NCBI GenBank assembly: GCA_041641305.1
Contig: JBEPYN010000002.1
Location: 1-64,000 of the forward strand
Origin: Nitrososphaerota archaeon
GTDB lineage: Archaea; Thermoproteota; Nitrososphaeria_A; Caldarchaeales; Caldarchaeaceae
DNA: 64,000 nucleotides
Reading direction: 5' to 3'
Shown: piece after piece, positions 1-64,000 of the stretch
Position numbering within the stretch: position 1 is the stretch's first letter
Layout of the letters: the number at the start of each line of letters is the position of its first letter
Translations under genes and position numbers: made by a program
Notes under the pieces: model-generated
Databases searched by the model: none
Seen by the model: only the letters and a program-made list of their open reading frames with translations
What the model was told of the DNA's origin: nothing

Positions 1-245
1 CGCTTGCGTATGCACGGGCTCAGTTGGAGAGTTTGGGTGACGTGGGTGTGCGCGAGGCTGGGAGGCTTGGGTCTGCTTTCGACGTTCTCGGCTCGGCGTT
101 GAGCAGGGCGTTTGGCATAGCTTTCTAAGAGGCGGGAGCATATCTTCAAGACTTTCTCGCAGGCTCTATCCAAGCGTTCACAGAGTTCGAGGCCGCTGCA
201 ACACGTCTCGCATCCCTCTCAGCATCGGCGGGTGAATCGGTCAAC

Positions 246-2231
246 ATGCTCGCCGACGCCTTCAGAGCAGCCGCGTCCGCGGCGGCGCGGGAGATGGGTG
301 TCACGGGAACAGAGGCGATCAAAGCTCTCGAGGCCTTGGTCAAGGCAGGGCTCTCAGGCGCAGACGCGTTGCAGGCTCTCAGGTATTCTCTTGCTCTCGC
401 GAGGATTGAGGGTGAGGACTATGGGAAAGCGGCTTCGAACCTTGTGCAGGTGATGGCGCAGTTCGGCGTCGAGGGGAGCAGGGCCGCTGTGGCCGTGGAT
501 GTTTTGGTTAACGCGTCGCGTCTCGGCATAGGCTCTGCCACAGATTTTGCACAGGGCCTCGCAAACGTCGGTTCGACGGCGCGTGCTATGGGTTTGTCGC
601 TGCAGGAGACAACAGCGTGGCTGGTTGCCTTGGAGAGGAGGCTCGGCTCAGCGGAGGAGGCTGGCACGCAGCTGGCCCGGCTCTTCATCAACCTATACGA
701 GGTCGCGGCCAAGCTGGGCGTCCCCATAAGAGACTCTGCAGACCATCTGAGAACAACGAGCGAGATCATGCTCGACGTCATAGCACGTGTCCGCGAACTC
801 GGCGGAGACTTCGAAGCCCTCCAGAGCAGGCTGGTCGGCGTCGACGCAAGAGCCGTCAAAGCACTCTTCACCCTTGCGCAGATGAATGAGTCTTTCCAAG
901 ACCTTGTCGCCGGTGTCTCCGAGGCCGGGACTGCTTTGAGGACGTTTGAGGAGTATCTTGGCACGGCTGAGGGAAGGGCTGCGGCTCTGCGGGCTGAGAC
1001 CGACAGGCTTCAGAGAATGGTCGGCGAATCTCTCTCCGCGATATATTACATGGTCGGGCCCTATGTTTTGAAGGCTTTTGACGCTGTGACGACGGCGTGG
1101 CGGGGAATAATCGCAGCGGCTGTCGACAGCAGGTTTGACCAGCGGCTTGCATACATCGAGACACAGCTACGCATTCTCGGCAGGATAACTGAGGAGGAGG
1201 CCAGCTCATTCATCCGCTCATGGGTTGAGATGGGTGACATCTCTCTCGAGGAGGGGCTGAAGATAGCCGAGGCCGTGGCAGTCTATGACGAAAACATCCA
1301 AGCCCTTGTTGAACAGGCTCAAGCAGCCGGTGTCGAGGTTCCCGAATCCTTTAGACAGATGGCGGACGCGGTGGGAGCCGCTGTCTCCGAGTCTGCGTCA
1401 CATATGTCTGAAATGACGTTGGCTTTGGGTAACGTGGAGCGGGCGGTTAAGGACCTTGGCGTGGCTTCGAAGAGTTTGGCGGCTGGCATGGATTTCTACA
1501 ACGTGTTGAAGCAGGTGCATGAAGCGCTTGGTGTCGCGGAGCCGTTGACCGAGGAGCAGGCCAAGAGCATGGAGTATCTCGCTGCGGCGCAGTCGGTCGT
1601 AAACTACACCAGCCAGCTCCTCTCCCTCCAGCAACAAGCCCTCCAGCTCTACATGATGGGGGCCACCGAAGCCGGAGACATGCTCACAGCCGTGATGCAG
1701 GGCCTCTCACAGGCTCTAGCGGATGGAACCATCACGCAAGCAGAGTTCATAGGCTTGCTGGGCACGCTTGGAGTAGATGCCGGCAACGTGGCTGGCTCGC
1801 TTCACGGCATGCTTGTCAAAGCCCTCGAAACCACGCGTCAAGCCGTCGAAGGCAACGTCTCCAGCCTCCAGTCGCTCATCAACTACCTCAACACACTCAA
1901 CGGCCAAGTGGTCAGATACACAATCGTCGAGGAACGGGTTACGGTCCACAGAAGCACAGGCGGCGGCGCTCGAATAGTGCATGAGACAGGCGGCCGCTTC
2001 TTCGAGGAGTATCAGCACGGTGCGTGGCATGTGCCGAGGACGGGGCCCGCTCTCCTCCATGAGGGCGAGATGGTGCTGCCCCGCTCCGTGGCAGAATGGT
2101 TTCGCAGAGGCGGCGTAGCATCGACAGTCGTCAACGTCAACATGAACGTGAACATCTCCGGCGAAAAATCCGCAAATGCCGTGGAAGCTCTTAGCCGCGA
2201 GCTTGTGAGAAGGCTGAGGACGGCTCTATGA
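246..2231 (+). CDS. Phage tail tape measure protein (TP901-like); the frame continues upstream past an in-frame TAA at 126-128
   Basis: Long Ala/Leu/Glu-rich helical protein with TP901-core-like segments (MGLSLQETTAWLVAL..AEEAGTQL) and the typical C-terminal 'GPALLHEGEMVLP' motif. Confidence 0.85.
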   Translation: MLADAFRAAASAAAREMGVTGTEAIKALEALVKAGLSGADALQALRYSLALARIEGEDYGKAASNLVQVMAQFGVEGSRAAVAVDVLVNASRLGIGSATDFAQGLANVGSTARAMGLSLQETTAWLVALERRLGSAEEAGTQLARLFINLYEVAAKLGVPIRDSADHLRTTSEIMLDVIARVRELGGDFEALQSRLVGVDARAVKALFTLAQMNESFQDLVAGVSEAGTALRTFEEYLGTAEGRAAALRAETDRLQRMVGESLSAIYYMVGPYVLKAFDAVTTAWRGIIAAAVDSRFDQRLAYIETQLRILGRITEEEASSFIRSWVEMGDISLEEGLKIAEAVAVYDENIQALVEQAQAAGVEVPESFRQMADAVGAAVSESASHMSEMTLALGNVERAVKDLGVASKSLAAGMDFYNVLKQVHEALGVAEPLTEEQAKSMEYLAAAQSVVNYTSQLLSLQQQALQLYMMGATEAGDMLTAVMQGLSQALADGTITQAEFIGLLGTLGVDAGNVAGSLHGMLVKALETTRQAVEGNVSSLQSLINYLNTLNGQVVRYTIVEERVTVHRSTGGGARIVHETGGRFFEEYQHGAWHVPRTGPALLHEGEMVLPRSVAEWFRRGGVASTVVNVNMNVNISGEKSANAVEALSRELVRRLRTAL

Positions 2232-4093
2232 TTCTCGAGCTATACAGAGACGATGCATGGGTTGATGTCTCGGCGGCGGCGACGTCGCTGAGATGGAGGC
2301 TGGAGGGCCGTAGCCTCGAGGCTCTCGAGGCGGAGGTGCTTGACCACGTTGACGTGGGTGAGAGGATGAGGCTCCGCCTCGGCTCAACAGTTCTCTTCGA
2401 AGGAGTGGTATACGAAGTTAGCCGAAGACATCAGAGAGGCGACGTTGCCCGCTGCATCTTCACCGCCCACAGCGACCTGATACTCTACGACCGTCACATA
2501 GTTTTCCGCGAATACCCGACAGGCACAACAGCGGGGGCAATCATCAGAGACCTCGCATCGCTTGAGCAGGGTGTTGACGTCACCGAGGTGGATGAGGGTC
2601 CCGCACTCACCAGCAGCTGGTCGATAGAAAACGTCGAAGCCTTGAAGGTGATGCAGGACATCGCCAAAGCGACGAACCACTGGCTACGCATGCGGCCTGG
2701 GAAAAAGCTGCTCTACAAACCAAAGACAACATCCTCCCCCGTCGCCTCCATAGACATGGATAAGATATTGTCCGCGGAATACAGCGAGGATAGGTGGAGG
2801 CTGCGGAACAGAGTTGTTTATGTTGGCACAGGCGGTGAAGTGCTTGCCGATGTTTCCACGGGTTTGGGGGATTTTCCTCTTGTTGTTCATGACCCGTTTC
2901 TCACCGACGGCTCCGAGGCCCTGCGAAGAGCTCAGACACGTCTCAACATGGCGAGCGAATACGGCCGCTCCCTCAGGCTCCAGATGCATCAGCAGGTTTT
3001 CTCCACGCTGGGCATCGACCTCGGCGACACCGTAACAGTCAACCTCCCAAGCCTCGGAATAGACAACGAAAACCTCTACATACTCGAAATCAGATACGAT
3101 ATAGACGCGCTGCTCTACGAAGTCGTGCTTGGGGGACGGCTTGAGCTGCTTGAGGATTTGCTTGATGAACGGTTTGGCGGAGACCCTGCTGCACGGTTTG
3201 GCCAAAGAATGTCCGCTGAGGAGGCTGTGGGAAACGCTATTGCTTTGTCACAGTCACTTGCCAAACGGTTCACCACCCAGTTGATACCCGTACTTTTCGT
3301 CACGGAGTATGCTCCGCCTATACCATATGCGTCGGGACAGAACATAGTCTATAACGATGTTGGCGAGGTTGTGTTGGCGAGCGGGTTTACCTCAGGCATG
3401 TTTACGCTCGAGTTCATGCCGTCATCGGAGAATGCGGAGCCGAAGACGCTGAAGTTTGCCTATGACAGCGGCGGTGGAAGTGTCACCGTTAACCTGAAGC
3501 GTGGCGACGGCTCGGTGATAAAATCCAACGCGTCCTCTCCCTATAATTTCCCCTACATCCCACAGAGGAAAACTTTAGCGGAGAAAGATGCGTCAAAATG
3601 GAGCATAACGGGTGGCACTCTAAGCGACACAACTCTCTCCATCATATCCCGCTACTCGCTCAAGGCCACGGGGACGACAGCTATGACGCTCACCTACCCC
3701 GCCACAGGCTCGCTTGCATGGAACCTCTCAGAATGCAGCTACTTCAACATCTACGTCTATCCACCCGCGGACACAACCATCGAGGTAAGAGCCTTGACAA
3801 ACACGTCAAACCACTACTCCGCACAAATCACAGTATCCGCTGGAAAATTCCAAAAATACGTCAAAAAACTAAGCGACTTCGCTGCCACCGGGACACCGAG
3901 CTGGAGCAACATCAACCAGTTGCAGATTATTCTCCCCGCCGGCACATACTACATCGACTTTGACCATGTTTTCACAGCGATAACCTATGAAAAGCTGGTG
4001 GCCGAGGTGAACATGAATAGGCCGAGCGCATCATCTACATCGCCTACGTTTAAGCGCGCGTCTCTCTTCTGGGCCGAGGTGACGCAGACATGA
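2228..4093 (+). CDS. Phage tail/baseplate hub-like protein with C-terminal carbohydrate-binding-like beta-sandwich
   Basis: Follows the tape measure with ATGA overlap. N-terminal hub-like region (LIDLGDTVTVNLP-type segment LGIDLGDTVTVNLP). C-terminal 'KKLSDF..PSWSNINQLQI..GTYYIDF' resembles CBM11/CIA30 folds. Confidence 0.65.
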   Translation: MILELYRDDAWVDVSAAATSLRWRLEGRSLEALEAEVLDHVDVGERMRLRLGSTVLFEGVVYEVSRRHQRGDVARCIFTAHSDLILYDRHIVFREYPTGTTAGAIIRDLASLEQGVDVTEVDEGPALTSSWSIENVEALKVMQDIAKATNHWLRMRPGKKLLYKPKTTSSPVASIDMDKILSAEYSEDRWRLRNRVVYVGTGGEVLADVSTGLGDFPLVVHDPFLTDGSEALRRAQTRLNMASEYGRSLRLQMHQQVFSTLGIDLGDTVTVNLPSLGIDNENLYILEIRYDIDALLYEVVLGGRLELLEDLLDERFGGDPAARFGQRMSAEEAVGNAIALSQSLAKRFTTQLIPVLFVTEYAPPIPYASGQNIVYNDVGEVVLASGFTSGMFTLEFMPSSENAEPKTLKFAYDSGGGSVTVNLKRGDGSVIKSNASSPYNFPYIPQRKTLAEKDASKWSITGGTLSDTTLSIISRYSLKATGTTAMTLTYPATGSLAWNLSECSYFNIYVYPPADTTIEVRALTNTSNHYSAQITVSAGKFQKYVKKLSDFAATGTPSWSNINQLQIILPAGTYYIDFDHVFTAITYEKLVAEVNMNRPSASSTSPTFKRASLFWAEVTQT

Positions 4094-4764
4094 GCGTGAC
4101 ACTCCGCATAGGCGACGTAGGCCGCCGAAGCACCCTCTACTGGAACATACCAATTTACAACACCTCGACAACCTACACGGGGACATGGTCTACCAATTCG
4201 ACTTCATTTGTTCTCGCCACATCAGGCAGCATAAATATCACAGGTTTCATAAACACGCTTCCCAATTTCTACGACCGGGTAGTAGTAACTTATTCATATA
4301 TGCATAGGAGCTATACTTCAGGGGCCACAAGCGAAGCTTACATGACGATACTCGGCACCCAAATGACTACATACAGCACAAGCACATCAGCTTGGACTAC
4401 TCGAAGCGAAACCGCCGAATTCGCTATGCCAGCCAACGGGGTTATAACATGGGAACTATGGCATAGAAAGGTTCAAAGCATGTCGGAGGTCAGAAACCCT
4501 TCTTTCGCGGTATATCTTCTCAACAAAAACAAAACCTCCATCACAGCGGGGGAGCTTGACATAGGCCAGCTGTTTGTAACAGGCTACAAGCTCGACCCGC
4601 AGGTTACCTTCATTTTCGACGACAACCCTTTCTACACATTCTATAATCCATCCACTGCCGATGTTCTCGTAGAAACCTTTGACACCCCGGTCGCCATCAG
4701 CAAAGTCTCGATAAATAGGCCACAGTCAACAAGCACGGCTGAGCTATACCTAATTGTGGTGTAG
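4090..4764 (+). CDS. Putative virion tail/receptor-binding protein
   Basis: Ser/Thr-rich, beta-strand-rich, lower GC, inside the tail module. Confidence 0.5.
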   Translation: MSVTLRIGDVGRRSTLYWNIPIYNTSTTYTGTWSTNSTSFVLATSGSINITGFINTLPNFYDRVVVTYSYMHRSYTSGATSEAYMTILGTQMTTYSTSTSAWTTRSETAEFAMPANGVITWELWHRKVQSMSEVRNPSFAVYLLNKNKTSITAGELDIGQLFVTGYKLDPQVTFIFDDNPFYTFYNPSTADVLVETFDTPVAISKVSINRPQSTSTAELYLIVV

Positions 4765-4767
4765 AAA

Positions 4768-5322
4768 ATGAGGATAATGTTTCGCGACAAGGAGACAGGT
4801 CTGCCGCCTACTATGGTGAAAATGCTCAAATCCCTTGAAGCTGAGAATCAGCTTCTCCGCGATGAAAACACCCTGTTGAAGGAGAGGGTTCAGCTGCTTG
4901 AGACGGTTGTGCAGAAAACCGTGGACGGCGCCCTTGTAGCAAACGTGAAGATAACGCCTTCACGGATAGAGGCCCAGCAGCCCTACACGCTCACAATAGG
5001 CTCAACAGATAACCCAGCAGCCGACATCATCACAGCCAACATAACCATACCCTCAAAATCATCCGACAAAACAGATGTCTCGGAAGTGGATGAGCAGGTG
5101 TTGGCGGCCCTTCAACTGCCGAAGCCGAAGAGATATCGGCGTGCGGGGAGGTGGGAAATCGGTTTCCTCGCCGAGGAGATGCCTGACATACTCAAAACAT
5201 CCGAGGGCGACCTTGATTTCAAGGCTTTAGTCACCTATCTGGCTGTGAAGCTGATGTTTCTGGAGAGAGTTGTGCTCGGCGGGGGCGGTGGAGATGAGCT
5301 GGCTGCTAAGAACAGGGGGTAA
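4768..5322 (+). CDS. Tail fibre protein with peptidase S74-like intramolecular chaperone domain
   Basis: 'PSKSSDKTDV...LPKPKRYR...IGFLAEEMP...LDFKALVTYL' matches the endosialidase chaperone pattern; N-terminal coiled coil. Confidence 0.7.
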   Translation: MRIMFRDKETGLPPTMVKMLKSLEAENQLLRDENTLLKERVQLLETVVQKTVDGALVANVKITPSRIEAQQPYTLTIGSTDNPAADIITANITIPSKSSDKTDVSEVDEQVLAALQLPKPKRYRRAGRWEIGFLAEEMPDILKTSEGDLDFKALVTYLAVKLMFLERVVLGGGGGDELAAKNRG

Positions 5323-5506
5323 GAAAGCCGTAGAAGCCGAGAAACCATCTGAGACCGTCATGGGGATTAGCTGCGTTGTGAGGAGTGTCGGCGAAGACCT
5401 TGTCGTCGAGGGCCGTGCGAGAACCAAGAGGGACGCTGACCGTCTCAAACGCATCATAAACGAGATGCTCAACGAGGCTCTGGGGACAGGTGATGAAACG
5501 AAGTGA
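5294..5506 (+). CDS. Small proviral hypothetical protein
   Basis: GGTGG Shine-Dalgarno-like sequence before the ATG at 5294; overlaps both neighbours. Confidence 0.55.
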   Translation: MSWLLRTGGKKAVEAEKPSETVMGISCVVRSVGEDLVVEGRARTKRDADRLKRIINEMLNEALGTGDETK

Positions 5507-6809
5507 TGTGGTCCAGCTTCTACTGCATGTCGCAGAACTTGATGTGAGGCTTCATCCATGGCAGCGACGCTTCATCGACGACCCCAGCCGCTTCAGAATA
5601 ATCCTCAAACACCGAGGAGCAGGCGCAACATTCACGATAGCCGCAGAAGCCTGTGCCAAGGCCCTGACTCATCCTGCCTCAACAACCCTCCTGATCAGCT
5701 ACTCGCTTAAACAAAGCCTCGAAATCTTCCGCCACATCAGAACAATCCTCACACGTCTAGGAAGCACACGGTTTAAACATGGCCACCGCATTTACAGACT
5801 CGACGCGAAAATCGGCGCACGAACAGTTGAGCTCGGCAACGGCAGCCGCATAATCTCCCTCCCCAACAACCCCGAATCGCTCCGTGGATACAGGGCCGAC
5901 GCGGTATACGTTGACGAGGCCGCGTTCTTCAGAGACGACTCAAGCCTGAAAACAGCCATCATGTTCACAACCGTCGCACGCGGCGGACGCGTCACACTCG
6001 TCTCAACACCTATGGGGAAGAGAGGATGGTTCTATGAGGCGTGGACAACTGAGAACACATGGTCCAAACACCTCGTCAAACTCGGCGACTCACCACACAT
6101 AACCGAGCGGGACCTCGAGGAGCTGCGTAAAACCATGTCACCGCTTGAGTGGAGACAGGAGATGATGTGCGAGTTTCTCGACGAAGTCAGCGCCTTCATC
6201 CCATATGAGAAGATTCTGGAGTGTGTGGAGGATTATTTGCCGGCGCGTGTTGTCGGCGACCGTGTCTATGTTGGCGTGGATTTCGGCAGGTTCCGAGACT
6301 CGACCGTGATAATCGGCGTGGTTGAGGATGGTGAGACGCTGCGCGTCTGCTATGTGGAGGAGCTGAGGCAGAAGCCTTTCGCGGCACAGCTAGAGGCCAT
6401 CAACAGGGCCAACATGGTTCTTCACCCAACGGTCATCGCAGTAGACAGCACAGGCATGGGGGCGCCGCTCGCCGAAACACTCGCAAAAACCATCCCACAC
6501 CTCCAGCCCATAACAATCACATCCTCAACCAAGCAAACCCTCGTCAACAACCTCCGCAACAACATCCTCAACAAAAAACTCATCATCCCAGCGGACGAAA
6601 AAACCCTGATAAACCAGCTCCGCCTCTACAAAGAAATCAACACAGGCCACTCAATAAAATATGAAGCACCCGCAGGAGAACACGACGACTACGTAATGGC
6701 TCTCGCACTCGCATGCTACGCAGCACAAATACCCATGGGCAAGAAAATAGAGGCAAGCCTCTTCTGGAGATGGGGTTCAGCGCCGCAGCTCTCTGCGGAG
6801 AATCAGTAG
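5490..6809 (+). CDS. terL: Terminase large subunit (Terminase_6, Mu gp28-like)
   Basis: LHPWQ adenine motif, KHRGAGAT Walker A variant, VYVDEAAF Walker B, STPMG motif III, and nuclease motifs GVDFG, DSTG and HDDYVMALAL. Confidence 0.92.
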   Translation: MMKRSDVVQLLLHVAELDVRLHPWQRRFIDDPSRFRIILKHRGAGATFTIAAEACAKALTHPASTTLLISYSLKQSLEIFRHIRTILTRLGSTRFKHGHRIYRLDAKIGARTVELGNGSRIISLPNNPESLRGYRADAVYVDEAAFFRDDSSLKTAIMFTTVARGGRVTLVSTPMGKRGWFYEAWTTENTWSKHLVKLGDSPHITERDLEELRKTMSPLEWRQEMMCEFLDEVSAFIPYEKILECVEDYLPARVVGDRVYVGVDFGRFRDSTVIIGVVEDGETLRVCYVEELRQKPFAAQLEAINRANMVLHPTVIAVDSTGMGAPLAETLAKTIPHLQPITITSSTKQTLVNNLRNNILNKKLIIPADEKTLINQLRLYKEINTGHSIKYEAPAGEHDDYVMALALACYAAQIPMGKKIEASLFWRWGSAPQLSAENQ

Positions 6810-7052
6810 ATAGAGGGCGACGAGCATTATTGAGAAGAGCAGCGACACCGGGTCGGGTATTCTATAGAATATTCTGAAGAGGAGAAATGTGGTGATGCCT
6901 ATGAAGACGGCGGAGATGAGTATGAGCGGTGTGTCGAGGCTGATGGATGTGGACAACCCAGCAGCGATGCCGCGGGAAAACTTTGCGAACATTTTCAGCA
7001 GCCGCCTCGGCTTGGGAATCCTGATGACCCAGTAGTCGCTGTCCTCGCCCAC
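6777..7052 (-). CDS. Small membrane protein (2 TM), start approximate
   Basis: Two hydrophobic helices; fills the gap between terL and the AKR gene. Confidence 0.55.
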   Translation of the reverse strand: MGEDSDYWVIRIPKPRRLLKMFAKFSRGIAAGLSTSISLDTPLILISAVFIGITTFLLFRIFYRIPDPVSLLFSIMLVALYLLILRRELRR

Positions 7053-7107
7053 GTCCACAGATTTGATGAGCAAGACTTTAAGCGTTCCAAACAGCTGCAT
7101 ACTGGGT

Positions 7108-7953
7108 TTGGAGAAGAAGAAGCTGGGCAATTCGGGTGAATGGGTTGCGGCTATAGGTTTGGGGACATGGGGTATCGGAGGCCGTGAAACACCTGACTAC
7201 AGCCAAGACAACCAAGCCATAGAAGCCATCAGATACGCGGTGGAGCTTGGAATGAACCACATCGACACGGCCGAGATATACGGAGGAGGCCACAGCGAAG
7301 AGCTTGTCGGAAAAGCGTTGAAAACCATCCCCCGTGAAGAAGTATTCGTCGCCACCAAAGTCTGGCCCTCCAACCTCCACTACGACGACGTCCTAAAAGC
7401 CTGCCGCAGAAGCTTGGAACGTCTCCAGCTCAAGTACGTGGACCTATACATGATCCACTGGCCCAACCCACGCATCCCCGTCGCGGAGACGATTCATGCC
7501 TTGGAGAAGCTTGTGAAAGATGGGCTGGTCCGCTACATAGGCGTCAGCAACTTTGATGTCCCGCTTTTGCAGGAGGCTATGGAGGCGTGCAGAAGCGAGG
7601 AAATCGTCTCCAACCAGATAATCTACAGCCTCGAGAACAGAGAGAATGAGCGAGAGGTCATACCTTTCTGCGAGAAAAACAAAATCACCGTAGTAGCCTA
7701 CACTCCGCTGGGCAAAGGCAGAATAGCGGCCGAACCCGCGAAAAACACGGAGAAGGGCAGAGCCCTCGCAACCCTCGCCAAAAAATATGATAAAACACCT
7801 GCACAGGTCGCGTTGAACTGGGTCATCTGGAAAACACACGTCATAACAATACCCAAGGCCATTCGCCGGGAGCATCTTGAGGAAAACGCTGGCGGCGCAG
7901 GCTGGAGGCTAGCCGAGGAAGACTATCAGCTGCTCTCGAGGGCTTGGCGCTAG
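7108..7953 (+). CDS. Aldo/keto reductase
   Basis: IGLGTWG, IDTAEIYG, VATK, DLYMIHWP, IGVSNF, AYTPLG, IPKA motifs. Confidence 0.95.
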   Translation: MEKKKLGNSGEWVAAIGLGTWGIGGRETPDYSQDNQAIEAIRYAVELGMNHIDTAEIYGGGHSEELVGKALKTIPREEVFVATKVWPSNLHYDDVLKACRRSLERLQLKYVDLYMIHWPNPRIPVAETIHALEKLVKDGLVRYIGVSNFDVPLLQEAMEACRSEEIVSNQIIYSLENRENEREVIPFCEKNKITVVAYTPLGKGRIAAEPAKNTEKGRALATLAKKYDKTPAQVALNWVIWKTHVITIPKAIRREHLEENAGGAGWRLAEEDYQLLSRAWR

Positions 7954-8822
7954 CTTTTCTGGAGAGCTGTACCCGCGAGGTATGCGCTGAGCAGGAGAAG
8001 CCCCATTCCAAAGCCTGTTGTCACCATCAAGTCGGTCAAGAGAGTAGCGGTGTTGGCCGCTGCACCGAGTATGAAGGATTGCCTTACGGCGTCGACGGCG
8101 TAGCTGATGGGGTTGGCCTGTGCAACGGCCTGAAGCCAAGCGGGCATGAGCGCTATCGGGTAGAGGGCGTTGCTCGCAAACATCAGCGGAAGGTTAAGCA
8201 GGTTCATGACAGCTGCCTGCGACTCCCAGCTCTTCAGACGAAGCCCGAGCGCGATGAAGAGAGAAGTAAGCCCAAGCGCGAGGAAGAAAAGTGCAGCAAA
8301 AGCCGCCAAAGGCCCCAGCGGAAACAATACATGAAACCTCGCGCCGAAGGCGAGGGCCACGAGAAGAAGCAGCGACGCCTGTATGACCGCCCTCAACACA
8401 CCTGACAACACCTTGGAGACGATGATGGAGCCGCGCCAAATGGGTGCGGCGAGAAGCTTGTTGAGAAAACCGAGCCGTCTATCCCACGCGATACCCATGC
8501 CGCTCGACATAGAGGAAAACAAGACCGTGATGCTGAGCATCCCGACCGAGATGTAGCTGAAGTAGTCGATGTCCGCTGTCCCGAAGAACCTCGTCATCAC
8601 GCTGTTGAATATCTCCGCCAGCTGCGACGTAACATATGGCGGCAGATTTTGAAGCATCTCCTCCGGTATGCGTAGAAAGCCGGTGATGTTGAATGCTTTG
8701 CCGAACAACCCCATCCAGATAACAGGCTGGACAAGGGTGAAGAACATGAGGAACGGTGACCGTAGCCATTTGCGGACCTCACGCATCGTCAACACACTTA
8801 TCTCGCCAAATATCTCCCTCAT
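7950..8822 (-). CDS. ABC-2 type exporter permease (DrrB-like)
   Basis: Six TM segments, DRRLGFLNKLLAAP, LYPIALMPAWL..NPISY. Confidence 0.92.
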   Translation of the reverse strand: MREIFGEISVLTMREVRKWLRSPFLMFFTLVQPVIWMGLFGKAFNITGFLRIPEEMLQNLPPYVTSQLAEIFNSVMTRFFGTADIDYFSYISVGMLSITVLFSSMSSGMGIAWDRRLGFLNKLLAAPIWRGSIIVSKVLSGVLRAVIQASLLLLVALAFGARFHVLFPLGPLAAFAALFFLALGLTSLFIALGLRLKSWESQAAVMNLLNLPLMFASNALYPIALMPAWLQAVAQANPISYAVDAVRQSFILGAAANTATLLTDLMVTTGFGMGLLLLSAYLAGTALQKS

Positions 8823-9817
8823 GTCCTCATCCTCCTCAAAACCATCCTTCTCCTAAACTGCTCCTCCCAGCTCCCGCCCTCATCACGCAGCGTGCGGCCC
8901 GTGAACTCGAGAAACACCTCGTCAAGAGAAGGCCTCTTCATGCTAACACGATTCACAGCAACCCCACGTTGGATAAGAACCTCAAGAACATGCGGAAGCG
9001 TCCTATCACCTCTCTCAACAGTCAACCTATACACACCGTTGTCAACATACACGCGTCTAATCCCCTCCACACCCTCGAGCAGCCTCGCAACATCCAAACC
9101 ATTCTCCACAAGCTCGAGCTCGATAATGTCTCCGCCCAGCCTCGCCTTCAGCCCCTCACCTGTGTCGATTGCCTTGATGACGCCTTTGTCGATTATCGCG
9201 ATCCGGTCGCAGAGGCTGTCAGCCTCGTCCATGTAGTGTGTTGTGAGGAAGACTGTTGTCCCCGTTTCTTTCCGCAGCCTTCTGATGTAGTCCCAGATTA
9301 CTGCTCGTGTGGCGACGTCGAGGCCGAGCGTCGGCTCGTCGAGAAAAACCACCTCGGGCTCATGCATCAGCCCCGCTATCAGGTCAAGCCTTTTCCGCAT
9401 ACCACCCGAATAGGTCTCCACCCTTTTGTCAGCGAACTCCCGCAAACCTACGAGGTCGAGGAGCTCGAGGGCCCTGCGCCGAGCCTCGCTCCGAGGAATG
9501 TGGTATAGCCCTGCTTGGAGCATCAGGTTCTCCATGCCCGTGAGGTCGTCGTCCACCGTTAGCTCCTGCGGAACAAGCCCAACCCGTTTCCTAACCTCAT
9601 GCGCATGTGTTGAGACATCATAGCCCGCGACGACAGCTTTTCCAGCCGTCGGCTTGAGAAGCGTTGTGAGAATGTTGATGGTAGTGGTTTTGCCTGCGCC
9701 GTTGGGGCCGAGGAAGCCGAAGAGCTCACCCTCTTTAACGGTGAAGCTGACCCCGTTGACGGCGGTGAAGTTTCCAAACTTTTTCACAAGCCCCTCAACA
9801 ACAATCGACTCCATCAC
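8819..9817 (-). CDS. ABC exporter ATP-binding protein (DrrA-like)
   Basis: GPNGAGKT, YSGGM, FLDEPT, TTHY, C-terminal PSLDEVFL. Confidence 0.95.
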   Translation of the reverse strand: MMESIVVEGLVKKFGNFTAVNGVSFTVKEGELFGFLGPNGAGKTTTINILTTLLKPTAGKAVVAGYDVSTHAHEVRKRVGLVPQELTVDDDLTGMENLMLQAGLYHIPRSEARRRALELLDLVGLREFADKRVETYSGGMRKRLDLIAGLMHEPEVVFLDEPTLGLDVATRAVIWDYIRRLRKETGTTVFLTTHYMDEADSLCDRIAIIDKGVIKAIDTGEGLKARLGGDIIELELVENGLDVARLLEGVEGIRRVYVDNGVYRLTVERGDRTLPHVLEVLIQRGVAVNRVSMKRPSLDEVFLEFTGRTLRDEGGSWEEQFRRRMVLRRMRT

Positions 9818-10290
9818 CGCATCACCAGCTCCGAAAGTTTTCTCCTAGCATCCTCCAAAATCTCAGCCGCGGCCCGAAGCTTCTCCGCATCATTCTCCGC
9901 CATCACCATCATGAACGTCTGCGCAAGCCTCCTCCCCGTTTTCAGAAGCTCCAGCCTCTCGGAGCCGCATTCGCTGCTCCAAAGGTTCATCAACCCCTCC
10001 AGCCTCTCCCTATTCTCCTCAAGATACCTGCGCCCCGCCTCGGTCAGCCTATAAACACGCTTCCCCTCAACCACCTCGGTCGCAACCATCCCCTCGTCCT
10101 CGAGCCACTGAAGCGTGGGATAGATTGTGCCTGCGCTCGGCTCATACAAGCCGCCAAACATCCGGGAAATCTCCTTCGCCACCTCGTATCCATGCATCGG
10201 CCGCTGGCTAAGAGCCCTGAGGATAAGCAGCCTTATTCCACCACGTTTCATAGGGAAGACCTGTCCATGGCTTGGCCAAAGCCTACGCAT
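9814..10290 (-). CDS. PadR-family transcriptional regulator
   Basis: PMHGYEV...PSAGTIYPTLQWLEDEG...KRVYRLTEAG. Confidence 0.93.
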   Translation of the reverse strand: MRRLWPSHGQVFPMKRGGIRLLILRALSQRPMHGYEVAKEISRMFGGLYEPSAGTIYPTLQWLEDEGMVATEVVEGKRVYRLTEAGRRYLEENRERLEGLMNLWSSECGSERLELLKTGRRLAQTFMMVMAENDAEKLRAAAEILEDARRKLSELVMR

Positions 10291-10292
10291 CA

Positions 10293-10302
10293 CGATATAT
10301 CG
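10293..10302. promoter_or_regulatory. Perfect palindrome CGATATATCG, probable PadR operator
   Basis: Lies just upstream of the padR ATG at 10290. Confidence 0.6.
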
Positions 10303-10541
10303 CAAAACAACCAAAATAAAAACCCACCACAAAAACAAAACACGTTACAACAAACCTCTTCACACGCTCCCGTCCCCTATGACATGTTAGCCCAAGGCGG
10401 TTAGCTCTTCCCAAACATCTCCAACACACGGCTCTACCTGGGCTCTTCAAATGTTCATAACATTGTTTGGGTATTTCAAGACGTTTGTAGCTGGCTGATG
10501 ACTTAAATATTATGGTATAGTTAGCATACCTGGTGTAGCTG

Positions 10542-10790
10542 GTGTCTTCAACTATAAAGGTAACAAAACAAACAAAGGAGATGCTTGTCCGCTTCGCTGC
10601 TATCCTTCAAAAACGATATGGCCGCCGTGTAGACCTAGACGAAGCTATAAGGCATCTGCTTATGAGACAGGAGAAGAAGCCTGAGGTGCTGGATTCGATA
10701 ATAGGCTCCGTCCCCACGATGTCGACGGAAGAGCTTTATGAGGAGAGGCGACTGGATGAGGCGAAAAGAGCTAGGCGATACAATACTTGA
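10542..10790 (+). CDS. Putative antitoxin (VapB-like, RHH-type)
   Basis: N-terminal STIKV..TKEML...LDEAIRHL; acidic C-terminus; overlaps the PIN gene. Confidence 0.75.
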   Translation: MSSTIKVTKQTKEMLVRFAAILQKRYGRRVDLDEAIRHLLMRQEKKPEVLDSIIGSVPTMSTEELYEERRLDEAKRARRYNT

Positions 10791-11187
10791 TACAGGTGTC
10801 CTTGTAGAGCTGCTGGCGGGGACAGAGGCCGGGAAATGGCTGGCCGAACTTATTAAGCAAGAAATGATTAACTCCTTCACCACGGAGATTAACATAACTG
10901 AACTCAGATACCTCATCTGCAGGAAACTTGGATGCGAAAAGTCCGAAGAAATAGTTAGCAAACTGCTAAATTCCGGATACCTACACATGCTGGACATAAC
11001 GCCGTACTTGCGGAGGGCGGCACAGTTAAAATGCCGACGAGCTTTATCACTGGTCGATTGCATAACCATAGCCGCTGGAGAAAAAAATGGGTTTAAAGTC
11101 ATGTTCGCGAAAAAGGAAAAAGAGCTTGAAGAAGAAATCAACAAACAACCTTTCGAAACGCAGCTTATCTTTCTAAACGAGCTTTAA
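10756..11187 (+). CDS. vapC: PIN-domain toxin (VapC-like)
   Basis: ILDTGVL, NITEL, LSLVDC acidic residues of the PIN fold. Confidence 0.85.
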   Translation: MRRKELGDTILDTGVLVELLAGTEAGKWLAELIKQEMINSFTTEINITELRYLICRKLGCEKSEEIVSKLLNSGYLHMLDITPYLRRAAQLKCRRALSLVDCITIAAGEKNGFKVMFAKKEKELEEEINKQPFETQLIFLNEL

Positions 11188-11223
11188 CCTGTATCGTCGA
11201 TGCTTTTTTGTGGCGTAGGCGGC

Positions 11224-11613
11224 TTAGTAGATGCCTGCTTTTTCGGGCTTAATCTTTAGTATGATTCTGCTTGTGCCCGGTGTTCGCCACTTGAATTTTT
11301 CGCCTGTGTATTTGATGGCGAGTTTGTCGATGTGTTCCTCGGCCTCTGGGCCCGTTATCCATTCGACGACGCGGCCTGTGATGTATGCATATTCGTAGGG
11401 GTTTTGCCAGTCGGGGACGGCGAGAGCAACCCGTGGGTCGCGGCGCGTGTTCCGCTCCTTCACGCGTCCAACAGCAGTGTTGACGAGAACATAGCCATCC
11501 GCCTCATCAACCCAGACAGGCGAAACCTGCGGAGAACCATCGCCGTTCACCGTCGCAAGAAAACCAAAGTTTCGGCCGTGAACAAGTTTCTTCACATTCT
11601 CGTCCAGAACCAT
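11224..11613 (-). CDS. PPOX-class F420-dependent oxidoreductase
   Basis: LATVNGDGSPQVSPVW, KERNTRRDPRVAL, IDKLAIKY. Confidence 0.9.
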   Translation of the reverse strand: MVLDENVKKLVHGRNFGFLATVNGDGSPQVSPVWVDEADGYVLVNTAVGRVKERNTRRDPRVALAVPDWQNPYEYAYITGRVVEWITGPEAEEHIDKLAIKYTGEKFKWRTPGTSRIILKIKPEKAGIY

Positions 11614-11847
11614 GTAAAACGAGAAGAATCTCCGCTATTTGTTGTTGTGTTTTTATGTGTGCCCAAAGATTGGCATTTTAATGACGCTGGTTTATATATT
11701 TGTGACGTCTGGGTGCGTGATTTACTGTGTGAGGCACGGCTGTCAGGTGTCTGGCGCTTTTGACGACGATGTTGATGTGTGTTTGGGGTTTGGCTTTGTT
11801 AGCAGGTGGTAGACGTGTAGGAGCCTAAGAAACTGGTTGTGAAGGTT

Positions 11848-12579
11848 TTAACGGGTTGTTTGATGGAGGCCTTCGAGATATTTTTCGACGATTTCATGTG
11901 TGAGTTTTTCGTATTTTTCTGTTGAGCCGACGTCGTACCAGAATGCTTCTGTGACGTATGCTGCGACTTTCTCTTTTTTCTTTATCAGCTGTGGGATGAG
12001 GTCTGACATAATGTCGGAGGCGTTTTCGGCGTGTTGTAGGGCCCGTGCCTCGAGGACGAGTAGTCCTATTGTTACGTTGATGTTGATGAAGGGTTTTTCA
12101 CGCATTTCTATGACGCGGTTGTTTTCTATTGTGGCTACGCCGACGGGGAGCTGGTAGCGTGGTGAGACGGCGAGTGTTGCGGTGGCTTTTTCTTGTCTAT
12201 GTTGTTCGACGAGTTCTGAGAGGCTGAGGTTGGTGAGGATGTCGCCGTAGTAGATGAGGAGTGTGTCATTCTCGGTGAAGGCTTTTTCATGCATGGCGTT
12301 GAGCAGGGCTCCGCATGTTCCCTTCGCATCCTCTCTGTCCCATACATAGGTGAGCCTCATCCCAATCCTCTCACCGTCGCCGAAGTAGTTGACAACCTGC
12401 TCCCCCTTGTATCCGATGAGCAGCACCGCCTCGGAGTAGCCGTAGGCTTTGAGATGCATGAGGATGTATTCGAGCAGAGGTTTCTGCTCTCGTCCGATGG
12501 GTATCATCGTTTTCTGGAAATAGTAGGTTAAGGGCCTTAGTCTGCTTCCCTCTCCGCCGCAGAGGATAATTGGCTTCAT
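11848..12579 (-). CDS. Sugar-phosphate nucleotidyltransferase (NTP_transferase)
   Basis: IILCGGEGSRLRPLT, YGD, WYDVG. Confidence 0.92.
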   Translation of the reverse strand: MKPIILCGGEGSRLRPLTYYFQKTMIPIGREQKPLLEYILMHLKAYGYSEAVLLIGYKGEQVVNYFGDGERIGMRLTYVWDREDAKGTCGALLNAMHEKAFTENDTLLIYYGDILTNLSLSELVEQHRQEKATATLAVSPRYQLPVGVATIENNRVIEMREKPFININVTIGLLVLEARALQHAENASDIMSDLIPQLIKKKEKVAAYVTEAFWYDVGSTEKYEKLTHEIVEKYLEGLHQTTR

Positions 12580-12633
12580 CTGCGTGTGTTTGTGTGGTGA
12601 GGTGTTTAAATCTTTCCCATGATTATTTGTGGT

Positions 12634-12810
12634 GTGAAGGCTGGGCGGATGAGACGGTGCGTGAGCTGCGGCACATACACCTTGAGAGAGAAGTGTCCGG
12701 CCTGTGGTGGGGAGACGGTTTCGCCTCATCCGGTTAATTTTGTTCCAGGAAGTAAGACTGCTGAGCTACTTGTCAGGGCGAGGAAAAGGCTTCAGAGCCT
12801 CTCTTCCTGA
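12634..12810 (+). CDS. nop10: H/ACA RNP protein Nop10
   Basis: CxxCGTYTLREKCPxCG...SPHP zinc ribbon. Confidence 0.88.
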   Translation: MKAGRMRRCVSCGTYTLREKCPACGGETVSPHPVNFVPGSKTAELLVRARKRLQSLSS

Positions 12811-13989
12811 GGCCCGTGTTTGGGTGAGCTTGGACACAAGTTCGCGTGGCGTGTGGATTGTCTCGGCGCCGTTATGGATTGCTCCGACCACGTATGTCGG
12901 GAGGCCTCGTTCAACCGCTTTCTCCAACAACATGTAGTTCCCCATGTTTTGCTCGCCGAGAGGTGGGCTTGTGTAAACAACCGCCACGGCCCTCTCCATC
13001 TTTTCCTCGGCCTGGCGTATCTTCTCCCAGCTTATCCTAGTGTAGGGCCTTTCTGAGACGATGTCGAGGCCAAGATTCACGGCCACATGGTGGTCAACGT
13101 CGTTCTCGTGAAGCACACCTGTCGCGATATCGTAGCCTGTTTTGAGGAGCAGCCTGTAAAATGCCGCGCCTGTTCCAGCTCCCGCGATTACGAATACACG
13201 CGGTCCGCCGGTGTTTGTTTGTGGGCGGTATGCTATCGAGAGCATGGTCTGGGAGAGTGTCAAGCTGTCGGTTAGCCCGAATGCTTTGACGAATCTTGGG
13301 TCGTTGACGAGTGCTGCTGGATCGTCTGCGACTATTGCTTTTCTGTCTGCTATGAGTATTAGTCTGTCGGCGAAGCGGAGGGCGAGTTCGAGCTCGTGGG
13401 TTGAGGCGATGACGGTGAGGTTTTCGCTGTGGGCGAGTTCGTGGAGCAGGGTGATGATCTCGAGTCTTGATTTTGTGTCGAGATGTGTTGTTGGCTCGTC
13501 GAGGATGAGTACACGGGGCTGCTGGGCGAGGGCCCTCGCTATCAGCACGCGCTGGAGCTGTCCATCGCTTATCTCGGATACTCTGCGGCCCCTCAGATGC
13601 GCCACACCTGTCTTCTCCATAGCTTCCTCTACAATCTGTTTATCCAAGGGGCCCAGCATGTGAAGCGGCCCCGTCCACGCATAGCGTCCAAGCCCCACAA
13701 CCTCTTCGACAAGCATCCCCGAGACATCGGGCCTCCCAGTCAAGACGGCGGCTAAGTTTCTCGCCCTCTGCCGCAGCCCAAATGTCCGCATCTCCTCACC
13801 GGAAAGATAGACAGCTCCCTTGACAGGGTTAACTAATCCAGCCAAGGTTTTGAGGAAGGTTGTTTTGCCCGCTGCGTTGGGGCCGATGACCACAACGAAC
13901 TCGCCACGCCATAGCTCCAAATCCACGTCCGAGACAACGGGGACGCCGCCATAGCCGACAGAGAGGCTGATAGCCTTTATCAAACCCAT
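12766..13989 (-). CDS. Cobalamin/Fe-siderophore ABC importer ATPase with C-terminal extension
   Basis: GPNAAGKT, ISDGQ, LDEPTTHLD; extra domain with GVLHENDVD. Confidence 0.9.
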   Translation of the reverse strand: MGLIKAISLSVGYGGVPVVSDVDLELWRGEFVVVIGPNAAGKTTFLKTLAGLVNPVKGAVYLSGEEMRTFGLRQRARNLAAVLTGRPDVSGMLVEEVVGLGRYAWTGPLHMLGPLDKQIVEEAMEKTGVAHLRGRRVSEISDGQLQRVLIARALAQQPRVLILDEPTTHLDTKSRLEIITLLHELAHSENLTVIASTHELELALRFADRLILIADRKAIVADDPAALVNDPRFVKAFGLTDSLTLSQTMLSIAYRPQTNTGGPRVFVIAGAGTGAAFYRLLLKTGYDIATGVLHENDVDHHVAVNLGLDIVSERPYTRISWEKIRQAEEKMERAVAVVYTSPPLGEQNMGNYMLLEKAVERGLPTYVVGAIHNGAETIHTPRELVSKLTQTRASGREALKPFPRPDK

Positions 13990-14981
13990 TTCCCGCCTCT
14001 GAGGAGGAGTAGGAGGATTATGGGTGCGCCGAAGAGTGAGGTGATTGCTGTGAGAGGTAGGTCGAGAGGTGGCATGATGTTGCGTGCGGCGATGTCGGCT
14101 GCGGTTGCGAGGGTTGCTCCCGCTAGTCCTGCGAGCGGGATGACGACGCGGTTGTCAACCGATTTTGCGAGCAGACGTGCAACATGTGGAGCTGCGAGTC
14201 CGATGAACCCGATGGGCCCGGCGACAACTGTTGCGAGCGCAACCACCGTCGACGACGCTGCTACAGCCGCGACACGGGCCCCTCGAACCCATGCACCCAT
14301 CGACGCAGCCATCTCCTCACCGAACGCGAGAGCGTTGAGAGGCTTAGCGACGAGAAGAGAGGCGGCGAGACCGGCCGCAAACATGGGAAGAACAGGCTCG
14401 ACAAGCGACCATTTAGCCGCCGAAAACGTTCCAAGTGTCCAGAAGCTGAAGGCACGCATCGTCTCAACGGGTGACAGGGTTATCAACAGGGTTGTTAGAC
14501 CTGCGTTGAGGTAGCCAAGCATCACTCCAGCGAGTATCAAGCCAATCGCGGTTTTCGCGACGGTTGAGAACATGATGACGGCGAGTGATGTGGCGGCTGC
14601 TCCTGCTGCAGCGGCGATGTAGAGTGCATAGGGATCGTATGCTTGGACGAGGCCCATTCCCAGTCCTGCTACGAGTGTGAACGCGATGGCGAGGGAGGAG
14701 CCCGATGATATGCCGAGGACAAACGGGTCAGCCAAAGGGTTGCGGAAAAGAGACTGGAGAACAGCTCCCGCCAAACCCAGCGAAGCCCCTGTCAGAACAG
14801 CCGCAACACCTCTCACAAGCCGCATATCAACCACAACATCGAAAACGGAGCCACCGCTTCTCCAACCAAGCAGATACATCAAAACATCGCCGGGAGGAAC
14901 TCTTACGCTGCCGAGAAAAACAGAGGAGAAAAATGATGCGAAAAGAGCTGTTGAGAGAAGTGGAAAAGCCCAGCTCCGCAT
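13980..14981 (-). CDS. FecCD/BtuC-family permease
   Basis: LFRNPLADPFVLGISSG, GPIGFIGLAAPH. Confidence 0.93.
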   Translation of the reverse strand: MRSWAFPLLSTALFASFFSSVFLGSVRVPPGDVLMYLLGWRSGGSVFDVVVDMRLVRGVAAVLTGASLGLAGAVLQSLFRNPLADPFVLGISSGSSLAIAFTLVAGLGMGLVQAYDPYALYIAAAAGAAATSLAVIMFSTVAKTAIGLILAGVMLGYLNAGLTTLLITLSPVETMRAFSFWTLGTFSAAKWSLVEPVLPMFAAGLAASLLVAKPLNALAFGEEMAASMGAWVRGARVAAVAASSTVVALATVVAGPIGFIGLAAPHVARLLAKSVDNRVVIPLAGLAGATLATAADIAARNIMPPLDLPLTAITSLFGAPIILLLLLRGGKWV

Positions 14982-16205
14982 CTAACGCACCTCCACGAAA
15001 AACCTCAGTCCATCGCCGCCGTCAAACACTTCGGGATAAAGCATCTTAGCCAAGTCCCTGAACCACTCCTCTGTAGCGAAATATCCAAGCTGGTAGATGT
15101 CGCCGCTGTAGCGGTAAACCCTGTTAGTTTGAAACGCTTTCGACTCGGCGAGCTGCGGAAGCTCCTTCAACAAGTCCTCGCGTGTGGTGATGAGGTCTGT
15201 TGAGAGGACGATGACGTCGGCGTCAAGAGCGCGTGCCACAAGCTCTTCGGGAGTGACTGTGGCGGAGCCCGTTGACGCGATGTCGGAGAAAACGTAGGAT
15301 GCGCCGAGGTCTTGAATGGCTTTTGAAACATAGCTGCCGCCTCCCGCCACATACACCGTTCCCCTGAAGATGCTGAACCAGACAACCTTGGGAGCGGAAA
15401 CACCATGCTCGACAAGGGCTTTCGCCCTGAGAGAAGTGAGCAAAACACTCTGCTCAACATAGTTGAACACCTTGTCTGCAACATTCTCGAGCCCGAAGAA
15501 GGCTGCGACAAACTTTATCCACTCAAACCTCCCCAGCAAATCATCCTCCATATACTCGGAGACAACGACGTAGGGCAGCTTAAGCTCCTCAAGTTTTGAG
15601 ACAACGGGGTCGCCGGGGTAGGTGTATATCATGACGAGATCGGGGTTGAGGGCAACCAGCTGCTCATAGTCAGGAGACCAAGCCGCTCCAACATCCTTTA
15701 TTACACCTTGTTGCAGCAGTTTCTCGACCTCAGGGAAATACCATGTATAGCTGCTGCCCCACATCAGGCCCGCCACGCGGCTGAGCAACTCGGGCTCGTA
15801 TTCACGCAGCCTCTCCACAAGCGCAACATGTGTCGCCGACATCAGCACAGCCCGTTCCACAGGCGTCCACACAACCAAGTCAGCCTTGATATCTGGCGGC
15901 GGCGCACCACGCGGCACCGCCAACACCGTCCTGTTCAACCCATCACGAAGCAAAACAAAGCCATCACCCTTCTCCAAGTTAAACAGCCGCGCATACCTCA
16001 CCTCAGAAGGCCGATGCTCAACCACATGCGTAACAGTCGTAGCCACCGTAAACGTCTCCACAGAGGTCACAGAAACCGTCCGCGTCACAGCAGAAGTGAC
16101 AACCCGCGTCTCCACAACAGGCTGACTAGAAAACTGGCCAAGAGCAAAGCCTCCCGCTAACGCGGCTATGATGAGGAGTGTTAGGATGGTTTGTGTTTTG
16201 TTCAT
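14982..16205 (-). CDS. BtuF/FecB-family substrate-binding protein with Thr/Val-rich linker
   Basis: N-terminal TM, PDYEQLVALNPDLV, EYME..LGRFEWIKF. Confidence 0.88.
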   Translation of the reverse strand: MNKTQTILTLLIIAALAGGFALGQFSSQPVVETRVVTSAVTRTVSVTSVETFTVATTVTHVVEHRPSEVRYARLFNLEKGDGFVLLRDGLNRTVLAVPRGAPPPDIKADLVVWTPVERAVLMSATHVALVERLREYEPELLSRVAGLMWGSSYTWYFPEVEKLLQQGVIKDVGAAWSPDYEQLVALNPDLVMIYTYPGDPVVSKLEELKLPYVVVSEYMEDDLLGRFEWIKFVAAFFGLENVADKVFNYVEQSVLLTSLRAKALVEHGVSAPKVVWFSIFRGTVYVAGGGSYVSKAIQDLGASYVFSDIASTGSATVTPEELVARALDADVIVLSTDLITTREDLLKELPQLAESKAFQTNRVYRYSGDIYQLGYFATEEWFRDLAKMLYPEVFDGGDGLRFFVEVR

Positions 16206-16212
16206 CGCTTGG

Positions 16213-16229
16213 TTGGATAATCCATCCAA
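16213..16229. promoter_or_regulatory. Inverted repeat TTGGAT-N5-ATCCAA, candidate repressor site of the Btu/Fec operon
   Basis: Lies between the TATA-like TTATATAT (minus strand, about 16229-16237) and the ATG at 16205. Confidence 0.5.
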
Positions 16230-16296
16230 TATATAACATTTCAAACACGAAAAACCTGACAATACTTATATTAGTCTCTTCAGTTTTTAAACTGCC

Positions 16297-17133
16297 TTGA
16301 ATGCGGGAAATGAGGCTTTTTTTATGCCGGAAACCGTTAATAAAGCTCTTCAGCTCAAAAAACTCTACAAGGACTCGGCTCTCGTCGTCTCCGGTGGAAC
16401 GGCGTCTGTTCAGCTTGTGACGAAGATGCTGGTCTCGCCCACGGCCATTATCTCTCTCGAGAAGCTTCCACTAAACTATGTTAAGAAGACAGGTAACATG
16501 ATTGAAATCGGCGCGACCACGACGGTGGAGGAGATTATAGAGAGTAACAAGGTTCCCGACTGTCTTCTGGAGGCTGCTAAGTGGATACATGGGTTGGCGT
16601 TGAAGCAGAACGCAACTATCGGCGGCAACATATTTACACCGGCTCCCGCGGGAGACATGGCCACGGCTCTCCTCAGCCTCGACGCACAGCTCGTCCTGAA
16701 GAGCACACAGGGCACGAGAACAGTTCCGCTTACAAAGTTCTACAAAGGGCCGCTCACCTACAACATTCGCAGCAACGAGCTGTTAACCGCCATCCGTATA
16801 AAAAATCCGCCCAAACACTCGGCGTTCATGAAGCAAACCATCTACAGATACGGGGGCCAGACTTTGGCCTCTGTCTCGGTTGCGCTGGACTCGGTTGACA
16901 AAGTTAAGAGGGTTGGCGTGGCGGTTGGAGGTCTAACACCTCATCCCTACAGAGCATCAAAAGTTGAGAAAATGTTGCTGGGCCAGAAAATAACCGAGGA
17001 GCTTGCTGAGACGACGGCGCGGAGCATAGCCGACGAAGCATCCGACACGGGCCTCGTCTCCGGAGACTATCTACGCCACCTCGCCGCAGTGCTATACAAA
17101 AGAATTTTAACCCGTCTAACCTCATCTCGGTGA
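16297..17133 (+). CDS. Molybdenum hydroxylase FAD-binding subunit (CoxM/CutM-like)
   Basis: SGGT, IGATTT, NATIGGNI, AGD. Confidence 0.9.
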   Translation: MNAGNEAFFMPETVNKALQLKKLYKDSALVVSGGTASVQLVTKMLVSPTAIISLEKLPLNYVKKTGNMIEIGATTTVEEIIESNKVPDCLLEAAKWIHGLALKQNATIGGNIFTPAPAGDMATALLSLDAQLVLKSTQGTRTVPLTKFYKGPLTYNIRSNELLTAIRIKNPPKHSAFMKQTIYRYGGQTLASVSVALDSVDKVKRVGVAVGGLTPHPYRASKVEKMLLGQKITEELAETTARSIADEASDTGLVSGDYLRHLAAVLYKRILTRLTSSR

Positions 17134-17597
17134 GGCCAAAGATGATAATCAGGTTCTATCTGGATGGACAGCTTGTTGAAGCGGATGTCAAGCCAACCGA
17201 TACTTTGCTGAAGCTTCTGGTGGACAAGCTGGGTTTGACGTCTGTTCACTATGGATGCGGCGAGGGTAGCTGCGGCGCATGCATGGTTTTGGTCGACGGC
17301 AAGCTGCGGTACTCATGCCTCACTTTCGCAGCATCTGTAAACGATAAGCATGTCACCACAGTTGCTGGCCTGCTGTCCGACCATGAGCTAAGTCCTCTGC
17401 AGAAGAAGTTTGTGGAGAATAATGCTGCGCAGTGTGGCTACTGCACACCAGGCATGGTTCTGGTTGCCAAGGCTCTTCTCGACAAAAACCCGTCTCCAAG
17501 TGATGAGGAGATTTTCGACGCTCTCGCGGGCAACCTCTGCAGATGCACGGGCTACGTGCCGATTGTGAACGCTGTTAAATCTGCTGCGAGGAGATAA
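17130..17597 (+). CDS. Molybdenum hydroxylase 2Fe-2S subunit (CoxS/CutS-like)
   Basis: GCGEGSCGAC, QCGYCTPG, GNLCRCTGY. Confidence 0.96.
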   Translation: MRPKMIIRFYLDGQLVEADVKPTDTLLKLLVDKLGLTSVHYGCGEGSCGACMVLVDGKLRYSCLTFAASVNDKHVTTVAGLLSDHELSPLQKKFVENNAAQCGYCTPGMVLVAKALLDKNPSPSDEEIFDALAGNLCRCTGYVPIVNAVKSAARR

Positions 17598-17599
17598 AC

Positions 17600-18955
17600 A
17601 TGGCCACCTACTCTGTTGTAGGAAAAAGAGTGCAGAACACTTCGCTAGTCAACCATGTCACAGGCGCAACACAGTACATCGACAGCATATCTTTTCCGGG
17701 GATGCTGTGGATGAAAGCTGTCCGTAGCCCGGTTCCACGCGGTAAAATCAAGAAAATCGACTACTCGAAGGCCGAGAAAGTGCCCGGGGTAGTGAAAATC
17801 ATCACCGCCAAACATGTCCCGAACAACTATCACGTCAACTTGGCTGGGCTCGGAGTGGGACCTCCTGATGAGCCGGTTTTGCCTGAGGATGAGGTGAACT
17901 ACAAGGGTGAGGCGATTTGCCTCGTGGTTGCGAGAGATGAGGAGACTGCTGCAAAAGCAGCGAACCTCGTAGATGTTGACATCGAGGAGCTGCCGCCTGT
18001 TCTCGACATGGAGGAGGCGATCAAACCAGATGCCCCGAAGATAAAGAAATGGGGGTCAAACTTGTTTATGTTCGGCGGCGGCATGGATGGCGCTACTCCG
18101 CCGGGTTCACCTCAGAGGCCGTATTTCTTGGTGAAGAGAGGGGATGTTGAGCGGGCTTTCGGGAATGCGTACGAGGTTGTGGAGAGCAGTTACCTTATTC
18201 CGCCGATAGAGCATGCGCCGCTGGAGCCTCACATCTGCGTGGCCAAGCCCGAGCCATCTGGCAAATTAACTATCTACACGCCGACGCAGTCACCCTATTT
18301 CACGAGAGACAACGTTGCCACAATACTGAACATTCCTGCTTCAAACATACGGGTTGTCTCTCCCCATGTGGGTGGAGGGTTTGGTGGAAAGGTTGACCCC
18401 GAGTTCGAGATGCAGGTTGCTGTAGCGGCCATGGTGGTCGGTAGGCCTGTCAAATGGAGGTGGACAAGAGAAGAGGAGTTCACCGTATCAACGACGAGGC
18501 CGGCTGTCAAGATAGAGCTTAAGGATGCGTTGTCGAGAGAGGGCCGCATACTCGGCAGAAAAGCCAGACTACTCCACGACGCTGGGGCATACGCCCGCAC
18601 ATCTCCATACGGGGTGATAAAATCAACCGTGAACCTTTCAGGGCCCTACAACATCGAGAACCTCCGCTACGAGGGATACTGTGTGTTCACGAACCGTCAG
18701 CCGTCAAGCGCGATGCGGGGCTACGGCGTCTTCGAGGTCTCTTACGCGGTTGAGCTGCATATGGAGAAGGCCGCCCGCAAACTGGGGATGGATTCGTGGG
18801 AGTTCAGGTTTATCAACGCCTACCGCAATAACCAGGTAACCGCCACCGGCAGACCCATAGACGACGCCTACCTTATCGAGGTAATGAAGGAAGCCGCCAA
18901 CCTCGCAGGCGTCAAACTTCCACCTCATATTCTCCGACTCTCTTCAGAGAGGTGA
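17600..18955 (+). CDS. Molybdenum hydroxylase molybdopterin subunit, N-terminal half
   Basis: HAPLEP, VGGGFGGK, AMRGYG. Confidence 0.92.
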   Translation: MATYSVVGKRVQNTSLVNHVTGATQYIDSISFPGMLWMKAVRSPVPRGKIKKIDYSKAEKVPGVVKIITAKHVPNNYHVNLAGLGVGPPDEPVLPEDEVNYKGEAICLVVARDEETAAKAANLVDVDIEELPPVLDMEEAIKPDAPKIKKWGSNLFMFGGGMDGATPPGSPQRPYFLVKRGDVERAFGNAYEVVESSYLIPPIEHAPLEPHICVAKPEPSGKLTIYTPTQSPYFTRDNVATILNIPASNIRVVSPHVGGGFGGKVDPEFEMQVAVAAMVVGRPVKWRWTREEEFTVSTTRPAVKIELKDALSREGRILGRKARLLHDAGAYARTSPYGVIKSTVNLSGPYNIENLRYEGYCVFTNRQPSSAMRGYGVFEVSYAVELHMEKAARKLGMDSWEFRFINAYRNNQVTATGRPIDDAYLIEVMKEAANLAGVKLPPHILRLSSER

Positions 18956-19971
18956 ATGAGATGGCGAAACTTAGGGGAAGAGGGATAGCTGCAATAAACT
19001 ATCCGACGGGAATGAACCTCGGCGGAGACCCGAGCCAAGTGGTTATTGTCGCGCAGCCTGATGGCAGGCTCGTGGTTAATGTCGCGAGCGTGGAGCTTGG
19101 ACAGGGGATAAAGACTGTGTTGGCGCAGATTACATCAGAGATAACGGGAGTGCCTGTCGAGGACATAGAGGTGAGGTTCGGCGACACAGAGTCTGCGCCT
19201 CATGACACCGGCACCTTCGCAAGCAGGTCGACACATAGGATGGGCAACGCGGTGATGAGGGCCTCCGAGGAGATACGTGAAATCGTGTTGAACACCGCCG
19301 CCAAGATGCTGGAGGTTTCTCCCAACGACCTCGAGATACGCGACGGAAGAGTCTGGGTCAAGGGAGTTACTGACAAAAGCTTGGAGGTTAAACAGGTTAT
19401 CAACCAAGCCCAGTTCACATACAACACCCCCGTTATAGGGAAAGGGTTCTACGTCAAGCCGAAAAGCCCTGTCGACCCCGAGACGGGAGCATCTGACCCG
19501 CACTCAACCATGGCGCATGGATGCACGGTGGTGGATGTTGAGGTGGACACGGAGACAGGCTTCGTCACGGTTTTGAAGGTTTACACGGTGTATGAAGTGG
19601 GCAAAGCCATCAACCCCCAGTTCGTTGAGGCTCAGATAATCGGCGGCATCGTGATGGGCATGGGCGCTGCCTTCACCGAAACAGTTTACCCACGATACCC
19701 TGCGCTCGACTTCCAGACAACAAGCTTCCGAGACTATGTGCTGCCCACAGCAGGCGACATCCCCGAAATAGTCGCCAAGATTGTCGAATCACCGACGCCG
19801 ACGGGCCCATTCGGCGCAAAAGGCGTGGGCGAGATGGTTGTCAACAGCATCGCACCCGCTATCGTGAACGCGGTGTACGACGCCATCGGTGTACAGATAA
19901 CAGACCTTCCGATAACGCCTGAGAAGGTTCTCAAGGCTCTCAAGCAGAAAGAAGCAGCGGCTAAAAGTTAA
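18952..19971 (+). CDS. Molybdenum hydroxylase molybdopterin subunit, C-terminal half
   Basis: ELGQG, GTFASRST, GAKGVGE (catalytic Glu), LPITPEK. Confidence 0.92.
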   Translation: MNEMAKLRGRGIAAINYPTGMNLGGDPSQVVIVAQPDGRLVVNVASVELGQGIKTVLAQITSEITGVPVEDIEVRFGDTESAPHDTGTFASRSTHRMGNAVMRASEEIREIVLNTAAKMLEVSPNDLEIRDGRVWVKGVTDKSLEVKQVINQAQFTYNTPVIGKGFYVKPKSPVDPETGASDPHSTMAHGCTVVDVEVDTETGFVTVLKVYTVYEVGKAINPQFVEAQIIGGIVMGMGAAFTETVYPRYPALDFQTTSFRDYVLPTAGDIPEIVAKIVESPTPTGPFGAKGVGEMVVNSIAPAIVNAVYDAIGVQITDLPITPEKVLKALKQKEAAAKS

Positions 19972-19997
19972 AATACCCTGCACAGGATGAGGACACG

Positions 19998-20810
19998 ATG
20001 CCCGAAATAGTTATCAACTTTATCGGACACGCCTCCTTCTCCATAAAGTGGAGAAACGAGGTAATCTATGTAGACCCCTGGCTTAAGACGCCTCTTGAAA
20101 GCGGCACGGGCAATAGCCCTGTCAGCCCAATCGGGCTCGAGGACGTCAAGGATGCGACCGTGGTTCTCGTATCACATGGACACATCGACCACCTAGGCCA
20201 CGCAATCGAGATAGTCAAAAAGACGGGAGCATGTCTCGTCTGCACACCCGAGGTGGGTATGTATGCGGACATCCACGGCATCCCCTACGACTCCGAACCC
20301 GATGAAAAAACGGGAAGAAAATACTGGATGTATCCGATAAACGTCGGCGGAAGCTGCACCATCAACAAAGTCACCTACACCGCCGTCCCCGCCTTCCACT
20401 CAAGCAGCATCATGCACTACGACTACATCAAAAACAAGATAAGATACCCCGACGCACCGGTCGGCTACATCATCGCCCCCGAAGACGGGCCAGTCGTCTA
20501 CTTCTCAGGAGACACAGGTGTCTCCATGGAGATGCACATGATACAGGAGCTCTACAGCCCGGAGATATGCATCATGACGGCGGGCGGCCAATACAACATG
20601 GGTGTGAGAGAATTCGCCTATGCATGTAAGATACTTAAACCCAAGCTGGCTATCCCCTGTCACTACGACACTTTCCCGAGGCAGCGACTGGACAAGGAGA
20701 GGCTGAAGCAAGCTGTTTCCGTGATGTCGCCTTCAACAAAGCTCGTGTTCCTGAACCCTGGTGAAAGCCTCCGCTACGCTACGGAGCATTCATGGGTTGT
20801 CGAGAGGTGA
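19998..20810 (+). CDS. Metallo-beta-lactamase-fold hydrolase (UPF0173/UlaG-like; possible lactonase)
   Basis: GHASF, DPW, SHGHIDH, HSS, SGDT, IPCHY. Confidence 0.9.
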   Translation: MPEIVINFIGHASFSIKWRNEVIYVDPWLKTPLESGTGNSPVSPIGLEDVKDATVVLVSHGHIDHLGHAIEIVKKTGACLVCTPEVGMYADIHGIPYDSEPDEKTGRKYWMYPINVGGSCTINKVTYTAVPAFHSSSIMHYDYIKNKIRYPDAPVGYIIAPEDGPVVYFSGDTGVSMEMHMIQELYSPEICIMTAGGQYNMGVREFAYACKILKPKLAIPCHYDTFPRQRLDKERLKQAVSVMSPSTKLVFLNPGESLRYATEHSWVVER

Positions 20811-20815
20811 CAGGC

Positions 20816-21217
20816 ATGGAGCTTGAGCCCTTCTACGAGCTCGAGGCACAGATTGTCAGAACCGATGAAATAGGTGAGACACCCTATGGACGCCGCTCCA
20901 ACTTCCACATGAAAGGCACCGTCAAAGGCAAGATAAACGGCACCTACGAGGGAATAGACTATGGAACAATCGTCAAAACCGAGGCCGGCGACGTAGTACA
21001 CGTATATGTCAGAGAAACAATAACAACCGAGAAGGGAATAATTTCGGGGATTAGGCAGGGCTACGCTGTCCCATCCCAAGACGGGCTCGCGGTTAGACTG
21101 TTCATATTCTTCCACACACAGATACCGGAGTACAGGTTTCTCAACTGGACACTTGGAGTGGCTGAGGGAAAAGCAGGGCCCGAAGGCCTAAGGCTTAAAG
21201 TCTCCCTGCTCAGATAA
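20816..21217 (+). CDS. DUF3237-like beta-barrel protein
   Basis: IGETPYGRR, GTVKG..G, GIDYG, EYRFLN..GVAEG. Confidence 0.6.
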   Translation: MELEPFYELEAQIVRTDEIGETPYGRRSNFHMKGTVKGKINGTYEGIDYGTIVKTEAGDVVHVYVRETITTEKGIISGIRQGYAVPSQDGLAVRLFIFFHTQIPEYRFLNWTLGVAEGKAGPEGLRLKVSLLR

Positions 21218-21745
21218 CTTCCCCCTAAAAACATACATCCTAAATTTCCTGCCCTCGATGGAGACTGTTCTCAACCCGTAGCCAAGCCCATAGCTCTGAA
21301 AAATTTTCCCCAACATCGGCCCATGCACCTTGTAGCCGTTGGCGACTATGGCGTCATATGCCCTGTATTTCCAGCCGCGTAGATATGGCCCGATAATCTT
21401 CAGCAAGAGAATGCAGCGAAGACCTATAACAACCAGTCGCGCTCCCCTCTTTCCGGCGAACCCCCAGCCATCGTTTATCTGCCGCACGATAAAATCCAGG
21501 GTCTCAACATCACATTTTATCTCGGCGAAGGGTGTGTATGTCTCAGGGTTTTGAAGAACTTTGAGGTATCCGAGCGAACCGTTCGTCTGAACAACCCCCG
21601 CTATGAAACCCGCTAAAATAGGGCTGAGAAGCTGCCTATTCGGAGGCCGTTTCTCAAACTCTTTCAAAACTTCTTCATAGTCGGCCGCATCCCAGCTCGG
21701 CTTCGGCTCAAGATAGACACGCCACCAAGGAGGAACCTGAGTCAT
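21188..21745 (-). CDS. Stand-alone degenerate LAGLIDADG-fold protein
   Basis: FIAGVVQTNGSL helix; DVETLDFI..GWG; LLKIIGPYLRGWK. Confidence 0.55.
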   Translation of the reverse strand: MTQVPPWWRVYLEPKPSWDAADYEEVLKEFEKRPPNRQLLSPILAGFIAGVVQTNGSLGYLKVLQNPETYTPFAEIKCDVETLDFIVRQINDGWGFAGKRGARLVVIGLRCILLLKIIGPYLRGWKYRAYDAIVANGYKVHGPMLGKIFQSYGLGYGLRTVSIEGRKFRMYVFRGKLSEQGDFKP

Positions 21746-21751
21746 CCTGAT

Positions 21752-22843
21752 TTAGAAAACCCTCTCCTCTGTCTGCGGGTCGAACCCGTGGATGGATTCG
21801 ATGTTGAACACAGCGTATACTTTCTCCTTTTCCTTAAAGTCGGAGAGACCATCCACATAGCATCTGAAGACTGCGTGCCCGTTTTTCAGCTCGATGACCT
21901 GCGCGGTTCCAAGCGACTCTATGAAGCTGACCTCGGCTGGCAACGCGTTTTCCACGGGTTCTCTGCTCAGAGCGATGTCATGAGGCCTAATGCCTAGAAT
22001 GAGTTTTTTCGGCTCCCGCGATGTCTGGAAAAGCTTCAACGCCTTGTTGTTTAGGTGGACGTGGCCTTCTCCAATCGAGGCATAGACGTTGCTCTCCACG
22101 AGCTTGACCTCGCTCTCGATAAGGTTTATGGTCGGTGAGCCGATGAAGTAGGCGACAAACTTGTTCGCGGGCAGGCTGTAAATCTCCTCCGGCGAACCAA
22201 CCTGCAGCAGCTTACCGTTGTTCAGGATACCGATTTTATCCGCTATCGCCATAGCCTCGAGCTGGTCATGAGTAACATAGAGAAATGTGCCCCGAACCTC
22301 GGAATGTATCCTCTGAAACTCCGACCTAAGAGCCTCCCGCAATTTTGTGTCGAGGTTGCTTAGCGGCTCGTCAAAAATGTATACATTTGCTTTCCGTACT
22401 ATGGCTTTTGCTATCGAAACCCTCTGCAAAATTCCGAAGTCTATCTGATGGCTTTTCTTGTTGAGATGCTCCTCTATTTTGAGGAGCGAGGCGACCTGCA
22501 TAACTCTTTCACGTATCTCATTACGGTCAGAGGTTTCCCGTCTCAGCGTCAGCGCTATGTTTTCGTAGATGTTGAGGCTTGGGTATATTGATGGGAACTG
22601 GAAAACCATGGCGATGTTACGCTCCGAGGGAGAGAGGTCGGTGACATCTTCTCCGCCGAAGTATACACGGCCGCTTGTGGGTGTCTCAAGTCCCGCGATA
22701 ATCCGCATGAGCGTGGTTTTCCCCGAGCCGCTAGGTCCCAGAAGACAGAAGAAACTGCCGTCGTCAACCGACAGGCTCACGTTGTCAAGAGCCTTCGTTG
22801 TCTTGAAAATTTTCGAAACCTCTCTTGCTTCGACGCCGACCAA
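21752..22843 (-). CDS. Sugar ABC ATPase (MalK-like) with degenerate signature motif
   Basis: GPSGSGKT, IDFGI in place of LSGGQ, FDEPLSNLD, YVTHDQ, TOBE tail. Confidence 0.92.
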   Translation of the reverse strand: MVGVEAREVSKIFKTTKALDNVSLSVDDGSFFCLLGPSGSGKTTLMRIIAGLETPTSGRVYFGGEDVTDLSPSERNIAMVFQFPSIYPSLNIYENIALTLRRETSDRNEIRERVMQVASLLKIEEHLNKKSHQIDFGILQRVSIAKAIVRKANVYIFDEPLSNLDTKLREALRSEFQRIHSEVRGTFLYVTHDQLEAMAIADKIGILNNGKLLQVGSPEEIYSLPANKFVAYFIGSPTINLIESEVKLVESNVYASIGEGHVHLNNKALKLFQTSREPKKLILGIRPHDIALSREPVENALPAEVSFIESLGTAQVIELKNGHAVFRCYVDGLSDFKEKEKVYAVFNIESIHGFDPQTEERVF

Positions 22844-22848
22844 CTTCT

Positions 22849-23112
22849 CTACACCACCAGTATGGGCACCAGATAAATTGATAGAGCCACGAAGAAAACC
22901 ACCGTGCCGACCAGTGTCACAAGCCATTTGACCATGGTCTTGCCATTAGCCTGGTCTGGGATGTATGTTGTGTAGACATACATGAACCCGCCTATTCCGA
23001 TGATGATGAACCCGTAGAGCAGAAGCCCATCCATGAATGGTTGGAACAAGAGCGCCAGCCCCGCGAAACACAGCACCAAACCAATTTTCTCGATGATGTT
23101 TTTCAGATTCAT
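22849..23112 (-). CDS. Small 3-TM membrane protein inside the ABC operon
   Basis: 87 aa, hydrophobic, abuts both malK genes. Confidence 0.7.
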   Translation of the reverse strand: MNLKNIIEKIGLVLCFAGLALLFQPFMDGLLLYGFIIIGIGGFMYVYTTYIPDQANGKTMVKWLVTLVGTVVFFVALSIYLVPILVV

Positions 23113-24195
23113 TCAGCCGAGCACCTCCCCAGTCGCTGCGTCAAACAAAAGCGGCTTATCCCCCTCGATTCCGATTTTCACCTCTTCACCATATCTGTAG
23201 GTTTTCATTCCCTTGGCAACTGTTTTCATCTCTATGTTGGAGACTTTGACGGTCACGATTGTGTGGGTACCGAGCCTCTCGGAGGAAATCACTTTGGCTT
23301 TTAACAGGTTTTGTCCGTGAACGGGTTCAAGCACGATGTCTCCGGGCCTTATGGCGACCTCCACTTCCCTGCCGTCGATGTTTATTAGCCCTGTTTTGTT
23401 GAGGGTTAGCTGAAGCTCTCCAGCGTCGAGAACAAGGTTTTCTTTGCCGAGTTTTATGACGCCGCGGAGGATGTTTGCCGTAGGGCTGCCGACAAAGGTT
23501 GCGACAAACTTGTTACGGGGGTTTCTCAATATGTTTATCGGCGTGTCATACTGGATTACCTGCCCATCTTTTATCAACGCAATCTTTTCCGCGACAGCGA
23601 AAGCCTCCAAGTAATCGGGCGTGGCGTAGATGAGGGTTCGCTTAAGCTCTCGGTGCAGTCGTTTAAACTCGGCCCGCATCTCTTCTCTAAGTTTCGCGTC
23701 AAGGTTTGAGATGGGTTCGTCGAGGAGGAGGACACGCGGTTCTCTGACGAGTGCACGGGCCAAAGCCACGCGCTGCATTTCGCCACCGCTAAGTGTCGCA
23801 GGCTCTTTGCGGCTGAGTAGATGAGATATTCTCAGCTTTTCCGCGACTCTCTGCACTATGTTTCTTATCTCGTCTTCAGCCATTTTCCTCTCTCTCAGCG
23901 GGTAGGCGATGTTGTCGTAGACACTCATATGCGGATAAAGTGCATAGGTTTGGAAGAACATGGCCACGTTTCTCTCCCACGGCGGTGTATTCACCACGCT
24001 TTCACCGTCGAACAATATGTCGCCCCTGTCCGGGGTCTCCACACCAGCTATACACTTCATCAAAGTGGTTTTACCGGCGCCTGTCGGCCCAAGCAACGCA
24101 ACTATCTCGCCTGACTCAACCGTGATATCAACTCCTCTTAGTGCCTGGACCTTGCCGAAAGATTTCCAAAGTGATTTGACTTCGACACGTGTCAT
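23113..24195 (-). CDS. Sugar ABC ATPase (MalK-like) with degenerate H-loop
   Basis: GPTGAGKT, LSGGE, LDEPISNLD, YATPD in place of YVTHD. Confidence 0.93.
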   Translation of the reverse strand: MTRVEVKSLWKSFGKVQALRGVDITVESGEIVALLGPTGAGKTTLMKCIAGVETPDRGDILFDGESVVNTPPWERNVAMFFQTYALYPHMSVYDNIAYPLRERKMAEDEIRNIVQRVAEKLRISHLLSRKEPATLSGGEMQRVALARALVREPRVLLLDEPISNLDAKLREEMRAEFKRLHRELKRTLIYATPDYLEAFAVAEKIALIKDGQVIQYDTPINILRNPRNKFVATFVGSPTANILRGVIKLGKENLVLDAGELQLTLNKTGLINIDGREVEVAIRPGDIVLEPVHGQNLLKAKVISSERLGTHTIVTVKVSNIEMKTVAKGMKTYRYGEEVKIGIEGDKPLLFDAATGEVLG

Positions 24196-25104
24196 TTACT
24201 GGCCACCTCTGACTGTGCCGAAGGTCATTCCACGGAGTAGGTAACGCTGCAGTAAGAAGATTAGCACGAGGGCTGGCAGTATGTAGAGTGTCTCGATGGC
24301 GGCTATCAGGCCCCAGTTAATTCCAACCTCTCCTCTTGTGCTGGCTATCAGGACTGGGACCGTTCGGGTTGTCCGCTCCGTCAGCAACAGCGCGAAGAGA
24401 AACTCGTTCCAGACGTTGATTATCAGGAATCCTATCGTGGCGCCCAAGCCCACAGCAACCTGTGGAAGAGCTATTTTCCTGAAGACCTTTAGAGGCGATG
24501 AGCCGTCTACAAAAGCCGCTTGTTCAATATCCTTTGGGATATCGTCGAAGAAGCTTTTCATCATCCAGATGGCGAAGGGGAGGTTGAACATGGTGTAGAG
24601 CAGGATTAGGCCGAGGTATGTGTTGTAGAGGCCTATTGAACGGTAGAAGAAGTATATGGGGATGGCGACAACTATGCCTGGAAGCATTCTCGTGGAGAGT
24701 ATGAAGAACATCAGCGTGTTGGTGCCGAGTGGCTTGTATCGGGAGAAACTGTATGCAGCGAGGACGCCTATCACTATTGCGAGCGCTATGCTGAACGATG
24801 TTACAACAAAGCTGTTGAAGAAGAATATTTCCGCGCCTGTGGCGAGTTCAAGCTCCTGCCCCGTAATAGCCTCTATCTCTGTCTGGCGTTTGAGGAAAAT
24901 GTCGATAAAGTTTCTAAAAGTCGGCTCCCATATGAACAGAGGCGGTGTGCTGAAGGCCTGCGCCCTTGTCTTGAGAGATGTTGCGATTAGCCAGAAAAGC
25001 GGGAAGATGAAGAACCCGACTGTTACAATTACGGCGATGTAGGTGGCTATTGACTTAATGATTTTCCGAGCCCTGCGGTTACCCCGCCTATTGTTGTTCG
25101 CCAT
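24196..25104 (-). CDS. Sugar ABC permease (MalG-like)
   Basis: IPKDIEQAAFVDG EAA loop, WNEFLFA. Confidence 0.93.
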   Translation of the reverse strand: MANNNRRGNRRARKIIKSIATYIAVIVTVGFFIFPLFWLIATSLKTRAQAFSTPPLFIWEPTFRNFIDIFLKRQTEIEAITGQELELATGAEIFFFNSFVVTSFSIALAIVIGVLAAYSFSRYKPLGTNTLMFFILSTRMLPGIVVAIPIYFFYRSIGLYNTYLGLILLYTMFNLPFAIWMMKSFFDDIPKDIEQAAFVDGSSPLKVFRKIALPQVAVGLGATIGFLIINVWNEFLFALLLTERTTRTVPVLIASTRGEVGINWGLIAAIETLYILPALVLIFLLQRYLLRGMTFGTVRGGQ

Positions 25105-25106
25105 GT

Positions 25107-25985
25107 CTACTCCCTTCGCGCCAACCTCAGATAGAGGTTGGTCAGCAATATGATTATGACGAGGAATATGAAGGCCAGCGCCGTTGCCTCGCCTGTTCGG
25201 AAGAACTGGAAAGCGGTGCGGTAGATGGTGATTGACAGCACCTCGGTGAGCGTGCCCGGCCCCCCTCCCGTGAGCGTGAAAATTGTGTCAAATGTTCTGA
25301 AGGCGTCCATGGTCCTGAAAAGGAGCGCCAACGCAACCAACGGCTTTATCTTGGGCCAGACAACGTACCTAAACTTATCGATCCACGAAAGCCTATCTAT
25401 CTCAGAGGATTCCAGCATGTGTTTCGGTATGGCCTCCAGGCCCGCGAGAATGAAGAGCATCATGAAGGGTGACCACTGCCATACATCCATGAAGACCACC
25501 GCCAGCATGGGCTGTTGGGAAAGCATTCTGACTCTCGCTCCTGTGACGAATTCAACAAAGTAGGTGAAGACGCCGAAGGTGGCGTCGTAGATGTAGCGGA
25601 AGAATATTCCAACGGCAACCGGGGCTATGAGAAGCGGGGTGGTCACCAAAGTGATTGCAAGCCGCCGGCCCTTGAACTTCATGTAGAAAAGATGAGCCAG
25701 AGCAAACCCAACCAAAAACTCGAGAGCAACAGCATATAGCACAAACTGACCCGTGGTAATGAACCTGCGCCATATCTCGCCACTGTTCAGAAGCCGCGAG
25801 TAGTTGTCTATGCCGACAAAGACTGGAGTGTCACCTCGGAGAGCGTTGTAGGAGTAGAAACTAAGCCCGAGAGCCCATATCAGGGGAAATATCACCAGAA
25901 AGATTACGAGAGCTACTGCGGGAGTTATCAAAATTACTGGGAAAGTTCTAAAACTCCTCGGCGGTCTCAAACCACTGCGACCCAT
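25107..25985 (-). CDS. Sugar ABC permease (MalF-like)
   Basis: FVGIDNY, DVWQWSPF, LTGGGPG. Confidence 0.93.
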   Translation of the reverse strand: MGRSGLRPPRSFRTFPVILITPAVALVIFLVIFPLIWALGLSFYSYNALRGDTPVFVGIDNYSRLLNSGEIWRRFITTGQFVLYAVALEFLVGFALAHLFYMKFKGRRLAITLVTTPLLIAPVAVGIFFRYIYDATFGVFTYFVEFVTGARVRMLSQQPMLAVVFMDVWQWSPFMMLFILAGLEAIPKHMLESSEIDRLSWIDKFRYVVWPKIKPLVALALLFRTMDAFRTFDTIFTLTGGGPGTLTEVLSITIYRTAFQFFRTGEATALAFIFLVIIILLTNLYLRLARRE

Positions 25986-26019
25986 TCCGGAAAAGAGGAA
26001 AAGAAAGTGGAATTTATTT

Positions 26020-27687
26020 TTAGCTAATGGGCAGCCCCTGTCTGATGAGCTGCGCGACGTTTTTCGCCGGCCGTCCGTATTGTGCAAACGCCTGTGGATA
26101 GTTTTCTCTCTCGATTATCTCTTTGTGTCTTCTTGCGAGGTTGTCGAGGGCTGTTCGGGGGCTGACTGCTCCGGCTAGGGCGGAGTGTATCTCCTCCTGC
26201 ACAGCGGTCAGCATCTCTGCGAAGAAGGGCACGTTCCAGAAGTCTACCTGGAATGGTATCGAGTCCGCGTATGCTCTGTTGTATGGTGTGAGGTTTCTGA
26301 ACCACTCTGTTTGGATGATGTCCTTGATGCATACACCGCCTCCGCCTTCAGCCCATTTCCTCTGGTTCGCCGGCTCGAACCAGTATTTGATGAACGCCAG
26401 AGCTTCTCCGACACGGTCGCTGTAGGCGTTTATGCACATCGGCTGGCCGCCTATTCCGCTGTATCTTCTGAAGATGCCGTCATCACCAAGATGCCCAGGC
26501 GGTGGAACCACCCTTATCAAGTTGTGGACCTTTGAGGCTGCGGGGTCAAACAAGCTCGGCAGGAAGCCCGCCCAGTTGTATATCATAGCCACACGCCCAG
26601 CCTGCATCACCGCGTTGGCCTCGTCAAACCATATCTCCAGCGCATTAGGCGGCGAAAACTCTACCAAAGACGCGTAGAATTCAAGGGCCTTTACAGCTCT
26701 TTCGCTGTTAATGTATCCTTCAACCTCACCTGTTTCGGGGTCCCACCAGTATTCACCATGGCAGTATAGTAATGAGCCGAATGGACAGGCTATCGCGTCA
26801 TATGCCCTTGACATGTGGACAGCGATTCCGTAGAAATCTTCTTCAAGCCTCTTACCGGCTAATTCGTCGCCAGCCCTTCTCGTGAAGAACTCGGCGATGT
26901 CACGTATCTGGTACCAGTCAAGCTGGTTGGGGTACCAGTCCTCATAATTGGCCGGCAGGTCGTAGCCGTATTGGGCTTTGAAGTTTTCACGCTCAGTCGG
27001 GTGGGTGAAGAGGTCGTGTCTGTAGACGAATAGCAGGGTGTCGCCTTCGTGGGCAAACCCTACTATGTTGTTGTAGTTGCCCTGTGGGAAGGTCATGTAG
27101 AAGTATACGAGAGCTGGGTCGAACCTGTTGAGGAGCTGCTGAAGCTCAGGGTCTCTCTGTATAAAGTCGTTGAGCCGCCTGATGTGGCCTCCTACAAAGA
27201 ACTGGCCAAGCCACTGGCTATCCGATATGAGGAGAGTGGGCTCCTTGGAGCGCGCAATCAGGGTTGTGGAAAGCCTCTCAAATATCACGTCCCAAGGGAT
27301 AAGATCCATCTTAACTTCGACGGCTTTTCCGATGTTGGCCTTGGACCAAGCGGGGAAATCCTGTGCTATGAGGCCTGTCAGCCTACCCGGCAGCCACTCC
27401 GGCGATGCGAAGGTTATGCTAACCTCTGGTGTTATGGGGCCTGTTTCTGCCGTCACTGTTCTGGTAACTGTGGAGGTGACTGTAGCAGTGTTTGTGACAG
27501 TGACGGTTTGGCCTCCTCCTCCGCCTGCAGTGACGGTTCTTGTGACCGTTGCTGTTTGCTGGCCAGATGTCCCGGCGAGATAACCGGCAAGTCCACCGAC
27601 AACACCTGTCACGACAGCCGCTGTGGCGACTTTTGCACCGGTGCTCAAGGCCTTCCGCCGTGTTACGTTATATTTTTCTAGATTCAT
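26020..27687 (-). CDS. Sugar ABC substrate-binding protein, Tat-type signal with Thr-rich linker
   Basis: TRRKALS twin-arginine motif, TVT repeats, DSQWLG, YRHDLF, GRVAM..NW. Confidence 0.9.
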   Translation of the reverse strand: MNLEKYNVTRRKALSTGAKVATAAVVTGVVGGLAGYLAGTSGQQTATVTRTVTAGGGGGQTVTVTNTATVTSTVTRTVTAETGPITPEVSITFASPEWLPGRLTGLIAQDFPAWSKANIGKAVEVKMDLIPWDVIFERLSTTLIARSKEPTLLISDSQWLGQFFVGGHIRRLNDFIQRDPELQQLLNRFDPALVYFYMTFPQGNYNNIVGFAHEGDTLLFVYRHDLFTHPTERENFKAQYGYDLPANYEDWYPNQLDWYQIRDIAEFFTRRAGDELAGKRLEEDFYGIAVHMSRAYDAIACPFGSLLYCHGEYWWDPETGEVEGYINSERAVKALEFYASLVEFSPPNALEIWFDEANAVMQAGRVAMIYNWAGFLPSLFDPAASKVHNLIRVVPPPGHLGDDGIFRRYSGIGGQPMCINAYSDRVGEALAFIKYWFEPANQRKWAEGGGGVCIKDIIQTEWFRNLTPYNRAYADSIPFQVDFWNVPFFAEMLTAVQEEIHSALAGAVSPRTALDNLARRHKEIIERENYPQAFAQYGRPAKNVAQLIRQGLPIS

Positions 27688-27800
27688 CGATAAATCTTGC
27701 AATATATGTTGGATATAAACTTATTCCGTTTTTCGTAGAAATTATGTGAACTTTAGAAATTCTGTTGAGTGTTTTTATGTCGGTTTACGTATGGGGGTTT

Positions 27801-29255
27801 ATGGCAGCCGTATACCCGTGTATCATAAACGGTGAGCGGGTTCAGGACGGTGGTTTCGGTGTTTTCGAGGACCGGAACCCAGCTGACGTGGACGAGCTGG
27901 TCGCGGTTTTTCCGCTTCTGAGCAGGGAGGATGCGAAAAGAGCCGTCGACTCGGCGGATGAGGCCTTTGAGAAATGGGCTGCCCTCTCTCCCTTGCAGAG
28001 AGGAAAATATCTCGTCAAGGCTGCGCAGAACATGGAGAACGAGGCTGAGGAGCTGGCGAGGATACTGACGAGGGAAGAGGGCAAAACCCTTAACGAGAGC
28101 AGGGCAGAGGTGGCCCGCGCCATAGATATTTTCAGGTTCTATGGTGTGATGGGCGGCCGTCTAAGGGGAGAGTTCACATCCTCCGCCGACCCGCGGACAC
28201 ATCTATTCACTGTGCGAGAACCCCTCGGCGTCGTCTCGATAATAACTCCGTGGAACTTCCCCATCGCCATACCGGCTTGGAAAATGGCTCCAGCGCTTAT
28301 ATGCGGAAACACTGTGGTTTTCAAGCCAGCGAGCTACACCCCCCTGATAGGATACAAGATAGTCGAGGCTCTTCACGCAGCGGGCATACCTCCGGGTGTG
28401 GTGAACTTTGTCACAGGCTCGGGTGGAGAAGTGGGAGCAGAACTCATCATAAACAACAAAATAGACGCAATCTCTTTCACAGGCTCGGCTGAAGTCGGGG
28501 AAGAAATCAAGCAATACGCATGCAGGTCCAACATACGTGTTCAGCTGGAGCTCGGCGGGAAAAACCCATCGGTTGTTCTCGAGGACGCCGACCTTGGAAA
28601 AGCTGTTGAGATGGTTACACGGGCCGCGTTCGGGCTGACTGGCCAAGCATGCACAGCAACCAGCAGAGCAATTGTTGTCGACAAAATCGCTAAACAATTT
28701 GAGGAGAAGCTGGTTGAACGCGTTAAGCGGATACGGGTTGGTAATGGTTTGGCTGACGGTGTGGAGATGGGCCCCGTGGTCGGCGAAAAAGAGCTGAAGA
28801 AAATCCTCTCCTACGTCGATATCGGTGTTCAGGAGGGGGCCAAACTCCTCATAGGGGGAAGGAGACTAACCTCGCCAGAGCACTCGAAAGGATTCTTCCT
28901 CGAGCCGACAATATTCACCGACGTCACACCCGACATGAAGATAGCGCAAGAGGAAATATTCGGACCCGTTTTATCCATCATACATGTGCATGACTTTGAC
29001 GACGCTGTCGAGGTTGCGAACAAAATCGAGTTCGGCTTGTCCGCCTCCGTTTTCACCACAAGTTTGCCACGGGCCTTCGAATTCATTCACCGTGTCCAAG
29101 CGGGTGTGGTGAAGGTCAACAAGCCTACGACCGGGCTCGAGTTTCAGGTGCCTTTCGGAGGATACAAAAGGTCGAGCTACGGTGACATAAAGGAGCAGGG
29201 AGAAACGGCGCTGGATTTCTACTCCAAGCTCAAGACGGTTTACCTCGGCTACTGA
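27801..29255 (+). CDS. Aldehyde dehydrogenase (2,5-dioxopentanoate/KGSA dehydrogenase-like)
   Basis: ITPWNFP, FTGS, LELGGKN, GQACTA, EEIFGP; adjacent to the KdaD-like gene. Confidence 0.93.
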
Positions 29256-30156
29256 GACGACGCACCCTGTTTCGGAGAACACCTATTTTCTCAACCCATA
29301 TCTCCACAACATCATTATCCTGAAGCGAAAAATCATCAGGAGGCACTATCCCCGTCCCCGTCAACAAAACAGTGCCCGCTGGAATAACGTTGTCCAAAAC
29401 CAAATAATGTATAAGCTCCTCGAAACTTCGTTTAAGCCTTGCTGTAGAGGTTGAGCCTTCGTAAACTTTTTCACCGCCTCTGTATATGGTCATGGTGATT
29501 GCGAGATTTTTCGCGTCGCCGACGCTTTCCTGAGTCGCGATGACAGGGCCGAGTGCGCAGCTTCCCCTGTAGATTTTTGCCTGCGGAAGATACAGCGGGT
29601 TTTCACCCTCTATATCTCTCGCAGAAACGTCGTTGCCTATGGTGAACCCGATTATCTCATGGCCTGGGCCTATGATTAGGGCGAGCTCGGGCTCGGGAAC
29701 GGACCAGTTGGTGTCGCTGCGGATGAACGCGTCCTCGCCGGGGCCGACGCATCGCGAGGGAGTTGCCTTGAAGAATATCTCGGGCCTTTTCGCCTCATAG
29801 ACCCTGTCGTAAATGCCTTTGGCGACGGTCTCGTATTCACGCGCCTCGCGGCTTCGTAGATATGTTACACCAGCACCCCATACCTCGGGAGGGAGAAGAG
29901 GTATCAACAGACGAGGAGATTTGACGTCTTCACCAAGCTGCTGCTGAAAACCCATCCGCTTAACTCTCCGATCTTTTTTCACCCGTTCGCGGATGTACTG
30001 TTCTAGGGCGACTTTTTTGGCCCTCGCTTCTTTGACCAGTGTGAGGAAACCTCTCGGCCCGCCGTATTGCGGATTCGATAGAACAAGGGCCTCGTCATCT
30101 TCTACTATGGCGAGACGTTTCCCAAGCCTCGGCACCATTATCCTCGCTATTTTCAT
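29230..30156 (-). CDS. FAH-family 2-keto-3-deoxy-pentonate dehydratase (KdaD/XylX-like)
   Basis: [60 protein letters not shown]. Confidence 0.88.
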
Positions 30157-30162
30157 AGCCCC

Positions 30163-31125
30163 TCACTGCTGTGGAAGAGTTAGCTCTCCTGCGGCCTTGG
30201 CGCGTTGAAAGATTTCATAGGTTTCCCTGAGCCCGTCCATGACCGATGTATATGCTATGTCCTTGATGTCTCTTCTAAAGGCTGTGTCGTCCACGGCATA
30301 AGCCACAGGCAGCGGGCTGTCGATGTATGAAACCAGTTCGCGTGCATCAGGAACTATTTTGCAGATGGCGTCAATTATTTCGGAGACTGAGACCACGGGG
30401 CCGCCTATGTTGTAGACTTTCGCCCCCGAGGGGTTGGCGAAGGCTGCTGCGACGAAGGCCTCTGCCACGTCTGCCGCGTATTGCATAGAGACTTTTCCGC
30501 CGAACCTTATTTTGAAGGGTTTCTTAAGAATAGCTGCTTTGAGCGCTGTTGTCACGTCGGAGGTTACTCCAACATCTCTTCCAAAGCCGTAGACGGTGTG
30601 CGGCCTCAGGCCCACGCTGGGTATGTTGTTCTCGACCCAGTAAGCGTATGCGGACAGCTCGTTGCATACCTTGAAGGCGCCGTAGTGGGTTGTAGGCTTT
30701 AGAGGCGCGTCCTCGCTCAACGGTTTCTCGCCGTAAAGCTCCTGCGGCCCATAAACAGCGATAGAGCTCGCGTACACGATGTTTTTCACGCCGCCGTATT
30801 TTTTCGCCGCCTCGAAAATTTTCAGGAAACCAACCACGTTCACCAACCCGCCGTTGACGGGGTCGGCCCTGCACTGCGGAATCTGGAGAGCGGCCAAGTG
30901 AATTATCCGCTCCACGTCATGCTCTTTCAAGACTTTGTCGAGGTCCGCCGCATTCCGTAGGTCAAGCGATATGAATGGCAGAGACTCGGGGTTGTCCATC
31001 AGATATTTGAGCCTGGAGGTGTCGAAGCGGATGTCTGATAAAATGAATTTGACGCCTTTTTTATGCAGGTTGCGAGCGACCCATGCTCCTATGAACCCTG
31101 TCGCGCCCGTGACTAATACAGTCAT
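30163..31125 (-). CDS. NAD-dependent epimerase/dehydratase (extended SDR)
   Basis: VTGATGFIG, HLAA, ASS, YGAFK. Confidence 0.92.
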   Translation of the reverse strand: MTVLVTGATGFIGAWVARNLHKKGVKFILSDIRFDTSRLKYLMDNPESLPFISLDLRNAADLDKVLKEHDVERIIHLAALQIPQCRADPVNGGLVNVVGFLKIFEAAKKYGGVKNIVYASSIAVYGPQELYGEKPLSEDAPLKPTTHYGAFKVCNELSAYAYWVENNIPSVGLRPHTVYGFGRDVGVTSDVTTALKAAILKKPFKIRFGGKVSMQYAADVAEAFVAAAFANPSGAKVYNIGGPVVSVSEIIDAICKIVPDARELVSYIDSPLPVAYAVDDTAFRRDIKDIAYTSVMDGLRETYEIFQRAKAAGELTLPQQ

Positions 31126-31202
31126 AGGCTTATGCGTAAATGCCTACTTTAATGGCTTTTGTGGCTATTGTTTATTTACCGCAATTTGTTTTATGGCTTG
31201 CT

Positions 31203-31973
31203 ATGAAGAAGAATGTGTTAAAGGAGAAGCTGCGGATGGGGAAGCCTTGTGTGGGCCTGTTCGCCACTATTCCAAGTCCGTCTATAGTTGAGCTGGCGGC
31301 TGTAGCAGGGTTTGATTACGTGATAATCGACCTCGAGCATGGGGTGATTGATTATGAAACTATGGAGAACATGGTCCGAGCCGCCGATGTTCATGGATTG
31401 ACTGCGGTGGTGCGTGTGCCTGAGTCTTTTGAGGATGCTGTGTTGAAGGCTCTCGAGGCAGGAGCTCATGGTGTCGAGATTCCGCATATTGGGTCTGCGG
31501 CTGAGGCGGAGAAAGCCGTTAAAGCGGTCAAGTATGCGCCTGAGGGGATGCGTGGAGTATCTCCCTATACACGCGCCGCATGGTACACAAGCATACCTCC
31601 GCGTGAGCATTTCGCTGTATCGAACAGGGAGACGATGGTGGTTTTGCAGATTGAGGGTGTAGAGGGGGTTGAGAACATGGAGGCGATAGCCTCGGTGAAG
31701 GGTGTGGATGTCTTGTTCGTGGGGCCCTACGACCTTTCGCAGGCCCTCGGTGTTCCCGGAGACGTGGATAATGAGAAGGTTTTGGCGGCGTTGAAAAAGC
31801 TTGTGCAGATATGCATGCAGAAAGGAGTTTCCGCCGGCTCCTTCGCGCCAACCATTGAGAAAGCCCGTCAGCTGATATCCCAAGGTGTAAAGTATGTGGC
31901 CTATTCCGTGGATACGGGCATCATCTACAAGGGCTTTAAACAGGCTGTCGACGAAATCTTGGTCAAGTCATAG
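31203..31973 (+). CDS. HpcH/HpaI class II pyruvate aldolase
   Basis: GFDYVIIDLEHG, KYAPEGMRG, LQIE, FVGPYDLS. Confidence 0.93.
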   Translation: MKKNVLKEKLRMGKPCVGLFATIPSPSIVELAAVAGFDYVIIDLEHGVIDYETMENMVRAADVHGLTAVVRVPESFEDAVLKALEAGAHGVEIPHIGSAAEAEKAVKAVKYAPEGMRGVSPYTRAAWYTSIPPREHFAVSNRETMVVLQIEGVEGVENMEAIASVKGVDVLFVGPYDLSQALGVPGDVDNEKVLAALKKLVQICMQKGVSAGSFAPTIEKARQLISQGVKYVAYSVDTGIIYKGFKQAVDEILVKS

Positions 31974-32028
31974 ACCCTTGTTGGCTGAGATATGCTTTTT
32001 AGAGGCCCCTCAACACCGTGGTGTAGAC

Positions 32029-32793
32029 ATGGTTTTGGAGACACGTATAGACGCCGTCGACGGGCTGGATATTGATGGCGCGGTCTTCATAGAGGGCTCG
32101 CCCACGGCAGGTGCAGCCGGTATCTTGGCGGTTAATTATCTGCGGGAGACTTTTGACGCGGTTTTGGTGGCTGAGATTGTCTCGCCGCATTTTCCCCAGA
32201 TAAGCATTATTGATGATGACGGTATTGCTTCGCGTCCTAAGCTTGAGCTTTATCTGGTGAACTTGAAGGGGTTGAAGCTTCTTCTTCTGAGCCGTGTTTT
32301 CCCCGTTGAGAGCAACGAGGGAAGCTATGAGCTCGCCGCCAAGCTCTACCAGTTTCTCTCCCGACACAACGTAAACGAGTATCTTGTTCTCGCCAGCGGC
32401 AGGGTCACGGGTGACGGCAGCGTATTCGTCTCTACCACAAGCCTCGACCAATCCAAGGCTCTCCTCGACGCGGGGGCCAAGCGGAGCCCAAGCCTCGAAA
32501 CACTTCCAGTCGACAGGGTCTCAGGCTTTCTCATGCTATTCTTCGCCCGCGAGGGCAAAAAAGTCTCGATGCTCTTCTCCGACTCGGCGTCATACATTCC
32601 CGACCACCTCGCCGCACGCAAACTGCTTGAAGTGGTTTCACGCTACCTCGGCATAGAGGTTGACTTCAAAGCCCTCGACACAGAGATTGAGAAACAGGCC
32701 AAGGCTATGCAGGAGGTTGAGCAGCTCGGGCTAACAGGTAGAAAAATAGTCTCGGACGAGAAACCATCCAGAGAACCATTCTACATCGGATAA
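32029..32793 (+). CDS. PAC2-family proteasome assembly chaperone-like protein
   Basis: IEGSPTAGAAGILA, SPHFP, PDHLAA, C-terminal YIG. Confidence 0.82.
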   Translation: MVLETRIDAVDGLDIDGAVFIEGSPTAGAAGILAVNYLRETFDAVLVAEIVSPHFPQISIIDDDGIASRPKLELYLVNLKGLKLLLLSRVFPVESNEGSYELAAKLYQFLSRHNVNEYLVLASGRVTGDGSVFVSTTSLDQSKALLDAGAKRSPSLETLPVDRVSGFLMLFFAREGKKVSMLFSDSASYIPDHLAARKLLEVVSRYLGIEVDFKALDTEIEKQAKAMQEVEQLGLTGRKIVSDEKPSREPFYIG

Positions 32794-32803
32794 AAAATTG
32801 GGT

Positions 32804-33355
32804 TTAGCCGAGTAGAGAGGTCAGGGCCGAGGCTATTGGCTCGGAGAGGAATGAGACGCCTTGGCTGATTACAAGCGAGATGGCGACGAATGTTCCGAAG
32901 AGTACCAACGCGACGGCGAGGTTTCCGTTCTTCAGCTCATCCTGTATGTTGAATTTCTCGATCTCGACAGCCGGCAGCTTCGAAGCCGCTTTGACCAACC
33001 ATGAATAAACCCTGTTCTGAGCCCATGTAATCACGACGATGGCAAGCGGAAGCCCGATGAACAGCTGAACAAGTCCACCTACTATCGCCGGCACGTTGAA
33101 GGAGCCTGGGACAACAGCCTTACTTATCCCCGAGACAGCCTGTCCAACCACGTTGCCCACCGCGATGAGAATACCGGCGATGTAGACACCGACGGCGAGG
33201 TTCTTCTTCCGTATCTCCTCAAACTCGTTGATGTCCTTCGTGGACCTGTTGAGAATGTTGATGGCGACGGTCACGCTGAAGAGGGCTAGGGCCACCGCGA
33301 AAATAAGCTGAATCAACGCGATGACGATGTCTACCAGAGCTGTTACGAGAGACAT
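32804..33355 (-). CDS. DUF350 membrane protein
   Basis: Duplicated 'INEFEEIRKKNLAVG' / 'IQDELKNGNLAVA' motif. Confidence 0.8.
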   Translation of the reverse strand: MSLVTALVDIVIALIQLIFAVALALFSVTVAINILNRSTKDINEFEEIRKKNLAVGVYIAGILIAVGNVVGQAVSGISKAVVPGSFNVPAIVGGLVQLFIGLPLAIVVITWAQNRVYSWLVKAASKLPAVEIEKFNIQDELKNGNLAVALVLFGTFVAISLVISQGVSFLSEPIASALTSLLG

Positions 33356-33400
33356 CAAGGCGTGCTACTTTATTGCACTTTTTAAATTTTTACATACTTT

Positions 33401-35638
33401 TTACTCTTGGACATGGATGATGCAGCCCATGTAGTGTTTCGAGAGGCTTCTGATGTGGTAGACGCCCTGCGCACGGAATTTATGCTTCCACTTACCCTCA
33501 GGCTTAATCTCCTCCGAAGTAAAGAGATATTCTGCGGGGCCCATGTATGCCTCGATGACGTGCGGTGTCCTGTCTTTGTTGACGAAGGTGACCGTTGCGC
33601 CTTTTTTCACGGAAACGACGGAGGGCTTCATATAGACATCTTCGATTATCGGCTGACCATCATCACTCCAGCCAAAGGGAGGCTTGTCGCTTCTGTTGAT
33701 GATTATTTTTGCTCGGCGGCCGTCGAGAACAGCTGCAACTAGTGGAAGAGGTAGGAGGAGGAAAGGTAGGTAGAACCATGGCGGCAGCTCCAGCCAATTC
33801 ACCTCACCTCTCACGGTCGTGGTCAACTCTACCGTAGCAGTTGTGGTGGTGTTGCGTGAAACAGTTGTTGTGGCTGCTATGGTTTCTGACCGTGTTGTGG
33901 CAACGGTGGCGTAGACGGTGTTCAAAATAATTGAAGTTGAAATATCGGTGACCGTGGTTTGAACAGTTGCATGCACTGTTTCTGTAAGTGAATAAGTTGA
34001 CGTGGTTAACTGTGTAAATGTGGTGTAGAGGGCTGATGAGAATGTTTCTGTCACATATCTTGTATTGGTTATTGTAGCTGTGGTTGTTTGAGTGAGAGTT
34101 GATGTGATTGCTGAAGTAGTGGTCTGTGTGTAGGTGGCTGTCGTTGTAGAGGTTGACGTTGTTGTAAAGAATAAGGAGCGGGGACAAAAAGCTCCATAAA
34201 AACCATAGATCACCACACCTAAATCCGTGTCAAAAACAGGTGTCCAAATATTTTCATCCCACAAATCATATCTTAAATCCGGCTTGAACGGCAATATACT
34301 TGGGCCCCCCACATCTGTCCACAGTGGAAACGTAAAGTTAAACAGGTTAAGAAAAACGTATTCAAGCCTATAGTACTCCGAGGCTCCGCCAAGGTAGACA
34401 CAGTCGCCAAAAGCGTCAACTCCCAGAACCTGCACACTATAATATGGGCTTTCTTCGCCGCGTATACGGAATCCAAAAGATGCTTCGCCGTTGAATTTGT
34501 TTACGGCAAGCAACAAACCATGAGACGGCCGCTCACTACCTGAACCCATGTAATCATTCGTGGAGAAACCGCCTATGAACAAGTATGTATCCGAAACCGC
34601 CCCTGACACACCATAGGCAAACCGTATCACAATGTGTTCTGGCGGAGTGGTCGAGGGGTCCATGTAAACGTTAAAGGCCGGATAAGATTGAACCCATAGA
34701 CTGTTCATGTATCTGTCAAACTTGTGGACAGCTACAACATCATTGGCCATGAACTTCCGATATGTCTCGATTACGTAGACGTCGTTATTATTCCTGTCCA
34801 CAACTATCTCCAGCCCTGGGAAAAACCCTTCTATAGGAAGCAGAATGGTTGTGTTGGTGGGAGACAGGTTTGTCTTGTTGAGCTCTAGGATGAACACCCT
34901 TGCCCCATTCCAATTTGCACTATTGTACCCGGTTATTCCTCCTACATAGACTCTTTGGTCCCCGAGAGCTATCGACAAGCCTAAATCACTTGCCGGGTCG
35001 TATATTTGATAGAATCCGTCGATTACCGGTTGCAGATATTGGTCAAGCCTAACAACATAAAATCCCAATCTTTCGGCTATAAAAAGCCCAACCAGCAGAT
35101 AAACACCCGTCTCGTCAACAGCCAAATCAATACCCTCACCGGTTAAGATTGTGACAAAAGAAATTTCTTCAAAATCAGTTACATAAAATCTATGAATCCC
35201 GGTTAGATTACAATCGGCTTTTGAAAAAGCCGCGACATACACAGCTATAGCTCCGAGTCTCGAGGCCCAGTAATAACCTGCCACAAAGACATGAGTCTGA
35301 TTCAATTCAACCGATGCAGCTAACCCGAAAGCAAACCCAGTGTCAACAGGGAATTCGACATAGTTGCTGCAGCGATGAGTATGATCAGGGTTCATGATTG
35401 TTAGAGAAGACTGAGGTAGTCTATAATCTATAGATGATGTGGAACCCACCATGTATATCCCGTCCTCGTCGACCTCAATATCATATACCGATGCTAGCCC
35501 CGCGACGCCTCTGTTCTCAATATCAAAGGTCCGAAGCAAACCATATGCGGGGTCTGCTTGAGAAGCTTGCCAAGGCATCAACCACAGTAACGTCAAAAGA
35601 ACAGTGACTATGATTAAGCTTGTGTTTCTTTTCATCAT
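33401..35638 (-). CDS. Surface protein: beta-propeller, Thr-rich stalk, TM, C-terminal degenerate cupredoxin domain
   Basis: Signal peptide, repeated xYxxG blades, about 120-aa Thr-rich tract, TM, PSVVSVKKGATVTFVN...PH; several N-x-T/S sequons; lower GC. Confidence 0.75.
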   Translation of the reverse strand: MMKRNTSLIIVTVLLTLLWLMPWQASQADPAYGLLRTFDIENRGVAGLASVYDIEVDEDGIYMVGSTSSIDYRLPQSSLTIMNPDHTHRCSNYVEFPVDTGFAFGLAASVELNQTHVFVAGYYWASRLGAIAVYVAAFSKADCNLTGIHRFYVTDFEEISFVTILTGEGIDLAVDETGVYLLVGLFIAERLGFYVVRLDQYLQPVIDGFYQIYDPASDLGLSIALGDQRVYVGGITGYNSANWNGARVFILELNKTNLSPTNTTILLPIEGFFPGLEIVVDRNNNDVYVIETYRKFMANDVVAVHKFDRYMNSLWVQSYPAFNVYMDPSTTPPEHIVIRFAYGVSGAVSDTYLFIGGFSTNDYMGSGSERPSHGLLLAVNKFNGEASFGFRIRGEESPYYSVQVLGVDAFGDCVYLGGASEYYRLEYVFLNLFNFTFPLWTDVGGPSILPFKPDLRYDLWDENIWTPVFDTDLGVVIYGFYGAFCPRSLFFTTTSTSTTTATYTQTTTSAITSTLTQTTTATITNTRYVTETFSSALYTTFTQLTTSTYSLTETVHATVQTTVTDISTSIILNTVYATVATTRSETIAATTTVSRNTTTTATVELTTTVRGEVNWLELPPWFYLPFLLLPLPLVAAVLDGRRAKIIINRSDKPPFGWSDDGQPIIEDVYMKPSVVSVKKGATVTFVNKDRTPHVIEAYMGPAEYLFTSEEIKPEGKWKHKFRAQGVYHIRSLSKHYMGCIIHVQE

Positions 35639-35692
35639 TGAAACTGCCGACACAAAGTGATATTCTTAATTCTTAATTTGCCAGAATCTGTT

Positions 35693-35731
35693 ATATATGG
35701 TGACTTATTACCCATATATTACGGGCGTAAT
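35693..35731. promoter_or_regulatory. Overlapping inverted repeats ATATATGG-N11-CCATATAT and ATTACG-GG-CGTAAT
   Basis: Seen upstream of the surface-protein gene and just downstream of the aglB stop. Confidence 0.45.
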
Positions 35732-35767
35732 GCCGGTCTCGACTGACGGTGAGAAATGGCTGCCGCT

Positions 35768-37879
35768 CTACGGGTAGACTACTTCGTAGATGTATACGTA
35801 TGCGAGTGATTGGTAGGGTGGGCTTGACTGGTATACGAGGCGGAAGTAGTTGAGTTGGCTGGGGTTGTAGAGGTGTCCGGGGCCGAAGGCTGTTTGGGTT
35901 GGTTTGTATGGGATGAGTTGGCCGAGGAGTGTTTGCCAGAACCGCTGAGTGGGCTGGAAGTTCTGGTCAACGTAGTCCGATTCCCGGTAGAAATGTCCGG
36001 TCTGGTTGGCTATCCGCAGCATCCAAATCCACTTCCCCTCGTCGCCGAACCCGAGCAAACGCCCATACGCCTGACCACCCTGCACAACAAACTGATGCGT
36101 CACATAGATAACCACGTGTGTGACGTTGTGGCGGCGGAAAATCTCCATCGCAGTTCTCTCATCGCTCATGAAGGCGTGGGCCACGTCACCTATCTGCGTC
36201 GAGTTGATTGTTCCGTTGTCGATGAGCGTGATTCTCTCACCCAGTATGGTTATCCAGTAGCCGTAGTCCCACCACGACGCCACAACCGCGTCCTTGGGGA
36301 GATTGTCACGCATCCATGCAAGGGCCCTGACCCAGTCGGGGATGGATTGGCGGGCGGGGAAGCTCGATGTAACAATCGTGGCAGGCTGGTAACCCTGGTC
36401 GATAGGCGACAAAGTAACTCTCGAACCAAGCCCTCCATAGACCGACGGCACAATCGAGACAAGAAGCAGGAGAACAAGCAGCACAGGCGTGAATGCGGCG
36501 AGCCCTATGTTCACCTCCTCACCCCTTCTCTTCGAAGCACGTCTCTGTGCAATCAAGTCACCAAGCCGGGTGAAGACAAATGCGTAGCCATGTCCCGCGA
36601 CAAGCGCGACAGCCGGTGACGCGAGGAGGGAGAGGCGGACCATCGATGACGCGAAATACGCCGCGAAGAGGAGAAAGAGGACGATGAAGAGGTCGGGGTC
36701 GCGCCGCGTCTTGATAAGCTGGTAAACGCCAATAGGCACGAGAGCCAGGGCCAGCCCAAAGTCGGAAAACATGATGGACCACGTCGGAACCTGGTTTTCC
36801 GCAACCGATTCAACGATGGGCAAAGCGTCGCGGAGACCCGGGAGCAGAACGGAGAGGAACTTGAGCCCCGGCACACCGAGGAAACCGAGGCCCAGCAAAG
36901 AGAAGAACCCGACAGCCGAGAGAAAGAGCACCGTTAAAATGGTTAAACGCCTTACCTCGGGCTGCTTTATCCGCGAAGCCGCCTCAAACACGGCGAGGAT
37001 GAAGAGGGCGATGAAGCCTGAGAAGATGGTGATTTCGCGGATGTAGCCGGGGCCGAGCTTGGGGACAGACACAGCGATGGACGTGTATACGGCGAAGGCG
37101 AGGGCTGTCGCGACCAGCAGGTTTCGGCGATATCTTCCGATTACGGCGAGGATGACGCTGAACAACGGTATGTACGCTAGCGGAAACTTGTGCGCACCCC
37201 AACTAGCTGCCATGAAGCCGAGAAACAGCCCCGACAACAAGGAGAAAACAACCGTCCCACGCAGACTCCTCTTCTCAGAAATCGCAGCCAAGTAGAAGAT
37301 GTATCCGCCCAGCATCAGAGGCAGGCTGAGGCTCTCGTCATCAAACCATCCCAGATGAGTACGCCCGATATGCGCCGTGCTAATCGCCATGAACAGCGCA
37401 GCGGCCAACCCCGTAGAGGAGCCGCCGACACGTTTACCGAGAAAATATACGGCGACAACAGTCAACACCCCGTAGACAACCGGCAGCGCCGCGGCGAGCT
37501 CGAGAGTGTCCACGGTTACGCCGAAGGATTTGAGGGTGAGGTAGATGAATGCCATCGCGAAGGGGATGCCGGGGAAAGCCGTGCGCCCCATGTCCCGGCC
37601 CCACGGATACCACGACATCGTATCATGCCAGTTGAAGAACTCGGCGAACCCGCCCCAGCCCCGCTCAATCACGAACAAAGCCTCCTTATATTGAACCCAT
37701 GGGTCAAACTCGGAGAGAGCAACACCCCAGCGGAGAGGCAGCACACGGAGAACAAAAGCCGTGCTCAGCAACAGAAGAAGAATACCCAGCTCAGCCAAAC
37801 GATGCCTCCCACCCAGCACACGGTCCACACGCCTCAGCCCAGACAAAACACGCCCAACAGACAAACCCGTTCCAGCCAA
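35768..37879 (-). CDS. aglB: Oligosaccharyltransferase AglB/STT3
   Basis: EFDPW, FDDE, SVAEN, WWDYG, DNGT, DEGK; multiple TM segments. Confidence 0.96.
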   Translation of the reverse strand: MAGTGLSVGRVLSGLRRVDRVLGGRHRLAELGILLLLLSTAFVLRVLPLRWGVALSEFDPWVQYKEALFVIERGWGGFAEFFNWHDTMSWYPWGRDMGRTAFPGIPFAMAFIYLTLKSFGVTVDTLELAAALPVVYGVLTVVAVYFLGKRVGGSSTGLAAALFMAISTAHIGRTHLGWFDDESLSLPLMLGGYIFYLAAISEKRSLRGTVVFSLLSGLFLGFMAASWGAHKFPLAYIPLFSVILAVIGRYRRNLLVATALAFAVYTSIAVSVPKLGPGYIREITIFSGFIALFILAVFEAASRIKQPEVRRLTILTVLFLSAVGFFSLLGLGFLGVPGLKFLSVLLPGLRDALPIVESVAENQVPTWSIMFSDFGLALALVPIGVYQLIKTRRDPDLFIVLFLLFAAYFASSMVRLSLLASPAVALVAGHGYAFVFTRLGDLIAQRRASKRRGEEVNIGLAAFTPVLLVLLLLVSIVPSVYGGLGSRVTLSPIDQGYQPATIVTSSFPARQSIPDWVRALAWMRDNLPKDAVVASWWDYGYWITILGERITLIDNGTINSTQIGDVAHAFMSDERTAMEIFRRHNVTHVVIYVTHQFVVQGGQAYGRLLGFGDEGKWIWMLRIANQTGHFYRESDYVDQNFQPTQRFWQTLLGQLIPYKPTQTAFGPGHLYNPSQLNYFRLVYQSSPPYQSLAYVYIYEVVYP

Positions 37880-37996
37880 ATTCCCCCAAACACCAGACTA
37901 AAAACCTATTTCCAATAATACGAACATAGTCTCGAATTATTACGAGAGCCGGCGACTAATGTAAAAGATTTAAAACTCTCTTCCCGTGAAGCCGCC

Positions 37997-39715
37997 ATGA
38001 TGAGGAGAATTTGTGTAGCTGGTTTGTTGGCTGCCCTGATGTTAACGGCGGTTATGAGCGGGTTAGGTGAGGTTGTCAGCTTCCGCCTCTCCTACGGCGG
38101 CCCCGCAGACGACATCACCACAGACATCTACGTCGACGCCAACGGCATATACACCGTGGGTTACACAACATCTTTCGGCCCCAACACACCCAACGCTTTC
38201 CTCACAATCTTCAACAGCGACAACACCCATCGATGCAGCGTAGCCCTCGACCTCGGAGCCAGCGAAGAAGCCAGAGCCCTGACATTTCACAACAACAAAA
38301 TATACATGCTCGGAAAAACAACAGCAGGGTCGACGCCCCCCAACCACTTCGTCGCCGTCTTCGACACCAGCTGCAGCCTCCAAACCATAAACCTCTACGA
38401 CATAGGGCCCGGCGAAGAAGTAACAGACATAGCCGTCGAGCCGGCCGCTTCCCCATCGTTCTATGTCGTAGGCTATCAGCCGGGTATTGGCGCATTCGTT
38501 GAGAAGCTTGACTCAAGCCTCAACGTGGTGTGGGCCAAGAACTTCAAGGTGCGTGGTGGAAACGATTTGGCGAACGCGGTCGCCTTCGCTGGAGGCCGCG
38601 TCTACATAGCTGGCACATCCGACGACGGAAGCTCCCTCGAGATGTTTGTCACAGTCTTCGACACCAGCGGCAACCACATAGCCACAAGAGAAATAGGCGG
38701 GTCAAACAACGACGAAGCATATGACGTCATCGTCTCTGCGGGAAACATCTACCTCGCCGGAAAAACATTCATCGCGGGAAGACAGGATGAAGCTATCCTG
38801 GTGCGTCTGGACTCTGGCTTGGCGCTACAGTGGATAAGAGCCTTTGGAACATCCACAGGCGACGAGGTCGCGTATGGCTTAACAGCCGTGGGCGGAACCC
38901 TCTACATAGCCGGCTACACCACCGGATATGGAACACGGGACGTGTTGCTCGCAGCCTACGCCGCCGACGGAACATTCTCACACTCATTCTTCATCACCGG
39001 CGGCCCCTCGGGCGACGACTGGGCTCATTCGGCGGCCTCGCTCGGAGCATGTGTCTACCTCGCGGGCCAACACGTCAACTTACCGCTCTTCTACGTCATA
39101 AACGACCTACAAAACGCACAATCCTCCTCTGTTTCGCTGACGGTTGAAACATTGACACCGACCATGACCAATGTCACCCCATCAACATCACCGCCTTCAC
39201 CCGGCGTCGCAACCTACACACCTTCGATAAACACCGCAGCCAACATCAACTCCTTTTACTCAAGGTTCTGCCCCGACAACCTTGTCTCAACAAGCACGAC
39301 CACAGTGACCTCGACAGTTGGCACAACCACCACGGCCACGGCTACAGCGACAACCACGACAACCGCCTACGCAATAGCCACGACAACAATCACGCAGACA
39401 AGCTCCGTCATCCTCGTCTCAACAGCAACCAGCACCACAACAATCCCAGTCACAACAACTCAGACACAAACACAGACGACGACAAACACCCAAACAGTGA
39501 CAACCACAGCCACCACAACCACAACCTCAACAGCACAAACCACACAGACACAGTCAACAACACTAACCCTGACACAGATAACAACCATCGCCTTCGCCGA
39601 ACCCGTCTCAACCTACATACTCCCCATGCTCCTCATACTCATAGCAGTCCTCGTGGGAACAGCGATAATCGTCGGCAGAAGAAGACAACCCCAGCCACAA
39701 CCACCCACCTTCTAA
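37997..39715 (+). CDS. Surface beta-propeller (SBBP-like) protein with Thr-rich stalk and C-terminal TM anchor
   Basis: Repeated GGxxDDxAxxI..YxAGxT blades; Thr tract at about 39290-39590; TM followed by RRR. Confidence 0.82.
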   Translation: MMRRICVAGLLAALMLTAVMSGLGEVVSFRLSYGGPADDITTDIYVDANGIYTVGYTTSFGPNTPNAFLTIFNSDNTHRCSVALDLGASEEARALTFHNNKIYMLGKTTAGSTPPNHFVAVFDTSCSLQTINLYDIGPGEEVTDIAVEPAASPSFYVVGYQPGIGAFVEKLDSSLNVVWAKNFKVRGGNDLANAVAFAGGRVYIAGTSDDGSSLEMFVTVFDTSGNHIATREIGGSNNDEAYDVIVSAGNIYLAGKTFIAGRQDEAILVRLDSGLALQWIRAFGTSTGDEVAYGLTAVGGTLYIAGYTTGYGTRDVLLAAYAADGTFSHSFFITGGPSGDDWAHSAASLGACVYLAGQHVNLPLFYVINDLQNAQSSSVSLTVETLTPTMTNVTPSTSPPSPGVATYTPSINTAANINSFYSRFCPDNLVSTSTTTVTSTVGTTTTATATATTTTTAYAIATTTITQTSSVILVSTATSTTTIPVTTTQTQTQTTTNTQTVTTTATTTTTSTAQTTQTQSTTLTLTQITTIAFAEPVSTYILPMLLILIAVLVGTAIIVGRRRQPQPQPPTF

Positions 39716-39901
39716 ACTTTCCCAACCATTTTGCTATTTTTTCTGATAGTGACAACGATAAACAACGCACTACTCTCCAACAAAAAGGAAATTCTCAAAC
39801 TGCGATATAGCCGAGGTAAATGGCGGAGAAAGATGTAGTGACTTGGTCCGCGGGGAGGAAAATTAGCCTTTTTAAATGGCTGATGAGGGAAGGGTGTCGG
39901 G

Positions 39902-40294
39902 ATGGCTGAGAGAGTTAGGCGGCTTATCGACGCTGTGTATGAGCTGGTTCAGAGGCCTGGGTTTCAGGAGCTGTTGTCATGGCTTGCCGTGGTTGTTTCG
40001 AGTATTGTTTTGGCGGGTGTTGTTTACAATGTTGCTTCGCGGGTTGTGATTGGTGTGGCGTTTATCGGCGACTCTGTCAGGGTGTTTTACCCCGATACAC
40101 GGGTTCAGACGGTTGCGGAGATGATGGTTGTCGCAACCTTCTACATCCTCGGCTTCGTCGGCCTCCTTCTGTATGGTGTGGCTTTCAGCAAACGGTTCAG
40201 CCCCAGAGCCTCCCGCTACATGCTGCTCTTCAGCACCCTGCTCATCACGCTCGCCGCCCTCGGGCTAATCGGCGGATACCTCTCAAAAACGTAG
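39902..40294 (+). CDS. OSTC/DC2-like (OST3/OST6 family) oligosaccharyltransferase accessory subunit
   Basis: Three TMs; AGVVYNV, F....QTVAE, YILGFVGL, RYMLLF and terminal K are collinear with eukaryotic DC2 as recalled. Confidence 0.7.
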   Translation: MAERVRRLIDAVYELVQRPGFQELLSWLAVVVSSIVLAGVVYNVASRVVIGVAFIGDSVRVFYPDTRVQTVAEMMVVATFYILGFVGLLLYGVAFSKRFSPRASRYMLLFSTLLITLAALGLIGGYLSKT

Positions 40295-40927
40295 AAACTC
40301 CACACCCTTCTCCACTATCTTAAAATAGATTTTCTGGGCAACGGGCTTCTCCTGCATCACCACCGAAGCGTCGCGTCCTCTCTGAACCTTGGCAACCACG
40401 TCAGACCAATAGGTGACTATGCGGGCTGCGACAGGCTCCTGCGCATCGATCGCTGGAATAGAGTGGACAAGACCCACCAAGACGACGGAGATTTTCCTAA
40501 CGATTGCGAGGTTTTTCAGTAAAGCGGCTTGTAGCGAGAGGGCCCTGTATATAGGTAGGTCTGTGGATGGTTTTCCGCTGAGCTCGAGCTTGTGTAGGTA
40601 GGTGAAGTCGTCGCAGACTATTAGCGACGCGTCCGAGGGCGGGAAATCGTGGACGTTGAGCAGCGTCTCGAGCTGTTCATGGAATGTTCGGGGCTGGCTG
40701 ATGTAGAGCTGGTCAAGCCTCTCAACTGGGAAAATCTGTCTAAGACGAGCAGGGTGCAGCCGTGCTCCACAATCTATCCAAACAACTTTTCCACCTCTCT
40801 CAGCTATCTTCGCCGCGGCTGAGAGAAGCAACGCTGTCTTACCCGACTTCTCCTCACCATACAGCAGATAAGACGATGTGGACTTGAAGTCTGCTGTGAA
40901 AAAATCTCTGATGCCTGCCGTCTTCAC
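40283..40927 (-). CDS. RadB-like RecA-family ATPase
   Basis: GEEKSGKT, VVWID, LIVCDD, IVTYWSD. Confidence 0.8.
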   Translation of the reverse strand: MKTAGIRDFFTADFKSTSSYLLYGEEKSGKTALLLSAAAKIAERGGKVVWIDCGARLHPARLRQIFPVERLDQLYISQPRTFHEQLETLLNVHDFPPSDASLIVCDDFTYLHKLELSGKPSTDLPIYRALSLQAALLKNLAIVRKISVVLVGLVHSIPAIDAQEPVAARIVTYWSDVVAKVQRGRDASVVMQEKPVAQKIYFKIVEKGVEFLRF

Positions 40928-41007
40928 TGTCTCGGAAAATGGTGAGACGGGTTATAGGCTTAACTTTTTATGATGCTGGATTGTGTGGACGGCGGCTCAG
41001 GGGGCTG

Positions 41008-41319
41008 ATGATGCGGCGGATTATCCGATTCAAGCCCGAGTATCTTGACCTTATTCTCAAGGGCTTGAAGACGTCAACCATCAGGCCCGGCGACGGCGGC
41101 GACTACGCCAAGGAGCTGATTCTGACAGATGGAAAACGCAGAATAGCAGCGGAGCTGCTCGCCGTAGAGGTCATGACCCTCCGCGAAGCCGTAAACACAC
41201 GCTATCAACTTGAGGGATACAGCTCACCCGAAGAACTCTACCAAAGCATCAAAAAAATCTACAACAACATCGGACCCGACGACCCCGTAACCATCATCCA
41301 CTTCAACCCAAAAACATAA
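41008..41319 (+). CDS. ASCH-domain protein
   Basis: FKPEYLDLILKGLKTSTIR, EGYSSPEEL, VTIIHF. Confidence 0.88.
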   Translation: MMRRIIRFKPEYLDLILKGLKTSTIRPGDGGDYAKELILTDGKRRIAAELLAVEVMTLREAVNTRYQLEGYSSPEELYQSIKKIYNNIGPDDPVTIIHFNPKT

Positions 41320-41348
41320 AAAACTTGCCAAACATCTAAACAAAACAG

Positions 41349-41423
<75 letters not shown>

Positions 41424-41544
41424 TAACCACGAAGCAAACAAGGGAGAATCCAGACTCGATTTTCAGACTGCAACATTAGCCCAAAGACCACATCCACTAC
41501 GGCTGCCTTTTTTCTTTGCTTGTGCACATGGATTAAAACAGTTA

Positions 41545-41659
41545 TGCGGGGGGTGGGATTTGAACCCACGAACCCCTGCGGGAGCAGGTCTTGAGCCTGC
41601 CGCCGTTGGTTTTGTCCAGCTTTTGCTGGACGGATTTGACCAGGCTTGGCTACCCCCGC
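41545..41659 (-). tRNA. tRNA-Leu(CAA) with an approximately 30-nt intron in the D-loop (about 41606-41635)
   Basis: GCGGGGG acceptor, GCAGG-CTCAAGA-CCTGC anticodon arm, long variable arm, GTGGG-TTCAAAT-CCCAC; intron hairpin GTCCAGC-AAAA-GCTGGAC. Confidence 0.93.
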
Positions 41660-41707
41660 CCTGTTTGGTTTGCGGTGTTGCTTGATTTAGGCTTTTTCAC
41701 ATGGTTG

Positions 41708-42625
41708 TTAGAGGAAGTATTCGAAGTCTTGTTCGCGTCTGCGTTTGAGGTGGGGGCGGAATATTTTCGCGGGTGAGATGTGGGGGTTCAGGTCTATGTG
41801 TATATGTGTGCCTTGCCAGATGCATAGTTCGCCGCCCAGCAGGTCGTGGGCCATGTAGGGCTCGTTCTCGTTTAAGCCGAGATCCCAAATCGGGACGCGT
41901 AGCACGACTGACTGCGGGTTCACGGGGTCGAGGCTTACAACCATGAGAACCACGTTGGCCAAGTCGCTGGTTGTCTTCAGATATGCGAGAATGTTGTTGC
42001 CGACTTCGCAGAACCTTAGGTTAAACGTGTCCTGGAGAGCCGGGTTCTCTCTCCTAATCCTGTTAACCCTCGCAATAACGTCTTTTAGTCCCCACCCGAC
42101 CTCTAGGTTCCAGTGCTTTATCTCGTATTTTTCCGAGTTGAGGTATTCCTCTTTTCCGGGTATGGCTTTTGTGATGCATAGCTCGTAGGGCGGCCCGTAT
42201 ATGCCGTAGTTGGAGGAGAGTGTCGCGGCGAGAAGCAGTCTCATGATGAAGGCTGGGCGTCCTCCTACTTGGAGATATTCTGGGAGGATGTCTGGAGTGT
42301 TTGGCCAAAAGTTTGGCCTGAAAAACTCCCTAACCTCGGTCTCAGTCAGCTCGGTCAAGTATTGGATGAGCTCCCATTTCATGTTCCGCCATGTGAAGTA
42401 GGTGTAGGATTAAGCCCAGTTTTGCGAGATGATACATGACCTTCGGCCTCGTAAAAGCCTCCGAGAGAAAGATGACGTCTGGATACTTTGACTTCACGCG
42501 TCAGATCAACCATTCCCAGAACAACACTATCCGCTCCAGCTCCTCTCAGAGAGCTTCCCCTTCCTCGGACTCGAAGTCTAAAGGCATGACATCCTCACAT
42601 TTTTTCGGCGTGTTCTCGGCGTATC
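41708..42625 (-). pseudogene. glgE: GlgE (alpha-1,4-glucan:maltose-1-phosphate maltosyltransferase) remnant
   Basis: [47 protein letters not shown]; internal TGA, frameshift and deleted catalytic motif. Confidence 0.88.
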
Positions 42626-43209
42626 TCCGTCTGGGAGCTTGCAGAGATAGCTTCGCCGTGTGTCTATTTTTCCCCAATATATCCACCCATTTGTCCTCTC
42701 CTATTTTTCTCACCTTAGCGTCTTGATATGGCTAAAGTATTGTGAATGTTATTCCCTCGGATGCTAGGATGCTGAGTGCCTCGTTGTCTACGGCTGTTTC
42801 GGGGAGCTGCATCCCCTCAGGCTCTCTTCTAAACCTGTCTTCAAAATCGCGTGTACCCCAGCTCACCTGCGTTATTTTATCTCTCTTTGAGGCGGGAGGC
42901 ATTATCATGTAGTTGTAGACCTGCGCCGTCGCGGAGCCGTGGCCCGAGAACCTTTCCATGCTTTTCTTGTCAGCCCAAAGTTGAAGCTTATCCATGAATA
43001 GTTGTTGACCGTGTCTATTATCTTGCCGTCGGGCTCCACTATTCTGGAGTAGGCGTTCGGGCCATAGCATTCAGCGGTTATCCGCTCGTTCCAGTCATGG
43101 TAGGGATAAGCCGGCTCCTGGTGCTCCACATCCTCTAGCCACGGGTTTTCACGAGGAGGTTGTAGAAATGGCCATGTATAGAGATGAATTTTGAACGGTT
43201 TTTACCCAT
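42626..43209 (-). pseudogene. GH57/DUF3536 glycoside hydrolase N-terminal remnant
   Basis: IHGHFY, ENPW, PYHDWNERITAECY, SFNFG, AQVYN, LPETAVD, FTIL*; frameshifts and a stop. Confidence 0.88.
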
Positions 43210-43297
43210 TCTGAGCTGCCGATATCATAAGCCTACTGCGGCATTTAGGTTTGCGACATCTGAGCGCTTAGAAGTCATCTCCTACAAATCTAGCTGT

Positions 43298-43969
43298 CTA
43301 AACAGCTATCTTCTTGTAGAGGTTCAGGTTCTCCACAACTTCCTCGACTTTGTCCCTGAGCTTGTTCTCGAAAGGCCCTCTGAATACACCGTATTCTACG
43401 AGGTATATTTCATCGCCGACGACCGCGGCTTCTACAGGGTTGTGTGTGACGTAAACCATCGGGATGTTGAGTGACCTGACGAGGTTCCAAAAGTTGACGC
43501 TGTTGGGAAAGTCCAAGGATGTTGTGGGCTCGTCAAACAACATCACCTCAGCTCCCCGCAGTAATAGAATGGCTAGGGCCAAGAGCTGTGCCTCGCCGGC
43601 GGAAAGCTTCTCTTTACGCAAAATCGGCTCCAAACGCAGCTTCTCTATCACTGGCTGCGGATCAGTGTTGAATATTTTGGCGAAGTACTTGATTGTGTCT
43701 TTGGGTTTGTGGGGGAGTTTGACTGGTTGTTGAGGCATGTATCCGACTCTTCTCTCTGCGGGCGGGAGGTTGGTGATGTCGCGGCCGTTCAGCGTTATGA
43801 CTCCTTTTCGAGGCTTTATGAATCCTGCTATGGTTCTTAGCAGGGTTGTTTTTCCCGTACCGTTACGTCCAAGTATGATCGTTATTCTTGTTGAAACAAG
43901 TTTCTCGACCTTTAGACGGAAGCCTTTTCGCTCAACTTCAAGCTCCTCGACCACAAGCAAGTTAGCCAC
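43298..43969 (-). CDS. wtpC: Tungstate/molybdate ABC ATPase
   Basis: GRNGTGKT, LSAGE, FDEPT, YVTH. Confidence 0.85.
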   Translation of the reverse strand: MANLLVVEELEVERKGFRLKVEKLVSTRITIILGRNGTGKTTLLRTIAGFIKPRKGVITLNGRDITNLPPAERRVGYMPQQPVKLPHKPKDTIKYFAKIFNTDPQPVIEKLRLEPILRKEKLSAGEAQLLALAILLLRGAEVMLFDEPTTSLDFPNSVNFWNLVRSLNIPMVYVTHNPVEAAVVGDEIYLVEYGVFRGPFENKLRDKVEEVVENLNLYKKIAV

Positions 43970-44657
43970 TTCTCCATGAGATGAGGTATAGTAGGCTGCT
44001 GAAGGCTATGCCTAAAGCTGCGACGATTAACGCGTATGGAACAGCTACTTCGGCCCCTCCTGTCTGGAAAAGCTCGAACATGTAAACCCCCACCGTCGAA
44101 GGCCTATAAGCCACAATCAGAAGCGCGCCAAGCTCCGAGAATGCTCTCAACCACATGAGCAGGAAAGAGACAGCCCAACCCAGCCCTATCACTCGCATAT
44201 GTATCCAGATGTTGCGCAGCTCTCCCACTCCCAGCACCGATAGAAACTCGTCAAGAGACTTGATGGTGCCGGATAGCCCTGAAGCCACCGAGCCAACACC
44301 CAGCGGCAGCGAAACAATCATCATCGTAACGACGACCGCGGGCCATGTGTCCACGATGTTCAGCGCCAAAAAAAGCGGCAGCACCATAAGCCCTATAGCT
44401 GTATGAGGTATAGCTGTCGCAAACATCAGAAAAGGCAAGATTACAGCGAGGCCTCTTGCAGCGACATAGAACCCGAGCATGACGGCAAGCGGAAAAGCAA
44501 GTAGAGACGCTATTGAAGCAGCTAACACAGTGTTTATGATGGAGGTGTACAGGTCTGGAGGCAGGGTTAGACGTCGGTAGAGAAGAGGCGGTAGAAAGAG
44601 AACAGCGACATATATCGCGGCGGCCACCACCGCAGATATTTTGAGAAGATTTTTCAT
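43962..44657 (-). CDS. wtpB: Tungstate/molybdate ABC permease
   Basis: IPHTAIG, WLRAFSELGALLIVAYRP. Confidence 0.85.
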   Translation of the reverse strand: MKNLLKISAVVAAAIYVAVLFLPPLLYRRLTLPPDLYTSIINTVLAASIASLLAFPLAVMLGFYVAARGLAVILPFLMFATAIPHTAIGLMVLPLFLALNIVDTWPAVVVTMMIVSLPLGVGSVASGLSGTIKSLDEFLSVLGVGELRNIWIHMRVIGLGWAVSFLLMWLRAFSELGALLIVAYRPSTVGVYMFELFQTGGAEVAVPYALIVAALGIAFSSLLYLISWRSG

Positions 44658-44663
44658 AGCCTC

Positions 44664-45539
44664 TCAACCAGCGGCGCTTATTCCTGCACTGGACAAGTCA
44701 ATCTGCTTCAGCAGCTCAAGCAGTTTATCTCCTTTTTCGCTGAAGCTTAGAGCCGTGGCTTCGAATCGTTTGACAGCGATTTCTCCGCTCTTGAGCTTGG
44801 CCACTATTTTGATTGGCGGGTCTTTCTCAAAATTCAAGGATGGAGGCATCTCTATGATGCTGTATGTTTGTGTATAGTTTCGGACGATGATGAATGGTGA
44901 GTGTGCGAAGATGCATTCCACGCCACCAGTCTCGAGAAGTGTTCCCGCGCCGTCGAGGTTTGGCCTCAGGTAGAACCGTCCCGACGCCGATATTTCAGAA
45001 AGCACCATGACCAGGGTGTCGCCGGATTTTTGAAAACGTATGTTCAGGCTTTGCTGCAGCTCGTCTATAAGCTCTGGAAACCGGTCGCCTGCGATGAGGT
45101 ACATTGCGGCCAAGGCTCTGTAGCCGATGGGTGCTTGATTGGGGTCTGCCAGCCCCAGCTTCACAGTCCTTAACGCATCGAGGCTTTCAATCCCTTTTTG
45201 ACAAACGAGAACGAGTCTAAAGTATCCCAATGTGTATTCTTTCCGGTAGTTGAGACCATGCTTCAGCTCGCTGTCGACTGTGAGGAAGAGGTCGGGGATT
45301 CTCCCTGACTTGATAAGGTTGGCTGCTGCAACGCTGCCGTAAACCTGTATGTCCAACGGTTCCGATGCAAGAATGGATAGCTGGTTTGAAACTTTCCTCA
45401 GAGTTGGCGCTGAATAAACAACCGCAGCCCGCCTGTCTGAGCTGGACACATACACGGTCACCGGCAGTAAAGCAATTAGTACCGTCGCGATAGCTAATAT
45501 GAATTTTTTGCTTATCATGTAGTCTGGAATTGATCTCAT
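44664..45539 (-). CDS. wtpA: Tungstate/molybdate-binding protein
   Basis: GSVAAA, PDLF, ADPNQAPIGYRA. Confidence 0.8.
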   Translation of the reverse strand: MRSIPDYMISKKFILAIATVLIALLPVTVYVSSSDRRAAVVYSAPTLRKVSNQLSILASEPLDIQVYGSVAAANLIKSGRIPDLFLTVDSELKHGLNYRKEYTLGYFRLVLVCQKGIESLDALRTVKLGLADPNQAPIGYRALAAMYLIAGDRFPELIDELQQSLNIRFQKSGDTLVMVLSEISASGRFYLRPNLDGAGTLLETGGVECIFAHSPFIIVRNYTQTYSIIEMPPSLNFEKDPPIKIVAKLKSGEIAVKRFEATALSFSEKGDKLLELLKQIDLSSAGISAAG

Positions 45540-45584
45540 GTTTTTATATTTTGATGTGTTATTTCATATCGGTGCATATCGACT

Positions 45585-46100
45585 TTGGTAACCATAACCC
45601 TTGAGGGGAAAACCATGGACCTTGAGCAGGAAAGGTTCGAGCTTCTCGAGAGCATAAACAGAACATCCAGCATATCTTCTGCCTGTCTCCAGCTGGGCAT
45701 CAGCTACAGAACCGCCGTTAACTGGTTGAAGGATATTGAGAGAAAGGCGGGAGGCAAACCCGTCGAATCCATCCGAGGAGGAAAACACAAAGGCATGACA
45801 CGTCTCACGGAGATCGGGCACAAGCTTCTCGAAGCATACTACTCCACCCAATCAATCCACAGACCAGGATTCGTCAAATCATTCATAGAACTCAGGCTCA
45901 GTGCAAGAAACATACTCACGGGACGTGTGAAGCATGTGACCGAAGGAGACGTGATAAGCATGGTGAGCGTCGACTTGGATGACCATCAAGAGGTGAAGTC
46001 CGTTATAACCACCGACAGCCTAAAACGTCTTAAAATCGCTCCCGGCGACCCGGTCCTCATCATCCTGAAAGCCACAGAAACCCTCCTGATGAAGAGATGA
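45585..46100 (+). CDS. modE: ModE-family regulator (wHTH + TOBE)
   Basis: SISSACLQLGISYRTA, RGG..G..RLT, LSARNILTG, ILKAT. Confidence 0.9.
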   Translation: MVTITLEGKTMDLEQERFELLESINRTSSISSACLQLGISYRTAVNWLKDIERKAGGKPVESIRGGKHKGMTRLTEIGHKLLEAYYSTQSIHRPGFVKSFIELRLSARNILTGRVKHVTEGDVISMVSVDLDDHQEVKSVITTDSLKRLKIAPGDPVLIILKATETLLMKR

Positions 46101-46130
46101 AAAACAGCAGAGCGGCTCTGCAGCTGTTTT
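46101..46130 (+). terminator. Hairpin after modE
   Basis: AAAACAGC-AGAG-CGG-CTCT-GCA-GCTGTTTT. Confidence 0.4.
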
Positions 46131-46250
46131 CCCCGTAAAAACCTACACAGCTGCTGCTTCGTTGAACATTATTCGTGCCCACCTTTTCTTCCAATTCATG
46201 AGTGTCTCCCAGCTAGTGCCTCTACATTCTTTTTTCATAATTAGTGAATG

Positions 46251-46269
46251 CTTATATTATGCATATAAG
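46251..46269. promoter_or_regulatory. Inverted repeat CTTATAT-N5-ATATAAG upstream of tusA (ModE-box-like)
   Basis: Perfect 7-bp arms overlapping the TATA region. Confidence 0.5.
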
Positions 46270-46289
46270 TGTTTTAGACGGTGGTTTGG

Positions 46290-46538
46290 ATGGAGCTGGC
46301 TAAACCCGTGTTGACCGTTGACGTGAAGGGCGCGATGTGCCCGTGGCCTGTGCTCAAGACCCGTGAGGCAATTCAGCGGATAAACGTGGGCGAGGTTATC
46401 GAGGTCCTCGCAACAGACCCTGCGTCGAAGCCCGACCTCGAGGCATGGGCACGCAAAACAGGAAACCGCATCCTATCAGTTGAGGAAAACGGCTCAGACC
46501 CCGTCGTCTACAGATTTTTGATTGAGAAGGTGAAGTAG
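46290..46538 (+). CDS. tusA: TusA/SirA sulfur carrier
   Basis: DVKGAMCPWP, VLATDP, AWARKTG. Confidence 0.92.
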   Translation: MELAKPVLTVDVKGAMCPWPVLKTREAIQRINVGEVIEVLATDPASKPDLEAWARKTGNRILSVEENGSDPVVYRFLIEKVK

Positions 46539-46961
46539 ATGAGTGAGGAGAAGACACGGCTGGTTATTGTGGCGAGCCGTGGAACAGCCGACGGCCTATA
46601 TCCCGCGCTGATTCTCGCGACAACCGCTGTTGCTCAGGGGAGAGAGGCCGCAGTCTACTTCACGTTCGGCGGCATGAAGCTCTTAACCAAGCAAATGGCT
46701 GAAACCATCAAGCCATCGATAGACCTCGGCGTCAGCAAAGAGCAGCTTGAGCAGCTTCTCGCAAAAGGCGGGATGCCGAGCCTACTCGACATGCTGAAAA
46801 TGGCCAAGCAAAGCGGTGTAAAGGTTTATGCATGCTCGCCAACCATGAACCTCTTCGGACTGAAGAAAGAGGACTTGGTTGATGTAGTCGACGACATCAT
46901 AGGCGCGTCAACCTTCCTCGAAATAGCGTCGGACCCGAAGACACTTGCTCTCTTCATCTAG
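46539..46961 (+). CDS. DsrE/DrsE-family sulfur relay protein
   Basis: YFTFGG, VKVYACSPTM, IIGASTFL. Confidence 0.88.
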   Translation: MSEEKTRLVIVASRGTADGLYPALILATTAVAQGREAAVYFTFGGMKLLTKQMAETIKPSIDLGVSKEQLEQLLAKGGMPSLLDMLKMAKQSGVKVYACSPTMNLFGLKKEDLVDVVDDIIGASTFLEIASDPKTLALFI

Positions 46962-47396
46962 CTACTCCAACACCGTGAACTCGGCCACGAGCACACGTTT
47001 CTCTCCGCCGACATCCACTTCTTTCACAAGCCTGTAGTCGCCGGGCTCGATGTCCACGGGCAGCTCAACCTGTTTGCTTAACGATTTCCCAGACTCCAGA
47101 TTATAGTAGATCGCTATCCATACGCGGTCTTTCATCCACTCGACCGACACCCATTCACCGTCTTGTTTTTTCTGGATATCATAGGGTTCGCCGAAGCCGA
47201 TGGTCTCCGGTGTGTTGTTGACGACGGTGTATGTTAGGGTTCGCTGGCCCTTGTAGAGCTCCGTTTTATCCAAGATGAGAAGAACTTCTTTAACCGGGGG
47301 CGCGGGGCCAAAGGGCTGTGGTGCCATGCTCAACGCCAGTATCACCAGAGCCGCCGACGCAAAAGCTGCGGCCGACAGAATCAACGCCGTCTTCAT
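46962..47396 (-). CDS. Membrane-anchored Ig-like domain protein
   Basis: N-terminal TM; FGEPYDIQK..GEW, PGDYRLVK. Confidence 0.75.
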   Translation of the reverse strand: MKTALILSAAAFASAALVILALSMAPQPFGPAPPVKEVLLILDKTELYKGQRTLTYTVVNNTPETIGFGEPYDIQKKQDGEWVSVEWMKDRVWIAIYYNLESGKSLSKQVELPVDIEPGDYRLVKEVDVGGEKRVLVAEFTVLE

Positions 47397-47471
47397 GGCT
47401 CTTATCTGTTTCTAGATGCTTTATTTCTATTGTTTAGAACAGTGTTTCGGAGGTTTTTTCTGACCTGTTCT

Positions 47472-48455
47472 TCATGGGCTTCTGCTCTGCTGATGAGGGC
47501 GCGGTGATTTTTTCAAAGCGTTTGCCGCTTTTTTGAAGCATCCTGCTCGTGGGCTGAATATGGATGTGAATATGATGTTTGCGATGGCTATGAGTAGGAG
47601 GGTTTGGCCTGCGAGGCTTGTGGAGCTGTTGAAGAGGATGATGGTTGGGACTGTGAGTGGGAAGAGCATGGACGCTATGGGGCCTGCGGCGAACATGGCT
47701 GCGTAGCCGCGTGGCGATGCATTGGTGTTTGCGCGGTCTATTTTGATGCCGAGGGCGATGGGAAGTGTTTTGAATTGTTTTGGCAATATGTTGAGGCGGA
47801 CGATGTTGCTGAGGCCGATGTAGTAGTTGCTGAACCTTATGCCTGCGAGTCTTCCGACGATGTAGTGGGCGAGGTCGTGTGTGAAGAACCAGAGGAGGAT
47901 GAATGAGATGAGACCCGTGATCAGCCTGCCCCCGGGTATCTGGAGGGGCTGGAGCCAGAGCAGTATATAGGCCGCCGCTATCCCCAACAGTGATATCAGG
48001 TTTCCTGCTGCGAGGCTGATTTTGAAGGGGTCTTTGTAGATGGGCTGTGGAGCCGCTCCGAGGCTGTGTTTGATGGCTTCATGTCGGTAGGTGAGGATTT
48101 TTTTGAAGAAGCGGCCTGCGAAGGGGTTGCTTGACTCGAGAACCATGTCCTCGACTATTTTTGTGCCACCGTCAGCCGGTGTGGTGATGATGGTGTGGTA
48201 GAGTTTTCCGAAGGGGAAGTCGAGTGTCTCGTGGTATTGCTCGGTGGCGGAGCGTTCGGTGATGCGGAAGCGTGTCTGGTAGCGTTGGCCGAGAAGACGG
48301 AAGGAGACGGTGTATACATCTTTCTCCCGTGAGACAAGCTTCATCCCAAGCTCCATGGGCCAAACCTTCCTCATGTTCTCGACGTTGCGGAAAAACTCGT
48401 AAACCTCCTCAACCGGCCGCGGCACAACATACTCGAAACGGAAAACCCACTTCAC
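47472..48455 (-). CDS. SRPBCC domain fused to an M50-peptidase-like membrane domain
   Basis: PVEEVYEFF..NM..VWP; THDLAH, AAGP. Confidence 0.65.
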   Translation of the reverse strand: MKWVFRFEYVVPRPVEEVYEFFRNVENMRKVWPMELGMKLVSREKDVYTVSFRLLGQRYQTRFRITERSATEQYHETLDFPFGKLYHTIITTPADGGTKIVEDMVLESSNPFAGRFFKKILTYRHEAIKHSLGAAPQPIYKDPFKISLAAGNLISLLGIAAAYILLWLQPLQIPGGRLITGLISFILLWFFTHDLAHYIVGRLAGIRFSNYYIGLSNIVRLNILPKQFKTLPIALGIKIDRANTNASPRGYAAMFAAGPIASMLFPLTVPTIILFNSSTSLAGQTLLLIAIANIIFTSIFSPRAGCFKKAANALKKSPRPHQQSRSP

Positions 48456-48618
48456 AGCCCGTCAAACACGGCCTCAGACTATAAACATACCTTCACAACA
48501 AACACATTATCGGATTCTCCATAAGCAGACTCCTAAACAAACTGCAGCAAATCCATCATGGCTCAACAAAACCAAGTAACCTAAAAAAGATATTAACGAT
48601 CCACGCGCTATCAGCCAT

Positions 48619-49947
48619 GTGGCCTCATCCGCAGTCATGCAGGTTATCGGGGAGCTGAAAAGTTACAAAAAAGCACGCTATAGGTATGGAAATGAGACAC
48701 GTGAGACTCTGCTCGCCGCAACAGCGGTCGCCGATATAACGGGCGGCGAAGCCATCATACTCGCACCCGAAAGCCTTGTAACATCTCTTGAACCCGACAG
48801 AGACGAGGCCCGCAAACTCCTCGAAAACCCGACGATGTTTAAGCAGAGAGTGTTTGAACAGCTTGAGCAAAGGGGTGGGAACTATCCAAAACCGGTGGTA
48901 GAAATTTTACCCAGTATAGGAAGCTTCAGCCAGCGAGAAAACGGTTGGAGAATAAATGCACAGGGAAGCTTCGCCGTCATAGAGGCCGCATTATTCCTCA
49001 TCATGAGAAAACTCGTCAAAGAAGGCAAAAACATAACACTGGTTATCACGAGCGGACTCAACATCTACCCCGCGCTGGCTCTGCGAACCCTCTACAACAT
49101 CCTCACTTACCAGCTTCTCTCCGCCTACCCTCACAGACCCAGCCCAGAACCTGAGCACAAACTCGCCTACCACACCATACCCACGCAAGAAAACGCGGAA
49201 ATACCAATAGAGACACAACCCGTGGACACAACCATCTACAACGCCTTCCCCCTAACCCTCGAAGAAATCAAGAACCTTGGAACAACCTATAGAGAGGAAC
49301 TCCGGCAAAATCTCATGCGATACCTAAACAATGGGTTGAAAGCCTTCAATAGCATAAACCGCAACACACCTCTGCCACTCTACTACAATCAAATCATCGA
49401 AGAACTGGCCTCCGAAAACGTGATGGGGCTGGAGCAACAGGTCGCCGATGACCTTGAAAAAAGAATCGAATGCATCGTCGAGGAGGAGAACGGCCAAATC
49501 ATTATAAATCGTTCCGTGGAACCTCTCCCCATGTCCCTCGTCCGCAGAACGATAACGGCGCTGGCCATGACAAGGTCGCTGATGAAGCTAGTCAAAGAGG
49601 CTCGAGAAAGCATGGTGGACGGCCACGTTCCACTCGACGCCATAAAAACACTCTTCTGCGTGAAGATTTACCGAGACGAGCCGCATTTCAGACATAACAG
49701 ATACCTTCTCGAGAACGAGTTAGAGAACATAGAGAGCTTGAAAGACAAGATTGGTGAGGAGGAACAGTGTTTGAATGATTTGCTCGCTGGGGGAAAGGGC
49801 TCCAGCGACATGGTGCGCAACTTCTTCGCCCACAGCGGGTTCCTTAGAGACATAACCTACGTCAAAAAAGATGCGTCAGGCAAAATTCTCCTCAAATACA
49901 GTCAAGACGAATCCGAAAAAGTTGGAAAATGGCTTCTGGAGAAATAA
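48619..49947 (+). CDS. csx1: Csx1/TM1812-like CARF-HEPN ribonuclease
   Basis: PESL, LPSIGSF, ITSGLNIYP (THGxN variant), HEPN RNFFAHSG. Confidence 0.82.
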   Translation: MASSAVMQVIGELKSYKKARYRYGNETRETLLAATAVADITGGEAIILAPESLVTSLEPDRDEARKLLENPTMFKQRVFEQLEQRGGNYPKPVVEILPSIGSFSQRENGWRINAQGSFAVIEAALFLIMRKLVKEGKNITLVITSGLNIYPALALRTLYNILTYQLLSAYPHRPSPEPEHKLAYHTIPTQENAEIPIETQPVDTTIYNAFPLTLEEIKNLGTTYREELRQNLMRYLNNGLKAFNSINRNTPLPLYYNQIIEELASENVMGLEQQVADDLEKRIECIVEEENGQIIINRSVEPLPMSLVRRTITALAMTRSLMKLVKEARESMVDGHVPLDAIKTLFCVKIYRDEPHFRHNRYLLENELENIESLKDKIGEEEQCLNDLLAGGKGSSDMVRNFFAHSGFLRDITYVKKDASGKILLKYSQDESEKVGKWLLEK

Positions 49948-49954
49948 TGGGTGG

Positions 49955-50551
49955 ATGATTTTGCTTTTTCTCGGAATTGATTTGGCTGGCGTTGAGACGA
50001 GGCCCTCGGGGGTGGCTGTTCTCGACGAGCACTTGTATGCGCGGACTTGGGTGCGTTTTCTTGACGCGGAGATTCTCGCAGATGTTGATGAGCTGAGGCC
50101 CGTTGCGGTGGGAATTGATGCTCCTCTTGGTCTGCCGCGTGGAAGGGCCAGCCTCGAGACACGTGGGCCTCCACATTTTAGGATATGTGATAATGAGCTG
50201 CGGCGACGGGGTATCAGGTTCTTCCCCATCACGATAGGCGCTATGCGTAAACTGACAGTACGTGGAATAAGGCTTGCCGAGGAAATCCGCCGCAGAAACA
50301 TCCCCGTCTATGAAACCTATCCCGGCGGGGTGCAGGACCTTCTCGGCCTTCCACGAAAACATCACAGTCTCAAGGGCCTAGTCAGAGGGCTCCGAAAACT
50401 CGGCGTCAAAAACCTGTCACCGAAAATCTCGGCCGACGAAGCAGATGCCGTCACATGCGCCTACGTGGTCTACCTGTGGTGGAGAGGGTTGTGTGAGGAG
50501 GTTGGTGTGCCCGATGAGGGTGTGATGATTCTCCCCAGGCAGAGGCTCTGA
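49955..50551 (+). CDS. DUF429 RNase H-like predicted nuclease
   Basis: GIDLAG, IDAPL, R..D.EL, ETYP, DEADAVTCA. Confidence 0.85.
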   Translation: MILLFLGIDLAGVETRPSGVAVLDEHLYARTWVRFLDAEILADVDELRPVAVGIDAPLGLPRGRASLETRGPPHFRICDNELRRRGIRFFPITIGAMRKLTVRGIRLAEEIRRRNIPVYETYPGGVQDLLGLPRKHHSLKGLVRGLRKLGVKNLSPKISADEADAVTCAYVVYLWWRGLCEEVGVPDEGVMILPRQRL

Positions 50552-51577
50552 CTATTGTGCGAGAGGCTCGGGCGGTTCAGGCGGCTCCTCGAAAACCTCG
50601 GGCCATTTAACGGCGTTGTTCATGTCTCTTTCTGCAAGCTTTTTCTCTATCTGTTGGCGGAGTGGCTCGAGCCATGTGGGTAGAACAAGCCGGGAGCCGA
50701 GTGTTTCACGCGGCTCGTCGACATCGTAGCCGGGGCCCTGTGTCGCCAGCTCAAGCAGGTTTCCATCAGGGTCTCTGAAGTAAAGCGACTTGAACCAGAA
50801 CCTGTCGACGATGCCTGAGTTTCTCCAGCCAACCGAGTTAAGCCGCCTCATCACAAGCCGCTGCACCTCCTCCGATTCCGCACATAAAGCGATGTGGTGA
50901 ACAGAGCCTCGGGCCACGTATCCATCCACGTTCACGGGATCAACTATGCACCGTAGATAGACGTCACCATCCATGTCATAAACCCGCAGCATGCCAGCAG
51001 AGGCCTCAACATTCACTATGTTGAGAAACTTTTCCAGAAACCTGCTGGTCAACCCTGGGTCGGATATAATGGGCGATGCGTGGTCAAATGCTGTGAGCTT
51101 CATGATCTGTGTGATTGCCGTGGGTGTCGGTGTCTGTGTGAAGAGTTCCTTGAGATAGGCGTGGTCTGCTTCGGGGTAGGGTGTTGCCAGTTCGAGGAGG
51201 ACACCGTCGGGGTCGCGGAGATAGATGGATGCGAGGCCGCCGTAGATGTATGGGCCCTTGGCGGCGATGTTTCTCTCCCTGAGATAATGGAGCCACTTAG
51301 CCAACGCCTCTGGGGAACCGACCCTGTATGCTAAGTGATGCGGCGAGCCGTATCCGGGATAGCCACGCGGCAGCTCGGGCCACTCGAAGAAGGTGATGGC
51401 GCTTCCCGTCGGCTTGTCGAAATTGGCGTAGAAGAGGTGTCGGTGATAGATGTCGTCCTGGTTTACGGAGAGCTTGACGCGGCGGAGGCCCAGCACCTCC
51501 GTGTAGAAACGGTTGTTGACCACGTAGCTGCCGGTGACGAGCGTGATGTGATGCAGGCCTTTGACGAGGCTTTCCAC
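50552..51577 (-). CDS. Ring-cleaving dioxygenase/glyoxalase (MhqA/MhqO-like VOC)
   Basis: GLHHIT, VNQDD..HLFY, VHHIA, DRFWFKSLYFRDP. Confidence 0.92.
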   Translation of the reverse strand: MESLVKGLHHITLVTGSYVVNNRFYTEVLGLRRVKLSVNQDDIYHRHLFYANFDKPTGSAITFFEWPELPRGYPGYGSPHHLAYRVGSPEALAKWLHYLRERNIAAKGPYIYGGLASIYLRDPDGVLLELATPYPEADHAYLKELFTQTPTPTAITQIMKLTAFDHASPIISDPGLTSRFLEKFLNIVNVEASAGMLRVYDMDGDVYLRCIVDPVNVDGYVARGSVHHIALCAESEEVQRLVMRRLNSVGWRNSGIVDRFWFKSLYFRDPDGNLLELATQGPGYDVDEPRETLGSRLVLPTWLEPLRQQIEKKLAERDMNNAVKWPEVFEEPPEPPEPLAQ

Positions 51578-51603
51578 AGAAGCGCTTAGCTTGTTGCCTG
51601 ATT

Positions 51604-52890
51604 TTAACGTGTCTCCTTCTCCAAAGGTTGTTTAACCAGCTGGGCCTGAAGCACCGAGACGGATACCGCTGTGAGGAAAGATGGGATGGATGCGCCTATG
51701 TCGGGGGCCAGCTGCAGTATGGTGACGTAAACCATTATTCCAGCTATCCATGAGACGAAGCCGCGGACTTTGACGCCGCTCGGCTGATAGAACTCGTCGA
51801 CGGTCGGCGGGTTGTTTCTCCTGTTGATGAAGAACTCGGCTGTCATGGCTCCGAGAAGCGGCACAAACAGCGAGCCTATGAGGAGGAGGAACCATTCATA
51901 CTGCAGCAGCGGAACCGTTAGGGCGAGAAGGGCTCCCGCGGCTGTTGTGAAGGCTGCGAAAACCCACTGAGGTGTTTTGGGGAAGATGTTTTGGAAGGAG
52001 ACGGCTGAGGAGTAGATGTCGGCGAAGCCGTTGTCTGTTTCGTCGACCAAGATGAGGATGAGCGCCGCGTTGCCGAGAAAGAGTGTCCCAATCGCTGAGA
52101 TTATGTCGTCGATGCCGAGGACCGCGACCAGCCCTGCTCCGAGCAGGTAAAACCATGTGTTGGCGACCGTGTAGCCAGACAACGTGCCCGTGAAGCTCGA
52201 GGAGGGCTTGGCTGCAAACCTGTTATAGTCCGAGACAAGCGGCCACCACGACACAGGCATCGCGACCACTATGTCGAGGGCCAGCAGCAAAGGTATCGCA
52301 TCGGGCCTGCCGCCGGTGAGCCACTGACCCAATCCCGGAGAAGTGGCGACGAGATAGGTTATCCAGATGGATGACAGATAGACAAGCCAGATGGCGTATC
52401 GCTCAAGCCATTTGCGGACAACGGCAAGAGGCCCGCCCAAGGCCAGCAACAGACACCATAGGCTGAAGACAACCACCCATATCGGGAAGCTGAGCTCACC
52501 GAAGAGCCAGCCCGTCAAAACACCCGCCGCCTGAGCCATAATCATAATCTCGAAACCCGTCCAACCGATGAGCTGAACGATGTTTAGAACAGTGGGAATG
52601 TAGCTGCCGCGGAGGCCGAGGACAGGACGCAGGCTCACCATCGTCGGCACACCATACCTGCTTCCGACAACGCCAGCGGAGGCGAGCATCAGGCTCCCGA
52701 TTATCGAACCAGCGAGAGAAACAGCCAGAACCTCGAAGAAACTCAGCGAAGACAGGAAAGAACCGGCCACCATCACCAGAAGACCGACACCCAAGCTCGA
52801 CCAGAGAACAAAGTAGTCAAAAAACCGAAGAACTCTGCTGCTTTCGGGAACTGGTTCAGCGCCCCATTCAGGCGGAAGCCGTATCTTCAT
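51604..52890 (-). CDS. cytX: NCS1 transporter, CytX (hydroxymethylpyrimidine)-like
   Basis: LWSSLGVGLLV, LNIVQLIGW, AMPVSWWPLVSDYNRF. Confidence 0.82.
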   Translation of the reverse strand: MKIRLPPEWGAEPVPESSRVLRFFDYFVLWSSLGVGLLVMVAGSFLSSLSFFEVLAVSLAGSIIGSLMLASAGVVGSRYGVPTMVSLRPVLGLRGSYIPTVLNIVQLIGWTGFEIMIMAQAAGVLTGWLFGELSFPIWVVVFSLWCLLLALGGPLAVVRKWLERYAIWLVYLSSIWITYLVATSPGLGQWLTGGRPDAIPLLLALDIVVAMPVSWWPLVSDYNRFAAKPSSSFTGTLSGYTVANTWFYLLGAGLVAVLGIDDIISAIGTLFLGNAALILILVDETDNGFADIYSSAVSFQNIFPKTPQWVFAAFTTAAGALLALTVPLLQYEWFLLLIGSLFVPLLGAMTAEFFINRRNNPPTVDEFYQPSGVKVRGFVSWIAGIMVYVTILQLAPDIGASIPSFLTAVSVSVLQAQLVKQPLEKETR

Positions 52891-52937
52891 AATCCCAGCT
52901 GGGTATAGGACACAATATAAACCACTAAATAACTCAC

Positions 52938-53330
52938 TCATAACTTAGACTTCACAACCGCCAACCCCCTATCAGTCAATATATACCGGAAAGGCTTCCC
53001 CTCCCGCTTTACATACCCCCTATCGTGTAGACTCTTCAGAAGACGGGCGGTGTGCTCGCGGCTGAGGTTGAGAGCCCTGCTGACGTCACTTGACATCACT
53101 TCTCCCCGTTCATGAATAAGCCGCAAAGCAGCCAAAGCAGAGGGATGAAGCTCCTCTTCCCCATGCGCTCTTTCCTCTATTGCTGGTTGTGGTGTATCCC
53201 TCTCTTGCGTGATTTTTTGTGACCTCTGTTGAGTGATGCCGTGACGCGTCACAGCCCTCCGGTAAACATAGATAAAAATCAGCGTCTGAGCCACAAACAA
53301 AGCAGAAAAAACAAGGGTGACCGTCTCCAT
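52938..53330 (-). CDS. Membrane-anchored winged-helix DNA-binding protein
   Basis: N-terminal TM, polar linker, SSDVSRALNLSREHTARLLKSLHDRGYV.R..KPFRY.LT. Confidence 0.8.
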   Translation of the reverse strand: METVTLVFSALFVAQTLIFIYVYRRAVTRHGITQQRSQKITQERDTPQPAIEERAHGEEELHPSALAALRLIHERGEVMSSDVSRALNLSREHTARLLKSLHDRGYVKREGKPFRYILTDRGLAVVKSKL

Positions 53331-53783
53331 GTCGGCTAAACCCCCAGCTGCCCCAGGAAATCTCTGACAGTTTCCCAGTCCTTTTCCTCAAAGGCTTCGC
53401 TCAGCCGGAAAAACCACTGGTATTGTGGGAGCTTGATTAGCCCGAGGTAGCTGAGCAAAATCAGTGTGTAGAATGATTTTTGGATGTTTGTGATGGCTTG
53501 TTTGCGGGTTCTGATGTAGGAGCCTTTTGTGACGCCGCGTAGCGCGGCCCTTTGATGTGATGTCAACGTCACGCCGTCACGGTGTGATATCACGTCGAAA
53601 ATAAGGGTTTCCACCTGCTTCTGCGTGAGATGGCTTCGCTTAAGCAGCTCCTTGAAAATCGTGTCTCCGGTCATTTTCCGCATGAATTCAGCCATTTCCC
53701 GGCTTTCCGTCTTTTCCTCTTTATCCCCCATATCTGGAATACACTTTTGTAAACCGCATTATTTTTGCATCACGCAGCATCAC
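53081..53783. repeat. Cluster of GTGAYG motifs (12 hexamers, 17 GTGAY pentamers, both orientations)
   Basis: Counted by eye; several pairs are 10 bp apart. Confidence 0.7.
53336..53731 (-). CDS. Conserved archaeal hypothetical protein, putative HTH DNA binder
   Basis: LLKRSHLTQKQ, RGVTKGSYIRT..QA..NI, FYTLILL. Confidence 0.7.
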   Translation of the reverse strand: MGDKEEKTESREMAEFMRKMTGDTIFKELLKRSHLTQKQVETLIFDVISHRDGVTLTSHQRAALRGVTKGSYIRTRKQAITNIQKSFYTLILLSYLGLIKLPQYQWFFRLSEAFEEKDWETVRDFLGQLGV

Positions 53784-53861
53784 ACCCGGAACCCATACCA
53801 TAGGATTATTAAGGTAATACTGTTAAAGGGATAAATCAAGCTGGTGCGGATTTGTCATTCG

Positions 53862-54242
53862 ATGACCGTGGTTAAGAACGTGGGTGATGCGGAGGCGCGG
53901 CCTGTTGACAGAGCTAGGGACACGTTTATTCAGGTGCTTGTCGACGCCCGAGACGGCTCGGCTAACATTTTTCTCCGCAGGTTCGTGATTAAGCCAGGCG
54001 GAGAAATTCCCGCACATAGTCACCCTGACATGGAGCATGTACAGTATGTTTTGCGGGGCGAGTATGAGGTTGTTCTCGACGGTGTGGTTCATAGGGTGAA
54101 GGCTGGTGATGTCTTGTTTATTCCGGCTAAGACTGTTCATAGTTACCGGAACATGGGGAAGGAGGATGCGGAGTTTCTCTGCGTGATAAGGGGAGGGCCC
54201 TACGAGACCAAGTGGGCAGATGAAGGCGCTTCACGCTGCTGA
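53862..54242 (+). CDS. Cupin-domain protein
   Basis: PAHSHP..EH, GDVLFIPA..VHSYRN. Confidence 0.92.
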   Translation: MTVVKNVGDAEARPVDRARDTFIQVLVDARDGSANIFLRRFVIKPGGEIPAHSHPDMEHVQYVLRGEYEVVLDGVVHRVKAGDVLFIPAKTVHSYRNMGKEDAEFLCVIRGGPYETKWADEGASRC

Positions 54243-54288
54243 GCTGCTGCACTATCGTGTTCCCGCCGACATCACATAGGGTAGTCTA

Positions 54289-55188
54289 TTGTTGCGTGAG
54301 GGAGCTTATTTCATCGATGTCTACGGCGATGTTTACGCTGTCAAGGGCCTTGTTCATCCGCCGGGCCGTGTATACGCGGTTCCTCGTCTGCTTAGACGTG
54401 AGGAGATGAAAAATATCCAAAAAGCTCTACAACTCATAGCGTCTGAGAGAAGCGGTTACCTTTTCCAAGACCCATATACAGGGCGGCGGGTGATAGCTGT
54501 TCCCCGTAAAAACATCAAACAAGTCATCACACCCTCCAAAAACATCAAGGGCCCTCCGCATCTCGTCGAGACGGCGAAAAAGCTTTCAAAGGTTCTCAGC
54601 CGAGCTGGCGTAGAACATGGTTTCACGGGCTCTCTCCTCCTCGGGACAGCGGACAACGAATCCGACATCGACATAGTCATCTACGGCGGTGCAAGAGAAT
54701 ACAAGAAGCTGAAAACACTTAGGCTCAGAAACATTCTTCAACCCGTCGATGAATCCGTGCTCCATCTCCTTGCCAAAAGCCGTCTCGACACACCATTTGC
54801 CCAGCCAACCCTCGCCACGGAGCAGCGTAAAATCCTCACCGGAAAGTTTGAGCACAAGCTTTACACGATGAAGATTGTTCCAAGGGTTTTTTGGGAGAGC
54901 TGGCATACTACAAGAGTTTATCCGCAGGAGGCTCTTGAGGCTGTTGTAGAGATAACCGATGCACGCCAGGGCTTCACCACTCCTTCACGGTACCGTGTGA
55001 GACCGCTTGAAACCGAGGCTGGTTTCACGGAGATTATTAGTTTTCGGAGCAGGTTCGCGGAGATGGGCGCGAGGGGTGAGAGGCTGCGTGTCCACGGGTT
55101 GTTGGAGAAGGTGGTTAAGCCGGGGAAAATATATCACAGGCTTAACGTTGGAATAGACGCTGGAGACTATATGGCGATGGAGATTTGA
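54289..55188 (+). CDS. Predicted nucleotidyltransferase (COG1665-like)
   Basis: VKGLVHPPG, GFTGSLLLG, SDIDIVIYG, C-terminal OB-like region. Confidence 0.8.
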   Translation: MLREGAYFIDVYGDVYAVKGLVHPPGRVYAVPRLLRREEMKNIQKALQLIASERSGYLFQDPYTGRRVIAVPRKNIKQVITPSKNIKGPPHLVETAKKLSKVLSRAGVEHGFTGSLLLGTADNESDIDIVIYGGAREYKKLKTLRLRNILQPVDESVLHLLAKSRLDTPFAQPTLATEQRKILTGKFEHKLYTMKIVPRVFWESWHTTRVYPQEALEAVVEITDARQGFTTPSRYRVRPLETEAGFTEIISFRSRFAEMGARGERLRVHGLLEKVVKPGKIYHRLNVGIDAGDYMAMEI

Positions 55189-56216
55189 CTATGCTTCGCG
55201 ACTCCAAACACCTCTACCTTGACCACGACTTTGTCGAGACGGGTGATGGATGGATATTCGGCGTGGTCTCCAACACGCATCCACCTGGCCGCATCCTCGC
55301 CTACCTCAAATACATCCCGGGAGACGGTGTCTGGACACGCGACGGCATCGCCTACAAACGCGTCCTTGCAACCTATTCTATGCGTGAGGTTGTGCAGATG
55401 GTTGAGAGCGTGCGGAAGAGTAGGCCCGAGTATGTATACATGGACCCTTCGACAGGTGAAGAGTTTGTCTATGTTCCCGTGGAGCGGGTTGTGAAGCATT
55501 ACAGGTGTGAGGAGGGGCTTACACGTATTTTGGAGAGGCCGGTGAACAGGGTTGAGGCTGTTTGCGCGGAGCTTGTTAACCAGCTTTCCAGCCGCTCCGG
55601 CCTCTCCTATGGCTTTTTCGGCGTCTCAGGCTCTCTATTGCTCAGGCTCTTCAACCCCGCGGCGGACATAGACCTCGTCGTCTACGGCGGCGAAAATTTC
55701 CGCAAAGTCGTCGAAGCCTCATACAGGCTTCAGACAGAGAAGACCCTCGCCGAAAACCAGGTCATCCTCGTCAAAAACTACATGGCGAAATATCCCATAA
55801 CACAGGAGGAGGCCGAGGAGCTTGCCAAAAGATGCCGCACACGAGGTATCTTCCACGGCACATACTACTCGCTCCACGCCGTCAGAACCTTGAGAGAAAA
55901 CAAGCGAAGCTACGGCGAAGTCACCAGCAGATACATAGGAGTGGAGAAAACCATTCTCAGGATAACCGATGCGTCGGAGAGCGTGTTCACTCCCGCTGTC
56001 TACGGTGTTGAGGACCTTGGCGGTAAAAACGTTGAACAGCTCGTCTGCTACGACACAACTTTTGCGGGGCTATTCAACGAGGGCGAGGTCGTCGAGGCGC
56101 TGGGAAAGCTTGAGAAAACTGTTGACCATGTTGAGAACCGTGTCTACCGCAGCCTCGTGATAGGCACCATTAGAACAGCCGACATAGAATATGTCAAGCC
56201 TTTAAGAAGCGTTTGA
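55185..56216 (+). CDS. Predicted nucleotidyltransferase (COG1665-like), paralog
   Basis: HPPGRILAYLKY, GVSGSLLL, ADIDLVVYG, GKLEK. Confidence 0.82.
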   Translation: MTMLRDSKHLYLDHDFVETGDGWIFGVVSNTHPPGRILAYLKYIPGDGVWTRDGIAYKRVLATYSMREVVQMVESVRKSRPEYVYMDPSTGEEFVYVPVERVVKHYRCEEGLTRILERPVNRVEAVCAELVNQLSSRSGLSYGFFGVSGSLLLRLFNPAADIDLVVYGGENFRKVVEASYRLQTEKTLAENQVILVKNYMAKYPITQEEAEELAKRCRTRGIFHGTYYSLHAVRTLRENKRSYGEVTSRYIGVEKTILRITDASESVFTPAVYGVEDLGGKNVEQLVCYDTTFAGLFNEGEVVEALGKLEKTVDHVENRVYRSLVIGTIRTADIEYVKPLRSV

Positions 56217-57684
56217 CCCTGTCCGATATCTCCATGGCTATCCACGGCGGTGTCCAAAGCGACATCGTCCTCACATAGCTTGTCTTCAAACATCTTGCTA
56301 TGACTCCGGTGTCGCCTACAGCGGCATAGCCTTTGACCACATGCTCAGCGAGCGAGGCCGCTTCATCGGCTTCGAGATAGTGGCCGGGGTAGAAGATAAG
56401 CTCCATCAGATCCCATGCAGGATCGCTGTCGAAGGAAGCCTGCTCAACATCTGTGATGAATATTTTTCCATCGCTTGTTTTGATGAATGACTCTGGCTTG
56501 CAGTCACCCAGCCGTCCGCCGACACGATGCACAGACGCCAGCACCCGGCCCACCTCATCCGCGAAAACAGCTCTGTCACCATGTTTCTCAATCCATGCGT
56601 CGAGAAGAGAACGGCCCTCTACATAGGTTGTGTAGAGAATCTTGTCCCGCCAGTTGACGTGGATAATTTCAGGTGTATGGAAGCCGTGGCTGCGGAGAAA
56701 ATCGAGGAAGTAGATTTCTTTGGCGAGACGGGTGGACGGGTTTATCGAGAAATCCTTTATCCATGCTGTCCATATTCGGGCGACGACCCATTTTACATCC
56801 GTCCAGCTCATGTAGCGTTTCGCGAACAGCTTCTCGGAGCCTACCTCGATGACGTAGGTTGAGTTGAACAGGCCTCCGACCCTTTTCACATGGCCTTCTT
56901 TCCCAAAGTATTCGCGTACAAACTCTATGATGTCGAGCTGTTTAGAGAGGGGTTGGAGGCCGCGGGATGTGCGGAGATGGATGTGCTGCTCAGGGTCGGG
57001 TAAAGATGGTGATTGTGCCGAGAGGTTTGAAGTGGCTTCGAAGACGAGGAGAGAGAAAAGCTTTGAGAGCTTGATGAGGTTGATGCGTCGAAGCGGCTCC
57101 AACCCGCTGAGAACCGAGAGCTTTTCAAACCTTTTCACAGCTTCGAGAGTAGGAGAGTAGCCGCCGTCAACCCTGTTCAGAAGACCCTCTGAAACCAGCT
57201 CGGAAGCAGCCTCCTCAAACCCTCTCTCATCCAACAAAACGCTGGAGAAATCGCTCCTCAGCAGAGGAAACGCCTCCGTAATTCTCCTAACCTTCTCAAG
57301 GAGGAAATACAGCGGCTCGATTACGATGTTGACGGCCGCGTACTTGTGGGCGGTTACGAGGTCTTTTAACAGCTGGCGAATGGTTTCACGTCGGTAGGTT
57401 TTCTCAAGAGTTTGCATCAGCTCCTCGCCCTTAAGCACCGTGTGGGGGAGGAGAAGCCTGTGGGCGAAAACCTCTCCATACGACGAGTTGTAAACATCGT
57501 CGATGAAATCAGATTTGTCCACGAGATATACGTGGAGATCCGGTTCACGCAACACTCTCACACCCTGACGCAGCCTCGACACCAACACAACATACTCAGG
57601 CCTCCTAACCGGAAAGAAAACAACCGCTTCAACACCGGCTTCAACACCCTTCTCCGCAAGCAACCGCTCCACAGAAGACAACAT
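56194..57684 (-). CDS. Kinase (RIO/Bud32/Kdo-like) with degenerate N-terminal NTase-like domain
   Basis: FAKRY, RLAKE, H..G..LGDCKPES, ITDVEQA, WDL. Confidence 0.75.
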   Translation of the reverse strand: MLSSVERLLAEKGVEAGVEAVVFFPVRRPEYVVLVSRLRQGVRVLREPDLHVYLVDKSDFIDDVYNSSYGEVFAHRLLLPHTVLKGEELMQTLEKTYRRETIRQLLKDLVTAHKYAAVNIVIEPLYFLLEKVRRITEAFPLLRSDFSSVLLDERGFEEAASELVSEGLLNRVDGGYSPTLEAVKRFEKLSVLSGLEPLRRINLIKLSKLFSLLVFEATSNLSAQSPSLPDPEQHIHLRTSRGLQPLSKQLDIIEFVREYFGKEGHVKRVGGLFNSTYVIEVGSEKLFAKRYMSWTDVKWVVARIWTAWIKDFSINPSTRLAKEIYFLDFLRSHGFHTPEIIHVNWRDKILYTTYVEGRSLLDAWIEKHGDRAVFADEVGRVLASVHRVGGRLGDCKPESFIKTSDGKIFITDVEQASFDSDPAWDLMELIFYPGHYLEADEAASLAEHVVKGYAAVGDTGVIARCLKTSYVRTMSLWTPPWIAMEISDRVKRFLKA

Positions 57685-57830
57685 CCCAACACCAACCATA
57701 CACACAACATAATAGGGCTTCCGCCGGCGGACCAGCCAACTTTTATGACCTGCTGCGAATTTGGCTGGATAGAAACTGTGGATGCGGCGTGTGATAGATT
57801 AATTTACTGGCTTGATGAGGTTTCTGTGGT

Positions 57831-59165
57831 TTGAAGCTGGATTTTACTGCTCAAAGGCGGTTTGTGAGATTGGCTCAGAGGCTGGGTGCTTCGGATGTCG
57901 TCTTCACCTCTCATCAAACTCTGTGGCAGATGATACGCTTCTCCAACAACAAGATAACTGTCTCCAAGAACGGGTCCACGGTTTCCGTGGATGTTTATGT
58001 TAGTGTGAAGGGGCGGCGGGCTGTGCAGTCGACGACCGATGTCTCGCCCAAGTCTATTGAGGAGCTTGTGAGGAAAACCGTCGCCGCGGCCAAGGCGTCT
58101 CCCGAGGCAGATGTTTACGCACCTCTGCCAAAAGGGCCCTTCAAGTATGACAAGAAGCTTCTCAAACCTGTTTCCGCAGAGGTTTCTCCCGAGCAGCTTG
58201 TGGAGTATGTTGGGGAGGCTGTGAACGGCGGGCTCGACAACGGCGCAAAACGTGTGGCGGGGAGCCTTGTCTACACCCGTGGAAAAATGCTGTTGACGAC
58301 GACAGGCGGTGTGGAGGCGTCGGCCTCGAGCACGGGTATCGAGATATCTGTCAGGGCCTTTGCAGCAGACGATGCCACGGGCCACTTCGTATCCGTTGCA
58401 GCTGACCCTAAGCAGTTCACACCATACCAGGCGGGTGCGAAGGCGGGTGAGATTGCGAAAATGGCTCTCAACCCCGTCGACGGAGAAGCAGGCGTCTACG
58501 AGGGACTTCTCGGCCCCATGACGTTTGCACATATTCTCGAGCAGGTGGGCTCATGGGCTTCTGCCTTCTATGTCGACGGTGAGATGTCTTTCTTGACGGG
58601 GTTGCTGGGCCAGAAGGCGGGCTCGGATGTTTTCAGCCTCTACGACGACCCAACCCTCGCAGGCACATACGGCGCAACACCTTTCGACGACGAAGGCCTT
58701 CCCACCAGACGAAACATCTTGTTCGAGAACGGCGTCCTCAAAACATATCTCCACAACAGCACCACCGCCAAGAAGTTCAACACATCCACGACAGCCAACG
58801 CCGGCCTCATAGTTCCCCATCCCTACAACCTCGTCTGCAGCACAGGCGACAAGTCGCTCGACAAGCTCATCTCATCCATCGACAACGGCATCTGGGTAAC
58901 CAACGACTGGTATCTCCGATACCAAAACTATCGGACAGGCGAGTTCTCAACAATTCCACGCGACGGCCTCTTCCTCATCAAGAACGGCTCCGTCGAGAAG
59001 CCGTTGAAGGGCCTAAGGCTAAGCGACAACATGCTCAACATCCTGAAGGGGATAAGATACTTGGGGGACGAAGGCTACTGGATAAAGTGGTGGGAGGTCG
59101 AGATACCGACCTACGCCCCCTACGCAGTCGTAGAGAAGCTAAACTTCACACGGTCAGCCTTCTAA
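57831..59165 (+). CDS. TldE/PmbA-family protein
   Basis: IRFSNN, PFDDEG, ENGVLKTYLH, TANAG; no HExxH. Confidence 0.9.
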   Translation: MKLDFTAQRRFVRLAQRLGASDVVFTSHQTLWQMIRFSNNKITVSKNGSTVSVDVYVSVKGRRAVQSTTDVSPKSIEELVRKTVAAAKASPEADVYAPLPKGPFKYDKKLLKPVSAEVSPEQLVEYVGEAVNGGLDNGAKRVAGSLVYTRGKMLLTTTGGVEASASSTGIEISVRAFAADDATGHFVSVAADPKQFTPYQAGAKAGEIAKMALNPVDGEAGVYEGLLGPMTFAHILEQVGSWASAFYVDGEMSFLTGLLGQKAGSDVFSLYDDPTLAGTYGATPFDDEGLPTRRNILFENGVLKTYLHNSTTAKKFNTSTTANAGLIVPHPYNLVCSTGDKSLDKLISSIDNGIWVTNDWYLRYQNYRTGEFSTIPRDGLFLIKNGSVEKPLKGLRLSDNMLNILKGIRYLGDEGYWIKWWEVEIPTYAPYAVVEKLNFTRSAF

Positions 59166-60510
59166 CCAGCTCACGAACCCTCTCAACAAGCATAACCGTC
59201 TTCTCGAAACCCGCCTCAACATACCTCGCCACAGCCGCTTCCTCAACTATCTTTGGATCTATCCCCCTCTCAGACAAAGTTTCACGCAACCAGCCGAGGC
59301 CCCTCTCCACCGCCTGTGCCGCGAGACTGTAGCCGTCTTCGACACCGTGTTTCCGGAGAACAAGCTGGAGAATTTCAGCCGATGCCTCTGATGTTTTCTC
59401 GACTTCTTCACGCAGCTTATCTGCCTTGATCTGTGTTTGGCTGATGGCTTGTGTGAGGTTTTTTACTCCGAGAAGTGTCAGGGCCAGGGCTGTGCCGTAG
59501 AAGCGTTTGATGATGGAGTCGCTGAGGTCTCTGTGGAGGCGTGATGAGAGGAGGCGTGTAGCCATGTAGCTGAGTATGTTGGATGCGAGGTCTAGGCATC
59601 CTTCCGCGTTTTCGAAGAGCAGCGGGTTGCGTTTCTGCGGCATGGTTGATGAGTGACGTTGTTCATATGGTTTGCCGAATTCCACGAGCCCAAGAGCCCC
59701 GAGCAGCCAGAAATCTCTGCACAGATTGGCCGCAACCGAGGCGATGACAGCTGTTGTCTGCAGTATCTCGGAGAACCTCTCATGTGGAACAACCTGTGTA
59801 GCGGCTGGTGTGTACTCGAGGCCCATTTGCTGCACAAATTTCTCTGCGAAGCTAAACCAATCTACATGTGGATAGGTTGTTTTATGCGCTGAGAGGTCGC
59901 CGACGGCTCCTCCGAGCTTGGCCTGCGGCCTTAGGTTTTTGAGCTTTTCCGTCAGCTTGGCGAGCCTGTACCCGTAGTTGGCTAGGTAGCTTCCGAAGGT
60001 TGTCGGCACAGCTGGCTGTCCATGCGTCCGTGCGAGGTAGGGCGTGGGGGCATGTGTTTCCGCTAGGGAGATGATTTCTTCGACGAGTTTTGCGAGGGCC
60101 GGTGTGAGGATGGTTTGGATGAAGTCGCGGATGGCCATGCCATAGGCTATGTTGTTGACGTCCTCGCTTGTTAGGCCATAGTGGATGAAGGGCTTTAGTG
60201 CTGCTAGGCCTCTTTCCTCAAGCTTCTTCTCGAGGAACAGTGTGGCGGCGACTACGTCATGCCCAACCCGTTGCTCGATACTCTTCACCTCCGCCGCCTC
60301 CTCACTTGATAACTGCTCCAACTCCTTCTCCAAACCCTCCAAACCAACTGCATCAGGGCCTCTGCCTATCGCCTCGAGAAACGCCCTGAGATACCGCGTC
60401 TCGACAACAAGCCTGTAGCGGATTAGTGCATGTTCGCTGAAAAACCTGCTACATTCGACGAGCTTCTCCCTATAGCGGCCGTCTATCGGCGTGATGGCAT
60501 CGATGCCTAT
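59146..60510 (-). CDS. purB: Adenylosuccinate lyase (non-canonical ATA/ATC start inferred)
   Basis: ITPIDGRY, HYGLTSED, ARTHGQPA, SSTMPQKRNP. Confidence 0.92.
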   Translation of the reverse strand: MGIDAITPIDGRYREKLVECSRFFSEHALIRYRLVVETRYLRAFLEAIGRGPDAVGLEGLEKELEQLSSEEAAEVKSIEQRVGHDVVAATLFLEKKLEERGLAALKPFIHYGLTSEDVNNIAYGMAIRDFIQTILTPALAKLVEEIISLAETHAPTPYLARTHGQPAVPTTFGSYLANYGYRLAKLTEKLKNLRPQAKLGGAVGDLSAHKTTYPHVDWFSFAEKFVQQMGLEYTPAATQVVPHERFSEILQTTAVIASVAANLCRDFWLLGALGLVEFGKPYEQRHSSTMPQKRNPLLFENAEGCLDLASNILSYMATRLLSSRLHRDLSDSIIKRFYGTALALTLLGVKNLTQAISQTQIKADKLREEVEKTSEASAEILQLVLRKHGVEDGYSLAAQAVERGLGWLRETLSERGIDPKIVEEAAVARYVEAGFEKTVMLVERVRELVRRLTV

Positions 60511-61748
60511 TTCCTCGTTACCGTGAGTGAAGCCTCCTCACCCACCGATGCAATGGAGATGTTTACGCGGAGCTGCTTCTCCAACCACTCGAGATATTCT
60601 CGAAAGTTTGGCGGAAGCTCATCCCATCCTTTCTCGACTGCTCTGCGAAGACCGGCTTCATCCATGCTCCATCCGCGGAACTCCTCGTAAACAGGCTGAA
60701 CCTCGTCGAGGCGATGCAGAAAATCGCCGAAACTCTCAGTCTCCACACCATCAACCACATATCTTACACAGGCCTTCACAGTCGGAAGACCCGACAACAC
60801 GTCACCCTTGGTTACCGCCACCGTGTCAACACCGTTTATCATGCATGCGTATCGCAGGGCTGGGATGTCGAGCCATCCTATCCTCCGGGGCCTGCCGGTC
60901 GTTGTCCCGTATTCTCCTCCTTTTTCTCGGATGAGGTCAGCAACCTGTCCCGTTGCCTCGGTTGGGAAGGGCCCTGCGCCGACGCGTGTGGTGTAGGCTT
61001 TGGTGACGCCGATGATGAGGTGTTTCCGCGATATGGGCAGGCCTGTGCTGACGAACCCGTTTGCGGCCACGGTGTTGGAGGATGTTACGTAGGGGTAGGT
61101 GCCGTGGTCTATGTCCAGCAAAGTCCCCTGCGCACCCTCCAGCAAAACACGGCCACCCGACTCAACCACGTCGTTGAGATAACCGGGGACGTTGCCCGCG
61201 AACGGTTCCAGCAAATACCTAAGCTTCTCGAGGTCAGCCCTCAGCTCGGCTCCGTGCAGCTTCTGGAGAAAAGCGGCCCACTTCTCGAGAGAATTCCGCG
61301 CCAACAGGTCCCCTACTCTTATCCCCACTCGGAGCATTTTGTCAGCGTATGCCGGGCCTATTCCTCTACGGGTTGTTCCGACGGCTGCTTCGCCGCGGAG
61401 TGACTCGAGCTTGGCGTCTGCTTCGCGGTGTAGTGGGAAGACGATGTGGGCGGCTGTGCTTATGAGAGGCTTGTGTCTGTGTCCGAGTGTTTTGAGGAGC
61501 TGCAGCTCTTTTTCGAATGCTTCGGGGTCGAGTAGGCAGCCTGCGGCTATGACGGGGCGGGGGCCTGCGAGGCATCCCGCTGGAAGCATGTTGAATTTGT
61601 ACCGTGTTTCGCCGATTTTGACTGTGTGCCCCGCGTTGGCCCCTCCCTGAAACCTCACAACCACCTCAGCATCACGTGACAAAACATAGCTTATCTTGCC
61701 CTTGCCCTCATCGCCCCACTGAAGACCGACAACCACGTCAACACTCAT
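60507..61748 (-). CDS. purA: Adenylosuccinate synthetase
   Basis: QWGDEGKG, GGANAGHT, EGAQG..LD.DHGTYPYVTSS, TTGRPRR. Confidence 0.97.
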   Translation of the reverse strand: MSVDVVVGLQWGDEGKGKISYVLSRDAEVVVRFQGGANAGHTVKIGETRYKFNMLPAGCLAGPRPVIAAGCLLDPEAFEKELQLLKTLGHRHKPLISTAAHIVFPLHREADAKLESLRGEAAVGTTRRGIGPAYADKMLRVGIRVGDLLARNSLEKWAAFLQKLHGAELRADLEKLRYLLEPFAGNVPGYLNDVVESGGRVLLEGAQGTLLDIDHGTYPYVTSSNTVAANGFVSTGLPISRKHLIIGVTKAYTTRVGAGPFPTEATGQVADLIREKGGEYGTTTGRPRRIGWLDIPALRYACMINGVDTVAVTKGDVLSGLPTVKACVRYVVDGVETESFGDFLHRLDEVQPVYEEFRGWSMDEAGLRRAVEKGWDELPPNFREYLEWLEKQLRVNISIASVGEEASLTVTRK

Positions 61749-63196
61749 ATCGTTTCTACGTCGTGTGGATGGCTTTCCCTAAGCCCAGCCTCGGTCATGC
61801 GAATGAAGACGGCGTTGCGCTGCAGCTCCTTTATGTTTGACGCGCCGAGGTAGCTGAGGCCCGAGCGAAGCCCTGCCGCCAGCTGCTTGACGACGTCGGA
61901 TGCCGAGCCTTTGTAGGGTACATATGCTTCTACACCTTCTGCTATGAAGCTGTACTCGGACGCGTCTTGTAGAAAGTCTTCATCACCTGTTCTGCTCTCT
62001 TTTGCGAGCATGGCGTAGAACGAGGCCATGCCCCGGTAAACCTTCATCTTCCTCCCGTTTTTGACAACCACGGCGCCCGGGCTCTCATCCGTCCCAGCCA
62101 AAAGCCTGCCCACCATGGCCGTGGAAGCCCCTGCCGCAAGGGCTTTGACAAGGTCTGCGCTCGACCGTATCCCGCCATCAGCAATTATCGGGACATCCAT
62201 CGCCTCAGCGGCCTCCGCACAATCCATAATAGCCGTCAGCTGCGGCACACCAACGCCTGCGACGATTCGTGTGGTGCAAACCGAGCCAGGGCCCACGCCG
62301 ACTTTCACAGCGGAGGCGCCTGCGGAGGCCAGGTCCTCGACCCCCTCGGCTGTGGCCACGTTACCCGCCACAAGCTCGAAATCATCGCCAAAAGAGCGGC
62401 GGAGCCTTTTGATGAGGTTGATGACCATGTCCGTGTGTCCATGCGCGACATCTATCACGAGGCAGTCAGCCCCCGCCGCGAGAAGAGCCTCCGCACGATC
62501 AACCGCCTCCTCCCTCACACCAATAGCCGCCGCGGCCATCAATCTTCCACGCGAATCCCTCATCGCGTTAGGATGCATCAGCTTCTTGACTATGTCAGCG
62601 CTTGTGATGAGGCCTCTGATGTTCCACTCCGAGTCGACAAGCGGCAGCTTCTCAACCTTATACTTCATAAAAATCTGTTTCGCCTCCTCGAGGGAGATGT
62701 CGGGCGGAGCCGTGACGAGCTTTTCACGCGGCGTCATGTACTCGGCTACTTTTGCCTCGCGGGGTGCGAAAAGGATGTCGCGTCTCGAGAGTATGCCGAC
62801 GAGTTTCCGCGACGGTGTTGACACTAGGAGGCCGCTTACGTTCTTCCTCTTCATCAGGGCCTCTGCCTCAGCTATCGATGCGTCGGGGTCGATGGTGTAG
62901 GGTTCTTCGACGGCGATGTTTTCGGCGCGTTTCACGAGCTTCACCTGCTCAACCTGCTGCTCGATGGTGTTGAACCGATGGATGACGCCGATGCCGCCTT
63001 CACGGGCCATCGCGATAGCCATCTCAGCCTCCGTCACAGTATCCATCGCAGCAGAGACAATAGGCACGTCCAGCTCAATCCTCCGCGTAAAACGGCTCCG
63101 CGTAGAAACCTCTCTACGAGACCTTATTGAGGAGCGGCGGGGCAGAAGCAGGACGTCGTCGAAGGTTAAACCAATTTTCTCCAAAACCTTAGCCAA
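61745..63196 (-). CDS. guaB: IMP dehydrogenase with CBS pair
   Basis: [36 protein letters not shown]. Confidence 0.96.
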
Positions 63197-63237
63197 TAAA
63201 TCCCTTGGAAAACAATTCGAGGACAGCTATTTAGATG

Positions 63238-63903
63238 TTAAGTTTTTCTCCGGCTTTTCTGCATAAGTTTTTCGAAGGCTTCCTCGAAGCTCATGCCCTC
63301 GGGCAGCACTATGTGCTGGAAAACACCTGTGTGGCCTTTCTCTCTTCTTTTGAGGAGAACCTTCATTCTTGAGGTGAGGATGTCGGGGTTTATGCCGAGG
63401 GTTTTGACGGCTTCTTCAAAGCTGTGTTTCAAGGGTTTCTCGACATGGCCTTCGGGTGTGGGGATTATCAGGTGAAGGGATTTGTTTATTCCTGGTTTTC
63501 TCACATCGCGCCGCAGCTCCTCAAGCGTTAAGCATCCCGCGAGGGTGTAGAACCCTTCTTCGTCGCGGTTGAGCGACACCATGGGCGCTGAGACGGTGTC
63601 TCTCTCGTTGAGGTAGAGATAGGCTTTGGGAGCGTAGTAGGGTGTTGCTTGGACAAGCTCTCGCTTATGGATTGGTTGGAGAAGCGATAACACATACTCC
63701 AGCTTATACATGGGGACGGGGAGGGGGATGAAGATGTCGAGGTCGCTTGTGGATGTTACGTCGCCGCGGGCCACGCTACCGTAGACAATCGAGTCGAAGC
63801 CATGCTGTGCGAGATGCGTCATCACCTCGAGGGCCCTGCTCCTCAATCTCCGAAGCAGGCTCCACGTCTCGTCGCCGTAGACGACAACCCTCAACCCATG
63901 CAT
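63238..63903 (-). CDS. Predicted nucleotidyltransferase (COG2413-like)
   Basis: YGSVARGDV..TSDLDIFI, QATP, R.PGINK. Confidence 0.85.
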   Translation of the reverse strand: MHGLRVVVYGDETWSLLRRLRSRALEVMTHLAQHGFDSIVYGSVARGDVTSTSDLDIFIPLPVPMYKLEYVLSLLQPIHKRELVQATPYYAPKAYLYLNERDTVSAPMVSLNRDEEGFYTLAGCLTLEELRRDVRKPGINKSLHLIIPTPEGHVEKPLKHSFEEAVKTLGINPDILTSRMKVLLKRREKGHTGVFQHIVLPEGMSFEEAFEKLMQKSRRKT

Positions 63904-63948
63904 GTGATGCGATGCAGCTTTTTATGGTTGCAAGAAACATTTCTGAAC

Positions 63949-64000
63949 GTGGCCTACCTCGACTACGACACGCTTAGCGAAGGCTACGACGAGCTCTATG
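63949..64000 (+). CDS. Partial CDS, probable class I SAM methyltransferase N-terminus
   Basis: GTG..YDTLSEGYDELY, truncated by the window edge. Confidence 0.45.
   Translation, partial: MAYLDYDTLSEGYDELY

Follow-up and report, generated by a model that had tools for sequence, protein, structure and literature searches.

Reviews and structural studies present archaeal AglB as an enzyme of a single subunit. A locus from a Caldarchaeum (Aigarchaeota) archaeon raises the question of whether AglB may have a small partner in some archaea, because the original prediction read a short membrane protein gene near aglB as a relative of the eukaryotic oligosaccharyltransferase (OST) subunit OSTC, also called DC2. 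We examined this gene and its surroundings within the window, by which we mean the whole stretch of 64,000 nucleotides analyzed, and then its relatives across the phylum.

The aglB locus

The small gene occupies positions 39,902 to 40,294 on the forward strand, 2 kb from aglB, and the ORF of 130 aa with three transmembrane (TM) helices that had been predicted there is present as described. The protein begins with an N-terminal amphipathic helix. In the AF2 model (pLDDT 79), this is followed by long helices at residues 19-46, 71-95, and 101-129, with a short β-hairpin within the first loop. The loop between TM2 and TM3 consists of 10 residues, SKRFSPRASR, and its charge of +4 places it on the inside, from which we infer a cytoplasmic N terminus with the first loop and the C terminus outside. 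This topology matches that of DC2, whose C terminus is lumenal (PMC5674889). A TATA-box-like element, TTTTTAAAT (39,869-39,877, forward strand), can be read in the sequence ≈25 nt before the ATG at 39,902 and suggests, by analogy with general archaeal promoter architecture, that the gene may be transcribed from a promoter of its own into a nearly leaderless mRNA. Members of this OSTC-like family in the Caldarchaeales are annotated as "hypothetical" and have no precomputed Pfam match.

The aglB gene itself (35,768-37,879, reverse strand) is the sole copy in the genome and encodes a 703-aa protein that matches the Pfam STT3 family at 2.5e-37. It carries the WWDYG motif, the double sequon DNGTINST, and a DK-type motif, GDEGKWIWMLRI. 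Human STT3A is its best PDB match (3.4e-72 over residues 31-640), whereas the match of euryarchaeal AglBs to this protein is confined to the C-terminal domain, at ≈1e-7. Judged by sequence, the AglB of this genome is eukaryote-like and much nearer to human STT3A than to the euryarchaeal enzymes.

Between aglB and the OSTC-like gene lies a gene for a 572-aa β-propeller-like surface protein (37,997-39,715, forward strand) that is secreted, Ser/Thr-rich, and C-terminally anchored. A homologue stands upstream of the OSTC-like gene in five of the eight other genomes of the genus, and in sister genera aglB itself is found directly upstream; the surface protein gene is a genus-specific insertion. On the other side of aglB is a gene for a paralogous surface protein of 750 aa (33,401-35,653, reverse strand) with nine N-X-S/T sequons, a possible AglB substrate. 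Downstream, a gene for a radB-like RecA-family ATPase (40,283-40,927, reverse strand; TIGR02237 RadB, 1.4e-25) is convergent with the OSTC-like gene and overlaps its 3′ end by 12 bp.

Relationship to Ost3, Ost6, and OSTC

Searched alone, the 130-aa protein matches PF04756 (OST3_OST6) with an E-value of 0.0021 and 17.9 bits, below the gathering score of 27 bits, over profile positions 183-276 of 294. Among 46 family members, 39 match the same model at E ≤ 0.01 (best 8.3e-9), always through the TM part. The expected PF04756 match thus holds for the family and stays under the gathering score for the window protein taken singly. We then searched a profile of the 46 family sequences (A2) against 177,635 PDB sequences. 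The best matches were human OSTC (8.1e-9), MagT1 (3e-8), and canine OSTC (9.1e-8), and the fourth-best was far weaker (E 0.86), so that only OST3/6-family chains are significant. The alignment with OSTC pairs positions 31-140 of the 142-position profile with residues 28-143 of the 149 in OSTC. A narrower profile reverses the order of OSTC and MagT1. We assign membership in the OST3/6-OSTC family because the family profile matches, the single sequence falling below the Pfam gathering score.

Conserved positions follow the same pattern. G39 and G87 are invariant in alignment A2, and Q69 is found in at least 90% of its members; in alignment A1, E73 and K129 are invariant, and elsewhere in the family E73 is conserved with Asp in some members. 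Human OSTC and MagT1 carry the same residues as the family at G39 in TM1, at the Q69-x3-E73 pair at the start of TM2, at G87 in TM2, and at the C-terminal lysine. The OSTC segments that had originally been aligned by eye (VVVS..G..Y, RV..Q...E, a G-rich TM2, Y/F-LLLF where TM3 begins, and the terminal K) are all recovered in HMMER alignments to OSTC as deposited. A Foldseek search of the AF2 model against 350,542 PDB chains places OSTC chains at ranks 1 and 2, but with E-values >1. VIA-align Z scores are 9.4 to 8b6l_J and 8.0 to 6s7o_H, with unrelated helical bundles scoring no lower, and 8.1 to MagT1 (6s7t_H; rmsd 2.5 over 94 residues), likewise not above such bundles.

A chance resemblance among hydrophobic three-helix proteins, or an ORF that is not a gene at all, would account for the subthreshold Pfam score and for the Foldseek E-values. 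It is hard to reconcile with a profile E-value of ≈1e-8 at which three OST3/6-family chains alone are significant, with the PF04756 matches of most family members, with an ORF that lacks stops across 93 genera, and with conserved polar residues in the membrane, and we regard it as effectively refuted. On the strength of the A2 profile and the PF04756 matches, which support the predicted relation to the OST3/6-OSTC membrane module, the 130-aa protein is genuinely related to the eukaryotic Ost3/Ost6/OSTC (DC2) subunits, though diverged from them.

Such homologues are already known outside the Asgard archaea: their occurrence in TACK archaea is stated in PMC11417166, and an earlier study collected archaeal proteins that match PF04756 (PMC12411855). 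PMC10307638 lists noncatalytic OST subunits among the eukaryotic signature proteins of Asgard archaea and cites Zaremba-Niedzwiedzka 2017 for the Asgard OST3/6 homologues. Our literature search found no description of the pairing with aglB and no experiment on a TACK OST3/6-like protein.

Distribution, gene order, and other OST components

Of 400 genomes sampled across the phylum, 194 carry the OSTC-like family, representing 93 of 161 genera, and almost every matching genome has one copy. At 25 of 40 loci, drawn from 10 of the 16 sampled families, the OSTC-like gene has aglB within 10 kb, against a chance expectation of ≈0.5 in 40. The two genes are divergent (head-to-head) in 22 of these 25 loci. 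The gap between them is <500 bp in 11 loci, again head-to-head, and such pairing recurs in six separate families. Gene order across the phylum therefore bears out the anticipated tie, with head-to-head pairing supporting a functional link to aglB. The most conserved neighbor is the radB-like gene: 32 of 40 loci have one no more than 1.5 kb away, downstream and convergent in 31; carS neighbors the OSTC-like gene in 17 of 40. Because linkage to the radB-like gene exceeds linkage to aglB, synteny by itself is not specific to glycosylation, and the latter linkage could partly reflect inherited gene order, as in a housekeeping block of aglB, topA, ostC, carS, and radB. In some lineages, aglB and the OSTC-like gene are separated by a gene of ≈700 aa; suspected to be a second AglB, it is topoisomerase I.

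Linkage and co-occurrence are both incomplete. In one genome of the same genus (G018), aglB is absent within 10 kb of the OSTC-like gene. Several families retain AglB but yielded no OSTC-like gene to profile searches in any of their sampled genomes (for example, 0 of 56 and 0 of 23), and a search for a hidden, diverged copy in four genomes of families without the gene found no small three-TM ORF beside aglB. The subunit would thus be dispensable for at least some AglBs.

We also looked for three further OST components in the genome of this organism, which is 99.3% complete. Ribophorin I (PF04597) and DAD1 (PF02109) have no match at E ≤ 1, nor is there a match to KCP2 (PF09775). With these three components undetected, the eukaryote-style multisubunit OST of the original prediction gives way to an enzyme of two subunits at most. 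Two other PF04756 matches in the genome are no OST members: one (C1:102570-102812), the sole match to the thioredoxin part of the model, is a plain 135-aa cytoplasmic thioredoxin (WCAPC) and the other (C1:782148-782348) a 78-aa two-helix ORF. Among proteins of 334-2000 aa, we found no fused or longer forms of the thioredoxin-Ost3 type or AglB fusions, which is weak evidence.

A candidate AglB partner and its eukaryotic and archaeal counterparts

We favor, with a probability of roughly 0.65, the reading that the 130-aa protein is a noncatalytic partner of AglB. It is a member of the OST3/OST6/OSTC family that consists of the membrane module alone, like metazoan and plant OSTC/DC2, and would most likely pack on the transmembrane domain of AglB/STT3 in the cytoplasmic membrane, at the position that Ost3 and DC2 occupy on STT3. 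The pair would then form a minimal two-subunit oligosaccharyltransferase in which the small subunit stabilizes or tunes the enzyme. The homology and the conserved aglB linkage are shown above; binding of the protein to AglB is probable, and it may affect glycosylation.

A true OST3/6 homologue could instead act independently of AglB, for instance in cation transport (as once proposed for MagT1/TUSC3) or in a lipid or membrane function, with the proximity of aglB a matter of inherited gene order. The radB-like and carS neighbors, rated as conserved as aglB or more, fit this account, as do the 15 of 40 loci without aglB linkage, including the one from the same genus, and the lineages that have AglB and not the OSTC-like gene. 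However, all characterized members of the family are STT3-bound OST subunits (6S7O, 6S7T; PMC5674889; PMC7226087), and close head-to-head pairing in six separate families is far beyond chance, which leaves an AglB-independent role unlikely. Still less probable, in our estimation, is the proposal that the protein bridges AglB to SecYE-β, making N-glycosylation co-translational and translocon-coupled. In mammals, DC2 together with KCP2 mediates the interaction between OST and translocon, bridging STT3A to Sec61. The architecture and best PDB match of the 130-aa protein do point to OSTC, a subunit of translocon-bound OST-A, and the best PDB match of AglB is STT3A, but the profile does not tell OSTC and MagT1 apart, the genome search recovered none of KCP2, ribophorin I, and DAD1, and secY linkage is absent within the window.

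Tentatively, the noncatalytic AglB partner might be extended to a broader scheme, about which we are rather doubtful: that most Thermoproteota have an obligate heterodimer of AglB and a DC2-like protein, and that the three-helix, thioredoxin-less form is ancestral to Ost3/6/OSTC and predates the TACK-Asgard split. If so, the thioredoxin domain was added later, OST complexity began before the Asgard archaea, and the families found without the subunit would have remodeled AglB. A DC2-like gene head-to-head with an STT3A-like aglB in many non-Asgard lineages offers a simple test system for asking what the Ost3/DC2 membrane module does for STT3, when the multisubunit OST arose, and whether the DC2 architecture is ancestral or derived. 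For annotation, a "hypothetical protein" of the Caldarchaeales becomes a candidate AglB subunit.

Human and metazoan OSTC (DC2; 6S7O chain H, 8PN9 chain H, 8B6L chain J, and 6FTG chain 3) is an STT3A-specific subunit of OST-A. [quoted passage not shown] Identity is just ≈12-15%, however, the first external loop is shorter in the archaeal protein, and the archaeal cell, unlike the host of OSTC, is without KCP2, ribophorins, DAD1, or an ER. The Ost3p/Ost6p, TUSC3, and MagT1 proteins (PF04756; 6S7T chain H) are homologous through their TM2-TM4 to the 130-aa protein (profile E 3e-8). They are recognized by a thioredoxin domain with CxxC and four TM helices, a combination that the 130-aa protein does not have: it is without the signal peptide, the lumenal CxxC thioredoxin domain, and the first TM helix, and the oxidoreductase function that defines Ost3/6 is therefore impossible for it.

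Asgard OST3/6 homologues belong to the same Pfam family and, as here, share their genomes with a eukaryote-like STT3 (PMC11417166, MK-D1 protein; PMC10307638). They co-occur with Ost1, Ost4, Ost5, and TRAP homologues, whereas in our genome, which belongs to a TACK lineage, only STT3 and the 130-aa subunit were detected. Hypothetical proteins with a PF04756 match in Bathyarchaeia and Methanomethylicia pass the Pfam model that the Caldarchaeales branch fails, yet they belong to one family with it: searches with profiles A1 and A2 bring them up at 1e-18 to 1e-32, and their size and their aglB/radB/carS neighborhood are as in the Caldarchaeales.

Homology to the OSTC/Ost3 family

We found the ORF at 39902-40294 (+) exactly as the original prediction had it. 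It encodes a 130-aa protein whose relatives all carry the database name "hypothetical protein" and form a small family (17 clusters in an all-against-all HMMER comparison of 1.8 billion representatives). A TATA-like TTTTTAAAT ~25 nt 5′ of the ATG suggests that the gene has its own promoter. Searched alone, the protein matches Pfam OST3_OST6 (PF04756) below threshold (17.9 bits, E 0.0021; cut-off 27), over profile positions 183-276 of 294, the transmembrane (TM) part. At the family level, PF04756 is matched by 18 of the 22 members of one alignment (A1; best 8.3e-9) and, at E ≤ 0.01, by 39 of the 46 members of a second that spans the phylum (A2). Against all PDB sequences, the A2 profile retrieved human OSTC (8.1e-9), MagT1 (3e-8), and canine OSTC (9.1e-8), with the first match after the OSTC/MagT1 chains at E 0.86. 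Compositional bias is ruled out as the cause of this match, as the PDB contains thousands of other membrane chains that obtain no score. The alignment with OSTC runs from profile position 31 to 140 (of 142) and from OSTC residue 28 to 143 (of 149). Gly39 and Gly87 are invariant in A2, where Gln69 occurs in at least 90% of members, and Glu73 and Lys129 are invariant in A1; all five are shared by human OSTC and MagT1. On this sequence evidence, the predicted homology to the OSTC/Ost3 family is correct, with OSTC and MagT1 scoring alike and exchanging order between the A1 and A2 profiles.

In the AF2 model (pLDDT 79), an amphipathic helix at the N terminus is followed by three long helices, and loop 1 contains a short hairpin. 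OSTC chains took ranks 1 and 2 in a Foldseek search of 350,542 chains, yet with E above 1. VIA-align comparisons gave Z values of 9.4 with 8b6l_J, 8.1 with MagT1 6s7t_H (rmsd 2.5 over 94 residues), and 8.0 with 6s7o_H (rmsd 3.1 over 96 residues), which are no better than those of unrelated helical bundles. The modeled structure is compatible with a likeness to OSTC/MagT1 but does not decide it, and the case rests on the sequence profiles. Because the TM2-TM3 loop (SKRFSPRASR) carries a charge of +4, it is predicted to lie inside, which would place the N terminus inside and loop 1 and the C terminus outside. DC2, with its lumenal C-terminal tail, has the same orientation (PMC5674889). Since the protein lacks the thioredoxin domain of Ost3/6 proper, its architecture is of the OSTC/DC2 type, either as a DC2 ortholog or as the bare family module.

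AglB and the distribution of the OSTC-like gene

The host belongs to the Caldarchaeales ("Aigarchaeota"), a TACK-type, non-Asgard lineage, and close relatives of its proteins carry the name Candidatus Caldarchaeum sp. Its genome (1.66 Mb, 4 contigs, 99.3% complete) has a single STT3 gene, aglB at 35768-37879 (-), encoding 703 aa with Pfam STT3 (2.5e-37) and STT3/AglB core domains. This AglB aligns with human STT3A over residues 31-640 (3.4e-72) and with yeast Stt3 (7e-63), whereas euryarchaeal AglBs match it in the C-terminal domain only (~1e-7). WWDYG, a double sequon (DNGTINST versus DNNTWNNT), and a DK-type motif (GDEGKWIWMLRI versus DDINKFLWMVRI) all align between the window AglB and human STT3A. 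Such eukaryote-like AglBs of TACK archaea are already in the literature (PMC8993221, PMC4973528).

Across the phylum, the A1 profile located the OSTC-like gene in 194 of the 400 genomes sampled, covering 93 of 161 genera, and almost every genome with a match has just one copy. It occurs in nearly all genomes of the window's own order and was not found by this profile in several whole families (0/56, 0/23, 0/16, and others). Precomputed Pfam matches are present for members from Bathyarchaeia and Methanomethylicia and absent for the Caldarchaeales branch. Four genomes from families without the gene encode longer AglBs (784-887 aa) that score more weakly on the STT3 model (52-92 bits versus 130), and none of the four has a small 3-TM ORF beside aglB; an OSTC-like subunit is therefore not universally needed, and its presence is possibly linked to the type of AglB. 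The 99%-complete genome G030, also of this phylum (family f21 of the sample), yielded neither a match to PF02516 (STT3) at E ≤ 0.001 nor the OSTC-like gene; it may lack AglB or have a very diverged one.

Gene neighborhood

The proximity to aglB noted in the original prediction recurs across the phylum. We examined 10 kb on either side in 40 genomes (16 families): aglB is present near the OSTC-like gene at 25 loci (10 families), against a chance expectation of ~0.5 in 40. The two genes are divergent in 22 of these 25 loci, and at 11 loci (6 families) fewer than 500 bp separate them. They stand directly head-to-head in sister genera; in the window, the gene for a 572-aa Ser/Thr-rich surface protein with a single sequon (37997-39715, +) lies between them, an insertion common to five of eight other genomes of the genus. 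This protein and a 750-aa surface protein with nine N-X-S/T sequons (33401-35653, -) are diverged secreted paralogs that bracket aglB, both with weak Kelch/propeller-like matches, an extended Thr/Ser-rich linker, and a membrane anchor at the C terminus. In the 750-aa protein, the TM helix is followed by a cupredoxin-like domain (Pfam Cupredoxin_1, E 0.005), an odd site for a copper domain. A DUF350 membrane protein (32804-33358, -; 1.4e-17) and an ASCH-domain protein (40939-41319, +; 1.9e-11) flank the region and look ordinary.

Downstream, a convergent radB-like RecA-family gene (40283-40927, -) overlaps the 3′ end of the OSTC-like gene by 12 bp. This neighbor is kept more often than aglB, lying within 1.5 kb at 32 of the 40 loci (L035-L074) and downstream and convergent at 31. 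The CDP-archaeol synthase gene carS lies between the OSTC-like and radB-like genes at 17 of 40 loci, and topoisomerase I lies upstream at 9 of 40. With these neighbors conserved, the OSTC-like gene is thus part of an old housekeeping block (aglB, topA, ostC, carS, radB); the order of the topoisomerase I, OSTC-like, carS, and radB-like genes is unusually deeply conserved though their functions are unrelated. Neighborhood alone is consequently no proof of a glycosylation role; AglB is indicated as the partner by homology in combination with the aglB pairing.

In the complete genome G018, of the same genus, aglB is not within 10 kb, and homology to the window breaks just upstream of the OSTC-like ORF: at L035 (G018:C1:652700-672600, compared with window 39870), nucleotide homology begins ~30 bp upstream of the ORF, marking a rearrangement breakpoint directly at the promoter of the gene. 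In one Caldarchaeales genus (G137), the OSTC-like gene pairs head-to-head not with aglB but with a gene (L046:10330-12450, +) whose 706-aa product combines a nitrous-oxide-reductase propeller repeat with cupredoxin/COX2-like domains.

Proposed role and comparison with known oligosaccharyltransferases

The eukaryotic accessory subunits DC2 and MagT1/TUSC3 attach directly to their cognate STT3 and lose stability in its absence, and DC2 together with KCP2 also docks OST-A on Sec61 (PMC5674889, PMC7226087). We propose, with a probability of about 0.65, that in the cytoplasmic membrane the 130-aa protein binds AglB at its TM domain, that the two would form a two-subunit OST, and that the small subunit would stabilize or modulate the enzyme. 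AglB binding is the most likely role because of the homology, the shared conserved residues, the same predicted topology, and the pairing with aglB; the partnership is likely. Ribophorin I, DAD1, and KCP2 were not detectable in the 99.3%-complete genome, and the multi-subunit OST of the original prediction is therefore not supported as a eukaryote-like complex. A bridge to SecY is speculation, and coupling to the translocon is not supported.

In the literature searched, we found neither a description of the aglB/OSTC-like pairing nor experimental work on an OST3/6-like protein from TACK archaea; a survey of archaeal membrane proteins (PMC5898192) does not cover the family, and a 2016 paper (PMC4973528) had found no promising candidates among prokaryotes. 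Prokaryotic Ost1 and Ost3 homologs have been treated as Asgard features (PMC10307638), one sentence in PMC11417166 places OST1 and OST3/6 in TACK and Asgard archaea, and PF04756 proteins have been harvested over 966 archaeal genomes (PMC12411855). The 130-aa protein adds to this already known kind of archaeal OST3/6 homolog.

Follow-up and report, generated by a model that had tools for sequence, protein, structure and literature searches.

What could have placed a dense array of one short DNA motif on two small genes, partly in their promoter and partly deep inside their coding sequences? The locus that raises this question lies at 52938–53840 of the window, i.e., the whole 64,000-nucleotide stretch of a Nitrososphaerota (Caldarchaeales) contig that was analysed, and a preliminary description had interpreted it as a repeat array written on top of the genes for its own binders. 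From comparison with related loci, we consider it probable (about 60%) that the hexamer cluster is the Caldarchaeum version of a conserved repeat array, which would belong to an ancient, origin-side two-gene module of the Thermoproteota. To our knowledge, chromosome positioning and separation are largely unknown in archaea outside the SegAB-bearing lineages, including the abundant ammonia oxidisers and the Bathyarchaeia. The odd hexamer cluster now stands as a defined and testable candidate, namely a single-copy gene pair beside oriC across classes, with a presumably self-targeted array and a membrane anchor.

The hexamer array and its controls

All 12 hexamers that had been listed for the locus were recovered, five as GTGAYG on the plus strand (53233, 53241, 53490, 53529, and 53557) and seven as CRTCAC (53084, 53094, 53247, 53567, 53575, 53768, and 53778). 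Gene B contains a cluster at 53490–53593, made up of the hexamers at 53490, 53529, 53557, 53567, and 53575 and the palindrome GTGATATCAC at 53584. Gene A carries one cluster at 53209–53252 (core sites at 53209 and 53219, followed by hexamers at 53233, 53241, and 53247, with the palindrome GTGACGCGTCAC at 53241) and another at 53081–53099, where the palindromes TGACGTCAC (53081) and TGACATCAC (53091) form a direct repeat with a 10-bp period. The pairs reported to be exactly 10 bp apart were present at 53081/53091, 53209/53219, and 53768/53778, although the second of these consists of GTGATT and GTGACC, which have the core alone in common.

The mean frequency of GTGAYG was 1.2 per 700 bp in the window and 0.77 per 700 bp in the genome (1.66 Mb), and this was the only locus across the four contigs with at least seven hexamers per 700 bp, its peak being 11–12. 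The 5-mer core GTGAY also reached its genome maximum here (17–18 per 900 bp, compared to a mean of 2.6 with an SD of 1.7); the runner-up, at 222.8 kb of contig C2, lies in the gene of a Thr/Val-rich surface protein, so its density is a product of amino acid composition. Resampling of synonymous codons gave an expectation of 0.7–1.2 hexamers per gene, vs five observed in A and five in B (P ≤ 7e-4), and the intragenic hexamers were spread over all three codon phases. The hexamer excess goes beyond what the protein sequences of A and B account for, and the standing of the locus as a genome-wide outlier with amino acid sequence controlled was thus upheld by genome count and codon resampling alike. 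Nearly all hexamer pairs at fixed spacings in the genome were located at the B-A locus, which argues against a wider regulon. The only other small hexamer cluster of the genome, at 51534–51553 within a VOC-family gene, is accounted for by the codons of His-His-Ile-Thr-Leu-Val-Thr (HHITLVT).

The two genes and their promoter

Gene B (53336–53731, minus strand) is an open reading frame for an all-helical protein of 131 aa. In its AlphaFold model (pLDDT 83), residues 32–94 form an HTH of the sigma-70 region 4/LuxR-GerE type, with fold matches to EsrB (Z 8.1), to EnfR (8hno; Z 8.0, rmsd 1.2 Å, 25% identity over 52 residues), and to many ECF sigma-4 domains (Z 6–7.5). The best archaeal structural match was thus Tfx/EnfR (Thermococcus onnurineus TON_1525, PDB 8hno), an archaeal regulator with a sigma-region-4-like HTH that recognises a pseudo-palindromic site in the promoter it targets (PMC10570040). 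Unlike Tfx/EnfR, B has no alpha+beta Tfx_C domain, its model being helical throughout, and no Pfam match to Tfx_C or Sigma70_r4. The B family had no significant match in Pfam, NCBIfam, or a PDB profile search, and in the protein atlas it matched “hypothetical” Bathyarchaeota clusters alone; B defines a new sigma-4-like HTH family. The family is widespread: members occurred in 41 of the 42 good Caldarchaeales genomes and in 176 of the 400 genomes sampled across the phylum, and a search in Nitrosopumilaceae alone returned more than 2,700 homologues, with the B-A pair annotated only as “hypothetical”.

Gene A (52938–53330, minus strand) starts 5 nt after B. Its product begins with a transmembrane (TM) helix (about residues 4–23, Gln15 being invariant), continues through a short and variable linker, and ends in a winged helix of the MarR type, in which an SREHxxRxxK motif and a GKPFRY wing were invariant in the alignment. 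Residues 61–122 matched HTH_27, MarR, and TrmB in Pfam, with HTH_27 at 2.1e-8 and MarR_2 and MarR above their cut-offs for the MarR winged-helix core. The N- and C-terminal helices that make up the MarR dimer and ligand pocket were absent, leaving about 65 residues of winged helix after the TM helix and linker. The two DNA-binding proteins that had been proposed, one with a TM-linker-wHTH layout and the other a putative HTH protein, were therefore both borne out, by the Pfam matches of A and the fold matches of B. Almost no residues of A are extracytoplasmic, and in the mechanism that we propose its DNA-binding head would face the cytoplasm, held by the N-terminal TM helix. The linker is about 40 residues long in this genome, with no coiled coil; long-form A proteins have a continuous helix over residues 2–142 that includes the TM segment (the part after it spanning roughly 120 residues), then a hinge and the wHTH at 164–234.

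A follows B in nearly all related loci, and the pair reaches far outside Caldarchaeales, having been kept in Bathyarchaeia and Nitrosopumilaceae as well. In both proteins, the presumed DNA-reading residues were invariant across the order, and those of A also in 11 long-form proteins aligned from other classes. A complex prediction of B with cytoplasmic A (residues 25–130) scored 0.00, which gives no verdict either way. An ECF sigma/anti-sigma pair was considered for its similar gene order and rejected: B lacks Sigma70_r2 and its fold matches cover residues 32–94 alone, A has a DNA-binding head of its own, and archaeal RNA polymerase uses no sigma factor.

Upstream of B, on the minus strand, two GTGATG units 10 bp apart (GTGAYGCNGCGTGAYGC; 53768–53783) lie directly upstream of a putative TATA box of the B-A operon (AAAAATAAT; 53758–53766), and this promoter pair was retained at the same position in genera g1 and g2. 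The TATA box, the start site of transcription, and a shared transcript of B and A are all predictions from sequence reading. The stretch from the TATA box to the start codon of B contains the palindrome GGTTTACAAAAGTGTATTCC (53736–53755, minus strand; core TACA-N4-TGTA), which was near-universal upstream of B in Caldarchaeales and recurred in other classes of the phylum as (G)TATACAAAANTGTAT(CC), including at loci without gene A. This ATACA-N4-TGTAT palindrome is probably the operator of B, separate from the array, and is among the most widely conserved archaeal single-gene cis-elements that we have seen. Another palindrome, the 7-bp GTAWTAC (53814–53820), falls within the divergent promoter region that B and a cupin gene have in common, about 90 nt upstream of B, and recurred at equal distance in most Caldarchaeales loci. 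The “AT-rich patch” (53740–53840, 38% GC) that had been noted is simply this ordinary divergent promoter region, 112 bp long, which separates gene B from the cupin gene.

Conservation of the array in Caldarchaeales and other classes

Within the genus, the sites at nt 139, 152, 160, 170, and 198 of B were kept and adjacent synonymous sites were variable; replacements of Thr by Met or Ile by Met, or the reverse, retained GTGAYG. In A, genus g1 and family members with 42–46% protein identity retained the sites at nt 79–93, and the sites at nt 232 and 242 were kept across genus and family. Synonymous codons under the motif were invariant in four of eight columns, compared to 11% elsewhere (P 0.011), in counts over relatives that are not independent samples. 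Several Caldarchaeales families possess A, yet show just 1–2 GTGAT per 250 bp, and in genus g14 a TGACGTCA-type element was conserved in place of GTGAT.

In Bathyarchaeia and Nitrosopumilaceae, the B-A spacer is packed with arrays of 4–14 (T)GTGAT(G/T) units on both sides of A's own TATA box, and a second array block often lies about 400 bp upstream of B. The B-A junction of other classes holds 8–14 copies per 200–450 bp, about 20 times the composition-based expectation. Units are spaced by 7 or 10–11 bp in both orientations, with a 7-bp period in Bathyarchaeia, where an array was present in all 35 named loci (from a search with a single Bathyarchaeia protein) and the doublets GTGATGTGTGATG stand on either side of a TATA-like element that immediately precedes A; this 13-mer had no other occurrence in three genomes checked. 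The core motif thus recurred at non-homologous positions of orthologous and distantly related loci, in the spacer of Bathyarchaeia and in coding DNA of Caldarchaeum and Nitrosopumilaceae, as the preliminary description had proposed to check. Half of the sites in the present locus are GTGAC and not GTGAT, so that only a core of 4–5 bases equates them with the motif of other classes. Among 20 non-Caldarchaeales loci, the best 250-bp count had a median of 8 with A (n = 15) and 2 without A (n = 5); the five loci without A retained the palindrome. Exceptions were L050 and L063, from another family, with an A-like gene and no array, and L057, with an array and no detectable A. This co-occurrence, with loci lacking A generally lacking arrays, suggests that the array is tied to A rather than to B. 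In the Caldarchaeum genus the B-A spacer is only 5 nt and the array sites lie in coding DNA; comparison with other classes together with the codon tests shows, at the level of sequence, that the spacer was lost and that the presumed binding sites were held inside coding sequence.

Two readings would leave no role for binding by dedicated proteins, and both fare poorly against this record. The hexamer was picked post hoc, and the encoded amino acids do explain both the cluster at 51534–51553 and the 5-mer runner-up, as a chance or compositional artefact would have it. The locus, however, is the single genome-wide outlier and exceeds the codon-resampled controls, and its array was kept in orthologous loci and recurs in non-coding DNA of other classes, by which chance is effectively refuted. 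A constraint at the level of RNA or of overlapping coding (mRNA structure through pairing of GUGAYG with CRUCAC, an antisense RNA, or an overlapping frame) could draw on direct and inverted copies able to pair, e.g., a 6-bp stem in 53557–53572, and on alternative-frame ORFs that overlap the genes, e.g., 53110–53391 on the minus and 53625–53834 on the plus strand. Such a constraint is nevertheless highly improbable: hairpin partners were not co-conserved, several genus members keeping the GTGAYG at nt 160 of B and losing the CATCAC at nt 170; the two units that precede the TATA box fall outside the transcript; units of other classes occupy non-transcribed spacer around the promoter; and an overlapping frame is not expected to produce a repeated hexamer in both orientations.

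Linkage to oriC and possible functions

Outside Caldarchaeales, B was located 2.5–6 kb from the main orc1/cdc6 gene wherever one contig carried both (at least 22 genomes from about 10 families, among them complete chromosomes of Nitrosopumilaceae and Bathyarchaeia), and B, A, a third gene, and cdc6 all fell within 3 kb in 20 named Bathyarchaeia loci. In Caldarchaeales, B and cdc6 shared a contig at distances of 6.6–152 kb in the about 25 genomes with both positions listed. An inverted ORB pair (TTCCATAGGAAA..GGGGT) lies beside cdc6 in this genome (66392–66582 of contig C2), 12.7 kb from the array, and such ORB pairs place oriC in the cdc6-upstream spacer; in Bathyarchaeia the array-to-ORB distance was 1.5–2.7 kb, so candidate array sites lie 1.5–13 kb from oriC. 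The linkage of the module to the origin holds across the phylum. Its neighbours differ, being a cupin, an NCS1 permease, and nucleotidyltransferases here and CN hydrolase, Elf1, GGGP synthase, a wHTH, and cdc6 in Bathyarchaeia; no partition ATPase (ParA/ParM) gene was adjacent in either.

Our preferred reading is that the array is most likely bound by the module's own proteins, probably with A as binder, and would serve at least in autoregulation. Through the ATACA-N4-TGTAT palindrome where transcription starts, B would repress or tune the promoter of its own gene, as suggested by the phylum-wide conservation of both the palindrome and the B recognition helix. A, alone or with B, would then cover many (T)GTGAT(G/T) units, 7 or 10–11 bp apart and in both orientations, and so build a nucleoprotein complex of many sites on its own promoter and gene, by which the module would regulate itself. 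Units are positioned around TATA boxes, and their occupancy is what we infer from this position. Most lineages have the units in a 200–450 bp B-A spacer and in the second block that precedes B, whereas the spacer of this genus has shrunk to 5 nt and selection on codon choice keeps the units inside both genes, as the comparison and the codon tests show. An occupied array would, through the membrane anchor of A, also keep the origin-proximal DNA at the membrane. An array of this size exceeds a single operator, in line with the phrase “more than an operator” that had been used for it. Against the preferred reading, at least 10 sites are far beyond the need of ordinary autoregulation, and the sparse GTGAT of several Caldarchaeales families, the TGACGTCA-type element of g14, the exceptions L050, L063, and L057, the GTGAC form of half the sites here, and the post hoc choice of the motif also count against it.

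An origin-proximal membrane anchor or centromere-like site, in which the array loads many membrane-anchored A proteins beside oriC, shares the binding step with the preferred reading and differs in purpose alone: it would position, sequester, or help segregate new origins, and autoregulation would be a by-product. The short B-cdc6 distances outside Caldarchaeales, the compact Bathyarchaeia loci, the ORB-confirmed oriC, and the shared contigs in Caldarchaeales are all in its favour, as are the array being essentially the sole dense target in the genome and the long-form A having the same parts (HTH, coiled coil, and membrane helix) as RocS and RicO (bioRxiv 10.64898/2026.03.06.710092). We nonetheless regard this purpose as less likely than not for the locus. 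Against it, no partition ATPase is adjacent, closeness to cdc6 may reflect a gene order passed down rather than function, the distance in Caldarchaeales drifted up to 152 kb without loss of the module, promoter-flanking sites are plain operator behaviour, and proteolysis could free A from the membrane. The wider proposal of a phylum-wide archaeal origin-membrane anchor, i.e., a TM-anchored wHTH on a dense heptad-like array with a sigma-4-like co-regulator alongside, is likewise tentative and less likely than not. A replication element, whether a second, Cdc6-independent origin or an accessory control of the firing of the neighbouring oriC, would fit the closeness to oriC across the phylum, the iteron-like repeats with helical spacing, and the long non-coding DNA, up to 1 kb, that precedes B in some Bathyarchaeia, but appears quite improbable. 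A canonical ORB origin without a GTGAT array exists 12.7 kb away here and 1.5–2.7 kb away in Bathyarchaeia, and no ORB-type element was seen at the array on reading 52500–54300 by eye; the locus offers no long AT-rich stretch for unwinding, its 38% GC patch being the 112-bp promoter region, and its array lies inside coding DNA. The cumulative GC skew had no turning point at 53 kb, in a genome where skew is weak and gave no clear origin signal on any contig. With orc1/cdc6 and its inverted ORB pair so near, the suggestion of a Cdc6-independent origin was not sustained.

That no such module had been described agreed with our literature and family searches, which found none, although close functional analogues exist in bacteria (Firmicutes), namely the origin-to-membrane anchors RacA-ram (Bacillus subtilis), RocS (Streptococcus pneumoniae), and RicO-ricS (Staphylococcus aureus). 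These combine a small HTH head, a coiled coil or long helix, and membrane attachment, and their motifs are concentrated near the origin (bioRxiv 10.64898/2026.03.06.710092). Long-form A likewise has an HTH head, a long helix, and membrane attachment, and its presumed sites adjoin oriC. Several features set A apart from the bacterial proteins. Its domains run in reverse order, with a genuine TM helix as anchor at the N terminus in place of an amphipathic helix or contact with DivIVA; its gene is always accompanied by that of a second HTH protein (B); and in this genome it has only the short linker of about 40 residues and no coiled coil. The sites of RicO and RacA are scattered through hundreds of kb, but the presumed sites of A are packed into one or two dense arrays on its own gene. 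The likeness drawn here is one of architecture; in Pfam, A has generic matches only (MarR, TrmB, and HTH_27). If the anchor purpose were true, this would be the first such archaeal system to be described, an independently arisen functional counterpart of RacA, RocS, and RicO that covers Bathyarchaeia, Caldarchaeales, and cultivated Nitrosopumilaceae. Even if the module is autoregulatory only, a conserved operator, a new sigma-4-like HTH family, and the intragenic maintenance of sites remain of value.

Membrane-tethered DNA-binding domains are also known from ToxR, CadC, and Sulfolobus ArnR, which act on promoters while anchored; these have external sensor domains or HAMP-type modules and regulons, whereas the only dense target of A is its own locus. 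Archaeal oriC ORB/Orc1-Cdc6 and Sulfolobus UBP-ucm provide examples of sequence-specific accessory DNA binding at or near origins (PMC12141716), for which the present module is a candidate, but its array lies 1.5–13 kb from the ORBs and outside the origin, with a different motif and unrelated proteins; UBP-ucm was checked as a relative and found to be unrelated. Repeated sites at the binder's own operon, as in ParABS/type I partition, were found here, but the adjacent Walker-type ParA ATPase gene was absent. A similar arrangement of sites is that of the omega repressor (inc18, pSM19035) and ParR-parC (R1), with arrays of 7–11-bp units, direct and inverted, around the binder's own promoters. 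The arrays of omega and ParR-parC serve as operator and centromere both. Unlike the ribbon-helix-helix proteins omega, ParG, and ParR, A is a wHTH and B an all-helical sigma-4-like HTH; no ParA or ParM motor gene adjoins the B-A module, which in contrast to the inc18 and R1 systems is chromosomal, single-copy, and vertically inherited, with units that are not contiguous. The omega heptad is WATCACW, and it has ATCAC in common with the array unit.

The hexamer array in genes A and B

Gene B (53336-53731, minus strand, 131 aa) and gene A (52938-53330, minus strand, 130 aa), which starts 5 nt after B, lie between a divergent cupin gene upstream and an NCS1 permease gene downstream. The A product combines an N-terminal TM helix, basic residues that indicate a cytoplasmic C-terminus, a short linker, and a MarR/HTH_27-type winged helix; its SREHxxRxxK recognition helix, GKPFRY wing, and a Gln within the TM helix are invariant across the order. 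No sequence match was found for B in Pfam, NCBIfam, or PDB. Its AlphaFold model is all-helical (pLDDT 83), with residues 32-94 superposing on sigma-70 region 4/LuxR-GerE HTH domains; the top fold matches were EsrB (Z 8.1) and EnfR (8hno; Z 8.0, rmsd 1.2 Å, 25% identity), an archaeal regulator (PMC10570040), alongside many ECF sigma-4 domains. That both products bind DNA, as the preliminary description proposed, is plausible given the winged helix of A and the HTH-like predicted fold of B. Downstream of the cupin gene are two nucleotidyltransferase-like genes that overlap by 4 nt (54289-55188, an NTP_transf_2 family match, and 55185-56216) and look paralogous by eye.

All 12 hexamers listed in that description were recovered, five as GTGAYG on the plus strand and seven as CRTCAC. 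The resulting density (11-12 per 700 bp) compares with means of 1.2 in the window (contig C2:1-64000) and 0.77 in the assembly, and no second place with at least 7 per 700 bp was found in the whole 1.66-Mb assembly. The 5-mer GTGAY also reaches its genome maximum here (17-18 per 900 bp; genome 2.6 ± 1.7), the second-densest place being compositional, since it encodes a Thr/Val-rich surface protein. The sites occupy all three codon phases, and, when synonymous codons were resampled by genome usage or permuted inside each gene, A and B each had 5 hexamers against 0.7-1.2 expected (P ≤ 7e-4, for a motif defined post hoc after inspection of the locus), an excess beyond the amino-acid sequences of the two proteins. 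The sole other tight cluster in the genome, GTGACGagcGTGATGTGATG at 51534-51553, lies 1.5 kb from the module within a 341-aa gene (50552-51577; VOC/glyoxalase-like by eye); it codes for HHITLVT and is therefore probably amino-acid-driven.

Conservation of sites and promoter elements in Caldarchaeales

Homologues are annotated as Candidatus Caldarchaeum. Of 42 good Caldarchaeales genomes, 41 have one copy of B, and A comes after it in nearly all loci. The genus retains 7-11 hexamers per 700 bp at 63-95% protein identity and the family 5-8, and density fades in the order's other families. Site positions are kept in codon alignments (B nt 139/152/160/170/198; A nt 79-93 and 232/242): CGT-GAY-GGC-GTG is fixed while codons for Leu, Ala, and Arg close by vary freely, and GTGAYG is preserved through such amino-acid changes as do occur (Thr/Met, Ile/Met). 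Where the amino acid of a codon column is conserved, the motif-covered codons were invariant in 4 of 8 cases, versus 11% elsewhere (permutation P 0.011, with related genomes being non-independent samples). One Caldarchaeum genome has an in-frame stop codon in its A orthologue (L003:1870-2277); pseudogenization, recoding, or a sequencing error could each account for it.

Three elements recur upstream of B, namely a GTAWTAC palindrome near -90, the pair GTGAYGCNGCGTGAYGC adjoining a TATA-like box (AAAWATA), and, most striking, a block GGTTTACAAAANTGTATTCC between this box and the start codon. In the form (G)TATACAAAANTGTAT(CC), this block also precedes B in other classes of the phylum. In the window, a palindrome with the core ATACA-N4-TGTAT (53736-53755) lies in the putative transcription start region of B. 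The same palindrome occurs upstream of B at loci L044-L062 as well. It is conserved from Caldarchaeales to Bathyarchaeia and was not seen in the two Nitrosopumilaceae loci; such conservation is unusually deep for a promoter-proximal element. Another Caldarchaeales genus (g14, L015-L021) has a conserved TGACGTCA(C/T)GTAGCATCAA block about 110 nt upstream of B, which replaces the GTGAYG pair of the genus studied here and may be a shifted version of the same operator.

The module across the phylum and beside oriC

The age and range of the module go far beyond Caldarchaeales. Of 400 Thermoproteota genomes sampled with a profile search, 176 were found to have B, from many families, and the named records, all "hypothetical", include Bathyarchaeia and Nitrosopumilaceae (e.g., Nitrosopumilus sp. 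K4 and Nitrosarchaeum). Outside Caldarchaeales, 15 of 20 loci have an A-type gene after B, as do all 35 named Bathyarchaeia loci that extend far enough; the long form of A found there is modeled as a single continuous helix (2-142; TM plus coiled-coil-like rod), a flexible hinge, and a wHTH. In distant classes, an unbiased per-locus hexamer count surfaced ATCACA/CATCAC, i.e., a GTGAT core, with 8-14 copies within a B-A spacer of 200-450 bp (4-10 in named Bathyarchaeia loci) and frequently a further block upstream of B, at a distance of about 400 bp. Typical units are ATCACA repeats right after the B stop codon and GTGATGTGTGATG doublets that flank, on either side, a TATA-like element immediately in front of A; the 13-mer doublet occurs nowhere else in the three Bathyarchaeia genomes checked. 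The unit consensus is TGTGAT(G/T)T, with spacing peaks at 7 and 10-11 bp in the same orientation and 5 bp when inverted. Nitrosopumilaceae loci have a short spacer, with many units inside the 3' portion of B and the 5' portion of A; this is an independent second instance of an array overlapping coding DNA. Orthologous pairs hence carry the same motif at non-homologous positions, a comparison that the preliminary description had suggested.

Loci with B only (L053, L055, L056/L071, L058) have no arrays and retain the palindrome, and the median best 250-bp count outside Caldarchaeales drops from 8 where A is present to 2 where it is missing. This points to A, or A and B together, as the putative reader of GTGAT units and to B as that of the palindrome. 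Exceptions are several Caldarchaeales families with A yet few GTGAT, g14, which conserves TGACGTCA-type elements instead, two loci with an A-like gene and no arrays (L050, L063), and one with an array and no detectable A (L057).

Just outside the window lies orc1/cdc6 (contig C2:65000-66268, minus strand), and the spacer immediately upstream of it holds a canonical oriC with two ORB elements of 21 nt (TTCCATAGGAAAACAAGGGGT) in inverted orientation, separated by 149 nt (C2:66392-66582; L031:2392-2582). With this origin 12.7 kb from the array, the Cdc6-independent origin suggested earlier is unnecessary, and it is unsupported. The linkage of B to cdc6 is remarkable: the distance is 2.8-6 kb in five genomes, large or complete, from three further families and 2.5-6 kb in every non-Caldarchaeales genome listing both on one contig (at least 22 genomes, ~10 families), although measurable distances are biased by contig fragmentation. 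The order there is array, B, second array, A, a convergent third wHTH gene, ~700 bp with ORBs, and cdc6; no GTGAT array was found in the cdc6-upstream spacer, and the array is therefore origin-adjacent rather than an origin. The third gene, conserved and divergent from cdc6 in Bathyarchaeia and Nitrosopumilaceae (L064:3133-3603 and L045:2980-3399, both minus strand), encodes a ~140-aa Penicillinase_R-like wHTH protein with an N-terminus like MKVEVYDESGNRY; its homologue in the present genome (C2:643303-643719, minus strand) is separated from the module by 590 kb and from the second cdc6 paralogue by 17 kb. At L044, L048, L060, L051, and L052, the divergent genes upstream of B code for GGGP synthase (PcrB) and an Elf1-like zinc ribbon; as this recurs in several classes, the origin neighborhood has a recognizable gene set across them.

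Probable autoregulation and possible membrane anchoring

Overall, the data show that two genes for DNA-binding proteins carry, at their promoters, in their spacer, or in their coding DNA, a self-targeted array of many sites that is deeply conserved. Most economically, the module's own proteins would occupy it cooperatively and thereby regulate their own expression. In this genus the spacer has collapsed and the sites have been kept within coding sequence. We give such an operator, as the minimum function, a probability of about 0.6. Occupancy involving A, a predicted membrane-anchored protein, would in addition keep origin-adjacent DNA at the membrane, in parallel to the bacterial origin-to-membrane anchors RacA-ram, RocS, and RicO-ricS (bioRxiv 10.64898/2026.03.06.710092). 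That anchoring is the purpose of occupancy is a tentative proposal, and we lean against it: the conserved position beside oriC, the rod-like linker, and the near absence of other dense targets speak for it, but there is no adjacent motor gene, the gene order is perhaps merely inherited, and the array-origin distance has drifted in Caldarchaeales, where B and cdc6 on one contig are 6.6-152 kb apart (~25 genomes listing both). Any remaining explanation appears very improbable.

Literature and family searches returned no paper or family describing the B-A module, whose source names are all "hypothetical", in agreement with the preliminary description, which knew of none. The folds are of known kinds, and so is the logic of matching an iteron-like array to its cognate binder and of anchoring a DNA binder in the membrane; what is new is how these are combined, how deep the combination reaches phylogenetically, and where it sits, beside an archaeal oriC.
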